Part shown: positions 1-64,000 of the stretch, piece after piece
How positions within the stretch are numbered: the first letter of the stretch is position 1
Layout of the letters: the number at the start of each line of letters is the position of its first letter
From: Klebsormidium nitens
Taxonomy: Eukaryota; Plantae; Klebsormidiophyceae
Length of the DNA stretch: 64,000 bases
Assembly: GCA_000708835.1 (NCBI GenBank)
Contig: DF237443.1
Coordinates: 1 to 64,000, forward strand
Direction of reading: 5' to 3'
Notes under the pieces: model-generated
Told to the model about the DNA's origin: nothing
Databases searched by the model: none
Seen by the model: the letters and a program-made list of their open reading frames with translations, nothing else
Translations under genes and position numbers: made by a program

Positions 1-651
1 CCATCCGGGCGTAATGCTCACTGAAGCCGATCCATCCGGGATATTACGCCGTCTTGCAGACAGCCACGCAGTGCGTCGTTAAGACGTAATCACCGCCGTT
101 TCGCTAACTCGCGGTCAACGAAATCCTGTCGAGAACGAGGTTAGGCTTAACCAGTCGTAATCGTTACATAGGAGTGCGCGGGCGACCAACGCACGCTCAG
201 CGTAAGCTGACGTTGCAGGCGTATCCGTAAACAATCAGAGGGCCCACTATGGAAGGGAACAGAACTTTCGAATAGGATCCTTTTCTTTGCCCACCACTGT
301 GGATTCCTACTACCGCCTTTAACCACAAAAATCAAATGATAAGACCTGCCTTAACTGATTAACAACACGACGAGGGGTGATTTTTCAGCAGAGAGCCGCT
401 GCAAGGAGTTGGATTTTGGCAAGAAGAGCCAAGACGAAGAGAAGTGAAGGAGAAATTCTGATTGATCGCTTTACAGTTCTAGGGAGACACTTTTGGACAT
501 TCTTCTTCTGGAGCCCCGTTCCGTGATCTTGGGTCAGAACTGACGCTGTAGGACCAGGAGGTATACAGTGCGAAAGAAGAGAGTTTGTCAATTGTGAAAT
601 AGAGGATCTCAGAAATTGTTGGAGTTGAAGTATTAACTTGCGTTTTTCAAT

Positions 652-1593
652 ATGTCACTCTTTCCTGCTTCGGGCCTAGCTAGTATGTACAGTGGTCGTC
701 CAGGGACGTTGTCCGATGAGGACTTTGGAGACCGCTTAAACGCAAACTATGCCAAAGCTAGATCTAAGGATGCAAGGTTAACCAAGGCAAGGTTCCTTGA
801 GCAGTTGCCTGGATTTCTCGAGCTGGAGGCTCTGAGAAGTTGGCGTAAAAATAAAGATCGCGTATTGACCGCGCCTGCCGATGCGGCTGAGCTTGCCCAG
901 TGGGACCCTCTTGAAGAAGTAGTGAGGCTTTTTAAGACGGAGTTCGGAGGTGCTAGCGCAGAGCAGGTACGTGAGTTGACGAGTTTGAAGAAGAAGCCTA
1001 ATGAGACGTGCAGGATGTTGCGTTCTCGCTTGGAGTATCTTGCAGATGAGACGGGATTGCTGAACGGCCAGGAGATGGCTATCAAGTTTGTTGAAGCATT
1101 GCCAGAGAAGCTGCGTGTGCGCGTGGAACCCATTGTTTACGCTATGGGAGCTAATGGAGTTTATACGCTCAACCAAGCTTTTGAAGTGGCAGACCGTCTG
1201 GATCTTGCAACGGCGTATGCAGACGGCCGCAGAGGAAAGACCAAGGAGGACAACGACTCATATGGCGTAAGTGAGGCTGATGCAAGGGCATTTCAGGATG
1301 GTAGGGTCTGTTTCCGTTGTGGACGGGAGGGTCATGTGCTGTCTGAGTGCCAGGTGAAAGCGGACGTACAGTGTAGCGTGTGTCAGAAGAAAGGTCACAT
1401 GGCTGCAGCTTGTTGGACTAAGCACGGCAAACCGGGAGTGGTTGCCAACCAACGGGCATATCCGCAAGAAAGCGTAAAGGAGATTGCGCTGGAGTTGAAG
1501 GAGTTGAAGGGTCAGGTTCAGAAGTTACTTGAGCATTTTGGAAGGGTGGTAAATGCAAAGTCAGGCACTGGTCAGGGGATGGATCAGTATTAG
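652..1593 (+). mobile_element. LTR-retrotransposon gag ORF (Ty3/gypsy-like, 313 aa) with two CCHC zinc knuckles; no pol downstream
   Basis: Intact ORF with CFRCGREGHVLSEC and CSVCQKKGHMAAAC (CX2CX4HX4C x2) preceded by a retrotransposon-gag-like helical region (FKTEFGG...KKKPNETCRMLRSRLEYLA). Sequence after the stop is interrupted at 1626 by another repeat. Confidence 0.8.
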
Positions 1594-1625
1594 GCCGGTC
1601 AGGACGACCTTGCCGAAGTGGGGCG

Positions 1626-1806
1626 GGTATCATGCTCATCATGATATATGCGCTGCCATGAAGTTTGACATGTATGAAAGTTTACTTGAGCCGAAGTGGC
1701 GGTAAATTTTAATCTTTTGATTGGCCGCAATCAATTGTTGGCAATAGAAGTATTATCATCTATGCTCGTGCGATGTTCCATGATAGCGAGGTTGTGTTAT
1801 CCGACA
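1626..1806 (+). repeat. Truncated copy 1 of an unclassified element end (181 bp, near-identical to 3039-3219)
   Basis: Direct comparison: starts GGTATCATGCTCATCATGATATATGCGC and matches 3039-3219 with only a few substitutions, then diverges. Confidence 0.9.
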
Positions 1807-3038
1807 GCTGTCAGGTCATATGGCATCGTTGTTGTAGGGAATCGCAAATGTAACTTTGCTGAATATTCCCGAGAACTTGAAGGAGTTTATAATATTGAAG
1901 TAGAAAATAGCGACCAAGGTGAGGGTTGCGCATTGTGATTAAGGCTATGTGTTGTAAGACTGTAGCCCGAACACAAGGGTAATAGTACTTAGTAGTAGCA
2001 GTTGATAACGAGGAGTGTTGTTGATTGGCTAGCTAGCGAATTGGTGAGACGCGCACTATAGGCTAAAGGAGGCGCGACTCAGTGGGCGCGGCCATACTGT
2101 CAGCGCGCGCGGCTCAGACTAGGGGTTTAGTACGATCGACGGTGCTCGACTCGTATGTGCTTATGTCCGGTTACGTACTCAGAATATGACCGTAGGATTA
2201 TACCTTGAAACCTCGAGGTTTAGTCTTGTTCGCGCAGCCAATTAAATCGCAATATTACGGTAGACTCGACCAATTATAATTGAGTTACGGATTGCGTCGG
2301 ACGAGAGCCAATCACATTGCGGTAGTGAAAAGTACTGACGGCGGTTACGTAACCACGCACCTTCACTATCTTGAGTACACAAAAACCATGAACCTAAGTA
2401 TACAAAAACTGTATAGACTTGGAGCGACGCCGAGTCTGGACTTGCGGCAGTTCACACCATTAAGCTCAGGGATGCTGCAAGGATGCTTTCAGTACATGGT
2501 AGATAATGAGTACACTTTGCGGACCTATAAAAGGCTTGCGAAAGTTGGCGAGTACCCAACTTTCTGAATGTTGCTAGAACCTACCCTCAAGCTTCCTACT
2601 AGAGCAATAGAGCGCCAACCAGAACTTGTGCCAAGAACGAAGGGCAGTGAATCCAAGTTGCTGAGAACCGCCAAGGACGAAGGGCGAGGTTGATGGACTA
2701 GAAGAGCGTGAACCTTTGAGAAGACGGCGGACCACCACGACGACGGCGGCAACATAGAGTATATTGTGAATTGCTTGTGTTGTGAATTGCTTGGTTTGCC
2801 AAGTGAACTTATTTGAGGCGCACCGATTCGTCTATTACCCAAGCTTGTTTTGCCTCTCTCAATTGTTCCATCTCTCATCTCATCTGGTCTGCTGGTGCCA
2901 TAACAGAAGTTCCGCATGGTGCCTGGGGTGTTGCACATGTGTATTGTATGCTGTATATGAGGGTGACCGTGAATGCTATAAATGCTATGCTTCCACTTGT
3001 TATATTGAGACGTTGCTAACAACCACGTCCCTTTTTAC

Positions 3039-4156
3039 GGTATCATGCTCATCATGATATATGCGCTGCCATGAAGTTTGACATTTATGAAAGTTTACTT
3101 GAGCCGAAGTGGCGGTAAATTTTAATCTTTTGATTGGCCGCAATCGATTGTTGGCAATAGAAGTGTTATCATCTATGCTCGTGCGATGTTCCATGATAGC
3201 GAGGTTGTGTTTTCCGACACCGGTAAGTTTCCGACATGTCAAATTTAAATCCTAGCTTTTAAGTTTTCCTCCGGTGCGATCGCCACTGGACCTCGGAGTA
3301 CCTTAAAATTTACCTCAGAAAATTGTCGATCGACCGTCGCGAGACCTGCGGAGTAATGGTTTGACCGAAGTAAACACCTTTTTTTTGAAAATCTGGTCGG
3401 ACCGAGGTCCGCATGTCGCGCCGTAGCAGTCCCGTGTGAGTTGAGTTGAAGGCACTGGTTGAAGGCACTTCAAAGGAGCCGATTGAAGGGGGTTGTAGAT
3501 CGGTTGAAAATGGAGCTGGCATCACTGCGACTCGGGTGTTGAACCGTGCGGACGACGAGGTGCGCGTATGGCGGAGGGAGCATCGGGGAGAGATGAAAAG
3601 GGGCAAGAACAGGGCGTTCNNNNNNNNNNNNNNNNNNNNNNNNNNNNNNNNNNNNNNNNNNNNNNNNNNNNNNNNNNNNNNNNNNNNNNNNNNNNNNNNN
3701 NNNNNNNNNNNNNNNNNNNNNNNNNNNNNNNNNNNNNNNNNNNNNNNNNNNNNNNNNNNNNNNNNNNNNNNNNNNNNNNNNNNNNNNNNNNNNNNNNNNN
3801 NNNNNNNNNNNNNNNNNNNNNNNNNNNNNNNNNNNNNNNNNNNNNNNNNNNNNNNNNNNNNNNNNNNNNNNNNNNNNNNNNNNNNNNNNNNNNNNNNNNN
3901 NNNNNNNNNNNNNNNNNNNNNNNNNNNNNNNNNNNNNNNNNNNNNNNNNNNNNNNNNNNNNNNNNNNNNNNNNNNNNNNNNNNNNNNNNNNNNNNNNNNN
4001 NNNNNNNNNNNNNNNNNNNNNNNNNNNNNNNNNNNNNNNNNNNNNNNNNNNNNNNNNNNNNNNNNNNNNNNNNNNNNNNNNNNNNNNNNNNNNNNNNNNN
4101 NNNNNNNNNNNNNNNNNNNNNNNNNNNNNNNNNNNNNNNNNNNNNNNNNNNNNNAA
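3039..4156 (+). mobile_element. Unclassified inserted element (copy 2), right part in N-gap, flanked by a 37-bp direct repeat
   Basis: Same 5' end as 1626-1806; ATATTGAGACGTTGCTAACAACCACGTCCCTTTTTAC occurs at 3002-3038 and again at 4157-4193. Confidence 0.55.
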
Positions 4157-4377
4157 ATATTGAGACGTTGCTAACAACCACGTCCCTTTTTACACATTCA
4201 GAAAGTTGGAGCTTTCAAGGCGTGAAGGCTTGCGACAAGTGGAGCATCACGGGAGTTAAGGGCGCAAGGTACCCTACTACACAAGGAGTGTGTAAAGGTG
4301 AGAAAAGCAATGCAGTGCATGGTTAAGCTGTGGTTAGCCAACTAACCAGCAGTCTGACCAGTGGTTAAGCAGTGGTC

Positions 4378-4457
4378 GGGGCAACTGCTTAGTGGTCGGG
4401 GCATCTGCTTAATTGACCGTAGGGTCACGGGTTCAAATCCTCTTGGGCTCAGTTTTT
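4378..4457 (+). ncRNA. Degenerate tRNA-derived / SINE-head-like Pol III unit
   Basis: A-box-like TGCTTAGTGG (~4386), B-box GGTTCAAATCC (~4430) at tRNA spacing, followed by a T5 terminator. Acceptor and anticodon stems pair poorly, so not a functional tRNA. Confidence 0.45.
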
Positions 4458-4715
4458 GCCCATAGCTGGATTAGGTGCTTTTTGAGGCAGTGGCAACTTT
4501 TTGCAACATTTGGACTCCGGTTGAGGTCACAAGGGTGAATTGATTGTGGAGTTGTGTTGCTAGGGTGCAATTTGAAGACGCTTGGTATAATCGACTTAGT
4601 ACTTGAGGTCTCGTTGTATTCCTAAACCGACCATTTTGAAAGGTTGTGGTTCCACTGCCGCCTGCATGCTTTTCAACCTGGGGCGTCCGAACTCCGATGG
4701 AGTTTTGATTGACTT

Positions 4716-4951
4716 GAGCTGACGGAGAGGCGCAGCTGATTGAATTTTGAAGTGTGATTTTGAACCGAGCTGACGGAGAGGCGCAGCTGGTTGAAATTTT
4801 GAAGTTGAAGTTGTTGGAGTGATTTGGGGCTGACGGGGAGTCGCAGCCGATTTGAATTGGAGCTAACGGGGAGGCGTAGCCAATTAGGAGAAAGTTGAGT
4901 TGACGGCGAGGCGCAATTCAGAGTGGCTGACGCACGTATAGGGGCGCAGCT
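4716..4951. repeat. Array of six bulged hairpins (GCTG-A-CG-loop-CG-CAGC) with variable spacers
   Basis: Copies start near 4716, 4767, 4827, 4860, 4897, 4925; stem variants GCTA/TAGC and GTTG/CAAT keep pairing. Confidence 0.85.
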
Positions 4952-5699
4952 TAATCGTGTATTCAAGTTTTGTAAAGAGTTCAAAACTTGGGTTTGAACC
5001 GGGCCAACTTCTTGGTCGTGATTATAACTCGGAGGGGTCTAAAGGGCTCGGAAGTTATTCGGTTTGATCAACCGTACTTTGCAAGGGGCGCAGATCGGAA
5101 TCAAGAAGGAACTTTGATTTGAATCTAAGTTTGGGTATTGCTGCAAGACGTTTGACCTAGCAAAAAGGAGGGAGTGATAAAAAAGTCTAGGAACAAATAT
5201 CTTGTTGCAAGTTTCGTTTGAATGATTTGGGATTTTAGTCATTTGTCGGAACCTTGTTGGGTACTTCATCCAAAATTTGAAACCTGGTACCTCCACTGAG
5301 AACGCCACTAGGATGTGACGGTTGGACAGGGTTCACACGCTGCCTGTCTACTTCACATGTGCGGAAACCATGCGAAGCTTCTCAGCACGCCTTGGGATCA
5401 CCTCAGCAAGAGCGCCTCTCAGAAAAATTGCGTCTTCTTGCCTTCTTCCCAAAGACTGATTAGTTAGGACTCACGAAGAGGCTCCATATTCAGTCAAAGA
5501 GTCTCGAGACTCGCATCTCGCAAGGCACTTGCTTCTTTACGCTTGATGAAATCACGANNNNNNNNNNNNNNNNNNNNAACAAGAGGAGGCCCTGGGGAGG
5601 AGCCTCGCATGGCCCTCGAGGGGACTTGCACGTGACAGGCGGGAGGAAGCAAGAGCGCGCTTCATGGCAAGGCGCCAAAACGAGGCTCGTTGCTGAGCA

Positions 5700-6478
5700 C
5701 TTGGACGAGATTGAGCAAAGCCGCCAGGAGGCGTGCTGCCGTTCAGCGGCTGAGGACACTCATCGCCGCGCCGAGGAAGCAAGGTGCCCGCCGGAGAGGG
5801 GAATACGGCAATTCGACTTTTAAAAGACCAATGGAAGAGGGGGAGGTTAAGAGGTTCTAGCTCGAGGAGAAGAGGGAAGCCATGCGGCAGGAAGTCAGGG
5901 GTTGCGTTGAGCAGAGGCGTCGGAATTAGATGAAGCCAAGGGAAAGGTGGAGGACGATTTAAAGTTGAAGGCGGCTCGAGCGGCGTCCAGGCGACTGGGC
6001 GGCCGAGGAGGCAAGGTGCCGCGCAATCCTTTCCAACCACGCTAAAGGAAGCAAAACAGCAGCGAAAAGTAGAGGAGCAATGGAGAGCACGAGCGCAGGG
6101 AGATAGAGCGGCGCAACGAGCAGCGCAGGGAGCTGGAGCGCGTGGAGAAGGAGCGGCAGGAGGAACAGCGTAGAAAGAAGAAACGGCAAGAGGAGCAGCA
6201 ACAGAGGGAGGAGAATAACGGGCGGCACGGGGAGGATCAAAAGCAAATGAGAAGACGAGAAGCGCTTGAGGCGTGAGTGGCCCGGTGCGTTTCAGAATAA
6301 GAGTCGAGAAGAGGCTAGAGAGTTCTTCTTGGAGCTCGTGTCCTCTCTAGAAATGGACGTAACGAGGGAGTCCAGTGGGCGGGATCTGAATAAGTGCTAT
6401 CAAGACGCTAGTAGGAGAATCCATTCGAGCAAGCAAGGGGAGGCAAAACAAACGGGGTTCGGAAAAAGGCGATAGAAA
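5700..6478 (+). pseudogene. Frameshifted coiled-coil ORF ending in a degenerate J-domain-like segment
   Basis: E/R/Q-rich stretch (REIERRNEQRRELERVEKERQEEQ) broken by frameshifts, then RDLNKCYQDASRRIHSSKQG, resembling J-domain helix II plus HPD loop (HPD->HSS). Confidence 0.4.
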
Positions 6479-7494
6479 CGGCGTAGAGAGAAAAGCAACC
6501 ACGCATGTTGACGTGCTTTTGCAAAAAATAAAGGCTCAGTAAAGGGATGGTGATATTGTAGTTCTACAAGTATATAATGGCAGTACTCGCAGTTAGGTTG
6601 ACTGCAAACGTCGAACTCAATAGTTCCATATATAATTGTAGTTGCATTTGAGGCGAACTTGTACCCAGACACACTACGTAGTGTTTCTAGAGAATCAATC
6701 GTTTGCGATTCTAGGCAACGGTTTTCAGCACTGGAAAAAGAGATAACGTGCTGTCTATGTCATCAAAACCGCTTTGATTCGAAATCTGATGATAGTTGAA
6801 AGTACTACTGGCCCGCAACTATCATACTCGCTTGTTTGCAAGGAAGTAGAGGTGCGTTCAGTTGAACACGGTGCGGACTTATAAGCGTGAGTTTTACTCT
6901 ACTGATATTAAGAAGGCTGCCGGAACTTTCATACCTATTGAAGTTGTGTATGACGGAATTAAGTCGAAAAGCGGAATCCAATGGCGATCGACTCTCATGG
7001 CTGGCGGAATTTGACGTTAATCTCTTTGGCTTTGTGTCATGTTTTGATACGTCATTTCCGTGCAGTGTTCGACCACCTTTTCTAACATATGGAGGACCGA
7101 AAGATCATCTTCCTTAAATAGAACCCATTTCAGTGCAAAATGGTCTTTTTGTTGGCGAAAGCGCAAAGCACCCTGTCTATTCGCTCATCTGACTCCTTCG
7201 TCTAGCTCATCATCCCCAATGTCACATGTGCAACGCTGAGAATGTTAAGACTGGTCAAAGTAAGTAGCAAATCCATACAGCTTCGCTTTGCTTCCGCTAC
7301 GATATCCAGCGGCGCTATTCCAAAGGCCAAGTCCACCAAGCAGATCCGGAGCCGTTAGCGTTGCCACAGTTTCTGTTGAAACCCATGGTGGCCGAGGGTC
7401 GTAGTGTAGTTGAGCTACTCATCATCGGGTCTGATCGTGTTGCCCGGCACCTGCTCATCTCTCATTGATGGCAGCCATGCATCCTAAGAGGAAC

Positions 7495-8520
7495 TGTTGA
7501 GATACGGGCATTTAGGGACCCGATCTTTGGGTGATTCTAGGGTTTTAGGATCATGACGTCGACGGTTATTCGACGGTAACNNNNNNNNNNNNNNNNNNNN
7601 NNNNNNNNNNNNNNNNNNNNNNNNNNNNNNNNNNNNNNNNNNNNNNNNNNNNNNNNNNNNNNNNNNNNNNNNNNNNNNNNNNNNNNNNNNNNNNNNNNNN
7701 NNNNNNNNNNNNNNNNNNNNNNNNNNNNNNNNNNNNNNNNNNNNNNNNNNNNNNNNNNNNNNNNNNNNNNNNNNNNNNNNNNNNNNNNNNNNNNNNNNNN
7801 NNNNNNNNNNNNNNNNNNNNNNNNNNNNNNNNNNNNNNNNNNNNNNNNNNNNNNNNNNNNNNNNNNNNNNNNNNNNNNNNNNNNNNNNNNNNNNNNNNNN
7901 NNNNNNNNNNNNNNNNNNNNNNNNNNNNNNNNNNNNNNNNNNNNNNNNNNNNNNNNNNNNNNNNNNNNNNNNNNNNNNNNNNNNNNNNNNNNNNNNNNNN
8001 NNNNNNNNNNNNNNNNNNNNNNNNNNNNNNNNNNNNNNNNNNNNNNNNNNNNNNNNNNNNNNNNNNNNNNNNNNNNNNNNNNNNNNNNNNNNNNNNNNNN
8101 NNNNNNNNNNNNNNNNNNNNNNNNNNNNNNNNNNNNNNNNNNNNNNNNNNNNNNNNNNNNNNNNNNNNNNNNNNNNNNNNNNNNNNNNNNNNNNNNNNNN
8201 NNNNNNNNNNNNNNNNNNNNNNNNNNNNNNNNNNNNNNNNNNNNNNNNNNNNNNNNNNNNNNNNNNNNNNNNNNNTCGGGTGAGCCCGTGACCATGTACG
8301 TGGCTCGGGCAAAGGATTTGTTTGGGAACTTGAGAGCTACCAGTCTCGAGTTGAAGCCGGATGAGCTGGCTTGGAGCGTGCTGGCGGGATTGCCGAGCTC
8401 GTTCAGTACCCTGAGAACAGTGTTAATGGCTTTGGAGGGCAACATGAGCTTGGTGGATGCGATCTTGCCGAAGTTCTTGGTGCATGAGCAAGGATTTCAG
8501 CTGCCCAAGGATGACAGAGG
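7495..8520 (+). mobile_element. Truncated Ty1/copia copy: 5' LTR start plus gag fragment across an N-gap
   Basis: TGTTGAGATACGGGCATTT at 7495 matches the LTR start (TGTTGAGATCCGGGCATTT) of the minus-strand copia at 13794. Gag fragment GEPVTMYVARAKDL...LAGLPSSFSTL parallels GGPVTMYVGLAKDL...LAGLPKTFSTL at 17400-17849. Confidence 0.8.
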
Positions 8521-11059
8521 ATGTCCAATTGGCCTTAAAAGGAGAGCTAGAACAAACGAACTTATTGCAGGTCCTGTTCGAGGTCGTGCTGGGTGTGTAT
8601 ATGTGCGGGCCACTTCCCTGCCACGCCTCGCAAAGAGAATGTTATCACCAGTCTCACGTCTAATAAAAACCGCTTACAAAGCTAATACGAGGACAGCGAG
8701 TCGTTTTGAGTCTCTTCTCTAGCGGGCTGTCTAAAACACAACTCTTCTCACTTTTTTGAAAGGAATAAACGTGTTATTTATTCAGTCGAGCTCATTAAGC
8801 CTGCTGGCAAGCATCCTGGCGCGACTGGAGTCGCATGAACATGCGGAAGATTCAATGTAGAAGCTCCAGCACGTGCCACAGCCGCAAGAGGGGAGGGGAA
8901 GACGGCGGAGGGCACTCCGGCCGGTCAGGATCGGCCTGTTTAAAATACACAATTCCAGCAACCATTAGCCGGCTTGTTTAAGGGAGGACATTTACAGATT
9001 GTTTCACATACCCTTCAAGAAAAGAACGCAGAAGCTCTACTACGGATGCCTCCAAACGTTGCTTCCATAAAGCGAGAGAGTTGTCGGCTCCACTCTAATG
9101 TCCAGGCCGGTAGCTTTGGCGATCGGCGTGCTACTGGCACGACTCGGAAAGAAATGGCACGCTAGCATGAAAGAAACAAACACTTGTGGGCAGTTGTTTT
9201 ACGCTCGTTGTGCAGCTTGTTGTTGTGGCAAGCATTCCAACTCAAGCAAAGAGTCGGGCACCGAATCTGCCACAAGTGCACCCGCGGACAGCGGGGCGTT
9301 TGTCTCGCAGCATCAAGATTCTGTTGAAGAAGAGGCCTGCGAGGGAAACCTTGGTCGGTCAGCGTCGGCCTGTCAAAGACACCGAATGCTGTCACTGGCC
9401 ACGTGTCGGCGTTTGGAACCAGATGGCCTTCAAAGGCAATTTGGAAGTGGAATGACTTCCCCTCAACCAACATTGGGTTTGCCAAGAAACTACATTTCAT
9501 GAATTTGCGAGCTCCATCACAATATGGGCCAAAACCCGATTTGAGTACCCTCTGCTAAGGGAACCTTTGAGCAGGTTTTGCAACCTTACTCGTGCAAATG
9601 GATCGTGCGGCACGCTTCCTACCCTCGTTGTGGCCCCTTGCACAGGTGGGGGACTGGGTGCAGGAGGGGCGCTTGTTGGCGCACGTGTGTGCGCAATGTG
9701 GGGAAGGGGAGACGAAACCGGCAGAAGAGGCTCCGGCGGGTTTGATTCCATGTGTCCAAAAAAAAGCACAAAAAGCAATTACGAGCCATCATCTTGTAAG
9801 ACTCTTTAAACAGACCCAACGACCATAGAGTAGCACAACGGAATATGCCTAACTCCGTCCTCAAGCAAAAGATAGTTTTAGAGTGTAAAAGATGTCCATG
9901 CGAATGTAAAAGGTGGTCTGCGATTAATGTGTAAGAGTTCATATTTACACTTTTAAATACTAGGAGAGACAACAAGCACGTGTTGAAAGAGATAATAGGA
10001 ATAGGCTGTTGAGAGTGAGTACAGAACAAGCTGTTCGAAGTCACCTTTGCAAGCACATGCAAAGAACGAAGAGCAAAACCAGTGGCACATGCGCCCAATG
10101 AAGATAGCGCACTAGCGGGCGGTGTATAAGAAGGAAGGGAAAAGCTCGTGAAGAAGTCTCTAACCGGTCTACCTGGGCCTGTCAAGAATACGGAAAGGAT
10201 CGCCCGACTTAGCACTATTGAGGCGAACCGTCTCATCGGCCGTTTAACAAAGAGAAGCACCCCAAGCTGCCACCAAAATCGCAAAGCCGGCCGATGAGTA
10301 TCCATTCGTGTCGCGTGCCTTCTGGAAACCCAATTCTCAAAGATATTGAAACAACTTACTTCGGAACTGACGAGGAACATGTGCATGTAGCCCGCTTGCC
10401 CCCACGAGGTTACTTAGTACCTGTTAGGCAAAGATTCTAAGACTGCTGTATGTTTGGTGAATAGTTGGAGCCCCCTTAGATAAGAGCGATGTCGAGGGCG
10501 TTTCCACGGCTAAATAGAAGTGGAATCTGAGAAGAATCGGATACCAGAATCCGTCAAACACCGAGCCCATACAGAGACAAAACGCATAGAAGCATGTGTT
10601 TCGAAGGAGGACGCTGTTGTGACGCTTGTACGCAGTTGTGAAAACTTCACGAAAGCGTATGCACGCCTGGAAAGTCGGACAATGCTCGAGAGGCAGGCGT
10701 CTAATAATGCAAGCTATGCTGCCAAGACCCCGGCTTGAAACTCGCCGTGTTTGCAATCTGGGTTTGAACCAAGGTGGGAACCAACGTAGCAAATTGCTAG
10801 AGCGCCTATGGGTCTAGGGATTGCAGACAGTCAGGCACCGAAGCGAGGAGGAGTGCAGCCTGCTTGAGGTCTCCCATGGCTAACATGGCCCCGCGTCTTC
10901 TCACGAGCTTTTGCAGCATTGCGTCCTAGCCATGGTAGAGTGGGATGCCCGTGAAAGAGAGTCTCAAACCACACCCTCAGAAAAAGTCCCCCTTGGTGCA
11001 GCCTCCACCCCAATCTCGTTGGCCAAGTAAAGCGTGTGTACAGCGTGTTCTTGCAAAAA

Positions 11060-12745
11060 CAGGTTGTCTTGTGTTGGGGGCTTGTTGCAAATTAAATTCA
11101 AGTCGGCAACAAAACCTTGGACCAACACCCACATGAAGCAAAGCCTGGCAACCTTCGTCGCTTTCTTTAGTCGAGCTACCTCAACGTAGATGATCGAGCG
11201 GTCGAAAACGTTCTTGTCCAGCAAGTTGTCCTCCTTCACGCAGTCCACACACACAAGTTCTAGAACTGCGCGGGATGGAGGCTTGGGCTCTTCTGCTTTG
11301 AGCACGAACTGCTAGGCATAGATCAGCACCACACTTTTTACACGAGTAACCCTCCAAAGTTTTTCGGTTTTTGAATTCCCCTATGCGGGGAGGGGGGTAG
11401 CGCCGCTTTCCTTCTCTGACATTCTGCTTATGATCAGGACTGCGTCTTTCAACCCTCTGCACAGCGTCCTTGCCAGCGATCTAGACCCTCTCAATCAGCC
11501 CTTTAAACCACGCCATTGCGTACCCGCACACCTGCCCCTGCCGCTCCCCCTCCTCCAAAAACTACGGGGCCACCAGGACCACTAGAAACATCATCACCTC
11601 TTCAAATAGATTAGGATTGGAGTCGATTTCAGAACCTCCTTCACATACTGCCACTCAGCCCACGCGCCCAGCAGATATCGGAACAGAGAGATTACGAGCG
11701 CCACATTGACAGCGAAGGCCTCTTAGTACCCGCTGTTCCGCACATGAATCACGAGATCAACGGTGTAAACATGATGTATTCTGCTCGAGCTGCTCTGTCT
11801 GAAATGCACAAGCGCACCTCGTCAGCCAATTTCAGGAATTGAACCATTTTGGCACCGTACATGCGAAAAACCGAACTTATTTGGTAGTGAGCAGAGTGTA
11901 GAGATTGATTTCGCAAAACCTACGGCCATGTTGACAACAATCAAGCCTGTTCTTGTGGAGGCCGACCGTCAGCACGGACTACCCCGCTTTCTGAGTCACC
12001 GTATAGTACGGGATCTTCCACAGTTCTAAGAGCGCTGTCGGAAGGACGATCTCCTTCCGAACAAAGGCCCTTTCGAAGAACCCCCCTAGTTTTGCCCCCA
12101 ACTTCTTTTGCAGCGTCCTTTGCAAGGCTGGGGGGATGCTTATCCACTGCTTCTCTCTGTTCCCGTTAGGTCCGCATTTATACCCTCGAACAACGATTTC
12201 TCCTTGTGCACGGCAGTGGTAGTACCTCTCGTATATGGGGCAGATGCTAAAATAATTGCTCTGATGGTCCTCGCGAATCCACACTCTATACGAAGGCTAA
12301 AAAAACGACTCTGGCCAAGGTGCGACCCATTCTTGGCTCTGTATTTGTCAACGCCAACGGAGTTTGATGCGTACTCCTTAGCGCCGCATTTGGACTGGGG
12401 GGGAATTTCGAGGGAAATAGTGCTTCCGTCGAAAGTCTGCCAGGGCTTGGATCTTAGTCGATCCTTTTTTCAGCTCCCGCACGGAACGCTACTCCAAATG
12501 GCTATCGAGAAGCTGCGGAGAGAGATTTGAACGGGTGCAAGCGGATGAGTTGAGAAGTGACCTCCAGCGTTGTGTACTTTGCGCGGCTCTCTTGCTTGGG
12601 CAAGCCCTCTATGTCCAAAGTATCTTTCTTTCGTAGGCACGCCCCTGCACTTCGAGCGTGGGAGACGAGCTTGCTCATGAAAGCTTCTGTCCCGCCAGCC
12701 CTTCTGACAGCATCTTTTTTAAATAGAAAAGCAGGACCTTCACCC
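11060..12745 (-). pseudogene. Decayed JmjN-JmjC-Zn-finger histone demethylase-like gene (KDM4/5-type architecture)
   Basis: In order on the minus strand: JmjN-like GPAFLF...AFMSKLVSHARSAGACL; JmjC-like REDHQSNYFSI...EKQWISIPP...IVLPTALLELWKIPYYTVTQKAG*SVLTVGLH; then YSCKKCGADLCL...LVCVDCVKE. Stops and frameshifts throughout. Confidence 0.55.
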
Positions 12746-13202
12746 TAGCAGGACGACATCGCTGCGCCTTCACATGCAAGCTTTTTGAGCCCCACTACTT
12801 GCACAACTAGGGATGCTCAAAATGGCTCGAAATGCCAAAAGCCAGGCGCCAACCACCACCAAACGGATGCTAATGCTTCACCTCTGTGCACTGTGCTCAC
12901 GGAAGAGCCTTCTCCAAGTCTGTAGAGCAATTATGGATCTGACACTATTGTAAAACATCAATCTAAAAGAAGTTTGTGGAGAGTCGAAGGAAGCCGCTCG
13001 TGAGGCTCTTCTTTAGGATGCATAGTTGCCATCAATGAATGATGAGCATGAGTGCCGGAAAACACGATAAAACCCAATGACGAGTACCTCAACTTCACCA
13101 AGAGTCCCTAACCATGAGTTTCAATAGAAGGAAGCCGCTTGTGAGATGCTTCGTAAGTTCATCTTTGATCTCATGACTGCCATTAATGAGTGATGGCGGT
13201 CA

Positions 13203-13794
13203 TGTTGAAACATGGCGTCGTTGGGAATGAATGAACGAATGGTCAAATTCACACAATATATATCGAGTGTTCGGAGTCTAGCGGCGCTAAAGCTATGCAG
13301 TCCGTGTGCAATGCTAGACTCATCCAAGTAGAGTCACACTCCTTCAGCCTAGGTCTAAACTGATANNNNNNNNNNNNNNNNNNNNNNNNNNNNNNNNNNN
13401 NNNNNNNNNNNNNNNNNNNNNNNNNNNNNNNNNNNNNNNNNNNNNNNNNNNGTCAAATTCACACAATATATATCGAGTGTTCGGAGTCTAGCGGCGCTAA
13501 AGCTATGCAGTCCGTGTGCAATGCTAGACTCATCCAAGTAGAGTCACACTCCTTCAGCCTAGGTCTAAACTGATAGCCTAGTAGGCTGAGTTGACCGCGG
13601 ATAAGCAAGTCCAAAAGGTTTGCGCAAATCTGACTATTCAAGGCCAATTATCGAACCTTTTCATTACGGAGGTTGTCTCAATAAGTCATTTGGGTGTGAC
13701 GCTGTAACCCACGTGCATTTAACCGCCAAGCGCTGACTACCGGTTATTGACGTCTCCCACGAGATTGCGCACACAAAATGCCCGGATCTCAACA
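13203..13794 (-). repeat. Copia 3' LTR
   Basis: Plus strand reads TGTTG...CAACA; minus-strand purine tract (GTGGAGGAT) immediately precedes it at 13795-13803. Confidence 0.85.
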
Positions 13795-16700
13795 ATCCTC
13801 CACATACTAATGACTTTTGCAGTTCCTATCTCGCGCTTGAACTTCTTAAACTTCCCCGGTGCTAAAGCCTTGGTCATGATGTCCGCCTTCATGTTCTCCG
13901 TCCTGCAGTGCAAACGCGACCTTCTTGGGTGCAAAGTGATGAATCACGTCAATCTCCTTCGACCGCTGTGAAGGCGATTGGGTGCTTTAGGAGCCGTATC
14001 GCCCCTTGGTTGTTGAGTGGGACTACACCGTTCCAAGGTCCAACTCAAGATCTCCCCCGAGCTTGCGGGATCACAGCGCCTCCTTCACCGCTTGTGCTGC
14101 GCTCATAAGTTCCGCCTCTACCGTCGAAGCCGCCACCGTTGGCTTCAGCCTGCTCGACCAGCTCACCGCCTCCCCGTACACGAGAAGACGTATCCCGTTG
14201 TGGACCGTTCTGTGTTCACGTCACCCGCGCACTCCGCGTCACAATAAGCGATGAGAGTCTTTCCGCTCCCCCAAAGGTCACCCCGTCCTCTGCCGTATCC
14301 GCAAGGTAGCGCACAACTCCAAGCGCCGCCCGCAACTCCGTGCTCCTGCATCGGCCATATAGCGCGCAAGCGCGCCCATTGCCTATGCAATATCGGGCCT
14401 AGTGCACGTGGGTGCTGCATGTAGATCTCCTCCTCTAGCTCCTTATTGAGGAACGCCGTCTTGACGTGCAGCTGATGCAGTTTCAAGTCGCACTATGCGA
14501 CCACCGCCAATAGCGCATGCAAGTCGTGTGCTTGCTCCCTACTGGGCGTCCCGCTTTATCTTGTGAATCCACTTAATGGGAACCGGCTTCACCCCTTCCG
14601 GTTTACAACGAGCTCCCAATTCCCGTTCTGCAACAAAGACCGCATTTCCTCGTCCATTGACTTCCGCCATAGTTCACTCTCTTCTTCCCCCCCGGCTTTC
14701 TGAAAGGTATGCGGTTCTCGGTGCTCCCCGTCCCTTTGGGGTGCTCCCCCNNNNNNNNNNNNNNNNNNNNNNNNNNNNNNNNNNNNNNNNNNNNNNNNNN
14801 NNNNNNNNNNNNNNNNNNNNNNNNNNNNNNNNNNNNNNNNNNNNNNNNNNNNNNNNNNNNNNNNNNNNNNNNNNNNNNNNNNNNNNNNNNNNNNNNNNNN
14901 NNNNNNNNNNNNNNNNNNNNNNNNNNNNNNNNNNNNNNNNNNNNNNNNNNNNNNNNNNNNNNNNNNNNNNNNNNNNNNNNNNNNNNNNNNNNNNNNNNNN
15001 NNNNNNNNNNNNNNNNNNNNNNNNNNNNNNNNNNNNNNNNNNNNNNNNNNNNNNNNNNNNNNNNNNNNNNNNNNNNNNNNNNNNNNNNNNNNNNNNNNNN
15101 NNNNNNNNNNNNNNNNNNNNNNNNNNNNNNNNNNNNNNNNNNNNNNNNNNNNNNNNNNNNNNNNNNNNNNNNNNNNNNNNNNNNNNNNNNNNNNNNNNNN
15201 NNNNNNNNNNNNNNNNNNNNNNNNNNNNNNNNNNNNNNNNNNNNNNNNNNNNNNNNNNNNNNNNNNNNNNNNNNNNNNNNNNNNNNNNNNNNNNNNNNNN
15301 NNNNNNNNNNNNNNNNNNNNNNNNNNNNNNNNNNNNNNNNNNNNNNNNNNNNNNNNNNNNNNNNNNNNNNNNNNNNNNNNNNNNNNNNNNNNNNNNNNNN
15401 NNNNNNNNNNNNNNNNNNNNNNNNNNNNNNNNNNNNNNNNNNNNNNNNNNNNNNNNNNNNNNNNNNNNNNNNNNNNNNNNNNNNNNNNNNNNNNNNNNNN
15501 NNNNNNNNNNNNNNNNNNNNNNNNNNNNNNNNNNNNNNNNNNNNNNNNNNNNNNNNNNNNNNNNNNNNNNNNNNNNNNNNNNNNNNNNNNNNNNNNNNNN
15601 NNNNNNNNNNNNNNNNNNNNNNNNNNNNNNNNNNNNNNNNNNNNNNNNNNNNNNNNNNNNNNNNNNNNNNNNNNNNNNNNNNNNNNNNNNNNNNNNNNCC
15701 CCCGCTTTCGGTTCCGCCGCTAAGTGAGCACGGTACCACTCCTCAGGTGCGCATCTTTCAGACGCGGGATACATCCCGGTCTCCTCCTCAATCTCTTCCG
15801 GCTCTGCGCCCTGTCTTCGCGCACAATTTCAAACTTGCCCTCATTTTGGCCTTTGTGGAAGCGAGCGCGGCGCGGATCGTCGGGCGCGCGCGCGGCCAGG
15901 TCGCCCCGGCGCAGAGATTCAACTTTCAACTTTGGTCCCCCCGTAAACCCCCGTGTGAACCTTTGCGCCGTGACCCTCCGCCTTCTAGAACCGTCCGTGG
16001 GGTCGGAGCCAAGTTCGACAATCCCATTCCCCCCGATGCCCCTCGTCAAAGATAACGTCTCGAAAGATGCTTCACTTCCCGTTACGGTTCCGGAGCAACC
16101 TATACGCCTTCGAGTCCGGCTCGTACCCCACGAACACACATCGCTCGCTCACCGTATCTTCTGTAGCTTACGCCTCCGCTGCTTGAGGACGTGGCGGAAC
16201 GCTCTGGCCCCAAAAAACTTCATACGCCGGACATTCGGCTTCTCACCAAAGAACGCCTCTCAGGGGGTCTTCCCATGTGCGCTCACGGGCGTCCGGTTCC
16301 GGGTGTAGTTGGCCGTCACCACGGCTTCCGCCCACGATTCTTTGGGCACCCCCGAGTCCTCGAGCATCGCCCGAGTCTTGTCCTTATCCCGCTTGAGCCG
16401 TTCCGCCGACACATTTTGCTCGGTATTGTAGGGGGCGGTTTTCTGGTGAACCGTCCCCTTGCTCCCAAAAACGTCTTCAAGGGCCTTATTGACGAGGCTC
16501 CTTGCCCTGATCTGTTCGCACCGACTTGAGCTTCTTCCTCGACTGCAACTCCAACCGGTTTATTGTCCGCTCTGTCACTTTGGCCACCTCACTCTTTTGC
16601 TTCATTCTTGTAGTCGTCCAAGAACGTGGCAAAGTACGGCTTACCCCTACCGAGGCTACCGGCATTGGTCCGCAGACGTCCATGTGGACTAGCTCAAAAG

Positions 16701-18287
16701 GCTCTGTGCTCACGAGTCGGATTCCGGGAAGGGAGCCTAATTTGCTTCCCCATAATGCAGGCTCACACACCAAGGCTTTAAGGCCCTGAACGCACTCGGT
16801 TTCAACCCTCCCTTCCACGAGGTCGCCCTGCATACCACCGAGTTGTGCATAGTATCAAGAAATATTTGAGGATAAATTTCCATCCGGCGTCTCCCGACCG
16901 TCGGTGCCACAACTCGCCGATTTCCGGCTTTTTCACAGGGAAGCACGTGTCCTTCTCCGCCCCGTTGACCACGTAGATCCCCTTCACTTTCCGAGCAAGA
17001 AGGACTACCTCCCTGTCAACCTCAAGCTCGCAGTTGCCGTTCTCCTTTAACAACACCGATGCGACTTCGGTTGCCTTGCTAACCAAGATTTAATTCGCCC
17101 CAACCCCCAAGACATACTGTACGTTTTGCAAAGTGACAAGACTTTCTCCGATTGGTGTCGCACAGCGCAGCTCTACCGAGCCGCTCCCCTCTGCCCATAG
17201 GGTTCCCTTGGCGCTGAACGTGAATTCTCGGCCACTCCCTTCAAACATTGCGAGGGTCTCAAATAGGCTCTTGTCCTAGTTAGGATTCCCCCCCTTCTTC
17301 TGCTCCGGCTTGTGCTCCCGCTTGTCCGGCTTGCTACACATCCGGGCAATGTGACCAAACTCCCCGAAATTATAGCACTTGGGACCTTTGCCCCGACTTT
17401 CATCCTTGCCGTGGCCCTTCTCCTTGCTCCTTTCCGCCCGGGGCCACATAGGCCATAGCGGAGTCCGAACCACCGCCGCCCTTATCCTTAAGCGACTCCT
17501 CAAACCCCTGCTCATGCACCAAGAGCTTTGGCAGAATCGCATCCACCGAGCTTCTGGCGCTCTTCAAAGCCTCTAGAATTGTTTCCAGGGTACTAAACGT
17601 CTTGGGCAATCCCGCAAGCAAGCTCCACGCCAACATATCCGGCTTCATCTCAAAACCGGTAGCGACCGAGGCCCTGTACAAATCCTTCGCCAGACCCACA
17701 TACATGGTCACAGGCCCACCCGACTTCATCTTTAGAGAATGCAACTGCTGCCTAAGCTGCATTTTCCTTGCATTGGCTTTACTCTTGTAGGTCTTCTCAA
17801 GGAGATCCCACGCCTCCTTTGCGGTTTTGCACGACTCAATCGACCTCAACGTTCAGCCCGATGATGGTCAACGCTTTTTTGGTTGAGCTGGGTGCGCTGC
17901 GGGATCTTCAACCTCATCCCATAGATCTTTGGAAATCAGTAGAAACTCAAGCTCCGAACTCCACGTTCTATAGTTTCCAAGTCCAACTTATCAATGTGGA
18001 TCTTGTATCCGTCGGCCATTTCAGGGATTGCGTTCCCCTTAATTTAATATCCTTTTCCTCACGACCAAAGGTGGAAGATTTCCTTTTTAGCTTTCCCTGC
18101 CACTTGATCCCCCTTAAGGGCTTTCAATGTGGCTTTGCTCAAAAACAAAGCAGACCGCCCCCACCGGTGCCTTCATTGACCAACGGCCGACCTTGGCGCA
18201 CAGATTGAATATTCACCTCCTGGAGGCTTACTATTGAATGCTTGCGCCCTCATTCCCTAGGCGCGTGGTGCGTCGTTGTGCGCCGTA

Positions 18288-18298
18288 GGCCCTTAACC
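18288..18298 (-). promoter_or_regulatory. Putative primer-binding site, half-tRNA-iMet type
   Basis: Minus strand reads ...CCAACA|GGTTAAGGGCC, one mismatch from the GGTTATGGGCC PBS of Drosophila copia-type elements. Confidence 0.65.
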
Positions 18299-18685
18299 TG
18301 TTGGAACACGGCGCTGTTGGGAATGAATATCGAATGATCAATTCTCACATGATAAATATCGAGTGTTTAGCGGCGCTAAAGCTCTGTAGTCCGTGTGCTA
18401 TGCTAGACTCACTCAAGTAGAGTCACACTCCCAGTCTAGGTCTACACTGATAGCCCAGTAGACTCAGTTGACCGCGGATAAGCAAATCCAAAACTTTCGC
18501 GCAAATCTGAATATCTACGGCTATTATCGAACCTTTTCGTTACGGCGGTTGTCTCAATAAGTCATCCAAGTGTAACGCTGTAACCCGCACGCATTTAACC
18601 GCCAACCGCTGACTACCGTTTATCGTCGAACTCCTCGTCGACGTCACCCAAGAGACCGCGCACACTAACTGCCCGAATCTTGATA
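18299..18685 (-). repeat. Copia 5' LTR
   Basis: Co-linear with the 3' LTR (shared blocks such as AAGTAGAGTCACACTCC, GTTGACCGCGGATAAGCAA, GTTGTCTCAATAAGTCAT) but clearly diverged. Confidence 0.85.
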
Positions 18686-18727
18686 GAGCATGAGTGCGGG
18701 GCACTATGCCGTAAGACCCGATGACGA

Positions 18728-20770
18728 ATGACCACGACACAATCTGGCCCCATCTCAACGGTACTCACAAATTCCATTATTAACGAGGTTCTGTCAGTGG
18801 TCTTTCGTTATTTAGTCAGCATGGAGTCAAGTGTGTGGTTCATTCCGTCCGTACTTATGGACAAGAGCTGGTACTTTCGGTTGGAAGTAGAAGACAAATC
18901 CTGCTTCTAGATTCGTAGTATCGAGAATTGGATCTCAAGCAGCAACGGGACACTTACCTAAAAGGTAAACGACATTCAAAACGGCTCACGATAAAGCTTT
19001 GTATACCATTTTTGAAGGGGTGGGGAACGGCAGTTCGTAAAAAAGCAAAAACTTTGAGGAAGTAGGGATACGGTTTGACGAAGTGGGGATAAGGATGACA
19101 ATTGTGGGGGTGGGGGATCACATACACGGCAAGGATAGCGAAACCGAAGCAAGATTCATTCCCACGCAATCACAGAGGATTGAAGAAACGTAGGTTTAAT
19201 ATCGAAGTGGTCGAAGGGGGACTAGTCGAAGTGGAAGACACACTAGCATACGTTTACCCGTAGCAACTGACACATGTGGAGCTGCTTTTCAAGAAAGATA
19301 AAGTGAACGAAGCAAAATTGGAACAGAAATCACAAGCGACTACACAATGATGGTTGGCCGACAAAAAGGAAAAGCGTGTAAGCTTGTGACGATATTGAGG
19401 ATCGATTAGTAGCTCTAAGGAAAATGGGCAACAGTTGTAGCAACGAAATTCGACGTAGCATGGAAATAGGACGTTCGTTAAGCTTCCAAACAATATGCAC
19501 ATCAGCCTATACTAGAGTGTAACTTTGATCATCCTATAGCTGGTTTGCAAGTTCAATAGTTAAGGGTATTGATATATTATATGCGATGTCGTCACCTTCG
19601 CGTACATGCTACCGTATACAACTTCATGGGTGATAAGTGCATGCCAATGGTACGACGATCTAACAGACAACAATCTATCTCAAAAAGGCCGTGTGCTAAC
19701 CTGCTCGATGTGCACGATTCAAATATCAAAGACCCGAGATTAAGCAGCGAAAACGTAGACCATTGATCAAGAAACATGTCCATAAGGTGGGGCTGCATTC
19801 GTTTGTGTTTGCTTCAAATAAGGTGAATTGATTCATAAGCACAGATTCAATAAAGTCCAGTGAATGAGGATTATTGAACTTGTAAGGTCATTTAATTCCT
19901 ATAACTTGGGCGGAATGCAAATCTCCCACTTCATTGAAACAATCGAGACATTTTTGAAAGAACCGATTGGCGCGTAAACATCTCGAGTTTAATTGGTTTT
20001 CGGCATACTTTACATGTATGTTGTGGATCTCAGTGTACGGCGTGTTGCGCAATCGTCAGGAACAAGGACCGGTGGAATTGAGATTTGTGCGGTTGGCTGA
20101 AGGCCAGCCGCCACTTATGTAAGGCAGAATTTAGACCGTACTACCCTAAAGACCGCATAAACTAGTCTTTCTACTGGGTAGGTAGGATCAACCCTCGGAG
20201 CAGCCCCAACAATCTGTAACGCAACACGTTTGAGTAAATGCTCCCTTGCGGGGCCAATTAATACTCAGCAATATGACTACAGTGAGATAAACACATTGTT
20301 CTAATGACTTACCATGTTTATCTGCTGCTTTTCATCTCATACCGTAGTCTTGCAACCTTTTCCTGTCCAGATCTAGAACTTATACTCTCCGCTGAGTACT
20401 CCGAACTTCTCATAGACGATTCGGAGTCGTTTAAAACCGCATGCTCGGTGTGACTTTGCGATTTTCTGCCATTCTACGGGTAGGTTTGATATCTCCAAGA
20501 AAGTCGCGCAAGGTCTCACTTCTACGTACAATTTAGAATTGTGCGGACCAGCCGCACACTTCCGCACACTCGTGTGTGGCGCTTTTGAGCACAGATGCCT
20601 ACTTTTGTGCGCCAAGATATTCGGGGTTGTTGAACACTAGTTGTGACGTTTATGAAGCCAGGTATCTTTTTAGTGGTGACAACATCATCAAGACCATGAC
20701 AAAGCTCATTGTGACTGTGGCCGGGCACATGCACAGGTATAGGACCGTTGATCGAAGCCATAACATGTGA
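18728..20770 (+). pseudogene. Possible decayed gene with F-box-like N-terminus
   Basis: INEVLSVVFRYL...VLMDKSW resembles an F-box motif; later exon-like piece with splice sites (~20371-20478) and fragment ...VAGHMH; multiple stops. Linkage of the pieces is unproven. Confidence 0.25.
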
Positions 20771-20799
20771 ATGATTGATGACTAGATATAGATTGTAAT

Positions 20800-21900
20800 T
20801 GTAATTTGGTTAAACGTCGGTTCGGAGTGGTGACCGCCTAAGTCGACGAGTGTTCTAAGATGTTAGCTCGCTTCTCTAATGCTAGGTGCAAGTATCTACC
20901 AACTGCAGATTTATCCTGCATATTGAGGAAAGCTTTTAAATCTCTATCGTCCCTATCCTTCGGCTACGTGATAGAAAGCCAAGCGGAGATCACTATAGGC
21001 AGGGCGTTCAAACACGAAATGTCCTGCTGATTCTACCGCCCCGGTGTTGCAAACGTGGCAGATCCGCTCGCTACGCTCTTCGGTTTTGCCAACTCCCTGT
21101 TTCTATGGCCAGTCTATGGGCTCCTACTCTGAATTTGGCTAGTGTGGCGAAGTACTCAGACACACCAATCTGATCTAGATAGCATTCAAATAGATATCCC
21201 TCTTTGACAGACTCAAAATACGTGCAGTACTTTCGACCGTATCCCTCCCTTAGATCCTGCATGTATGCCATTTCAGACCTTTCTTGACGGTAGAACAGGA
21301 TTCAGGACACCTGTCCTCTCCTCGATCGACACAACTTTCGCAGGCTTTTCTTACGACCTCTGCATACCACCCGCCTTTGTTTGGTGCCCAGATTTCTTTC
21401 GACTCTTCGAACGCTAAACGGGCTAGTCAGTCTAAGGGAAGGCTGGCCGTCCGGTTTACAGATTTGAAAGTCTGGGCCCATCGCTTAACGACCAAGGGAA
21501 ACCGACCGAACTCTCCTAAAACGGCCTTTGACAGCGTTGATTTCCGAACCCTAAGCAAACCTCGTAAGAACGCCCGATGAACCCTCTCTGGGCCGTCCCC
21601 CTCGCCACTCCAACCCCACACCGGACCGTAGCCAGGACCCTAGACTTCCGCGCCGTACGCAAGGATTGGACTGACCAGATGATCAAACAAACCCACTCTC
21701 GTGCTTGTCTTCCGCAACCCCAACTCGCCACACCTTCGGTCCATTGCAAAATTGCTGCCTTCCGCCCCGCTTCCGCTAGATGCTGAACTGCTTGCTTAAA
21801 CCTTCCGTTGCAACAGACCTGGACTCCTAGATATCGATAGCTCTGGACGATTTCCATGCCCTCTCCACCATAGCTAAAGGTGTGCTTCCTTCGCTGGCTG
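20800..21900 (-). mobile_element. 5'-truncated non-LTR retrotransposon (RTE-X/L1-like) 3' portion
   Basis: RT thumb EIVQSYRYLGV, LGEFGRFPLVVKRW, FRVGAHRLAIETGSW and C-terminal ERICHVCNTGAVESAGHFVFERPAYSDLR zinc-knuckle-like motif; frameshifted. Confidence 0.85.
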
Positions 21901-23051
21901 CTAAATTGGCCCCCAAAGACGACGACTCTACGTCTTTTGCAGGTTTCCCAAAAGACCGCTCTCTTCTGAAAACTTCTCTAATAGCGCCAAATTACGTTGC
22001 AAGCCCTCCGAATTTGTCGAACGAATAGAATTCACGTGATTCCCATAGGAGTGCTAGTTCTGTAGACGTTGCACATAGTAGATGCCAGCATACTATAGCC
22101 GATATTGCTTTCGCAGCGCTACTAGATGGCATGACGTTACAGGGCCGTTCCAGACCTTACCAGGTGTACTTTCGAAGCCGCTGTTGTCCAAGAACGAACA
22201 TGAATACCTACAATAGACTTCATTAAATGAATAGTTACATTGAAGTAGTAGACTCAACTAGTAGTTTAGTCCATGTTGTTTCCCATCATAAACGTAGAAG
22301 CAGCTGACTGCATTCGTCACGGAAATTAGATAGTATCAAACTTATAAAGTGAAGCTAGTATCAAACTTATGAAGTGAATCTTGATCTGTATTAAGGCCGC
22401 TAGATTCGAGATTTCTCCTCATAACCTAACTTGGATCAAGGTTATCAAGAACGGCCGTTTGGCCAATTGGCCGAACATTCTCAAGTGGTATCTTGTGGTG
22501 TATGGTTGAGCGGGGACCCTCTTAGTATTCAAAATCGCATAGCCTCCAAGCTTACGGAAAGCGTGGTTACCAACATATTGATCCAACCCTTGGCAATTTA
22601 CAAGCGGGCCCGGAAGGCTTTAAAGAGGGCGTCGTGGGACATGTCCCACCTCCGGCGACAGAAAGGCCCGTACATAGCTGTTTTGATCGCTCAATGCCCA
22701 TGACAACATACTTTTGGTTGCGACACCGCAGGTGGTGCCCATGCCATGCATGAAGTCGCCGCGCAGCCACGTGACGTGGGGTATACCTAGTCTGACGCCC
22801 TCTTTAACGCGATGATGTGAGTTTTTGGGAAACATCACCATCCACGCACAGCCGGGCTAATGCCACCCAGTTAACTTTTAACTCTTGAGAAGGTGACGGT
22901 GACGGTGGCGGTTGATAGGAAGAGCAGTGACTTCAAAGAGCAAAGGTGCACCTTGAATGCAGAGGTACGCAACTCAAAGGTGAAATCGGTGGGCAGCACA
23001 AGGGTACTACAAGCCGGTCAGCACTGGACCGAAACGCAATCCCGCATCCCG

Positions 23052-25830
23052 TCACTTCGTGGTCGCTTTCTTCTTGGCGGGCCCCACTTGGCCGAACTGC
23101 ACCTTGACCCCCGCGAAGCCTGGCCGGAAGAGGTCCTTGGAGAAGTCGTAGACCATGGCCTCGTGCAGCGTCACCCCGATGCCCTGCCACGTCCACACCC
23201 GGATCTTGGCCTCGCCCGTGAGGCCCACCCCGACCCACCCCACCCCCGACAGCGCCACGTCCAGGCTGCTGCGCTCCCACGAGTCCCCCGCCACGTCGAT
23301 CGTGCGCGGCTGCCACTTGCCCAGCGCTGCCACGCGCTCCCAGTCGCCCTCCGGCGGCACGAGCGTGCTGCCGCAGTGCTTCTCCAGCGTGGCCTGCGCC
23401 GTCGCCGTCTTGCCCAGGTGCGTCACCACGTCCGCCGAGGCCCACACCGTGAGGTAGATGGTGGCGCCCGGCGCGGCCAGCACGTCGATGCGCGCCAGGC
23501 CCCCCACGTGCACCGACTGCCCGACGGCGGTGCGGTACGTGCGTGGGGTGAGCGGCTTGCGCGGCAGCACGAGGCGCAGCTCGTCGGGCGTGAGGCGCGT
23601 GGTGGCCTGGTGCGGGTGCAGCAGGCCGGGCGTGTCGAAGAGGCGCACCTTGTTGGGCAGCACCCCGTCCAGCGGCACCACCCCGACCGTCGTCCCCGGC
23701 ACGCCCGCCTCCGTCAGCGCGGGCCGCCGCGTCTCGTTCACCTTGCCCAGCGCGTTGATCAGGCTGGACTTGCCCGCGTTCTGCGCCCCAATGACCCACA
23801 CGTCCCCGCGCGGGCCGGCCAGCGTGCACAGCGTGTGCGACAGGTCGCGGATGCCGTACACCTTGAGGCTGCTCACGATGCTCACCGCCGCCAGAGGGGG
23901 GGCACCCGCTGCGCGCGCGCGCCGCCGCACCCACTGCTCCAGGCGGACGTGGCCCACCACCTTGGGCAGCAGGTCCACCTGCGCGCAGAGGAGGGGCGGG
24001 AAGCAGGGTCAGGGGGTGGCAGGTACGAGGACACGAGGACGGGATGGAGGGAATAGGAGGACAAAGTTATGAGCACGTGCGCGGATGACTTCTCGACTAG
24101 TGTGCCTGCTGCGGGAGTTCGATGTGCGATGGTTACCTTATTGACGACGAGCACAAGCCGCGGCGAAGCGGTGGGGTTGTCTGCCTCCACTTGGAGCAGC
24201 ACATCGGCGGCGCGGCGCGGGAACGAGCCGTCGAAGTCCGCTGCGTCCACCACCATGGCCACCACGGGGCGAGGCCGGCCGGGCGCAGTCTTGCGCAGGC
24301 GACCACCAATGACGCGCTCAAAGTCGAAGTCGGGCAGCAGGTTCTCGAGGGCCCGGTCCTTGACCTTCCTGCACACACATACAGGAGACCCGTCATACCC
24401 CGGCCAGGCCCCTGTATGCTGTGCATCGTTTGGGGAGGTCGCACCAGGCTCAGTGGCAAGGTTCAACATCTTCGCCGCTGTTGCCGGGGCCCAGTCCGAC
24501 CTGCTGGGCAGCATGGCTGCCGCTCTGACCAGGCGAGCAGATCGGCGGCGGCCCTCACCCGGTGTGGCGCAGGGCATGGCAGCGCGTGCACACCACAGCC
24601 TTCTCCCGCTCCACCTCCTGCTCCACGCGCGGTGCGCGCCGGCGCCGCTCCTGGGCTGGGCCCCCGGCCTCGTCGGCATCGTCCTCGTCGTCCAGGAAGC
24701 CGTCCAGCTGCGCTGCGCTGGCCAGCAGGCCCGCGTCCAGCCCCGGCGGGAGCGCCACGGTGCGCAGGCCGGCCAGCGCCTCGTCCACGCTGCTGTAGCC
24801 AATGGCGGCCAGGTCCTCCGCGGAGATGTCCTGCTCCTCCTCCTCCAGCAGCGCGTCCCACTCCGCAGCAGGGTCCACGCGCCGGGGCGGGGCCGCCTCC
24901 TCCACCACCAGGCCCTGCGCCTTGAGCGCCTCCGCCTCCTCGTCTGACAGCACCTGCGCAGGCCAACAGAGCAGCGGGGCATATGAGAACACGCATGAAA
25001 TCCGCGAGCGGCCAAGGACGGGGGAGCATGCTGCCAATCACACAGTGCCCAGGCTGCACCCAAGTTCACAGATTTGACAAAGACACAACATGTAAGCTCT
25101 GCCCCCAGTGCGGCTCGCCCTGATGGGCGCTCCTGCCGCGGCTCACCCTGGCGGCCAGCCGGTCCTGGTCGCCGCGGGGCTCCTCCTTGGGCCGCCGGTA
25201 GTAGCCCGGCAGCGCGGGCTGCTTGTCCTGCATCTGCACGCCGCACCCCGGGCAGATGGGTGGGCCCCGCATACGCGACGTCAGCTGCACCCCCACCCCC
25301 CCACGCACCTCCCCCTCACTGGGGCCAGGCACCCCTGTCTCGTGCACAGCAGCCTGGAGCCGCTGCAGCGTCCGCTCCCGGCGCTCCGTGGGGGTCAGCT
25401 TGCGCGGCGCAATGGCCGGTACCCCCGACCCCTGCTCCCCCCGCTGGCTGTGTGCAGCGCTGGAGTGTTCGCGCGCGGCCGCCGGCGACCTGAGCGCCCC
25501 GCTGGTCACAGGGCCACCAGGGGAGGATGCCAGGCCTAGGGGCGCATGGTGCCCCAGCCCAGCCTGTGGGGGTTGGACTGTTCCTCCAAGTGCAAATGGC
25601 GCCCCTCCCCCCCAGTTGGCCGCAGCCCAGCCTGGCAGTGGTGAGGTCAGCGGAGCATGCTGGAGGGCCGTGAGGGTGTGATGGCCGGGGTGGTGGCACG
25701 TGGCAGGGCCAGCGCTGGAGGCCAGGCGCAGCGCAGCGCCCTGGGGCAGCGGCTGCGCAGCCCGGGCCAAGCCTGCAGCGAGCGGCATCAGGGGGAAGCG
25801 AAACACACGCACAGCTGAGCTGCACTGCAT
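23052..25830 (-). CDS. BPG2: Plastid YqeH-family circularly permuted GTPase (BPG2-like); exons ~25830-25147, 24953-24559, 24368-24137, 23978-23052
   Basis: Zn finger CPGCG...CTRCHALRH, LLPDFDF, VVDAADFDGS, NKVDLLP (G4), GAQNAGKSSLIN (G1), PGTT (G2), DTPG (G3). GT-AG junctions join in frame; N-terminus is transit-peptide-like. Confidence 0.9.
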
Positions 25831-26520
25831 TCAAGACACGGCGAATGGCTGGCGCGGAGACACAGGGCGAAAAACTTCACATGGCGCGCCGCTGTTAAAC
25901 GTCAATCAAGAGATACCTGACCAGCACTGCAGCTATCAGAAATGCCTCTCCATCCCGTTTCGGAATTGCGCGGCGCTTCGCCACCATTTTGGTGGTCCTC
26001 CTTGGATGCTTGGACCAATTCGTTAACAATTATGCACGCGGTCTGACGCCAGTTCTGAAGCCCTCTTTGTCGACGGTTCTTCTTCATTTAATATGTAACA
26101 GTACTCCCTGCAATTCGAGTCTGCGTCACACCGCGCCACGTCGGGCAGCCACCGTTACCGCTATGTAAGATCTTACCCATTGGAATTTTGCAGACCTACA
26201 AATTCAATCGAACGGCCTTCAAATCTGCCGAAGATCCTGAGCACTCCCTTTGGGTGCTCGAGTCAGACTCATACTAGAACCTATCATGTACTATTAATAT
26301 TAGTCTATGTATAGGTCCCAGGTCCAGGCCTCTGATCAATCTGTTCACACTGCAGGATACTTAGGCGGGTGATCAAGCTGCTGAGCCTGAGCCTGAGGCC
26401 TGCACAATTGTCTTCATACCAGATCAGATTGCCCCATTCAGAGTGACACGAGGCCTTCAGGGTTTTGCGGGGCTCAGGAAGCTCTAAGTGGCGGTGCGGT
26501 GTGCTGGAGCAGCAGTGCGC

Positions 26521-29500
26521 ATGGCCTTGCAAGTGAGCTGCACTGCAAGCTGGCAGTGGCCCAATTGACGATCTACTTTTGGCACCTGCAGATCTTCTTC
26601 AGCTGTGAACCATCATCCATAATCAGCCACATGTTTGCACACAACTTTGTTGCATCCTAGATTGGTAGTAGGTTACGTCTCTTGCGCTTCCTCACTTTTC
26701 GCCCTCTCACAGGCATACAGGGCGGCGCTCTTCCTTGGGTCTGGAGCTTTGAACTTCACGCGGAATGCTTATCTGTAGGTGACCTGTCCCACTGCGCAAA
26801 CCTTGTGCTGCTGGTGAACTGCAAGATGATTCCTCTGACCTGGTTGTTTTCCCATCACATGGCGAGAAGTTTTGATATCTCAGCTCAGCACCGTGATCCT
26901 GCGGTAGTTCACAGACATGAACCCTTGTGTGGCTCAGCCTGTCCTCAAACTCCTCTACAAGCTGTGTTGCTTCAGGATGTGTTGCACATTTCTTCATACC
27001 GGCAGTAAAAGAAGGAAAGATGAAAGGTGGCAGGAACTTGGGCGTGCTTCTGCGTGCCGGCTTGGCCGTGTTCCTGACGGTGTGCTCTCTCTGGTGGTGC
27101 GCGTGCAGGAAGCATGCCCAGTCCTTCAGCGAGGCGGACCTCGACGTGGACCTCACCGGCCAGTACGCCATCATCTCGGGTGAGCCCGGCAGCCGCCTCC
27201 TGTGTGCCGTTACGGCCGCTGGCCGTTGTATCTGCCATCTCTGGCCTGCTGGAGGCCTGGCTCCTGTGGACGGGGACTGCAGCCGCCTCTCCTTTCACAG
27301 CCCCCGGCGTGTCTGCAAGCATCTGCACCCTGACCAGCGTGCGACGTCTTCCCAGGGGGGAGCGCTGGCATTGGGCGCGCGCTGGCAGAGGGCTTAGCCA
27401 CACGGTGAGGGGCGGCAGGGCAGCCCTCGCAGTCCCTTGCGCCGTGCCGCAGCAGCCTGGGTAGCACCCCTGCCCTTGCAGGACAAGACTCTTCTGGCCC
27501 AGACGAATTCCACGGGGTTGCTTGCGCTGAGGCTGCTTGGTGCACTAGTCTGCACCGGGGTTCTGTCTGGCCCCCTGCTTCTCCTGGTGACCATCACTAN
27601 NNNNNNNNNNNNNNNNNNNNNNNNNNNNNNNNNNNNNNNNNNNNNNNNNNNNNNNNNNNNNNNNNNNNNNNNNNNNNNNNNNNNNNNNNNNNNNNNNNNN
27701 NNNNNNNNNNNNNNNNNNNNNNNNNNNNNNNNNNNNNNNNNNNNNNNNNNNNNNNNNNNNNNNNNNNNNNNNNNNNNNNNNNNNNNNNNNNNNNNNNNNN
27801 NNNNNNNNNNNNNNNNNNNNNNNNNNNNNNNNNNNNNNNNNNNNNNNNNNNNNNNNNNNNNNNNNNNNNNNNNNNNNNNNNNNNNNNNNNNNNNNNNNNN
27901 NNNNNNNNNNNNNNNNNNNNNNNNNNNNNNNNNNNNNNNNNNNNNNNNNNNNNNNNNNNNNNNNNNNNNNNNNNNNNNNNNNNNNNNNNNNNNNNNNNNN
28001 NNNNNNNNNNNNNNNNNNNNNNNNNNNNNNNNNNNNNNNNNNNNNNNNNNNNNNNNNNNNNNNNNNNNNNNNNNNNNNNNNNNNNNNNNNNNNNNNNNNN
28101 NNNNNNNNNNNNNNNNNNNNNNNNNNNNNNNNNNNNNNNNNNNNNNNNNNNNNNNNNNNNNNNNNNNNNNNNNNNNNNNNNNNNNNNNNGCAAGATCTTG
28201 CAGGGGGGCTTCAGTGTGCATCCTGTGCCGGAGCCAGGCCAAAGGAGAGGCGGCGGTGCGCGAAATCGCCGCCAGTACCGGCAACCAGCGGCTGTCCTGC
28301 GAGGTGCCGCCCCGTCCGCCCTTTTCTCCACACAGGCAAAATGCCCCTGCCTGACCCCCCCTCAATTCTGAACTCTTGTGCCCTTGTTTGCAGAAGCGGT
28401 GCACTTGGCCATGGAGCTTGCGGCCCCCCCTGCTTGTACAGCTTGGCCGCCCAGGTGCCGAGGGGCCTCTTGAGCGCGCCACCACTGGCAGCGCGTCCTC
28501 TGCGTTGGCCCACCCGTGCTGCCCCTTGTGTGGCAGGCATGTGACGTGTCCAGCCTGGCTGCCGTGCGCGCGTTTGCTGCGGCGTACGTTGCGCGGGGCG
28601 TGCCGCTGCACCTGCTCGTGCACAACGCGGGGGTGATGCTCCACGAGCGGCAGGTCACGCCCGAGGGCGTGGAGGCCAACTTCGCGACCAACACGCTGGG
28701 GCCGTACGCCCTGACGGAGCTGCTGCTGCCGCTGCTGGTACAGAGTGCGCCAGCTAAGGTGGGCCGCCCCGCCCCGCCTGGGGACCCACTCGTGCCGCAG
28801 CTACAGCGCAGCCATGGCCAGCGTGAGGGTGACCGGGGGAAGAGGCACGGGCATGCCCTCCCAGGCAGAGGCAGGGATGCGGACAGCTGCTTGACAGGGT
28901 ATGCGCCACAAAGTGTCTCGTATCATCCACGTGTGTTGCCTAGAGGCTCCTCCAACGGGCCTTTGCCAATGCGACAGGCACGTGTCCACTCTCTCTGCCG
29001 CCGAGGCCGTCCGTCCAATGACCCCGTCGTTGTGCGGTGGCCATGCATGCAGGTGGTGATGGTTTCTACGGGGGGCGTGCTGAGTGAGCCACTGGAGGTG
29101 GACGACGTCGAGTGGGCGCGCAGCGGCCGCTTCAACGGCACGCGCCAGTACGCGCGCAACAAGCGGCAGCAGCTCGCGCTCGTGGAGCACTGGATGGAGG
29201 TGAGCGCGGGCAGAGCGGGAGTACCTGCGACTCTTCCGTGGCTCGCACTGAGGGAAGGCTTCTCTGCTTGTACGGATCTTTTGTCGCTATCACTGCGCCA
29301 TGCAGCCGGAGAGTCCTTTCGGGCGGACTTGCATCCTCGGTGTGCTGCTGCGTGTGCAGGTGGCCCGCACCCCGGGCGTGGCCTTCTTGAGCATGCACCC
29401 CGGGTGGGTGGACACCGCCACGCTGCGCCACGCCATGCCCGCCTTCTACACCAGGTGCGCACCGCGTGGGATCGGAGGCGCGTTGCTGCGATCGGCGTTT

Positions 29501-29971
29501 GGTGGTAAACCAATGTCTTTCTTGCTGCCAGCCTGCCAAGGCACACTGCCAGGTTGCAGCAGCGTGAATGATTGTATTAAGAGGTTTGCCCGCCCGTCGG
29601 GCGGCCCCTGATTGTTCAGCCCCGTGAAGCAGGCTGCGTACTACTTGTCATTAGGGGCCTGCTTGCGAACCCAGCGGATATGTCAGGGACGCTGTGGCTG
29701 AGGTGGATTATTTGCTGCCGTTGGCAGGTTCCGCAGCCGACTGCGAACAGCGGAGCAAGGTGCGGACACGATCTTGTGGCTGGCGTGCGTTGCCAAGGCG
29801 ATGCTGGTGTCGGGGGAGTTTTACTTCGACCGCAACATTGCGGCCAAGCACTTAACCGGAGCTGGCACCCAGTATACACCAAAGCAGAGAGAGAAGCTGT
29901 TCGAGAAAGTCACGAGCATTTACGAGCGGACCTTGACAGGCCTGACTGCGAAAGTTGCCGAAGCTACGTGA
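26521..29971 (+). CDS. DHRS12: DHRS12-like short-chain dehydrogenase/reductase, multi-exon, partly in N-gap
   Basis: MALQ|AYRAALFLGSGALNFTRNAYL|KHAQSFSEADL..., CDVSSL, LVHNAG, catalytic YARNK, MHPGWVDT, RTAEQGADT, SGEFYFDR. Start exon 26521-26532 inferred from splice phase. Confidence 0.88.
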
Positions 29972-31305
29972 GAATCTAAAAGGGCCGTTCGTGTATGGTT
30001 ATAGTCTGGTGGCTTGTTGATGCAACTTGCCCTGGATTACGTGCGTGCCACAAACATCCAGGTGCTGCATGTTTTTTGCCAGTATGTGGTATACGAAATC
30101 CTATTTAAAAACTTATGCAAGTTGTATACGCAGCCTCTTCGTTCTATACCTTCGGCTAATCAAGCACTGACCGTGATCGTGCACACGAGCCAATATTTTG
30201 CAAGACATACTGATGGGCACGGTTCTATACGGCTTAAAATGCTGATTATGCCGACATGCCGGTATGATGGACAGCATGTGTGATCGCATACGATTAACCG
30301 TCAGAGGGCATGTCTGCGTGCTCAGTGATAATCATGGTTGGCTAAGGGATCGACGGCGTTCAATATCCAAATGCTTAACGAAGCCTATATTGCACTTTAA
30401 ACTGTTGGTATGGTGTATAGCGATGTCTAACTATTATTTAGCCGACCGTCAACATGCATAATCATGTTAGGCCGATTAATCATCATCAAGGCGGCGCCAT
30501 ATGCATAAGGCCCATGTGTCTCTCGCGAGCAAAGCCTAGCGGCGCAGACCGCGGACATGGTTGAGTTGAGTACACGATGACCACGCTTCTACATATCCAG
30601 TTTAATCCAATTCATCTTTACATCCTAGCATGTGGACGTAGCGACCATCATGCACAGCTGCTGGTTCTCAGGTCGCCTACTTGCTTCCGAAGCGGCTGTA
30701 ACATTTAGAAAGACAGTACAGCGGTCCATCTGACAATTGGTGATCATGGATCCCCAATCAATTCATTCGGTTCTGAAAAGTTGGTCCAACACCAGCCCGT
30801 AGAATCGAGCAAATGCATTGCAAACTGATGATGGTTGATACATGAATACTACAGTAACAGGTCTTGACGCCACCTCCTGGCCTGGCTAGGTGACTCTGAC
30901 CTCAACTCCTAATGTCTCTATGCATGTATGTGTCCGTCACCCGCTTTCAGATCCTTTTGACTTACGCAAGCATCGTTATTGTTAGGCAAGCCAGGCGATC
31001 ATTGCTAGCATCGACAAAAGGTTGGCTTGCAACTACTTTCGGTCAAAGATAGAAAGCCGCACGTGCCTACGTATGATGGCAGTCAAGATCATCTTACCCT
31101 AGTGATCACGATCGAGTCCTTTCAAGCGTGTAGTTTTTCAACTGTCCCTTTGCTAGTTCGCGTGATCGTTCTACAACTCGGAATGTTGCGTGCAGGGCTT
31201 CAGAACGTCCTTCCTTTGCATGCGGAAATTGCTGCGTATTACTGATTGCGGATGCAACCTACTCCTCAAACGGAGTAGCGGACGCCAGTCCATGGCTTTC
31301 AGTAT

Positions 31306-34300
31306 CTAGCTGGTGTGCCAGTGCTGCAACACCTGGCCCAACTTCTGCTTGTCCAACGGCTTTGCTGCACACGAAAGAATGATAACAGCGTGAACCGGTG
31401 CCATGCCAGGCTACTTTCTGTCCTGGAGCAGACCTTGGGGCGTTGGCGTCGATCGGGTTATATCGAGCCTCGCTCTTTCACGCACCACGTTGGGACACGT
31501 GCTTGGAACAAGTTAAAATAAAGAATATTACATGACCTGGGAAACGAAGCATCTTTAGCAGGCAAAGCCTCGGCTCAGCCGTTGCAAAGTACTCGACAAC
31601 GAAGCTGGATCTCGATACGGACAAGGAGCCGATGAAACTTCAACTCGGGTGCGCAACAAGTTGTTGGTAACCTGCTGCTGTCCAGCTATTTGAGGACGAC
31701 AAGTGCTGCAGAAGATCTTCGGGTCCGCCCAAAGAAAATCCATGTTCCACATCGCAGCAAGGTGCTGTAGCACACAACTATGACCATTGCCAGAGACAAC
31801 AATCGAGGACGGAGAAACTGCAGCAAGCCTGCTGTGATCGGCGATGCAGGGGGCCCGACATGGGCGGGGGTGGGCGCTTACCCAGGTAGTCGTCCATGCC
31901 GGCGGCCATGCACTTCTCGCGCGTGCCCTTCATAACGTCTGCACGCACCAGGGACGAGCGACAGAGTCAGTTCGAGGCCACACGCCGACTATGGCTGCCC
32001 GGCTCAGCTGGGGGCCGCGCGCACCGGGGAGCTTGAGATGATGCCCGCTGCTTTGTCTCCCTTCCATGACCACCGAGCAAGCCAAGCCGGAAGAACCTAC
32101 ACGGCCCCGTGGGTGGGAAGCTGCTCACCGGCTGTGAGGGCGATGATGGGCATCCGCGGCAGCTCCAGCGGGGCGAGACCGAGGCCCGAGGCACCGCCTG
32201 CCGCTGCAGTGGCGACCTTGTTGGCCAGCCGCGTCTTCCATTGCAGCAGCACCCCGCGTGGGCCCCCCGGCGCGCTCCTGCCGCTGGTTTCACAGGTGGA
32301 GGCCTCGGGCGCGGCGAGCTCCGCCAGGCAGCGGGCCTCCACCTCGCGGATGCGCGACGTGGCAGTGTACCTGCAGCAGCGAGGAGACAGCCGCTCACAC
32401 GCACGGCAGGAGAAAGTCGGGCCAAGTACTGGGACTGGCACGGCCGCCTGGAGCGCATCCGGCCGAGCGAAAGAACATCGGTCCATGCAAGCGTTTGGCC
32501 GTGCAGAGGGTTCAAGACTTCGGGCCGGTTTGCAGTATGGACCTTTGAGCCAGCTGCAACCATCGTGGGCACCATGGTGCGCCTTGGGCCGCTTGAGCCC
32601 CATGCGCGCGCTCACCCGTCCATGCCGGGCATCTGCACGTCCATCAGGATGGCGTCGAAGGGCGGCCCCTCCCCCGCGAGGTGCCGCTGGAACGCGTCGA
32701 TGGCGGCCTGCCCGCTATCGGCGCACACGGCGGTGGCGCGCATGCTCTCGAGCATGCGGGAGGCCACCTTGCGGTTGATGGGGCTGTCGTCCACCACCAG
32801 CACGGCCAGCCCCTCCAGCGCGCGCCCCGGCATGCCCGCGTCCAGTGGCGTGCGCGGCGACGCCCCCTCCGCGCTGCTCGCAGGGGCCCCGCGCAGGCTG
32901 GGCTGCGGGGTGGGGTCCCCCGGGGGTGTCACAGGGCCCGGCTCTGCCGCGTCCGCCCCCTGCACGATCCTGAGCAGCGCCAGCCGGAGGGCCTGCTCCC
33001 GCAGCGGCCCTTCCATGACGGCCGCCCACCCCAGGCGCTCCGCTGCGGCGCCGTCCGCGGGCTGCCCCACCACGGCCACCAGTGCGGGCTCCCGCCCCCT
33101 TCCTAGGCCCCGCAACTGGGTGGTCAACACAGGGAGCACATCCAGATCGGGGCCCTCCAGGTGCGCCACCACCACGCTGGGGGGGCCCGGCGGCTCCTCC
33201 GTGTGCTGCAGCCCCGCAAGGGGACCGTCCAAGGTACGCGGAGCGAGCTTCAACAACTCGCCCGACAATCCCCTCCGCACACTGCCCAGGCTGGGACTGC
33301 CGTCGCTGAAGCTGCTACCGGAGCCGCCTGACGTGGAAGCCTCGGAGGAGGATGAGCCGCTGAGAGAGAGGGAGGCGGGGTGGCTGGTGCGTGGGGAAAC
33401 TCGGAGCTGGCGCAGGTAGCTGGCTGCGACCTCAGCACGTACCGGATTGCGGTCGACGACCAGGGCGCGCAGGCCGGCAAATGCTGCCAACAGAGGAGCA
33501 GAGCGGGGTGAAGTGCGGCAGGGGGTGCAGGGCCAGACAGCGACGGCATGAGGGGAAGAAGCGAGAGGCACCGAAGCAGTTGAGCCAGGCGGGTCAGTCG
33601 GCAGGAGACATGCAAACAGCAGGGCGCTAAAGACTTGTCGTGCAGCGGCAGCGAGGCTAGGCCACAACTCACGCGACGGCTTGTCAGGGATTGGCAGCGG
33701 CTCTGCGACGGGGCTGCCCGCTTTGGGCGACGTTGGGGGGTCGAGGCGGACGTGGAACTGGAAGAGGCTGCCCCGCTCCACCTGGCTGGCCACTGCCATG
33801 CCACCGTGCATCAACTTGGCCAACCGGTGCGAGATGTTCAGCCCGATGCCCGTCCCGCCGAAGTTCCTGCACGCACCACAACACCGGCATGTCACCCGCC
33901 AGCATTATTGTGCGGCTCGACACCAGTCGGTTCGTGCACCCGCCGTGCAAGATGAATGTTGGAAAGAACGGGCAAGAAGTGCTGTAAGGGCGGTTGTGAG
34001 CTGATAAGCAGCTTGTGACGCCCGAATCACACTTGCATCCAGCCAGAGACGGCCAGGATTCCGGGTGCAGTATGCGTGCAGGACGAGGGGCCTGGCGCGG
34101 TGGTCACCTGCTGGTGCTGCTGTCCACCTGGCAGAAGGGGCGGAAGAGGCGGTCCCGGGCGTCCGCCGGCATGCCGATGCCCGTGTCCTGCAACAAAGGG
34201 ATGTCAACAACTTGTGTGCAAGGTCAGGGCGGCACAAGGCCAGCCCGTCCAGAAAGAAGCAACGATACATTAGCTTCCGTCAGTCAACGATTGGGTACGT

Positions 34301-37300
34301 CTTCATCCACGTCGGCCGCGATGAAGCAAGGCTGGACGAACTTCTCTTCAAAGTACAGGTAGGCCCCGAGTAGGGAACATTGCAACACATCGATGTTGTA
34401 GGCCCCAGCCACCGGGCGACCTCTACTCAGGAAGGTGACTGGTCAGGATACAGCGGGAGGCGTGCTCACCTCCACTGTGAACGCGATGTGCATCTCCCCG
34501 GTCTCGGCTGCGAGGTCTCGTGCGCGCCAGCCGGCGTGCTGGAAGCGGGCCACCTGGTGCACGGAGCAGGCGGGGCTGGCGGGGGCCAGGCTCAGGTGCA
34601 CCGTGCCCGCCACCTCCAGCTGCTCCAGCGCAGCGTCCTGCCGCACCGTAGCAGAGCACATTCAGGGGGCGGAGCAAGCACCGGGGAAGATTACTCAATA
34701 GAGGCGGGGCCAGCGGGAAAGAGTGCTGGAAAAGCGGCAATCCATGGAGGCGGCAGCTCCAAGGGAAATGCAGCCCGACCGGGATCTTCTTGCAGGAAAG
34801 TGGACACCAAAAGTGCGGCAGAGCAGGTACATCCCAGCAGCGTCCACCGAGCCTCGCCTTCCCAGTCGCGCTGGCCCAGATCACCACAGCCTCTTCTGGT
34901 GGCCCCCATCCGGTGCTCTCACCTCGAGCCAGACGACCTCGGTGGGCGCCACCTTGACGAAGCCGTCCTCCATGGCCGGGCGCCGTGCCACCTCCTCCGG
35001 CTCCACATGCAGCGGCCCTCCGTTGGGCGCCAGCCGTCGGCGCCGCTTGAGCACCCGTAGGAGGCCGGCAGGGGGGGCCCCCTGCTCGCGGGCGCTGCGC
35101 GGGGGGCTCTCGCGGCCGTCCATGTCGATGGCAACTTGGCCGGAGGGCTTGCCGGTCAGGGGCCGCGGATTGCGGATCTGGACCGTGATCATGACGTGGC
35201 CGCTCTTGGTGAACTGCAAACAAGAGCCTCTTGTCAGTCGCCAAACCAGTAGGGAACAAAGAAGGGACTCGTACCAATGAAAGTACCCTTGATAGATTTG
35301 AAGGGGCAAGGGACCCCGTTATTCCCCATCGTCGTACCTACGAGGTGAACTTTGACTAGTGGGACGTACGATGTGAATCTCATCTGAAACCATTCGCAAT
35401 CTCAACGTTCCTGCACAACAGGGTACCAGCACATCCGACAGCAGGATGCTGCGGGGGGCGCAGGCAGGCATGGGCGGGGGTGCACCTTGAGCGCGTTGCT
35501 GACGAGGTTGATCAGGATCTGGCGCACGCGCACGGGGTCACCGACGAGCGTGGCGGGCACGGCGTCCTGCACGAGCGCCGCCAGCTGGAGGCCCTTGTCG
35601 CGCGCCTTGTCCACGAACAGGTTCACCACCGTCTCCACCAGCGGGCGCACCGCAAACGCAATGTGCTCGATCTCCATGTGGCCCGCCTCGATCTTGCTCA
35701 GGTCTGCACAGCACAGCGGCAGCACACACGAGTCAGGAAAAGGAGCCGGACGGAAGCAAGCGGCATGACTACTCCAGTAGGATGTAACTAGGGGAGAGAG
35801 TAAGCAGGCAAGCTGCACAAGAGCAGACCGAGCAAACGTGTGGCAAATTTGGCGACCAGCAGTTAAGCATAAAACTAGGCGCGCAGAGCGATGCCGAGCA
35901 CGCTGTGGTATAAGGAGACGTGCAGGGTTGAGGCTGACCCAGGACGTCGTTAATGAGGGCGACCAGCGCGTCCCCGCTGGTTCTGGCGGTGCGCACGTAC
36001 TCCTTCTGCTGCATGTCCTGCACGATGCGCACCACACGGAATTGCTCAGCGACAACACGACCAGCACGGCCAGGCTGGACCGAGGGGGCCACCAACAAGG
36101 GGGCCGGCAGACGTGTGTGAAGTGCAGACTGGGGAAATGGCGGGCAGACGACTACTGAACGACCTTCTACTTCGCGGTGCCTGGCCGGCCCTAAGTCGTG
36201 CCGGCCGGACGCAGGGCTGTGGTGGCGTGGTGTGCGCACCAGGTCAGTCTCGGCCATGAGGCCAATCATGCCGAGGATGCCGTTCATGGGCGTGCGGATC
36301 TCGTGCGACACCGTCGCGATGAAGCTCGACTTGGCCGCATCCGCCGCCTCCGCTGCCTCCTTGGCGGCCGCCATGTTCACGTTCAGCTCCGCCAGCTGCA
36401 CGAAGCACGCCGGGGCAGGGTCAGGCAGGCCGCCCAGAGAGCGGCAGAGACGAGGCGGGGCACGTTAAGGGCAGCCAGGCTGGACAGTGAGCAGACAAGG
36501 CAGGGAGCAAAACAAACCTTGTCCAAGGGCATCAACTCGTCCTTGGGATGTGGCGCTCCTATGCAGACTGTGGCGGGATACTAAAACTCGTAGCCAGAGC
36601 AAAAGAGTGGTAGATTTGCACAACTTCGTCGTGAGCTGGGACCTCAAAAGGTGGCGAAAAATACGGAATCGATTGGACTGGATCGGGAAGCATCAGAGGT
36701 AGCCTGGGCCTGCACGTCCTTGCCCCATCCACAGCCATGATCAAACCCGGTTTGTGAGGCTGTCCCCGTCTGGTGGCGGGGTGGGCGGGTGCGGCTCACC
36801 TGGTCGCGCTCCTTCTTGAAGCCCTTCATGGCCAGCAGGAGCAGGCCCGCGATGACCACCAGCAAGATGGCCACCAGCGAGAACAGCAGCCAGCTCCAGC
36901 CTGCGACCAGCCACCCACGCCACGTCACTAAGAGGGAGCATTCCCGTCAACATGCCAGGACCTCGGAAGTACCGACACGAAACATTGTGCAGAGCTTAAA
37001 AGAGGTCTCAACATCATTGCCGCATAGCATATCCGCCTTGAGAGACGTTCACATACAGCAAATACTCGGACGCCCAGTGCGGTGTGGCTCAATGGCGGTC
37101 CCAGGCTCACCTGCTCTGAGGCCGTGGATGTAGGGCATGGCCGGCTTGCGGCAGCGGATCTGGAACTGGCGCTGCCCGAAGCTAAAGGGGATCTCCGCGT
37201 CGGAGCGCCAGTGGTCCGTGAGAATGGTGCTGTTGGGGGGGAGGGGGCTTACGTCGAAGCTCTGAGAGACAGACAGCGTAAGGTCATGAACTCGTCAAAA

Positions 37301-40219
37301 ATGAAGCCAAGTAGACCACGGGTGACAGCAAGAAGAAGGGACTGCACTGGACAGAATGAGGATTCCGCAGCAACTTTAAAAACCACGTTCGAGAAATATA
37401 AGGAAGAGCAAGTGGCAGAGCGTTGAAAGGGCCTTGCCCCAGAAGCGCAGGTGCACGACCAGGCAGACGGATGATGCGAGCTCCTTTTTGTGGGAAGACA
37501 AGACCGACAATCTGGTCGGACTCGGTCACACACTCTGCAGTAGCGGGAACAAAGGCAGCCGTGGGAGCCCCTCAAGCTGACTGGGACTGCTCGCTGCTGC
37601 GACACCAAGAAACCCGGTGTCATGCTCACCGAGTCGCAGAGCACGCGCTGGGGGGGCCCCCTTGTAGCTGTGTACTTGACGAGCAGCGGGTCGACGGTGG
37701 CGTCGTAGAGGCGCAGGTCGAGGCTGTTGTCGGGGAACTGGGAGGCAGCGTCCTGGCAGATGTAGCTCACGTTGAAGTAGGCCATCAGGTAGCCGTACAA
37801 GTTGGCCTGGCGGACCTGCCAGAAGGGGAAGAGATCACCACCAGTCAGTCGAGCCTGGGTGACATGGGGTGGGAAGGAGCAGACACCCTCTGGCTTGTCA
37901 GCTGGGACCGTGGCGTTTCAGGGACTAGGTGGGGCCCATACAAAACAGAGCTCAATGCGGCAGTCAGGGGAAGTGGGCCCCATACAAAACAGAGCTCAAT
38001 GCGGCAGTCAGGGGAAGGAGAAGCCATGATAGCAGTTCATACGCAATTGCTATCAGTCTTATCTGCCAACCACTTCAAGAACCAGTATTTCCAAAATCCG
38101 GGTTCAAATCGTCTCCACGCTTTTGTGGGCTCAATCTACATATGGTCAACCACATCTTTGCGACCACTACCAGAAACTAGAACGACTCTCCAACGTAAAG
38201 CTGCCAGTGAGTGTCGTTCACAAGTTGAACCCCGCCAAAACATCAAGCAAGGCAGTGCTGAAAAGCTAAGAGGCCTAGGAGAGCCGCAAAAGGCAACGCT
38301 CTAGGCCGTAGTTCACGAGCTCAGCGCTGAGAAAGTGCCCTACTAGAAGGTAACCAAATGTATGAGGCGCATCCGACCACAGCTACTACAAGACCGACTT
38401 GTAACGGGATAGTACCTCAACAGAACCTTGTGTGAGACAATATCTAGGCTGTGAACTGGATTCAAGCTGCCTGCTCTTAAGAGTCCCGAATGCACTGGTG
38501 GTTTTGGTGTGCCAGCAATGGTGAAATCAGATGTATAACCTCTGCTCTCTTGAGCAGGCAACGTCCAGCACTTTGTGTGCCCTGCTTGCCGGCCAGCCTG
38601 CGCGCTCGCTGCGCCTGCTGTGTGTGTAGCATGGCACTGACCTGCAGTGAGGCGAGCTGGGCCTGCTCCTCGTCAAGGTCGGAGTAGACGGGGTAATAGA
38701 GCATGAAGCCCAGGGCGCCAAAGTAGTTGGAGCTGGCAGACGCCTGGGGCAGGCCGCTGTCGCGAGCGAGGAGAGCGTACGAAGCCAGCACGCCCGAATA
38801 CACGTCGTACCTACAACGACAGGCCAGCACGAGGCGGTGGTTCGCAAGGGAGCCAGCACAGGCAGCCAACATATCTTTGACAGGAAAAGCACCCGCAATT
38901 GATATCAGAATTGGTTTGCAACTCAGCAAATTTGCCAAGTAGGTACCACTTGACTTGTGGACACGACCGGGCGCATGCTGACCTCCAGTGCCACTTCAGT
39001 ACAACATGAGACATGCTCCCTGCTTGACCAGGCAGTGAAATACTGCCGTCAAGAGCTATTCTTCAAGGGTTGTAGAGGAGTCAATGCAATACTCAAGGCA
39101 TGAGGCACTGAGGTGCATCTAGTCGCCTGATGCTGCAGGCCGCCCGGTGCAGGGTGCCCTTCCCATAGCAGGGCACAATTTCAAACATCGTTGACATTGT
39201 TCTGTCTGGAGAGGGCATAGCAGTGCATGGCTACCCGGTGAACTCGGGAAGGGGGGGGTGGCGCAGAGGGCCTGCTGGTACTCACCCATACCAGCCGGCA
39301 TTGGTTAGGCTGGGATGTGGATCTGCAGCGGCAAAGAACTCCACTGGCGCATAATCTGCCTTCGGACCGGACACTTGCACGCTCCCGTTCGGTAAGGTCT
39401 CCATGATGGGGAAGCCATGTGCTGCTTCGAATGCAGCCCTGTCTGGGCCTAATACGTGCAACACCGCGTAAATGGTGGGGCTGCAGCAGAAAGAGCGGGT
39501 CAGCATCTGCCAGCCTGGCCGCGCTTTTGCAAGTCCCCATCCTGCTTGCTGTGATCCAGGTTGTCTCGGAGGTCAGCTTTGCACAAAAGGCAAGATGAGA
39601 CCATCGTGTACCAGTTACTTGATTGAACATCTCACCTGTAACGGCGAGTCCAGGATGTAACATTTGCAAAGGACGTGAATTGAAGTCGCTCCGGTTTTAC
39701 AGTTTGCATGAAGCCCGCGAAGACCCCGGTCGAGAATTAGCTGCTGTTGAAGAGGCCTTCAATGACCTGCAGGAAAGTGAGGGCCACATTGAAGCTGCTC
39801 TTCTCAAGCCTCTTCTAGATTCACATGGATCGGTGCCGGAGCTGCTCCGGCAAACTCCTTTCCAATGACCAGACTCCAAGCCCAGAACTATCTCCCGCAG
39901 CAAAGCGGATGCCAATATCGGACGGCAGAGGGCGTCTCAAAGACATGAGGATCTTTCTAAGACGCTGAGACAGTGGCATTGTGACCATCCCTTGGTGGTG
40001 GAGGGCAAGCAAACCTTTGATAAGGATGTTACAAGGTGAAGCATCCCAGCAACAGTGCCAGCGACTTACCTGAGCCCTGCTCTCGCAATTGAGCTCAAAC
40101 TGTTTGTCCCAGTCATTTTGAGCTGTCAGGTAGAGAATACCACTGACCAGACCCGCAACAGCAACGGCCAGAAACAAAAGGCCGAAGACCGCACAGCACT
40201 TTGTTCGGCAACCCATCAT
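31306..40219 (-). CDS. CHK: CHASE-domain hybrid histidine kinase (cytokinin-receptor-like CHK); in-frame TAA in exon 2
   Basis: TM ([21 protein letters not shown]), CHASE ([26 protein letters not shown]), second TM, H-box [14 protein letters not shown]-box [31 protein letters not shown], pseudo-receiver [12 protein letters not shown], receiver [12 protein letters not shown]...DDYLAKPL. Last exon 31364-31306. Confidence 0.93.
37931..38016. repeat. 44-bp tandem duplication in a CHK intron
   Basis: GGGCCC(C)ATACAAAACAGAGCTCAATGCGGCAGTCAGGGGAAG present twice in tandem. Confidence 0.9.
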
Positions 40220-41802
40220 CTTTCACTGCTGTAAGTGCCCCAGTTTAGGCCCCTATTGCCCCATGTTGTCGTGCTTGCTCAGGAGGGTGCTTGGTGCGCA
40301 CAAGGGGTGGGCATCCGCCGCTAATGATGCCAATGGGGTCCAGCCTCCTTTCAACCAGCAGAAACTGACTATATCATGAAGAATAGTGCTCTAGCGATGC
40401 AAACACGCGCCAGTCCAGCAGTGACTACTTGAAAAGGTTTTCACTGGTCTCTAAGCCCATCTTCAAGGTCCGAGTCCAGGTCTTCAGTCTTCGGGCACGG
40501 GCAGCTCATAGAAAAGAGCCCCTCTGCGGCTCTTGTTGACGCAGAGCTCACTCTATCATTGGAATTTAGCCTCAAAAGTGCACGTCTCAAAACTCACAAA
40601 ACATACATACATACATACTTCTCTTACAAGGCCGTTCACCAACAGAGTCTCTGGCTGGCAGGTCCAAATGCCCAATCAGCGCCCCTTGCGGACGTCACGA
40701 GCAAGATGGAGCTACCTAACCTTTCCTCCCTAGGCCCCTAGCTGACTCCCAAGTCCCGAAGCCTGCATGAGCGGTTCCCAGAGGCAGAGCACCATGCGCA
40801 GATTGAGCAGGGGGAGGCCCACAAAGATCTCCATCATGCGAAAATGATCTCCCCCGAGTTCAACTCTCATTGCACGCCGCACCGCCGCCCGGGACGCGTG
40901 GCGCTCGCTCAACACTGGTCAAATCTGTGTGAACGGCGATATGCGGCCTGGATGCCCTTCATTGGAAGCCCACCAAATCTGAGCGTATCAACGTGACGTC
41001 GGTTCTTGTACCGTAGTATAGTCACGGTACCGTTCACAGCGCGGCCGCAGGAGCTGGCAGCAACTAGATATCGGAGTACCTAGGCTAAGTAGTAGATAAC
41101 GGTGTTATCTATCTCAACACTGAATGCCATTACCGCACAACTTCAAGAAGACTGACCCGGATTGCCACCGACTGCAGATGGGGCTTTTTGGGGGCCTTCT
41201 CTCTCTGTCAGTGTCGGGTCCGACACTGTCAGGCTTTGACTCTGCAGAACGGCGCTGATTCTCGAAGAAGTTGCAGCTGAGCATCATGCCCATGGCTGCC
41301 TCCGCCAGCTCTACGAAAGTTCTGGGTCTGCCGCAATGTGGACAGGTTGGGGATCGAGTGGAGCAGACGGACAGGATAGAGACTGGGGGCCGTTCCATCT
41401 TTACGCAGGCTCAGCAGAAGTCTCTCAGGTTCCGTCCGGTCTGCATACGTGTTGGTGAGCTCCCACTTCTTGTCCGTCATGCCATATAGTGCCCGCCTCA
41501 TACTGTGCTGGAGGTCAGATGTGGTTCAGGCTGATTGAGGACAATTCATGCACTGGCAGGTTGGTTGGTAGGACAACTTACACTCAGTCTGGACTTTAAT
41601 ATCATTTGGGCAACAGTGGTACTTGTCCTGAGCTTGAGCAAACACAATGAGGTGTGTGTGGCCCGTCTTATGGGGTGCTTGGCTAGTCTCCTTCTTACAT
41701 GGTTCGGAGAATTGCCAATGCCACTAACGGTGACATTGGGATCAAGCACACTTGGTGCTGGATTGCGTAGGGTTGTGGGCAGAGGAAGAAGCTGCCCCAT
41801 AG

Positions 41803-43273
41803 CGTCGCTTAGCTTTGCTCTTGACAAGAAGCGGTAGCCTGGTGACTTTGCCCAGTAATGCGTGGTCCTTCGCTGACCCATCCGCTGCACACACAGGCTC
41901 GCGCGCTTTTACCAGTCGTGGACGACAAGTTGAGGGAGGTCCTCAGATAAGGTGCCAGGTGGGTGCTTCTGCGCAGTCCCACCTTGAAGAGCAGCCGCTC
42001 CAATCGAGCATGTCGCTTGCATCTAACTCCCAAATGTTTTCTCCGACTTGGAGTTACAAAGCCAGGTTTAAAACAGGGCTCCATTATGACCACTTTTAGG
42101 GCTGCAGCTGTGCACAATGATGGGAGGAGTTTGCAATCCTCTGATTCGTCACCGGCCAGCATAGTCCCGGCCCAGCATAGTCCCCGCCCGTTGAGTTGTC
42201 CTGCGCCAAATTGTCATACAATGCATTACATGCCGTGCAGGCTGCTCAATCGGAGGGCTCTTCTTCGCCCTCTGAAACCACCACCCCAAACCGTTCGTTG
42301 CTTTGCCAAAATTGTGATGGGAATGGTGAGTCGGTCCGCTTTTCCCCCCCTTCCCTTCATGCAATGCATGCTCTGCATGATCACCAGGTTTGTTGCCTGG
42401 GCTGGGGCTTGGACACCATCCATGGAGCTCATTGTCCGGTAGCTCATGGCATTCATCACAGATTAATACCCAATTGGATGAAAGGTTGAAGCTGTGGTTG
42501 AAAGTGGTTAAGGAACACTAGGTGAAGTCCTGTTTCGCAGGCCTTCAGCGGACGGGGCCGCAATCATTGCACCGGCAGCCCCTCCTGTGTGCTTTTCTGC
42601 CCCAGCACTTGCTCTTCTACACAGGCGTGCTTCCCTGTATGGGGCTACCGGATGCTTCCAGGTGGCCAGCCTGCTGCACTCTGGTTCTTCCTCATGCCGT
42701 GTATGGCTGCTGAGTGACGTGGTTGCCTGTAGGAGCGGTGCCGTGTGGCCAATGCAAGGGCACCGGCGTGAACCAGGAGGACAAGTTTGACGGGCGATTC
42801 AAGGCCGGCCAGACGTGCTGGTTGTGCAGGTGAGCCCGGGCCAGCGTCACCAGCAGCGACAGCTCCATGGACGAAGGCGTTGGGCAGGCTTGCCAGAGCA
42901 TTGTTATTGTCGCCAGTTGCTTCTTTTCTGATCCTCCCCCAACATTGCAGCACGCCAAACATTAAGGACCATGTTAGAATGTTGGGGTGTGCGAACCCGG
43001 CCTTAGCGGACGTTGCACTCTTAACAGGGCATTTATGACAAACTGCAAAACAGTAAGGGCAGGCTAATCAAAACTTATGTCATCAAATGAGCTTCTCGTT
43101 TGGTGGTATTATTTTGCTCATGGTCTGCTTGACAAGGGATGGGCAGTAACCTTGGATATGCAATACTCAGATTGTGGTTTCTGTGCTTCTGCAGGGGAAA
43201 GAGGCAGATGCTGTGTGGAGAGTGCAATGGAGCAGGCTTCGTTGGGGGTTTCATGAGCACGCAAAGCGACTGA
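41803..43273 (+). CDS. BSD2: BSD2 DnaJ-like zinc-finger Rubisco assembly chaperone; exons 41803-41958, 42241-42325, 42733-42829, 43195-43273; true start upstream and unresolved
   Basis: Spliced product LLCQNCDGNG|AVPCGQCKGTGVNQEDKFDGRFKAGQTCWLCR|GKRQMLCGECNGAGFVGGFMSTQSD* matches the BSD2 four-CxxCxGxG pattern and tail; all phases are consistent. Confidence 0.92.
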
Positions 43274-43842
43274 CCGGGGCGGGGCTCGCACCTGTTATAG
43301 AAGTGGTGTTGCTTTTACAATATCTGCTTGTAAATAACTTGGTGATTTGTTTGGTCGTTTTTGGCGCACATATTCCTGTGCTCAAGTATCAATTTAGTTG
43401 CGTGCAGGCTTTATCTAATGCAAATGGAAGTGGGTATGCTCATGGCCATTCAAACAAACGGGGTTTTTGACTTCTTCAAACTTGTTGATGTACAGAACGT
43501 TGGTGCATGAAACCTTCTCATGCACCTGTTCTCTTGATCGCGATATCAAGTGTTCTGCATCACGTGATGCATGCGATCATACGTTAAATGCACACAAGCA
43601 TGCAACAGATAGAAGTGCGGCCGCACAGCCATGTTGAAGCGCACATGAGCACATGCATTGATGTTATAGAGGCCAGACTTTCCATCTTAGCCGGCTTCCA
43701 AGAGCTCACATCGCAGTTGCCAGAATCTCACGAGACAGACTCGTCGGAAAGCGCTGGTGCAAACTTGCCGTCAAAAGATGTCGACCCCTCACCCTGCGAG
43801 CCAGTGGCACACTGGACAGAGTGTCTGCAAGAAGGTTTTGTA

Positions 43843-46800
43843 TCAGAGGTCCGCCGGCATTCGGCTGAGCACCTTCGCCACGAGTTTGCTGTTGATCTCG
43901 AAGACAAGCCGCAGGCCGCCTATTTCTAAAAGGCACTTGTTCTCGAGCTTTTCTCGGCTGCCTGCTTCCACAGGCCGATTATTCACCTAGCAAGACAATC
44001 AGAAGGAGGGAGATCAGCGCACGGCCATTTGAATCAGGAGAATCCGGATACTCTCGGAGTAGGAAAGTCCGTAAGTAAGGTGCAGCGGTGTTCTGACAGC
44101 CACCTTTCTTGCAAGCAGCCAGGGCGGCAGAAATCGAACTCCTTTATGGGGGTCACAGCCCGTAGTTTCTCTCTCCTGCTGGCAGTCAGAGATGGATTGC
44201 CAATCCGTAAAGAACTTTCCAATCGCAAGCAAGCCGTTCAAATCTGCTGGATCCTTTGCCAACTTTCCATACCGGACATTTGACCAGAGCTGTGGACGAC
44301 CATGCTGTTTGGCCGATCGCAGCTGCCCAGTCCGCCAGCTTTTGCCCCGGGCTTAGAGCACGGTACCCAGTAAAAAGAAGAAACTGAAATTTGCCACACT
44401 TGACTGCCACCCTGAACTCAACAGGACCCTAAGACGTTCTACCCAAGCCCGCCCGAAACCCCGCCAAAACCCCACCAAACTTTCTCGGTTCCCCTCTGCC
44501 TTTCAGCCACTGTACGAATCGTGCCGACGGTTACATGCCTTGCTTGAAGTAAGTATGAGACTCCGGATAATTGTGCTGCTTGTCACGGACAACCAGCACT
44601 AACTGTCTGCAAATCCGGCTCTGAATTCCGCCGCCACATTCGCAGCCCCTCTGTTAGTGGCGCGCGTGCGCGTTTACCTGGAACTCCCGCTTGCCCAGGT
44701 TCTTGATGTACCAGTTGCCGTCCTTCTTGAGCTTGATGCTGGCCTGCTTGCGCGACACCTTGGTGGCGGCACCCTCCACCGCCAGGTCCACATCCACCGC
44801 CGCCTCCACCGTCGACCGCCCCACCAAGATCTGCACACGCGCGCCCAGCGTAACCGCATCAGGAACCGGTGGCGCAAGGGATCTCCACTCCGCTGACAAG
44901 CAGCGATTGTAGGAAATGCTGCGATAGGAAGCCTGGGCTGCACAAAGCGGGAGGGCAGCCAGCACGGCGGGCGGGCTACCAGAAGACACGCAGTCTCCAA
45001 CACAGAAGTAAAGAGGCCGTGCCAAATCCCACCACCCTCCGTAATCCGTCCCCTGCTTCCGATCTTGGCGTAGACACTGGCCTGGCGGCACAATGCATGC
45101 ATGCTCACCTCAGAATCTCGGATGAGGTAGCGCAGGCGGCGGCCATAGAGCACTGCGAGAGCGCGCTCGCGGGTGAGCTGGCGGCAGGTGGCGGAGTCCG
45201 CCAGCTGCTCGAGGCGCAGCATGGCCTTGCGGTGCTTGCCCTGCAGCCGCCGCGCATGCCGCCGCGCTGCGTCGCCCGTCTCGTCGTCCGGCTCCAGGTC
45301 GCAGTCGAGCACCAGCGCCTCCACGTCCGAGAAGTACAGCTGCAACCACGACCGCCAAAACGAATGTCAATAACCTCGACCGTTTCGAGAAAGATTGGGC
45401 GATCACGATAGAGAGAGGCAGCCCCTCTTCGCCCCTTGTTGCTCGTTGGTTCCGCCCTCGCACAGCGGCACTCCCTTGACAAAAGGAACCTCAGAGGGCG
45501 AGTGTCGGGGGCTTTCAAGATCACCACTCTGGAACAGTACGAAACGCCTGAGCATCCATTCTGATGCTGGCGTGCTCCTCGTCACTGCCTGGCCCTTCAT
45601 CGGCAAAAACGCAACAGATCAGCCCGAGGTCCCAGCACCACCTGTGTGGCGGCGTGAAAAGATTCTCCGGGCAAGCGTGCTCCGCTTACCGGCTCCTCCT
45701 CGCTGTTCCACGCGTCGTCTTCCGACCCCGCCTTCCCTGCCGCCTCCCGCCCCGCCTCCTCGCCGGGGGCCCGTCCGTCCTCTCCAGTGTCCGCAGGCTG
45801 CCTCCCCCCGGGCCCGGGCCCTAGCGGCCTTTCTGCATCGACGCTAGCGGTGCGCGCCAGCTGCCGGTCCCTGAAGCGCGCGATGTCCCCGGGTTCGCTG
45901 CGCGTGTCCTCCTCCATCAGCTGCAGCTGCTGCGCCAGGGGTGGCAGCGCCGTGCGTGCGTGGGGGGCCAGGGCGGGGCTGCTGCTCGGCCGGGCGGCCT
46001 CCCCGAGCGCCACCAGGTGCCGGCTGGCGGAAGTCCCCGGGGGTGCCAGCAGCGCAGCCGAGGGCAAGGGCAGGAAATCGAGCTCCTCGGTAGCGTCAGC
46101 TCCCGGGAGCGGGGTGAAGGTGGGGGAGGGCCCCGTGCCGCGCCCAAAGTTGAAGAGAGGCGACGGTGCAGGGCGCTTCTTCTCGTTGGGACTCCAGGGG
46201 ACGAGCGCGTCGAGGTCCGGCAGCAGGTCCGGGCCAGGGGGCGCCGCCTGAGGGCCCAGCCGCGGGGTGCTCCAGGGGGACGACTTGCGGGGCGGGGCCA
46301 GCCGGAAGTCGCCGGGAGGGGCAGTACCGTCCGCGGAGTGGCCGGCTCTTTCAGAAACCTGCGCACCCGCTGCATCCTGGTCCTCCTGTGGGGGTCCTGC
46401 TTCCGATGGCGCGACTTGTTCCCGACCATGGCCCTCTTCCACCTCCTCACTCAACTCAGCAACCTTCCCCTCCTTCCGCCTAGTCTTCATGTCCTCCCCG
46501 TCCTGCCCTCTGGAGCTGGCGTCCCCTGCTTCTGTCGACGGCGCCTGTGCCCTGTCTGCGGTGCTGGCATGGGCGGCCCCCTCCCTCTCGTGCGCTGCGC
46601 TGTCGCTCAGCCCGAATGAGAGCTCCGGCCCCGACCGCTCTCCCCCTGATGACGGCACCTCTAGCAGGCCGTCCTGCAGCTTCCGCCCGTCACCTCCTCG
46701 CCCCTGCGCCCCTGTGCCCCCTTCCCCTTCCCTCGCGTCCTGCTCAGCAGCCTCCATCCCTGCCCCGTCAGCAGCTGCCGCGGGGCTCGCCTTCCCCCCC

Positions 46801-48911
46801 TCCTGCCGACGGCGCTCCTCCGTAGCTGCGCCCCCCCCTGCGCCTGAGCTGCCCGCTGCCTCCCAGGGCTGCTCCGCCCCGCTGTCGTGCGCTGCGGCGG
46901 TATCAAGGGTGTCCTCATCACACATGTCACCTGAGGAAGGAGGCAGCAACGCAGTGTCAGAGGGTGAACCTGCAGCAGCTTGTCCGCAACTACACCAAAC
47001 CAGCTTGGCAACATATTACGGACGGTGCTGCTTATCAACGGTTCACATTTTTACTTCAGACACCCGTTCAACGATCTGAGACCTTAAAACTAGGAGCATT
47101 TACGCCAGCACGTTTTTGGGCTTCTTGCGCGCTTTTACTCGGCTTCTTTGCGCGTGGCGGCGCTTGCCTGTGAGCACGCTGAACATCTCTTGGAGCATGT
47201 CCCGCTCGATGCCCGCTCCGCCCTGCTCCCCCGCCCCCAGGCTCAGCCCGTTCCCCAGCATGGCCCCCGCCTCGCCCCACGCTGGCACGCCCAGGCCATC
47301 GCCCAGGCACCCTGCGCCCGTCACCAGCTCCTTCCCGGCTCCTGCAAACCCATTGCTCCTCCCCACCACTGCTTGTTGGCCCCCAGCCAAGCTCGGCCCG
47401 CTCCCCCAGACGCTGCCCCCCTCCGCGTCCTGCCCCTCCCCCTCCCCTTCATGATGCACCACCAGCAGATCGTACGCCGGCGCTGCCGGTGCCCCCTGTC
47501 CCGTTCCCCCCTTCCCCCGCTCCCGCCCTTGCCCGCTCCTGCTGGGCGCCTCCTTGCCCGGTTGTTTGCCGCGGCCGTGCTGTGCCTGGTGGTATCCCAG
47601 CAGTTCCTTCCTCTTGCGCATGCGCGTCGCCTGCTCGTCCTCAATCTCGGCCTCCCAGCTGCGGCTGCCCCCCAGCCGGCTGCGCCCGCCCCCCCGGATG
47701 CGCTCCTCAAACGCCTCCAGGTTGGCCAGCAGCGGCTCCTCCAGGCCGTTGAGGCTGTTCATGTCCTGCGGCGTGGGCATCCCCGGGTCCGCCAGGCCCA
47801 CGCTCATGTCGTCGTCGTCCGCGTACAGGTCCCCAAACGTGGGGTCTAGCAGCAACCGCCGCCGGCGCTCAGCCGCATCCTTCCGGGCTCGCTTGCGAGC
47901 GCGTCCATACTGCAATCGCAGGCCGCCCTGCGCTGGGGAGCCGTCTGAGCGCTGCACCTCCGCAGACGGAAAGGACGGGACGCTGCTCTGCAGAAGCGAG
48001 GGGGGCAGCAGCAAGGTTTCCAATCAGCATTTACGAAGCTCGTGTGTCACAATGACTTTGGACGGAATAGCTTTTGAACGGAAGCTATTCCTTGGGGGAC
48101 GGGCCGGTGGCACGTGCTTCATAGACTGCACACGGTCTCTGGCACTTTGGGGCGTCAATTGAAGCCTACCGCCAGCTCGGCTCGCCCCGGTTTATTCTCT
48201 TCAGGTATTGCTTGTCGGGAGACGCAGACACGTGCCCTTAATTGAAGCAATTCCGCAGCCAACAATCTGACCAGCGCTTGCACTCTCCACTAGATGCAGG
48301 AGGCAGTCTGGTCCATGGCGTGCGGGGGGGGCCCCTCTCCGGGCTGGCTCACCAGAGTCCCCAAGACAGCTGCCTGGCCGCAGGCTGCCAGCATCCTGCG
48401 CGAGGCGTCCAGTGCCAGCCCTGGGTCCGTGAGCAGGGTCCGCCAGCGCTCCTCCAGCTCGGGCAGGCTGAAACGCCGACTCAGGTCCATGGCCCCCCGC
48501 GCCAGGGCCTCCAGGGCATAACCAGCCTGCCCAATGAAGAAAGCAGCGACATGAGGGGTGGGCCATCAACGCTTCGTCCTCCATTCGCCTCATGACATGA
48601 ACCAGGCACAGCTGCGTATGTCCACTTAGAAGTGGCATATATGTCCCTATCGGAGGCTGACTTTGGAAAGTGCGAACTCCCAGAGATGACATGAGAATGG
48701 GCCCCAGCGTCTACCGTTGAACATTCGCAGATTGGCTTCAACGGGGCAGCGCAGATAGCTGTCCTTGAGATCCAATCTTTATAATTCAAAGGCAAAATGG
48801 GCCCACCTCCATCGACTTCATGAGAATGAGGTCGTCTCGTGCTGTCCATTCTGTATGACCAGACATGCCTAGCTGTTTCTGAGAAGGGCTGCCCTTGAGT
48901 GCCTGCTTCAT
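43843..48911 (-). CDS. MCRS1: Microspherule protein 1 (MCRS1)-like protein with C-terminal FHA domain
   Basis: N-terminal EWTARDDLILMKSME|AGYALEALARGAMDLSRRFSLPELEERWRTLLTDP, long low-complexity middle, LYFSDVEALVLDCDL, FHA ILVGRST...VSRKQASIKLKKDGNWYIKNLGK|VNNRPV...LLEIGGLRLVFEIN. Start codon uncertain. Confidence 0.88.
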
Positions 48912-50128
48912 GGGGGGCAGGAAGCCTGCAAAATGAAGTGTCGTCGACTCATTTAGCAGAGGTTACTTAAAGGTGCTCTCCGAAAGGCCGTTCAAATTAC
49001 TAGCCATGTAACTTCTGAATTTCAAAAATGCCGTGTTCCTGGACCACCGCACGAATCCTGCTGACACAGTCAATGAGCTGATCAAAGTTACAGCACGAGC
49101 ACAGGTGCCAGAATGACAGATTGCCCCTTAATTAGAAGCAAGGGGTGATTCAGCCCTTAACCGATCAAAGAGGACTGTCTGAAGGCGAAAAGCTCTCTAA
49201 GAACAGTCTGGGTAGCCTGATCTGAGCTGCACTCACAATGCCAATCAGAGAACAAGTCTTACAGCGCCAACCTCAGGATATTGCAAATTGCATTGAGGCA
49301 GGGATGTAGACAGGACGCAGAAGCCAGGCCTTACCCAAAGGCTGGCTACTGTCTGGTGTCAGCTAATCGGGTTCAACCAACCAGCGACTGTATGCCAACC
49401 AAGCACCCCGTCAGACCTGAAACTCAAATGCTTGAAGCTACGGCAGACAGGTCTGTTGCCCTTCCAGCAAACTTCAAATGCCACTTTCTGCACAGCTTGG
49501 TGTAACACATCCAGAAGCACACGGCTCAGCTCCTGAAATGGCCTTTAAAATCTCAAGTCTAGCTCCTCCTACGAGGACAAGTTGCAACTAGGTATGCTAG
49601 CCTGCGGGGGCATGAGATGGCCTTGCAATGACACGGCCCTTGCCGCAAGTTGCCGGCCCTGCGAAAGAGTTGATTGAGAAACAGGGGCGCAAACAGGGGC
49701 GCAACACTGCAACAAATGCAATGCAGCGGGCCTGGCTGTGCAGCTGCTGCTACCTAGGTCTTTTTCAATGCAGGACGTGCTCACTTCAAGTTGGAGTCTA
49801 ACCATGGTAAACCTTTTATACATTTTAACCGTTCAAGAATATGATCTGCGATTCTGCAGGTTGCCGATGGGCCATGTGTAGGCATGGAGCATTCGGGTCA
49901 AGATTCGGGGTTTGGGGGTGAACCCTGTTTCTGGGAACAGCAGCTCGCGAGGTGGATTCGAAGGTGTCCAGAGCTTTGTCGTTGACACAGACAGTGAAGG
50001 CGGCCCAGGGCCATAGCACCCCATCTCCTGCTCATGCAAGCTCAATCAAATCAACTCCAATCCTCGAGACTTAGAGGTTAGCACAGCGTTTTACTTGACG
50101 CTTCTGCTGTGCTGCGGCTTGTCTGGCC

Positions 50129-51991
50129 ATGAGTGGTGCGGGTGCAGAGGTGGTCCGCCTTTTTGAGAAGGCCAGCACCGCAGCAAATGCTGCTGGAGCT
50201 GGGGACAGCCTGGTTGCAAGCGAAGAGAGCAGGGCGGCAGATGCCCTGCAGCAGCTGCAGAAGGTGGGTGACAGCCCAGTGGATGCGAGACTCTAGCTGC
50301 ATATCCCTTAAAGGACACTTCAATGTTGACTGGTTGTCGTTAAGGAGTACTGTTCCTCGTGGCAAGCTTAATATTCTTTCTTGGAAGAGTGAATTGCTCT
50401 CTTTTCGTGGAAAAAAGCAAGGACATCATGTCGAATTCGTGCGCGGAGAGGGTGGGTGACGTTGTTCCTGACGGGATTCCTGAAGATCTTGGCTTCCGGA
50501 GTGTACTGTTATATCACACAGGTTATCATAAAGTGGTTGGCTTCAAACGACTTGCTAACAAAGCCTTGTTGGCCACAAAAGACTCGCTAACAAAGCTTCG
50601 TTGCCCCACATTCCTTTTTACTCTTCTTAAGGTGGAGTATTCCCAGTTTATGTGTGCGATGCGTGCTGTGGCCCTTTCCAGCTAGATCCCTCAATTGACT
50701 GCATCGATCAAAGAGAGCCCGGATCCAGTGATCGCTCATGAAGGTTCCAACATGTAGAAAGAATTGAGCACTGGCTGAACACACTTAATGATGTAGAGTC
50801 ACTTTGCTTGAGGGTGCTGTTCTTCAAGTTTAAACAGTATCTCGCAGCTCATTAAGTGGACCCCCTCATCAGGACTGGTTGCCCCTTTGTGCCAGGTGTC
50901 CATCAGCACTGCTGTCCTGGTGGAGACACAGGTGGCCAAGAAGGTGCGCCGCCTGATCAAGCACCCCAGCCGCAAGATCAGCGCCGCGGCGCAGGCCCTG
51001 TTAGACACCTGGAAAAAGGCAGTGGTCGCAGAGGGACCTGCCAAGTCAGCCGCCACTCCGCAGGTACCAAATGATGCTCCTGACAGGGCGCAGCCAAATA
51101 CAAACGAGGGCAATTCGGTTGGGAAGCCCATGGGGTCAGCCACCGACGCAGGAGCCCTCCCTGAGGGGGAGTTGGCGGAACCCCCCTCTCCTTCTGGAGC
51201 AGCCGCGGAGACGCCAATGAGTCGAGCCGTGTCACGGGAGGAGGTGGAGGCAGCACTGGCCGGCGTAGAGGTGATCGGGGTTGAGCTGCGGGACAAACTG
51301 CGCGGCAACATTGTGGAGGCGCTCATGATGGCGCAGGTGGATGCCAGGACGTGCGCGTGCAACGCAGTGGCGGTGGGCACGGCGGTGGAGGCGGAGCTCT
51401 ACAAGCAGTTTGTGAAAGACGCGCGCGACATGAGCCTCTACAAGGCCAAGTACCGCTCCATCCATTTCAACCTCAAGGACAAGAATAACCCGGATCTCCG
51501 GAATAGGTCAGTTACGCTGCAGGGCCCTCGGGGCACAACTCCAGTGGTTATCTGAGCTCTTTGGTCTGCCCACGTCTCTACGATGAGAAACGACCTGAAG
51601 AGCGTATTACTTTAATATCGTCCTCAAGTGATTGGCTCAAAGAATCTGACCTTCCTTTGCATGGGCGGTTGAATCCGGTTGATTGACATAACATTTGGTA
51701 TGTGTGCGCAGAGTTTTGACCGGCGGTGTGAGTCCAGCCCGTCTGATGACCATGACGGCAGAGGAGATGGCGAGCGACGAGAAGAAATACCAGATCAAGC
51801 TGATTCGAGACAAGGCCATGTTTGAGGCGGACCGGTCCATGAAGAACGTGGCCAGCACCGACCAATTCAAGTGCGGCAGGTGCAAGCAGCGCAAGTGTAC
51901 CTACTTCCAGATGCAGACGCGGAGTGCGGATGAACCCATGACAACGTTTGTAACATGTACAGTATGTCAAAAACGGTGGAAGTTCTGTTGA
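50129..51991 (+). CDS. TFIIS: Transcription elongation factor TFIIS; exons 50129-50263, 50896-51506, 51712-51991
   Basis: N-terminal domain (ETQVAKKVRRLIKHP...LLDTWK), domain II (YKAKYRSIHFNLKDKNNPDLR), Zn ribbon CGRCKQRKCTYFQMQTRSADEPMTTFVTCTVCQKRWKFC with the catalytic DEP. Confidence 0.97.
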
Positions 51992-52801
51992 GTAGGTATG
52001 GGGCAATGAGGACTTCTGCTCGTCTGGCAGCCGTAACGGGACATGACAATCATTCCTTGTTGAAGACAGAACACGATCCTGATTGTTGATCACCCATACG
52101 CAAAGCGTACAATACATTCATTGGTTCCTTCTGGCCCCTTTGGTCGGACATGACGCGTTTGAACCTTGCGTTGACTCCATATACAGCAGCGTAGTGAGTT
52201 GTAAGTTGTAACACCCACAGATCTCTAGAGATATTAGTTACCTTTGACAGGTCATATACATGCATGGTCGTGATCACATTGATCCAAGCTTGCTCTCTGT
52301 CATAGCATGCACGTTTAACTTAATGAATAACCGGATGGCCTTCTAAATGGTATAATCCATATCAACAAATGTATATTTATGATGTATTTCGGCAAACATT
52401 CTCGAACCAGCTCCTACGCAGTGATGCTGGTCGATCGTGCACACTGTATGTATTTAGAGCCTGCTCGAGCACCAAATCTATTTGGCAAGCACTTGCCAAG
52501 TAGGCCCGCTCATGAACCTAAGAGTCAAAGCAAGCCTGCAGCGCCCGGTGCATCCCTAAAAAAAATTGGCTAGAGAACCGACAGCTAGGATGAGTGAACT
52601 GTGGCTGCCACCAACGATGGGTAGTGGCCATGGCCATGAAGCCTGAAGAACCATGGAACACTGCGGACTGCCACAAGTACTTGAACAGAGGCTATTGCGT
52701 TTGGGCCATGACATGACACCAAGACGTTCGCATGTGTGTCAGCACCATGTCATCCCAGGTTTCAATTGTGCCCCTCTGCTCTCTCCGATCTGCACTCGCG
52801 T

Positions 52802-53887
52802 TTACGAATCTTCCATCGTTGATTGCAATCGTCGCTCTTTCACGAGTTCTAAAACCTCCTCTTTTGCCTCCTGTTTCGATTGCATCTTTTTTGGCACCCG
52901 GTAAAAGAATTCCCCTTCGGTCGAAACAGTAGTCTTTTTGTCTGGTGAAAACACACACAGGCATTCAATCTGTTTCCTTTCTTTCAACCACTTCAGTGCC
53001 TTTTTCATCTGGCTTCTGCTTTGTAGGCCAGCTTCCTGGACGCACAGAAAGAGCACCGCTGTCAAGATGGACTCGTTCACTGTTGCAGTCGGAGGGCCTC
53101 ATATCCGGTGGTAGTGCTTGCTTCTGAAGTACCCTCCCCTCCTCACCGCAATCAGAACTTTGAGTTTTCAACAGCCTCAAACCAAACCTCTGCACTCCAG
53201 CTCATTCTGTTGCAGATTTGTGAGCACATATACTGGGCAGCCAAATTGCATGAGAACCTGACCAGCTGATGCAATCAGACGGCACTCCAAGGTTGAGGAG
53301 CCACGCAAATCGGAAGGACGCAGGAGACTGTATGCCATCTCCTTCAAACTGAGATTGCTTAAAGTAGTGGAAGAGTGAGCCCTGCTGAAATCTGAAAGGG
53401 GCATACATGAACGTTGGATATCCAACCCCCCGCTTGCAGAAACTAGGGAATTGCAGGGACACAACGCCAGAATGCCCGTCCCTCCCGTTGCTTCTTTGAG
53501 AGAAAAAAAGTAAAGAAAAAGAATCAGTCCTACCCAGATATGTAGTTGAAGCCCACAAGCACACCATCAACAACAAGCTTAATTGAAGAAACATTCTTCT
53601 GACCAATGGGCGCTTACTTGTGCATACTTCCAGGTTTCCTTAGTTGTAAGCGGGCCATGCGCTTGCACGATTGACCTCAAAACGCTGGCAGGGCCTGTCT
53701 GCGCTCGTTCATATCTTGGAGGGGCGCCCTCCTCCGCAGCATTGCCCTCCGGCACCCTGCTTTGTGGACTGTTTGCTAGGAACCGTGTTGAAACGAATAA
53801 CGGCGGCCACAGGTGACTTTGCGATTGCTCCTGACTGCAGACCAAAAAGAACCTTCCGGGCAGAAGCAGGCGGACGTGTCGAAACAT
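52802..53887 (-). CDS. Small basic mitochondrial protein resembling plant mitoribosomal mL80; exons 53887-53618, 53035-52802
   Basis: Arg-rich presequence-like start MFRHVRLLLPGRFF; spliced HGPLTTKETWKYAQ|EAGLQSRSQMKKALKWLKERKQIECLC recalls the conserved block of Arabidopsis At1g73940/mL80 (from memory). Confidence 0.6.
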
Positions 53888-55066
53888 AACGGGCAGCCTG
53901 GCCTCTGGCCCTCAAGCCTTGTGCATACGCTCTTGGAATTGTGAAACTTTGATGAGGACTACCTCAGTCTGTGCGCTGCGCTTGAAAAGTTTGAAATCAG
54001 AAACCGAGGCCCATGGCCGGCCAATATTGGCATGGGGTGCCCACTGCCCACTGCCGCCTCTTCAACTTCAAGTTGCATTTCGAGCTTTCCCGCAGCCGGA
54101 GTCCACCAGTACTGGCACCACACGAAGGTGGATTCATGAGCAAGCTTGCTAGATACCGTAGCAGCATTGTCGCAGCATTGCCGCAGCCGGCATGCCAAGG
54201 CCCCGGCGGCCGCCTAGCGATCAGGCTGGCGATCGAAGCGGCCGCGGCCTGCGGGCGGCCTGCACAACGGCCTGCAAGTTGGATGCCACCGTTACCGCCT
54301 TTCCAAGCCTGCCGGACGGTGACGTCCAAGGCTGGTATTGCCGCGCCCGTTCAAAAAAAGGTACCTAGATAGGTATTACAGCTTTACTGAACCGCCAGGC
54401 GGTGTCCCTAAAACGCGGACCAGCAAACCGCGGAAAGCTGAAACCGCGGACCGTAACGATGCTCAACACTGAATTTACCGCTTCGGGGGGGTCGAATATA
54501 TTCCCTTTTCTTAGGATATTAGGATTATTTTGAAAGCGGTTTGGGTGTCCGCGGCCGCCACTGCGCAACAGCCGCGGCCCGCGCCGCGCCGATCGACTAG
54601 GGCGCTGGGCGGCGCGCAGGCCCGGCCGGGTGGCGCTTGAATGGCACCGTCTGACTCGGACTGATTGGCCCGGCAGTGCTAGGCGCGCGGCCGGCCGACC
54701 GGCGGCCAGGGCTGCATAGGTCTGCGAGCTGGTCGGATCAAGGCTGGTCAACCTCCTTTCCATATCTTCCACTTCCACCAATGTTCACATAAAGCTCAGA
54801 AATTGTTTCAGTGATGGCAACAGCATTGCAGAGCTAAGGCGACAGATTCTTGTATGCTGCGGCGCCGCTTCTGTGGGCTTCTGTGTTAACATCAGAAGGG
54901 GATCAGAAGCTTCTCTGCTTTTTGTGTAGTTAGATAGAGCTGTGAATGCTGACTGTATGCTGGGAGGATTTTGAACTCCAAAGTCTGCAGAAGATGCAAG
55001 GAGTATCATTTGCCAAAGCTGCTCACAGCCGCTCATATTTGACTTAGCATACCAGACCGCTGCGCA

Positions 55067-58000
55067 ATGGGGTCATCGGCAGCAAAGAATGTGTTCAAGC
55101 CGGTGGCAATAGATAAATCCTTTTTCGAGATGCAAGTGGGCACTGCAGAGCAGCAGAGGGACTGTTTGAACGCGGACTTGGAGAGCCCAATAGAGTATTT
55201 CTTGAGGTGCATTGACGAGCCATGGTCAACAATGGAAGGGTAAGCCAACAAAGTCCATCTGGCAGACCACTTCTGTTTGACGCGGTTGCGAACCTCGGGT
55301 TTTATCTTGCTTTCACGAGGGCTGTAGCCTGCATTGACTGGATCAAATGTGGGGATGTTTTGCATATGCTTGAGAAAAGGTTGATCAGATTGGGTGCCAT
55401 TTGAGAAGGTTTGTTCGTTGTAGCAAGCTGGCTTGGGCGCACGGCCCCCGCTTGTATTTTTCAAACGCCCACAGCATATTCAATCTCAAACAATCCTCGG
55501 ATCACCCATGCATTTTTGGCAATTTCTGGGACCTTAGCAGCCGCTTAGAATGCAAACACACTTGTAGCAGCGCCAAGCATGCAGAGCGTTGGGTTTGTTT
55601 GCGGTCTTAACATGTGCTAGCTCCTACTTGTCACGTGCGCTGCAAGCTAGTTTTGGCCATTACGTCCACGTCTATACAGGCTTTACGTCTTTGCTTCAAG
55701 CAGCTCAGCACATCTCATCTCCTCTCGTTGCAAAAACCTACGTAACTTTTATTTTAGGTGAAGTTATGGTTTCTCAATCTGCTTCGGTACGGGATCTGTG
55801 ATTTGAACTTGGTAATACATCTCTCACCATTCGTGTTTCAACCCCTCTAGGAATTTTAACGTGCGGCTGCAACGATTCAACACCTTCATGGGGGGCAGGT
55901 ATGGAGCCTCTAGCCTTCCACGCAGTGATGAGGACATCTTGAAGCTTAAGGTACGCACCGTCAAGCAATACAGGTATGCAGGAAGCCCGTCTAGATAAGC
56001 TGAATGTGGGGCACTGATGCGGGCTTTCTTCTTCGTAGACAGTACTGTTGTGGACTCTTTTTCCTTTCATGTTTGCTCGGGTGTTTGTTTCTTGCCCTTG
56101 TTTTAAGCACATGCAATTTACCATGACACTCGTGTTTGCCATTAAGTTGTCCTGTACTGTGCCTCCCGATGCCAAATGCACTCTGACGCAAGCTTCAATT
56201 TTTGCCCACTGATCTCAACTGACATATGATGTTGCTTTTGATATGCATGCTAGCTTTTTCATGAACCTAGTTAATAACAACAACTCCTGTGTGTTCTTCC
56301 TCCAGGAACAATACCCCGATCTCGTCACTCTTGCGCAACACGTCTCTGCATCTGATCTCAACTCCGCGGACTTCAAGAGCAGGCTCTGCGATCCCGCCCC
56401 CAATGAGCACTTCTTCATAGTGAAGGGGGCTCTCAGCAAGGCCCAGCAAGCGGGGGCTTTGAGAGCGTTAGTGCCAGAACTGCTTCCCATGACGTACAAG
56501 GAGAGAAAGTCGAAGGGTTATCGGGACCCAATGGAGCCAAGAAACGGAATCAAGTCCCGCTGCGAAGGAGTTCAAGGGGGGCAGTTTGTTTTGTACGATC
56601 TGCCAGAGGAAGCGACGGACTTAGGCGGGTTGGGGGCTCGGGAGCAGCACGACCGGCCAAAGTCGGGAGACACGTTTTTAGAAGTCTTTTCGGAGACCAC
56701 TGACGGAAAAAGAGTGGGGGCGATTGACATCGATGTGGCAGATCCGTTCGATGACCCCAAAACGTCGTTCTGCACGACTGTCGAGCGCATCAAGCGAGAG
56801 CTAGGTACGTGGCAAATTTTTAAGCCTGTTCATACATAGCTTGCACCTGTCTTCGTTGCTATCTCCCTCCGGTTGGCAGTTCAAGTTGACAAGTGCAGTT
56901 CGTTATCCTCAGACGCTTCAAGCCTCTGTTCTCTGACCGACCATTTTCGTGACAAGACGGGCTTACTGTCGGGGGTGCTCGATCTAAACAACGTCCTTCG
57001 GGTAGGGCATCATCAGTGGACCTGCAAGGGTGCAACTAGATTCAAAGCCTTTTCGTACCTTCAAGTGTTGGGCAGCCGTCCCCATCTTCTCCTTCAAGGA
57101 GGCTTTTCACCAGCTTTCCTTGGCCACAGTCTGATGCAAGACACTGTGGCAAGACGCACCTTCCGCTGGCCAACGTCGTCCATTTCACAGGTCTTCGCTC
57201 AGACTTGGAGACCCTTTTCAAATCATCCGACTCAAGGGCTCAAGTTCACGAAAGGCAGATGTGCTCTGTCTTTGCTCAAACAACTGCACTTCTGCTCTGC
57301 AGGGATTGATTGGCCCCTTTCAGATGACTACCTCTCGCATCCGGATATGCCGGCTGGTGTGTCGCCTCGCAAGCCTACCGCCTTTGCAAAGAAGAATCAC
57401 ATTACGTGGGGGCACTTCGAGATGAACGGGTGGCCGGCAGTCAACATCATGTGTGCGGCAAGTTCGGCGCCGCTCGGTCGACTTGCGCAGCTCGCCAGGC
57501 TCAACGCCGCCGCCGACAACGTCGAGGTGCCCTAAAATTCCTGGTCGTTGTTTGATGCGTATCCTTTTCGCCCCCAGCGTTGTTCTCGCACTGTGTTCAA
57601 GATGATTTGTTTGCTCGAAGCTCAAGCCGTTCTCGCCTCGGACACTGAAAGTCTCATCTTACCTCGAATCTACCCACATAAAGTTTTACGACGAAGTGCT
57701 AAAATGGATCAGGTCATCAGCACTTTTTGGCTTCGAGAATGCCTGTCTTCCCCAACTATAGGTAGTCAAACCCCGGCGAGTGTTTTCTCCACAAGTAGAC
57801 AAACCCCGGCGTGTGTTTTCTCAACAACCTCGTGGTTTTAGATCGTCTTCCCTTCGGCCAAAAACGGCGTCAACTTGGCCGAGTAGGTACGGAGTACGCA
57901 GCTGTCTCGTATGATCATACTTTTTTGACTTTCATGTTCATCCCTTTTGCAGCTGAGTCAAATCCTCGACATGGAGGACCGCCGGGTTGCGGAGCAGCAG

Positions 58001-61000
58001 TCGGGTGAAGACGCCTCTAACGGGGCTCAGCTTGCAAGCGGGTCCCGGAGAAGCCTGGCTCGTTGTGGGTCGGATTAGACATCAGCCCGGACAACATGCA
58101 ACGTGCTGAAGTACTATTCGCCCGCGCCTTCGGGGAGTACTTCGAAGAGTGCTCGTCTCCCCAACTTCTTGGGGAGACCGTTCCCCCAGTTGTACGGGCA
58201 GAGATGGACGCCTACTCCCCCATGCAGCGCTTTCTCTACCTCAAGGACGGCTATTGGGCCCTCTCTCCGCAACTTCTATTGGACCACGGGATCAAAATCC
58301 ATCTGATGTAAGCCTCCTTCTCGTTGCTGTTTTTCTCTCGCACCCTTCTCGTTCGAGCTCAATGATAGCGTTACCGTGATGATCAATAGGTGACCATCAA
58401 AGTTCGTCTTATAGCTTTACCAACCAAGGGTATAGGCACACATCTTTCGGCTACAGAAGCTCCAAAAAGTACTCCGCCATGACTCAAGAACGTGCAACAT
58501 TTGATTAGCCTTCAACTACTCTTGTCCAACTTGTCGGCGCTAGACGGTGATCCCAAAGTGATGGCATCACTGCTTCTGTGCTCAAGAATCCAGTGTTAGG
58601 TCGCGGAATTGCATTGAATTTGCCCTGGCCTACATGCCACCGGCTATCTATGCACTTTCCCGCTGTTACGCAGGTGGCAGGAGGCAGGGGACATCGCCCT
58701 GAACGGAGCGCACAAGAATCACTACGTGGTTTCGCCTGGAAAGACGCTGGCAGTGGCTTTCAACGTGGGACATGGAGAAGGTGTTGCGACCTGCACACCT
58801 CCCCACAACCCCGTCGAGCGGACAACCCGGTTCTTCGCCAAGAAAAGTCTGGGCCACTCCTGGACTGAGTACTCGTGGCTACAAGGCTGGAACCCGTGGA
58901 CGTTCCTAGAAGCGGTGAGGCGTCCTAAACACGTGTGCATTGATCCTCAGGAAAGTATGCAAGTAGTCTGCGGGGTTTCAGAAGAAGAATTGTTTCCTTT
59001 GAAAAGTCTGGATCGTCTGGTGGAATTTCAAGCGTTCATGTCAATCTCGAACATTTGTCCACAAGTGCCATCGCAAGGGGCAACTGAATCGATGTACGAT
59101 ACTTCGAAACAAATGCACATCGGCTGCTTTGCGCGTGGAACTCTGCTGGAAAAGAAACGCACACACAGCTTTTTTGCGGCAGGCAAAGAGAGCTAAGGTG
59201 TGCCTCACTAGTCCTCATGGTGTTGCCGCCCCGTCGACCTCAAAAGTCAAACCCTGAAAGCGGTCATGGGGACTTGACTGCGCAGGTGTTCAACAACAGC
59301 TTCACCGACAATCTGTCCAGCCCCGCAGTGGCGGCCACCTACCACCACGGGTTGCTGCAGTACGCACGGGGGGAGATCGGCCTAGCGGATCAGCCTTGGT
59401 AAACGCTTCTACTCGTTTTTCTGACTTCAGCCGAACCCAGGCCATGTGCAGAAAGGCGAGCAATACGATCAAAGCCTTAACAATTCGTTTGCTTTTGGGC
59501 GGGTCAAACGGATCAAGGGACTGTGCAGAATCTGATTCGCGGTCGGGTCGAACGGATCAAGGGACTGTGCAGAAATCGAGTGGCGGGCGGTCAAACGGAT
59601 CTAGGGACTGTGCAGAAATTGACTTGCGGGTGGGTCGAACGGAGTAAAGGCCAGCAGAAACTGACTCGCGTGAAGCATTAGCTGTGCTTTCCGTTTGTCC
59701 TCCTGGCTTGGTGAAGATTGATTTACGCATACTTGATGAGGACGTGGCATACCCTCGCCAAAACCAAACACGGACGGCGACAGTTTTCTGGAATCTACTA
59801 CTTCACTTCTATCTACTTGAAATGAATCTCTCTGAACACCCCTGCTATCGTACCTGAATACCCCGTTCATTCGCTAGGTTTATCGACATTCTAAAGCGCT
59901 TGGAAAAGCGTTCAGAAGTCGCTGCTTCCAAGGAGGTGACGGTTGTGGCTTCCGGATCCGTTGCTTCTCCAGGAACCGAGTTGCCTTCCACCAGGTAATC
60001 CATCACGGTCTATACAAGTTTGGGACAGAGTTTCTGAGTTTAACCATCTCTACATTTGGTGCCCTTGATCTCTAAGGATGTCTCAAGGATTGACGTTGCA
60101 CGACCCACGTTATATTGGTCAATCACGTGTGCGTCGCGGTACGCTATGCGGCAACTAGACACAAGTGCTTCGCACAGATTTGGTTGCTTTAATAGCAAGC
60201 GTCACAGGCTGTTACCAACCAGAAGCGCCTGGTTGAAATAGGGAGCTCTTAAAAAGGGCTTGCTAAAAGCCCCCCGGCCTGTCGCCTACTACTGCTTGAG
60301 TCACCTTGCCCTAACGCCCGCCTTTGGGGCATATCCCCGGAGCTTCGGAAAAAAGGCTTAAAACAGGCGCCGTTCACTAGCACTGGAGCCGTTTGCGCCC
60401 TGCCAAAACGGGCGCTGGCAGCGGGGGACAGCTCGGAGCATCGGATTAAGAGGCTCGACAAAGCCCCTGCACGATAGCTCATACGTCCGGTTGCCCGATC
60501 TTTTTGGTAAGGACACAAAGCTTTAACTTGCTTTCGTTTTTACTGCAGTGAAACGAACAACTGCGTGCGCGGCGCTTCGGAAGGAATGCTGCAGATGGAC
60601 AAGTCCGGGCCAGCCGTCGACGAACCTGCCGCCGCGCAGACCACCGCCAAGTAAGTCCGGATTCATTTACAAGCAGTCACAACTATATCAACGGGAAAGT
60701 CGACAGAGGCTGTGCACAAACTGATTGATAGCGCTCGCATCTTAGAGTTCATGCAGACAGGTTAAACCCGATCGCTTGGTATCACGGCCTGTTCGTCATC
60801 ATACGCGCTCCCTGAATCTGGTCGCCATGAGAAGCATCGTTTCATTTGTTGCTGGAGATTATTTAACGTCGCCGTCCAATAGAGAAGAGCCGCGGCCATG
60901 TACATGTATAACGACAAATTGCCTTTGCAGACCCCCCCCACAAGCATCCGGACCCGCGACAGCAACACGCCGCGGCAACATCATGCCGCTCGTGGACGAA

Positions 61001-63663
61001 CGGCCGGCCAACACGTGAGTAAACCGGACAACTTCCCTGAAGATAAACTGTTCTGAAGGTCAATGAAGGGTGACCTTACAAATCGTTTCGAACCTCGTTT
61101 TCTGCTCCATCAAGATGCAATCTGGGTGTGATCGACCGGGTTGCGCCCGCTTCCTTCAGAACAATGCTGAGTATTGAGTAAGTTCCAACCACCTTCGGGT
61201 CTTTATTTCTTACATATGGAGGGCGGTGACGATGGAGTATTTGTTCAAATATGCGGTGCAATCCATCTGAAGTTCTCCCGCCTTGGAACAGTGCTCAGCA
61301 AGGACTATGCCTTAATTGATTGAGAGGAAGCTGTTTTCGAACCGTTTGCAAAGCTTCGCGGTCATAGATTACTAAACAACAGTTTTCTTATGCAGTTCCC
61401 TCCTCAAACCAGCCTGCTTGGCGTCGCGTTCACGCCCGGGCAGCACTAAGCTTCTCGTCGATGTACGGGCGGCCAACAGGTTCGTTACCTAGCAACAAAG
61501 TTGCATTGTGCAACGAAAAATGACCTTTCAAATCCTGCCACGCCCTCCTGTCCGCTCGAAATGGTGGCGGCAGCCAGTTGGAGATCGATAACTGCACTTT
61601 AAGGGTTTTAGAGTTTGCATACGTTTAATTGTGCCCTAGCTTCCGGTGTGACATGAATTTCGTCGGGAATTTTGACTGAGGGGAAAGCGGAGCTCGTTTT
61701 GTCACCCGTCTCAGGCTCAAGTGGGCACCGTGCGGAAAAGCTCGTCCGGATAACCGGAACGGTCACTTGAGCGAATGACAACCAAGCAATTCGGAAGCAG
61801 GCACAAAGCTCAAGTTGCCATCTCGTTCTTGGTGCAGTGGAACAAACAACTTGATGGTGGGCGCTGCAGAAGGAACGTTGCAAGCAAACACGTCCGGGAC
61901 AGCCGTCAACCAACCTGCTGCTGCGCATACAACGGCCAAGTGAGTATGATTCATTCACAAGCACACGTAGCTCATGCAAACAATTACTGCCCAGGGCGGC
62001 TTGCGGTGCGCCGTCACAATAGGGCCCCCTTTCGAACATCGTTGACCAGTCAAAGCGCTCTGGATCTATGTACGCCTCCCCAAAGCGCCTGGCCCATGAG
62101 GTTGCTAATTGAAGAGTAGACGATAGAGTAGACGATAACGCTCGCTTTTTCGAGATCAAGGCTGGGCATGCATTCAATGTCAGCTACCTTAGGGCCAAAT
62201 ATTCAGTATCCGTCTTTCACATGGGAAGACCTGATCGGTCTTTTTTCGTGAGCATACGCTCCTGTAACTCTTTCTAGCAAGTCGCACTATTTCGCCTAGA
62301 AAGCAGTATTCCATTCTTCTGCTGAAAAGGTACCATCTTCGTCTCGAAACTAAAGCGTCAAGGTGGGACACAAGTACGACGGTTGTTCTGTGCAGTGACC
62401 TTTTGGAAGCAGCCGGCCCGTTGACACGAGCACGGCGCCGCAACAACCCCATGCCGCTGGTGAATGAGCCGCCGACCGACAGGTTTGTGAACTCCCCTTC
62501 CCAACACAGTTGGACAGCTACGAAAGTTTGACATGGACGTCATCAAAGGGTGACTTTTGTTAATCTTGCAGGCGGTTTCCTTCAGTCGGGTGGCGGCCTG
62601 TGTGAGACCGATAGCGCCATCTTCGTTAAGATCGAATAAACTTGATTCAATGAGAAATTTCAACACATGAAGTGACCTGAATACGGCTTCCTATTTTCCA
62701 CTTACGACCAAGTTGCCAGGTTTGGAAGGCGATCTTTCTCGGTCTCTTCCGTTCTCTAAGAAGGCAACTGACTTTCGTCTGTTTCGCTTACAGTGCTACG
62801 GTTGTTCTGGCGGGAGAAGGGGCACGGGAGGACGCATCCGGGCCTGCTGTCGACCTTGCCGCCAAGAAGCCGTCCGTTGCGAAAGCGGCTACTAAGTGAG
62901 CTTGCTCCGAAGCACTGCAGTGCAAGCTAGCGGGACTCAAACCGCATAACGCAAGGTCGATTCTTGAAACGGCTCCCTCGAACTTCCCATGCAGCTTAGA
63001 TGCTTAGACTTTTTCTGTCATGCCCATTATGCAGATCTGAAACAAGGCAGCCCACGCACATCCGGTTCGACATGGACTCGGAGGATGAACGAGCAGAGGA
63101 GACCGGGTACGCCGCTCGTCAACGCTCTTTGCCTCGTTGGGCCTCGTTGGCATCCCTTTTTGTGTCCTAAAAGCTTTGTAACTTGCGGTACGTTCACAAT
63201 ATCTTGCTTGTAGTGTTGTTCGTCTCGCTTTTTAACGAGTCGGAACGCTTGACCGCCTTCTCATGGGCCGCGTGTTGAAAGGGCAATGAGAAAAAGTCCT
63301 GGGAGCCCATCTGCCTTGAGAGCCCTGCAATTCGGGCGCGCTGAAAGTTCTTGACAGCTCGGCCCTCCAAAAAAACGGAGCCGGACGAACGAGCACCACG
63401 GACTGTCGGCTGCCTGCCCCGGCTTGTTAAAATGGCGCGCCCATTGCGGGCGTTGTTGCTTTGTTCTGGATCACCGTCTTCCGCAATATGTCCATCAATT
63501 CATATCTAAGGAAGCAACACATTTGCTCGTCCATTTGTTTTTGCTTCAGTGGCACGTATGATTTGGCGGCCAGAGCAACGGAAGTAGTAGTGCGGGAGGA
63601 CACCTCGGGGCCCAGCGTTGATCCCGCTGCCAACCAGCCAGCCGCTGCCAAATCGACCTCCAC
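55067..63663 (+). CDS. Multi-exon JmjC-domain protein (KDM6-like motifs) with repetitive exon-cassette tail; continues to or past the window end
   Basis: Phase-consistent exons 55067-55239, 55851-55950, 56306-56804, 57303-~57461, 58031-~58313, 58674-~59066, ~59286-59398, then symmetric exons 59878-63663. JmjC ligands H-x-E (WGHFEMNG) and distal H (KNHYV) are intact. Confidence 0.75.
59497..59650. repeat. Intronic minisatellite, ~44-bp period, ~3.4 copies
   Basis: Core GGGTC(A/G)AACGGATC(A/T)AGGGACTGTGCAGAA at ~59501, 59545, 59588 and a partial copy at 59632. Confidence 0.9.
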
Positions 63664-64000
63664 GTGAGCTCGCGTTTGTTTCGGAATCGCTGCAGCGCAA
63701 CTCCAGCACGACGATTTTGAGGCTCCTTTTAAGGCTCTATCTTAGTGCTTGGGTTCTACTGTCATGCTCTTTTTGCAATGACGACCAAGGTACCATCTGC
63801 ATGTCCGTTTTACCACGGGAATCCGAAGATGAAGCAACAGAGGATACACTGTACGCCGCCGATTGGCAGGCAGCCCTTACACGACTTCATGGAGAATAGG
63901 TCTTGACAAAGCTAATGCTGCAAATGGAGGACCATAGGTCATTACAAAGCAGCTGCTGTTGTTGGGTGGAAGCTGGTCTTAGCACAACTCACTGAGCCGT

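Follow-up and report, generated by a model that had tools for sequence, protein, structure and literature searches.

A transcribed but frame-broken gene of a divergent JmjC-like family in Klebsormidium nitens

Transcript and exon structure of the locus

The window analysed here, a stretch of 64,000 nucleotides of Klebsormidium nitens contig DF237443.1, holds a real, spliced and transcribed gene, since transcript-like contigs from four runs in four studies match the genome with GT..AG joints (55239/55851, 55950/56306, 56804/57303, 57526/57953, 58307/58674, 58914/59286, 59398/59878 and 59994/60549) and show neither mismatch nor gap. The splicing proposed in the first-pass annotation is supported at every intron by these contigs, including the joint that creates the second of its two motifs. 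The fully spliced mRNA is abundant and stable and was found in seven studies; as Logan contigs lose rare isoforms, a minor in-frame isoform could escape such a survey. The transcript begins at least ~105 nt upstream of 54800 and six upstream ATGs are present in the 5' UTR of exon 1. The features of the locus are as follows.

54800-55239, + strand: exon 1, 5' UTR and then the start codon at 55067 (transcript contigs; annotated start of P0002)
55851-55950, + strand: exon 2 (joints 55239/55851 and 55950/56306 in four runs)
56306-56804, + strand: exon 3, 166 codons, the best conserved part (transcript joints; comparison with a metagenome fragment)
57303-57526, + strand: exon 4 with K-x4-T-x2-H-F-E-x7-N, His at 57413-57415 and Glu at 57419-57421 (joints, translation, three paralogs)
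57953-58307, + strand: exon 5 (joint 57526/57953)
58021-58048, + strand: frameshift zone (open frame from 58021; paralog likeness resumes at ~58048)
58076-58078, + strand: TAG closing the upstream frame, end of the annotated 373-aa protein (translation; GenBank annotation)
58674-58914, + strand: exon 6 with WQEAGD-x9-H (His at 58720-58722)-x5-G-x7-NVG (joint 58307/58674; Pfam match; top site of the window)
59286-59398, + strand: exon 7 (joints 58914/59286 and 59398/59878)
59878-61014, + strand: later exons in the same open frame, 59878-59994, 60549-60650 and 60931-61014 (transcripts; 61014 taken from a GT donor)

The first-pass annotation had described a gene for a KDM6 (UTX/JMJD3)-like dioxygenase spanning 55067-59400. 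Its start agrees with the ATG at 55067 of the GenBank model P0002, but its end does not hold, as the TAA at 59400-59402 sits inside the donor GTAAAC of the intron after exon 7 and the transcript runs on for more than 4 kb past 59400, via 59878-59994, 60549-60650 and 60931 onward. These later exons encode a low-complexity tail rich in Ala, Pro and Ser, and further exons follow beyond 61014. Both peptides on which the KDM6 reading was built are indeed encoded where it had placed them, with HITWGHFEMNGWPAVNIM in exon 4 (57303-57526) and LLDHGIKIHLM/WQEAGD...AFNVG straddling the exon 5/exon 6 joint 58307/58674. Exon 4 is proposed to supply the first two Fe(II) ligands and the 2-oxoglutarate pocket, and exon 6, whose His at 58720-58722 aligns with the metal-binding His of UTX and KDM4A, is the proposed source of the third ligand and of the final strands of a JmjC core.

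A frame break in exon 5 and an in-frame paralog

The KDM6 reading had been staked in advance on the two motif exons being joined in frame, and they are not. In the main mRNA the frame of exons 1-4 stops at the TAG at 58076-58078, inside exon 5, whereas the -1 frame, which opens at 58021, is the only one that reads through the half with the second His. Exon 5 itself is divided accordingly, its 5' part (LSQILDMEDRR...) lying in the frame of exons 1-4 and its 3' part (EKPGSLWVGLD...DHGIKIHLM) in the -1 frame, and GenBank annotates two genes across the locus, one of 373 aa followed by one of 667 aa. The order of the putative iron triad, H-F-E (57413-57421) and then His (58720-58722), is kept, but the stop splits it over two frames. 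Because its two catalytic halves sit in separate frames of the main mRNA, the locus does not hold a KDM6/UTX-type demethylase gene in intact form.

The family to which the gene belongs consists of three K. nitens loci and one metagenome fragment. A search of 1.84 billion representatives gave three matches, all of them fragments of the family, and no family match was found in the JGI metagenomes, so that the family looks like an orphan restricted to Klebsormidium. In the paralog P0003 on DF237572.1 the equivalent exon is one open frame (L003 11379-11768), and this copy is in frame across exon 5 before the end of the contig cuts the gene ahead of exon 6. The other paralog, P0004 on DF237960.1, is a copia-disrupted fragment joined to a retrotransposon gag. 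Both share the exon structure and the conserved pocket residues of the locus at 39-46% identity, a three-paralog conservation that concerns the first half, exon 6 being known from the locus alone. As a single frame runs through this exon in a K. nitens paralog, the copy in the window is frameshifted between 58021 and 58048: in a tblastn comparison of P0003 with the mRNA the upstream frame is followed to ~57994 and the downstream frame from ~58048, and the DNA alignment places a +2 indel at ~58044-58048.

Exon 3 matches the metagenome fragment P0001 at 70% identity (67% when aligned locally) with a dN/dS of about 0.12, and it was under strong purifying selection in the past. Together with the abundance of fully spliced transcripts in seven studies and an open downstream frame of at least 314 codons that runs over six further exons, this would fit a gene that is still functional, either as a full-length JmjC protein made through a minor isoform or recoding, or as a split enzyme whose second half starts at the downstream-frame ATG at 58096, 18 nt past the stop. 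Exon starts at 58039 or 58051, behind the AGs at 58037-58038 and 58049-58050, would bring the frame back. However, the acceptor at 57953 is used in all four assembled transcripts, and the candidate acceptors are without the YYNCAG/G context usual at the other introns. In the paralog the segment to be skipped is conserved and codes for protein (LQIL..ED.R.A), and its skipping is therefore not the ancestral solution. Recoding finds no support in the slippery heptamer X_XXY_YYZ, which is absent from 58021-58075 on direct reading, and a split enzyme would depend on reinitiation past a 373-codon frame, which is inefficient in eukaryotes. We regard a functional gene of either kind as unlikely.

Another reading would make the JmjC-like part the head of a giant transposon-borne gene that encodes a JmjC domain, a repeat linker, an OTU-like protease, a TPR and a Mutator-like transposase and serves as the element's own chromatin eraser. 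The contigs reach ~4 kb past 60650, enough for the next two annotated genes, an OTU-like motif (DGLCIFKAV) lies at 67300 in window numbering, and members that are few, scattered and decayed are typical of mobile cargo. Against it, the OTU-like and other downstream frames have no Pfam match at E ≤ 0.1, the 23 kb examined contain no terminal inverted repeats, and the three annotated genes are set apart by two or more frame breaks. As the paralogs share ~39% protein identity, they are also not recent copies, and altogether we consider such an element gene doubtful.

Likeness to JmjC enzymes and their subfamilies

When 24,736 Pfam families were scanned with the 67-aa junction peptide, the only match was JmjC (PF02373, E = 0.0063, 17.4 bits), which stays below the curated cut-off of 24 and covers profile positions 68-114 of 114, the final 47, in the correct C-terminal register. 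No match at E ≤ 10, the first half included, came from the same scan when it was run with exons taken singly, with the 373-aa protein or with the paralog. With a 48-aa block of UTX as query the exon 5/6 site is the best of ~130,000 window positions (score 40 vs 9), and the same is true for the 48-aa block of KDM4A (47 vs 14); the second motif block is clearly above chance, as judged from these alignments. The UTX motifs cited in the first-pass annotation proved genuine, and its proposal of a JmjC-like catalytic core agrees with the sub-threshold match of the spliced second block. For the H-x-E block alone the score against UTX is 21 and random window sites reach 24-30, so it does not rise above background.

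The motif [Y/F]-x-K-x4/5-T-x2-H-x-[E/D]-x7-N is invariant across the three paralogs, as are the residues T, K, H, T, H, G, A and N, among them the residues expected to bind 2-oxoglutarate, T (-3), K (-8/-9) and N (+10). The metal position is occupied by E, E and D, and we take E1392 of JMJD3 to be its counterpart. The pocket residues of JMJD3 include Y1379, K1381, T1387, H1390 and N1400 (PMC11417268), and the family, to which we carry over their roles, has its K, T, H and N at the same offsets as K1381, T1387, H1390 and N1400. We infer the fold and a catalytic role of the residues; an AlphaFold2 model of the paralog reached a pLDDT of 40.6, too poor for a structure search, and the ESM Atlas models of the family are of poor quality as well.

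Thus one may ask whether the family is kin to JmjC enzymes at all or is a fast-evolving orphan, possibly derived from a transposon, in which the His/Glu/His likeness arose by chance. Such an orphan would be in line with the absence of any hit at the curated Pfam threshold, of relatives beyond the family in the searches of the PDB and of sequence libraries and of a confident fold for the paralog, with the background-level score of the H-x-E block, and with the wreckage of one paralog by a copia insertion. It does not account for JmjC being the only one among 24,736 families to match the junction peptide (E = 0.006), in the right C-terminal register, for a block that scores highest by a wide margin with two independent verified JmjC queries, or for paralog-invariant residues that coincide with the JmjC cofactor pocket and include the classic E/D exchange, and chance likeness therefore seems rather improbable to us. 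The evidence for a JmjC relationship is genuine, but it is thin.

The family shares features with several JmjC subfamilies. Its consensus matches the Y-x-K-x5-T-x2-H-x-E-x7-N of KDM6 (UTX/KDM6A, UTY and JMJD3/KDM6B; PDB 3AVR, 4ASK) position by position, and the H-[YW]-V-x3-G-x5-A-[FW]-N-V-G past the second His is common to both and gap-free. The H-x-E block scores 21 against UTX and -1 against KDM4A (17 vs -1 for the paralog), and a 24-residue stretch that begins shortly ahead of the second His and ends with NVG scores 24 vs 5 in the same order. With KDM4/KDM5 (KDM4A, plant JMJ13/JMJ14; PDB 2OQ6, 6IP0) it has in common [IL]-S-P-x2-L-x3-G-I-x6-Q-E-A-G-[ED] before the second His, including a Q-to-His distance of 14, and the 24-residue block ahead of this His scores 42 against KDM4A vs 16 against UTX. 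Over the whole 48 residues, aligned gap-free, KDM4A scores 47 and UTX 40, and the second block reads as a KDM4/KDM6 mosaic in these alignments. The opinion that KDM4/5 fits worse than UTX thus stands for the block of the first half and for the tail past the second His and fails for the block before this His; any lean towards KDM6 would be limited to those two parts. The first-half block of KDM4A is unlike that of the family, KDM4/KDM5 enzymes carry F at -3 and a Lys after H-x-E whereas in the family position -3 is T and the conserved Lys precedes H-x-E, the C-terminal zinc finger of KDM4/KDM5 is absent here, and no JmjN domain was matched by Pfam in the 373-aa protein.

An intact dioxygenase of the KDM6 clade, retained or horizontally acquired and demethylating H3K27me3 or a related mark, would draw on the H-x-E and post-His scores and on the invariant K (-9), T (-3) and N (+10), which fit a KDM6-type 2-oxoglutarate pocket. 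Beside the halves being out of frame and the KDM4-like stretch before the second His, whose strand is unlike that of KDM6, it is opposed by a His-to-His spacing of ~170 residues, the result of a large insertion past the first half, vs ~80 in UTX. The N at +10 past the second His of KDM6 is absent here, Ala stands at the position of JMJD3 N1480, and at the locus the domain is split by the frameshift. The helical and four-Cys zinc domain of KDM6 is likewise absent, as the first-pass annotation had seen: only two Cys occur in the ~200 residues past NVG, before the Ala/Pro/Ser tail begins. Its statement that TPRs, a feature of UTX and UTY within KDM6, are missing is borne out in the N-terminal 373 aa by the absence of a TPR or other Pfam match at E ≤ 10, and reaches less far for the long downstream part, which was scanned in part. 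Neither single exons, nor the junction peptide, nor the family profile found anything at E ≤ 10 among PDB sequences, UTX and JMJD3 included, and no sequence or profile search returned KDM6. KDM6 membership is not supported by these comparisons, and we consider an intact KDM6 enzyme very improbable.

In KDM3/JHDM2 enzymes (JMJD1A/B and the plant IBM1/JMJ25 group) a long insertion separates the H-x-D strand from an '...EKPGALW...' strand. This strand resembles EKPGSLW at the locus and the paralog's GALWW, which makes it a lead; the H-x-D triad and the N-terminal zinc finger of KDM3 are unlike the family, and no KDM3 structure was matched in the sequence and profile searches of the PDB. Plant KDM3 has its catalytic residues at wider spacing, and charophytes are the first lineage in which KDM3 is seen (PMC9029850).

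Proposed history and meaning of the family

Our preferred reading, to which we give a probability of roughly 0.6, is a small, so far Klebsormidium-only family derived from JmjC proteins that has diverged past routine detection, with the copy in the window frameshifted, most likely recently inactivated and still transcribed. The family would descend from a JmjC-type Fe(II)/2-oxoglutarate oxygenase, whose ancestral form would have been a single polypeptide with the first-half pocket [Y/F]-x-K...T-x2-H-x-E/D...N, an insertion of ~60-70 residues and a second half of the type SP-x2-L...GI...Q-x2-GD-x9-H...NVG. It may have folded into a double-stranded beta-helix that held iron by His, Glu and His and oxidised a substrate, possibly methyl-lysine. 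At the locus the frameshift in exon 5 (58021-58048) parts the two halves. Because of this separation the well-expressed, fully spliced mRNA encodes the 373-aa product ending at 58076, and the second half heads the long downstream -1 frame. From the frame break we infer a loss of function, and the gene is most likely not a working demethylase. The high transcript depth and the strong past constraint leave room for the 373-aa product to function alone. That the family is instead a private, fast-evolving JmjC branch with a KDM6-type pocket in a lineage held to be without KDM6, its enzyme being made at this locus from two frames of one mRNA by recoding or by assembly of two chains, possibly within a giant mobile-element gene with a protease-like module, strikes us as highly improbable.

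The first-pass annotation is thus partly confirmed in what it observed and partly supported in how it interpreted it, and its KDM6-like identity is not supported. According to the accepted view the plant lineage is without the KDM6 clade (PMC6428840, PMC2579438). An intact KDM6-type H3K27 demethylase in a streptophyte alga would, if true, change this view, and the evidence does not support it. The locus also teaches that motif matches over splice junctions require an RNA-based check of the frame. The more modest outcome is a JmjC-like orphan family, so divergent that standard domain scans miss it, with an active site that would be a mosaic of KDM4- and KDM6-like features and a copy in the window that is broken yet strongly transcribed.

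Relatives and genomic setting of the locus

A word search with the exon 4 frame led to P0002, an annotated protein of identical sequence and 373 aa (‘hypothetical protein KFL_004940120 [Klebsormidium nitens]’), and to no match beyond this protein itself. Exon 3 matched one metagenome fragment, the exon 6 frame gave no match, and JGI metagenome scans with exon 6 and exon 3 also gave none. Using the 373-aa protein as query, an exhaustive search among 1.84 billion representatives returned only three relatives.

Relatives from the exhaustive search
P0001, metagenome fragment, 67%
P0003, K. nitens paralog on DF237572.1, 39%
P0004, K. nitens fragment fused to copia gag, on DF237960.1

The third K. 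nitens copy (DF237960.1; positions 10001-12085 of its DNA, L004) is a wreck, the annotated protein of which joins part of exon 3 to a copia-type gag assigned to Pfam Retrotran_gag_2. Near this fusion the frame at L004 10443-10532 has kept ...KEGGHLTHSHFDMHGHVAANL, in which Asp occupies the metal position.

P0002 is encoded on contig DF237443.1 of GenBank assembly GCA_000708835.1, which comprises 71,195 bases; its first 64,000 make up the window. Neither the adjoining genes, which are of ordinary nuclear type (a TFIIS-type factor, a hybrid histidine kinase with CRE1-type receiver and an FHA protein), nor the presence of transcripts of the locus in seven studies gives a sign of the contig being contamination. 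Elsewhere in the window, an open frame at 32612-33895 (- strand) belongs to a cytokinin-receptor-like hybrid histidine kinase and encodes HATPase_c, Response_reg and a CRE1-type first receiver, and another at 652-1593 carries a CCHC zinc knuckle of the retroelement gag type. A low-GC island at 14001-16000 (0.31 vs about 0.5 around it) holds long overlapping frames on both strands, the longest of which had no Pfam match.

Exon structure and the break in the reading frame

Transcript-like contigs from four runs in four studies aligned to the locus without mismatch or gap and define its exons.

Exons of the locus from transcript contigs
54800 or earlier-55239, + strand, exon 1
55851-55950, + strand, exon 2
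56306-56804, + strand, exon 3
57303-57526, + strand, exon 4 (H-x-E motif)
57953-58307, + strand, exon 5
58674-58914, + strand, exon 6
59286-59398, + strand, exon 7
59878-59994, + strand, exon 8
60549-60650, + strand, next exon, then on to 60931 and beyond

Both peptides quoted in the first-pass annotation are encoded where it had placed them, and the junction 58307|58674 creating ‘...IKIHLM|WQEAGD...’ is real, as the contigs cross it without mismatch or gap. The proposed gene end at 59400 is wrong: the TAA at 59400-02 lies inside the donor GTAAAC and is spliced out in the RNA contigs, and the downstream frame stays open over four or more additional exons and on into a tail of low complexity. 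An alternative exon 4 donor at 57461 was rejected because it runs into stops. The 5' UTR of the transcript (54781-55066) contains six upstream ATGs with short frames, and the main protein starts with MGSSAAK, which resembles an N-myristoylation signal. Tandem repeats are found in two introns, a 33-bp duplication (2 copies, 90%) at 57762-57827 between exons 4 and 5 and a 44-bp array with GGATCAAGGGACTGTGCAGAA (3.4 copies, 84% matches) at 59497-59643 between exons 7 and 8.

Exon 4 ends at a codon boundary and exon 5, starting at 57953, keeps the frame until a TAG at 58076-78. The segment EKPGSLWVGLD...DHGIKIHLM, which leads up to the second His, and everything downstream lie in the -1 frame, open only from 58021. 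In keeping with this, GenBank lists two genes here, one for the 373-aa protein and one for a 667-aa protein starting from an internal Met at 58204. A gene model with an acceptor at 58039 and its end at TAA 59400 (540 aa in frame) was rejected, as the RNA contigs use 57953 and remove the TAA. The transcripts therefore do not join the two motif-bearing exons in frame, an outcome that the first-pass annotation itself had named as speaking against it, and by this criterion its strong claim is refuted at this locus. What it had observed is thus confirmed in part, and an intact gene is not supported.

In the DF237572.1 paralog the equivalent of exon 5 is a single uninterrupted genomic frame, VLQILRAEDKR - GALWWAPDL - DHGIKIHIM (11379-11768 of its DNA, L003). 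Aligned to the locus mRNA, residues 1-182 of the paralog protein correspond to the upstream frame to about 57994 and residues 199-286 to the downstream frame from about 58048; from this switch and from 58021 as the point where the downstream frame opens, the frameshift is placed in 58021-48. DNA alignment suggested a 2-base surplus near 58044-48, a stretch that is poorly conserved. By sequence comparison the frame break is not ancestral. Programmed -1 frameshifting, by which ribosomes would pass from one frame to the other in the 58021-58075 overlap, is unlikely because this overlap contains no slippery heptamer. Compared with the metagenome relative, exon 3 has been strongly constrained (dN/dS about 0.12). 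The gene therefore remained functional through most of its past, and its frame break is probably recent.

Sequence downstream of the JmjC-like part

Short exons or exon-like frames with repeated low-complexity SGPAVD-x-AA-x-TAK segments occupy 59878-63664, only the first three to four of them being RNA-confirmed; from their sequence the segments appear to be a duplicated-cassette linker following the JmjC-like part. Transcript contigs extend about 4 kb past 60650, enough to cover the 667-aa gene and the next gene of 655 aa, a contig spanning several genes being no proof of one transcript. The annotated Met of the 655-aa gene lies 47 nt after the end of the 667-aa gene, whose stop is in another frame. 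Just upstream of this Met, an open frame at 22045-22614 of the extended locus DNA L002 (window 67111-67680) has an OTU-protease-like DGLCIFKAV motif and no Pfam match at E<=0.1. The position of this motif before the Met and the 47-nt gap with its change of frame suggest a second frame break in what may once have been a longer gene. No terminal inverted repeats were found within the 23 kb of the locus examined.

Probable JmjC ancestry, and subfamily comparisons

Pfam gave no match even at E<=10, whether the query was a single exon, the 373-aa protein, a paralog or a sub-piece around H-x-E. Among PDB sequences no JmjC chain was found by phmmer (each exon and the junction peptide) or by hmmsearch with the family profile, and ESM Atlas look-ups gave no usable match and no informative neighbour. 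The AlphaFold2 model of the paralog (pLDDT 40.6) was unusable for fold comparison. A 67-aa peptide spanning the junction of exons 5 and 6, as confirmed by RNA, had one match among 24,736 Pfam families, namely JmjC (E=0.0063), covering the last 47 profile positions, which is the right register.

Four reference blocks of 48-51 aa from UTX and KDM4A, each verified letter for letter in PDB, were slid gap-free along the mRNA and the window in six frames, over all of the roughly 130,000 positions. For the second block (48 residues) the locus site came top by far with both queries, scoring 40 (next 9) for UTX and 47 (next 14) for KDM4A. The H-x-E block score of 21 at the locus is not above the window background, which reaches 24-30. 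In the first half, eight residues (T, K, H, T, H, G, A and N) do not vary among the K. nitens paralogs, three in all, and the metal position is E/E/D, giving the consensus [Y/F]-x-K-x4/5-T-x2-H-x-[E/D]-x7-N. In JMJD3, E1392 is the metal ligand. The JMJD3 residues Y1379, K1381, T1387, H1390 and N1400 line the 2-oxoglutarate pocket (PMC11417268), and their offsets and that of E1392 are matched by the paralog consensus. The JmjC case for the first half gains its support from this conservation among three paralogs, not from the block score. A JmjC nature is plausible from the junction-peptide match, the second-block scores and the pocket residues, although no routine domain, PDB or fold match was obtained, and we judge JmjC ancestry likely, with a probability of roughly 0.85.

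The first-pass annotation had further read the gene as KDM6 (UTX/JMJD3)-like, for which the gap-free scores point in both directions.

Gap-free scores against UTX and KDM4A
H-x-E block, this copy: UTX 21 vs KDM4A -1
H-x-E block, paralog: UTX 17 vs KDM4A -1
24 residues before the second His: UTX 16 vs KDM4A 42
24 residues from just before the second His to NVG: UTX 24 vs KDM4A 5

Lys at -9 is a KDM6 trait. The two His ligands are spaced about 80 residues apart in UTX, whereas the locus gene would have about 170. The insertion between them and the ‘EKPG[AS]LW’ strand may resemble those of KDM3/JHDM2. A zinc domain is missing, as already noted in the first pass, since only two Cys follow the core, and neither TPR nor JmjN was found in the 373-aa N-terminal part. 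The KDM3/JHDM2 group has widely spaced catalytic residues and first appears in charophytes (PMC9029850); our literature search yielded no KDM3 motifs. Judged from sequence, the evidence for KDM6 membership is mixed and weak, and the KDM6 reading is left unsupported by the lack of a PDB or profile match, the KDM4A-like block before the second His, the Ala in place of JMJD3 N1480 and the missing zinc domain. Plants are described as being without KDM6 (PMC6428840, PMC2579438), and this accepted absence is not overturned by the locus.

Follow-up and report, generated by a model that had tools for sequence, protein, structure and literature searches.

A run of nine short exons near the end of the 64,000-nucleotide stretch of DNA from the green alga Klebsormidium nitens analyzed here (the window) is a tandem exon-duplication array with symmetric intron phase that arose when segments of two exons each were duplicated in tandem, in the ordinary way, and the explanation that we favor as a whole, in which these nine are coding exons of the annotated K. 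nitens gene KFL_004940130, otherwise an orphan, is probably the correct one. The first-pass annotation had described at least nine exons flanked on both sides by phase-2 introns and divisible by 3 in length, an anatomy that holds for all nine at the positions claimed (Table 1), each exon presenting an AG acceptor and a GT donor. The 3' splice sites lie behind a pyrimidine-rich tract and read CAG in eight exons and TAG in X1; the cassette splice sites are canonical throughout, with no obviously weak subset. Ten phase-2 introns follow one another across the array, and at the offset that they impose (+1) none of the nine exons contains a stop, while the other two offsets introduce stops in six and four of them. 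From the local stop frequency, the chance of finding the resulting 279 codons open is about 1e-5, although the argument is partly circular, openness having been a criterion in picking the exons. Any cassette can indeed be skipped without a frameshift, as the annotation had it, and without a stop at the junction (0 of 36 possible exon-to-exon codons). Intron-retention frames, on the other hand, hit a stop within 1-21 codons, and homologous cassettes differ in length by multiples of 3 in every case, all their indels being in frame.

Table 1. Features of the array and its surroundings (positions within the window).
Feature	Position	Strand	Length	Basis and remarks
GAQ89181.1 exon 1	58204..58307	+		residues 1-35 map at 100%; splice sites
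GAQ89181.1 exon 2, JmjC-like C-terminal strands	58674..58914	+		donor GTGAGG, phase 0; JmjC-like by language-model features only
Predicted linking intron	58915..59285	+		joins JmjC-like part to tail
Exon E0	59286..59398	+		starts phase 0; donor TG/GTAAAC begins the phase-2 intron run; in GAQ89181.1
44-bp tandem array, 3.4 copies	59497..59643	.		within the intron preceding X1; self-match
X1, unique	59878..59994	+	117 nt	phase 2-2; splice sites; in GAQ89181.1
Cassette A1	60549..60650	+	102 nt	splice sites, similarity, motif; in GAQ89181.1
Cassette B1	60931..61014	+	84 nt	splice sites, similarity, motif; in GAQ89181.1
Cassette B2	61396..61479	+	84 nt	splice sites, similarity, self-match; in GAQ89181.1
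Cassette A2	61838..61939	+	102 nt	similarity, self-match
Cassette B3, partner of B1	62396..62482	+	87 nt	similarity, self-match; in GAQ89181.1
Cassette A3	62794..62895	+	102 nt	similarity, self-match; in GAQ89181.1
X2, acidic	63035..63106	+	72 nt	splice sites; in GAQ89181.1
Cassette A4, partner of A3	63550..63663	+	114 nt	similarity, self-match; in GAQ89181.1
X3, unannotated X2 copy	63779..63850	+	72 nt	open frame, GTACGC donor

Self-comparison of the 59.8-64 kb run confirms tandem homology that includes introns. Relative to shuffled sequences, nucleotide similarity is highest for A1-A2 (z 27), followed by B1-B3 (13.7), B1-B2 (9.4), A3-A4 (8.8) and A1-A3 (6.3), and the cassettes also find each other in blastn (E 3e-25 to 2e-3) and tblastn (2e-9 to 1e-3). 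A1 and A2 are 75.6% identical over 164 nt, a match that extends about 35 and 25 nt into the flanking introns, and intron homology is likewise apparent between 62958-63033 and 63712-63777 (z 8.1) and between 61059-61189 and 62539-62664 (z 5.1). The residual intron similarity first reported at ~60800 versus ~62250 was not reproduced, the nearest thing to it being a weak match of 60727-60751 with 62134-62158 (p ~0.013), but stronger intron homology is thus present elsewhere. The motif proposed for class A, SG[PT][AS]V[DN], is found in all four A exons and that proposed for class B, [PL]LV[DN]...[AT][ND], in all three B exons, although the trailing '..AA' of the former occurs in A1 and A2 only. 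The two classes could not be merged into one family, since their profile-profile alignment covers only P-x-V-D (E 0.22), and a fifth A-like stretch at residues 499-509 of the annotated protein proved not significant. Comparison of the 55-64 kb region revealed no further copy elsewhere within the window.

The homology is colinear, with steadily shifting offsets (768/754/744 and 1288/1407/1465/1480), and runs into the introns; therefore, the array grew by duplication of two-exon segments. The proposal of exon-level tandem amplification is accordingly right in that tandem duplication built the tail, and has to be amended in its unit, which is a DNA segment of two exons with their introns and not the single exon. 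Growth would have proceeded by repeated unequal tandem duplication of segments of some 0.75-1.4 kb, each with two exons and their introns, one nested event yielding the pair [A1-B1] and [A2-B3] and another the pair [A3-X2] and [A4-X3], with B2 as an additional local copy of B. The exons from which the array started would have been flanked by phase-2 introns and a multiple of 3 in length; this symmetry passed to every copy, and survival is limited to in-frame copies, as others would destroy the downstream protein. The symmetric phase is thus inherited and needed for the downstream frame, with no sign of design, and this mode of growth accounts, as a by-product, for the preserved frame as well as for the skippability of the exons.

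The comparison also disclosed a tenth copy that the first-pass annotation had overlooked. X3 resembles X2 and is absent from the public gene model; it carries CAA at the position of the CAG acceptor of X2, and an upstream AG at 63744-63745 would turn it into a 105-nt in-frame exon. It seems reasonable to postulate that loss of the ancestral acceptor is what removed X3 from the annotated model.

A search of 1.84 billion proteins with a profile of cassettes A1-A4 returned a single real match, GAQ89181.1 (KFL_004940130, Klebsormidium nitens, 667 aa). The entry is an independent AUGUSTUS model, produced by the gene-prediction method used for K. nitens (PMC4052687), and contains exactly the same nine exons in the same order and with the same junction residues, joined to a JmjC-like N-terminal part, and all whole-length analyses reported here are based on it. 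Five marginal matches of the profile (P0002-P0006) were rejected as relatives, since P0002, P0003, P0005 and P0006 are unrelated repeat proteins that have no more in common with the cassettes than a short 'TSGPA' or 'SGPSVD' motif. Word searches with residues 117-520 and 1-153 of GAQ89181.1 returned only GAQ89181.1 itself, a metagenome scan yielded no relatives of the protein, Pfam assigned it no domain, and KFL_004940130 is named in no paper that we found.

The first-pass annotation had considered the cassettes to be the tail of a JmjC protein. No match to Pfam JmjC (PF02373) reaches the gathering score, no family is reported even at E values up to 10 for GAQ89181.1 and the upstream open frames, and phmmer retrieves no JmjC chain from the PDB. 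More broadly, Pfam, PDB and Rfam searches with GAQ89181.1, the upstream and minus-strand open frames and the predicted intron gave nothing, and neither did a word search with 59088-59399. On the other hand, in the language-model features of the ESM Atlas the ten best named clusters for residues 1-153 are all JmjC (score 0.90, 173 shared features), which we take as a lead only, and these residues resemble JmjC and KDM6 C-terminal clusters. Unlike KDM6-type (UTX/JMJD3) JmjC demethylases, GAQ89181.1 starts within the domain, its first exon opening with a Met that lies within the JmjC-like region and being followed by a phase-2 intron, and has no Pfam JmjC or PDB match. Hence, the JmjC identity lacks a sequence match and is weakly indicated by language-model features.

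The join of this JmjC-like part to the tail is made in the AUGUSTUS model and hangs on one predicted intron, whose donor is good and whose acceptor (ctgcgcAG) fits the local gcAG pattern. If this intron were retained, the frame would stay open past the donor for 93 codons, up to the TAA at 59194-59196, a run with a chance probability of about 0.008-0.02, and an ATG at 59217 lies in frame with exon E0 and the tail. Both observations would suit an arrangement in which the exons are real but form no JmjC tail, the JmjC-like gene stopping at that TAA and the tail being either a gene of its own or an alternative product, starting at the ATG and continuing in the same frame across the AUGUSTUS acceptor into E0. 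Such an arrangement, which is compatible with the duplication account of the array, is possible but the less likely one, given the quality of the two splice sites and a stop-to-ATG gap of only 20 nt, unusual for two eukaryotic genes.

The tail was originally described as disordered, and its low-complexity, unstructured look is borne out by composition and secondary-structure prediction. It is rich in Ala, Thr, Ser and Pro and predicted as coil, disorder-promoting residues make up 60% of the cassette region, and no secondary structure is predicted for residues 170-575 of GAQ89181.1; the first half of X1 is predicted helical. The charge-hydropathy test places the cassette region on the 'ordered' side, and since AlphaFold, given the single sequence, reaches only low confidence over the full length, disorder is no more than suggested. 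Residue constraint on the tail is weak: dN/dS ranges from 0.12 to 0.48 among A cassettes and from 0.66 to 0.86, almost neutral, among B cassettes, and differences by codon position (39/34/49) show no significant third-position excess (p 0.24). Well-kept positions are confined to short motifs, S-G-P-x-V-D in class A and P-L-V-D in class B, and neither the individual cassettes nor E0 match Pfam. The cassettes encode an Ala/Thr/Ser/Pro-rich, probably unstructured stretch of about 290 residues, which would follow the JmjC-like N-terminal part and precede a C-terminal region for which helices are predicted, and their kept A and B motifs could represent docking motifs repeated along a flexible tether. 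We infer that this tail is expressed, is disordered and functions as such a tether.

Weak constraint of this kind, above all the near-neutral B cassettes and the flat codon-position signal, might also be expected of a relic that is decaying or has no function, perhaps left over from a mobile element, through which AUGUSTUS threaded an open path and whose cassettes are untranslated today. The orphan status of the protein, devoid of Pfam domain and relatives, would agree with this, as would the overlap of the 93-codon intronic frame with a second open frame at 59088-59196, a configuration that an old exon disrupted by a frameshift could have left behind. We nevertheless consider decay unlikely, for about 280 codons in the window and 226 more in GAQ89181.1 are still open, none of the 20 cassette splice sites has been lost, indels are in frame only, and exons stay open where retained introns close within 1-21 codons.

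The same symmetry had led the first-pass annotation to envisage combinatorial splicing, in which mixes of cassettes would tune tail length or motif number as in titin PEVK. Frame-keeping and stop-free skipping are properties of these cassettes, but they are necessary and not sufficient for cassette splicing, and duplication fully accounts for the 2-2 symmetry. X3, frame-compatible, outside the model and with a possible in-frame alternative acceptor, would lend itself to optional use. However, all nine exons are present in the only model, their splice sites are uniformly canonical, and isoform-like fragments are absent among the 1.84 billion representatives, so that a regulated module appears quite improbable. 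Still more improbable is its most elaborate version, a differentially spliced length- and motif-tuning module with X3 as optional tenth cassette, in a very large composite gene; a streptophyte alga would then possess a chromatin and ubiquitin enzyme borne by a mobile element and equipped with a tether adjustable by splicing.

Tandem exon duplication, the reading preferred here, has known counterparts. The titin PEVK region of vertebrates comprises dozens of tandemly duplicated same-phase exons of about 75-84 nt that encode a proline-rich unstructured spring with a known mechanical role; each can be dropped in frame, and differential inclusion has been documented by cDNA. The K. nitens array shares with it short duplicated exons of one phase, a probably unstructured product and in-frame skippability, whereas it consists of nine or ten exons of unrelated sequence. 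The 'cassette-like' exons of tropoelastin and fibrillar collagen, in extracellular structural proteins, are likewise multiples of 3 that split codons alike, were duplicated and encode low-complexity repeats, as in K. nitens, but their phases are 1 or 0 instead of 2 and their repeats are far more regular. More generally, in tandem exon duplication, unequal recombination that takes in intron DNA leaves homologous exons side by side, equal or nearly equal in length and with their splice sites at corresponding positions, all of which applies to the K. nitens neighbors. The process is reportedly a general source both of repeats within proteins and of exons used alternatively (Kondrashov and Koonin in 2001; Letunic, Copley and Bork in 2002). 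In the classical cases the copies often form mutually exclusive pairs, in contrast to those of K. nitens, which appear all together in the only model.

The array is otherwise an ordinary feature, and its exons are already in GenBank. The fact that all of them can be skipped in frame stems from their origin and provides no evidence for regulated splicing; the locus would matter more if cassette use were variable in RNA or if the gene were part of a composite mobile element. On a small scale, it neatly illustrates the growth of a low-complexity linker by nested two-exon duplications within introns of one phase and, in X3, the fate of a copy stripped of the acceptor that its partner X2 keeps.

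Nine short segments lie between 59.8 and 63.7 kb, four of them forming class A (A1-A4) and three class B (B1-B3), with the other two here termed X1 and X2, and their coordinates are exactly those proposed in the first-pass annotation: all have an AG at the end of a pyrimidine-rich tract on the 5' side and a GT on the 3' side. The annotation was also right that all nine lengths are divisible by three and that the exons lie between phase-2 introns, as a single offset is open in 9/9 exons and, when read this way, every exon contributes its first base to a codon whose first two bases lie in the preceding exon. The remaining two offsets contain stops in six and four of the nine exons, respectively, and a second open frame is present in several of them. 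With the local intron stop frequency, the chance of 279 consecutive open codons is about 1e-5, although the exons had been picked for their openness, which makes the estimate circular in part.

Features of the cassette region and its surroundings (forward strand unless stated)
Feature	Coordinates	Length	Remarks
TFIIS-type elongation factor gene	50887-51991		At least two exons; Med26/TFIIS N-terminal, TFIIS central and zinc-ribbon domains
GAQ89181.1 upstream exon	58204-58307		Public protein mapped back to the window
GAQ89181.1 upstream exon	58674-58914		Public protein mapped back to the window
Predicted linking intron	58915-59285		Donor GTGAGG, acceptor gcgcAG; links JmjC-like part to tail
E0, GAQ89181.1 upstream exon	59286-59398		Public protein mapped back to the window
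Tandem array	59497-59643		44-bp unit, 3.4 copies, 84% matches; within the intron before X1
X1	59878-59994	117 nt	
A1	60549-60650	102 nt	
B1	60931-61014	84 nt	
B2	61396-61479	84 nt	
Open frame, minus strand	61608-62177	189 codons	Antisense to A2; no Pfam match
A2	61838-61939	102 nt	
B3	62396-62482	87 nt	
A3	62794-62895	102 nt	
X2	63035-63106	72 nt	
A4	63550-63663	114 nt	
X3	63779-63850	72 nt, as X2	Open phase-2 frame; donor GTACGC, as in X2

Pfam searches with each cassette gave no match and, because the cassettes are too short for word searches, a profile of the four A cassettes was compared with 1.84 billion representative proteins. The best match, with four matched stretches (E 7.7e-62), was a single protein, GAQ89181.1 ('hypothetical protein KFL_004940130', 667 aa), from a 71,195-bp contig of Klebsormidium nitens itself. 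Five other matches had E values above 4e-5, and four of these (P0002, P0003, P0005 and P0006) were discarded as cassette relatives, being unrelated repeat proteins with a common motif of just five or six residues. GAQ89181.1 joins all nine exons after E0 in the order first proposed, with the same junction residues as those computed independently here, and its residues 442-667 are encoded past the end of the window. The nuclear gene models of K. nitens come from AUGUSTUS, and SPALN was used to map the assembled transcripts (PMC4052687); GAQ89181.1 is hence an independent prediction of these splice sites rather than proof of splicing. The nine exons were already in GenBank and the original observation is correct. 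Neither word searches nor a metagenome scan returned any relatives, and a literature search found no paper naming KFL_004940130.

The cassettes are related to one another. Nucleotide local alignments scored against shuffles yield z values of 27 for A1-A2, 13.7 for B1-B3, 9.4 for B1-B2, 8.8 for A3-A4 and 6.3 for A1-A3; the same pairs are recovered by blastn self-comparison, and the motifs originally used to define the classes are present in 4/4 A and 3/3 B exons. Homologous cassettes differ in length by whole codons only. In a profile-profile comparison of the two classes, P-x-V-D alone could be aligned (E 0.22), and neither strand yielded additional copies in the rest of the window. The minus-strand frame opposite A2 probably owes its openness to chance in GC-rich DNA.

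Similarity also extends past the exon borders into the introns. The A1-A2 homology includes about 35 nt on the 5' side and 25 nt on the 3' side of the exon (blastn), the introns following B1 and B3 match each other (61059-61189 versus 62539-62664, z 5.1), and the intron before X2 matches the sequence downstream of A4 up to the acceptor (62958-63033 versus 63712-63777, z 8.1). Partner offsets shift smoothly through 1288, 1407, 1465 and 1480 in the first pair of units and through 768, 754 and 744 in the second. Taken together, intron homology and smooth offsets identify the duplicated units as DNA segments carrying two exons plus their introns, A1-B1 being paired with A2-B3 and A3-X2 with A4-X3, while B2 is an additional local copy of B. 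The proposal of exon-level amplification therefore holds as regards tandem duplication but not as regards the unit, and the array arose by classical unequal tandem duplication, an ordinary segmental mechanism. The intron likeness reported at ~60800 and ~62250 was not reproduced, and only a weak match was found instead (60727-60751 versus 62134-62158, p ~0.013).

The self-comparison further revealed a tenth element, overlooked at first, through an alignment between the 3' half of X2 and 63818-63859. This element, X3, presents CAA at the position of the CAG acceptor of X2 and is skipped by the public model. If the AG at 63744-63745, 33 nt further upstream, were used, the exon would be 105 nt long and would likewise be open and keep the frame. 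Two readings of X3 follow: a cassette that died recently, or an optional one that the annotation lacks.

Any cassette can indeed be skipped without disrupting the frame, as had been pointed out, and all 36 possible exon-to-exon junction codons are sense codons. Nevertheless, an exon copied with its flanking introns retains their phase, and a copy placed between phase-2 introns must itself be 2-2 and divisible by three, as otherwise at least 226 downstream residues would be lost. In-frame skippability of every cassette is consequently a by-product of duplication, and the suggestion of a combinatorial splicing system is unsupported. Early termination upon intron retention is likewise a side effect, in this case of phase 2 combined with GTAAG or GTGAG donors, which produce an immediate in-frame stop (xxG TAA or xxG TGA): of the nine introns between 59399 and 63549, from that before X1 to that before A4, six reach a stop at the second codon and the rest within 4-21 codons.

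The description of the cassettes as a JmjC tail can be retained only tentatively. Language-model features of residues 1-153 point to JmjC, since the best ten named clusters, KDM6 C-terminal included, are all JmjC (score 0.90, 173 shared features), but neither Pfam (E up to 10) nor PDB sequence searches detected JmjC in the model or in upstream open frames, and these features are the sole support for the identity. The AUGUSTUS splice at 58915-59285 may join the JmjC-like part to the tail. If this intron is left in place, no stop occurs for 93 codons, until the TAA at 59194-59196 (chance ~0.008-0.02). A second frame, open from 59088, has an ATG at 59217 and leads directly from it into E0. It is also possible that the region yields a tail-less JmjC-like product and a separate tail product, through an alternative C-terminus or a separate start, or that an old continuous exon was broken here by a frameshift.

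With regard to the tail itself, dN/dS values are 0.12-0.48 among A cassettes and 0.66-0.86 among B cassettes, and differences by codon position (39/34/49) show a third-position excess that is not significant (p 0.24); these figures suggest that selection chiefly maintains the frame and a small number of motif residues. Ala (17%), Thr (10%), Ser (9%) and Pro (8%) are abundant in the cassette region, which has 60% disorder-promoting residues and is not called disordered by a simple charge-hydropathy test. Whole-length analyses were run on the public protein GAQ89181.1 only, for which a single-sequence AlphaFold model, of low confidence throughout (mean pLDDT 36.6), predicts helices at residues 103-169 and 576-632 and no secondary structure across residues 170-575. 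It is plausible that the tail would serve as a disordered tether.
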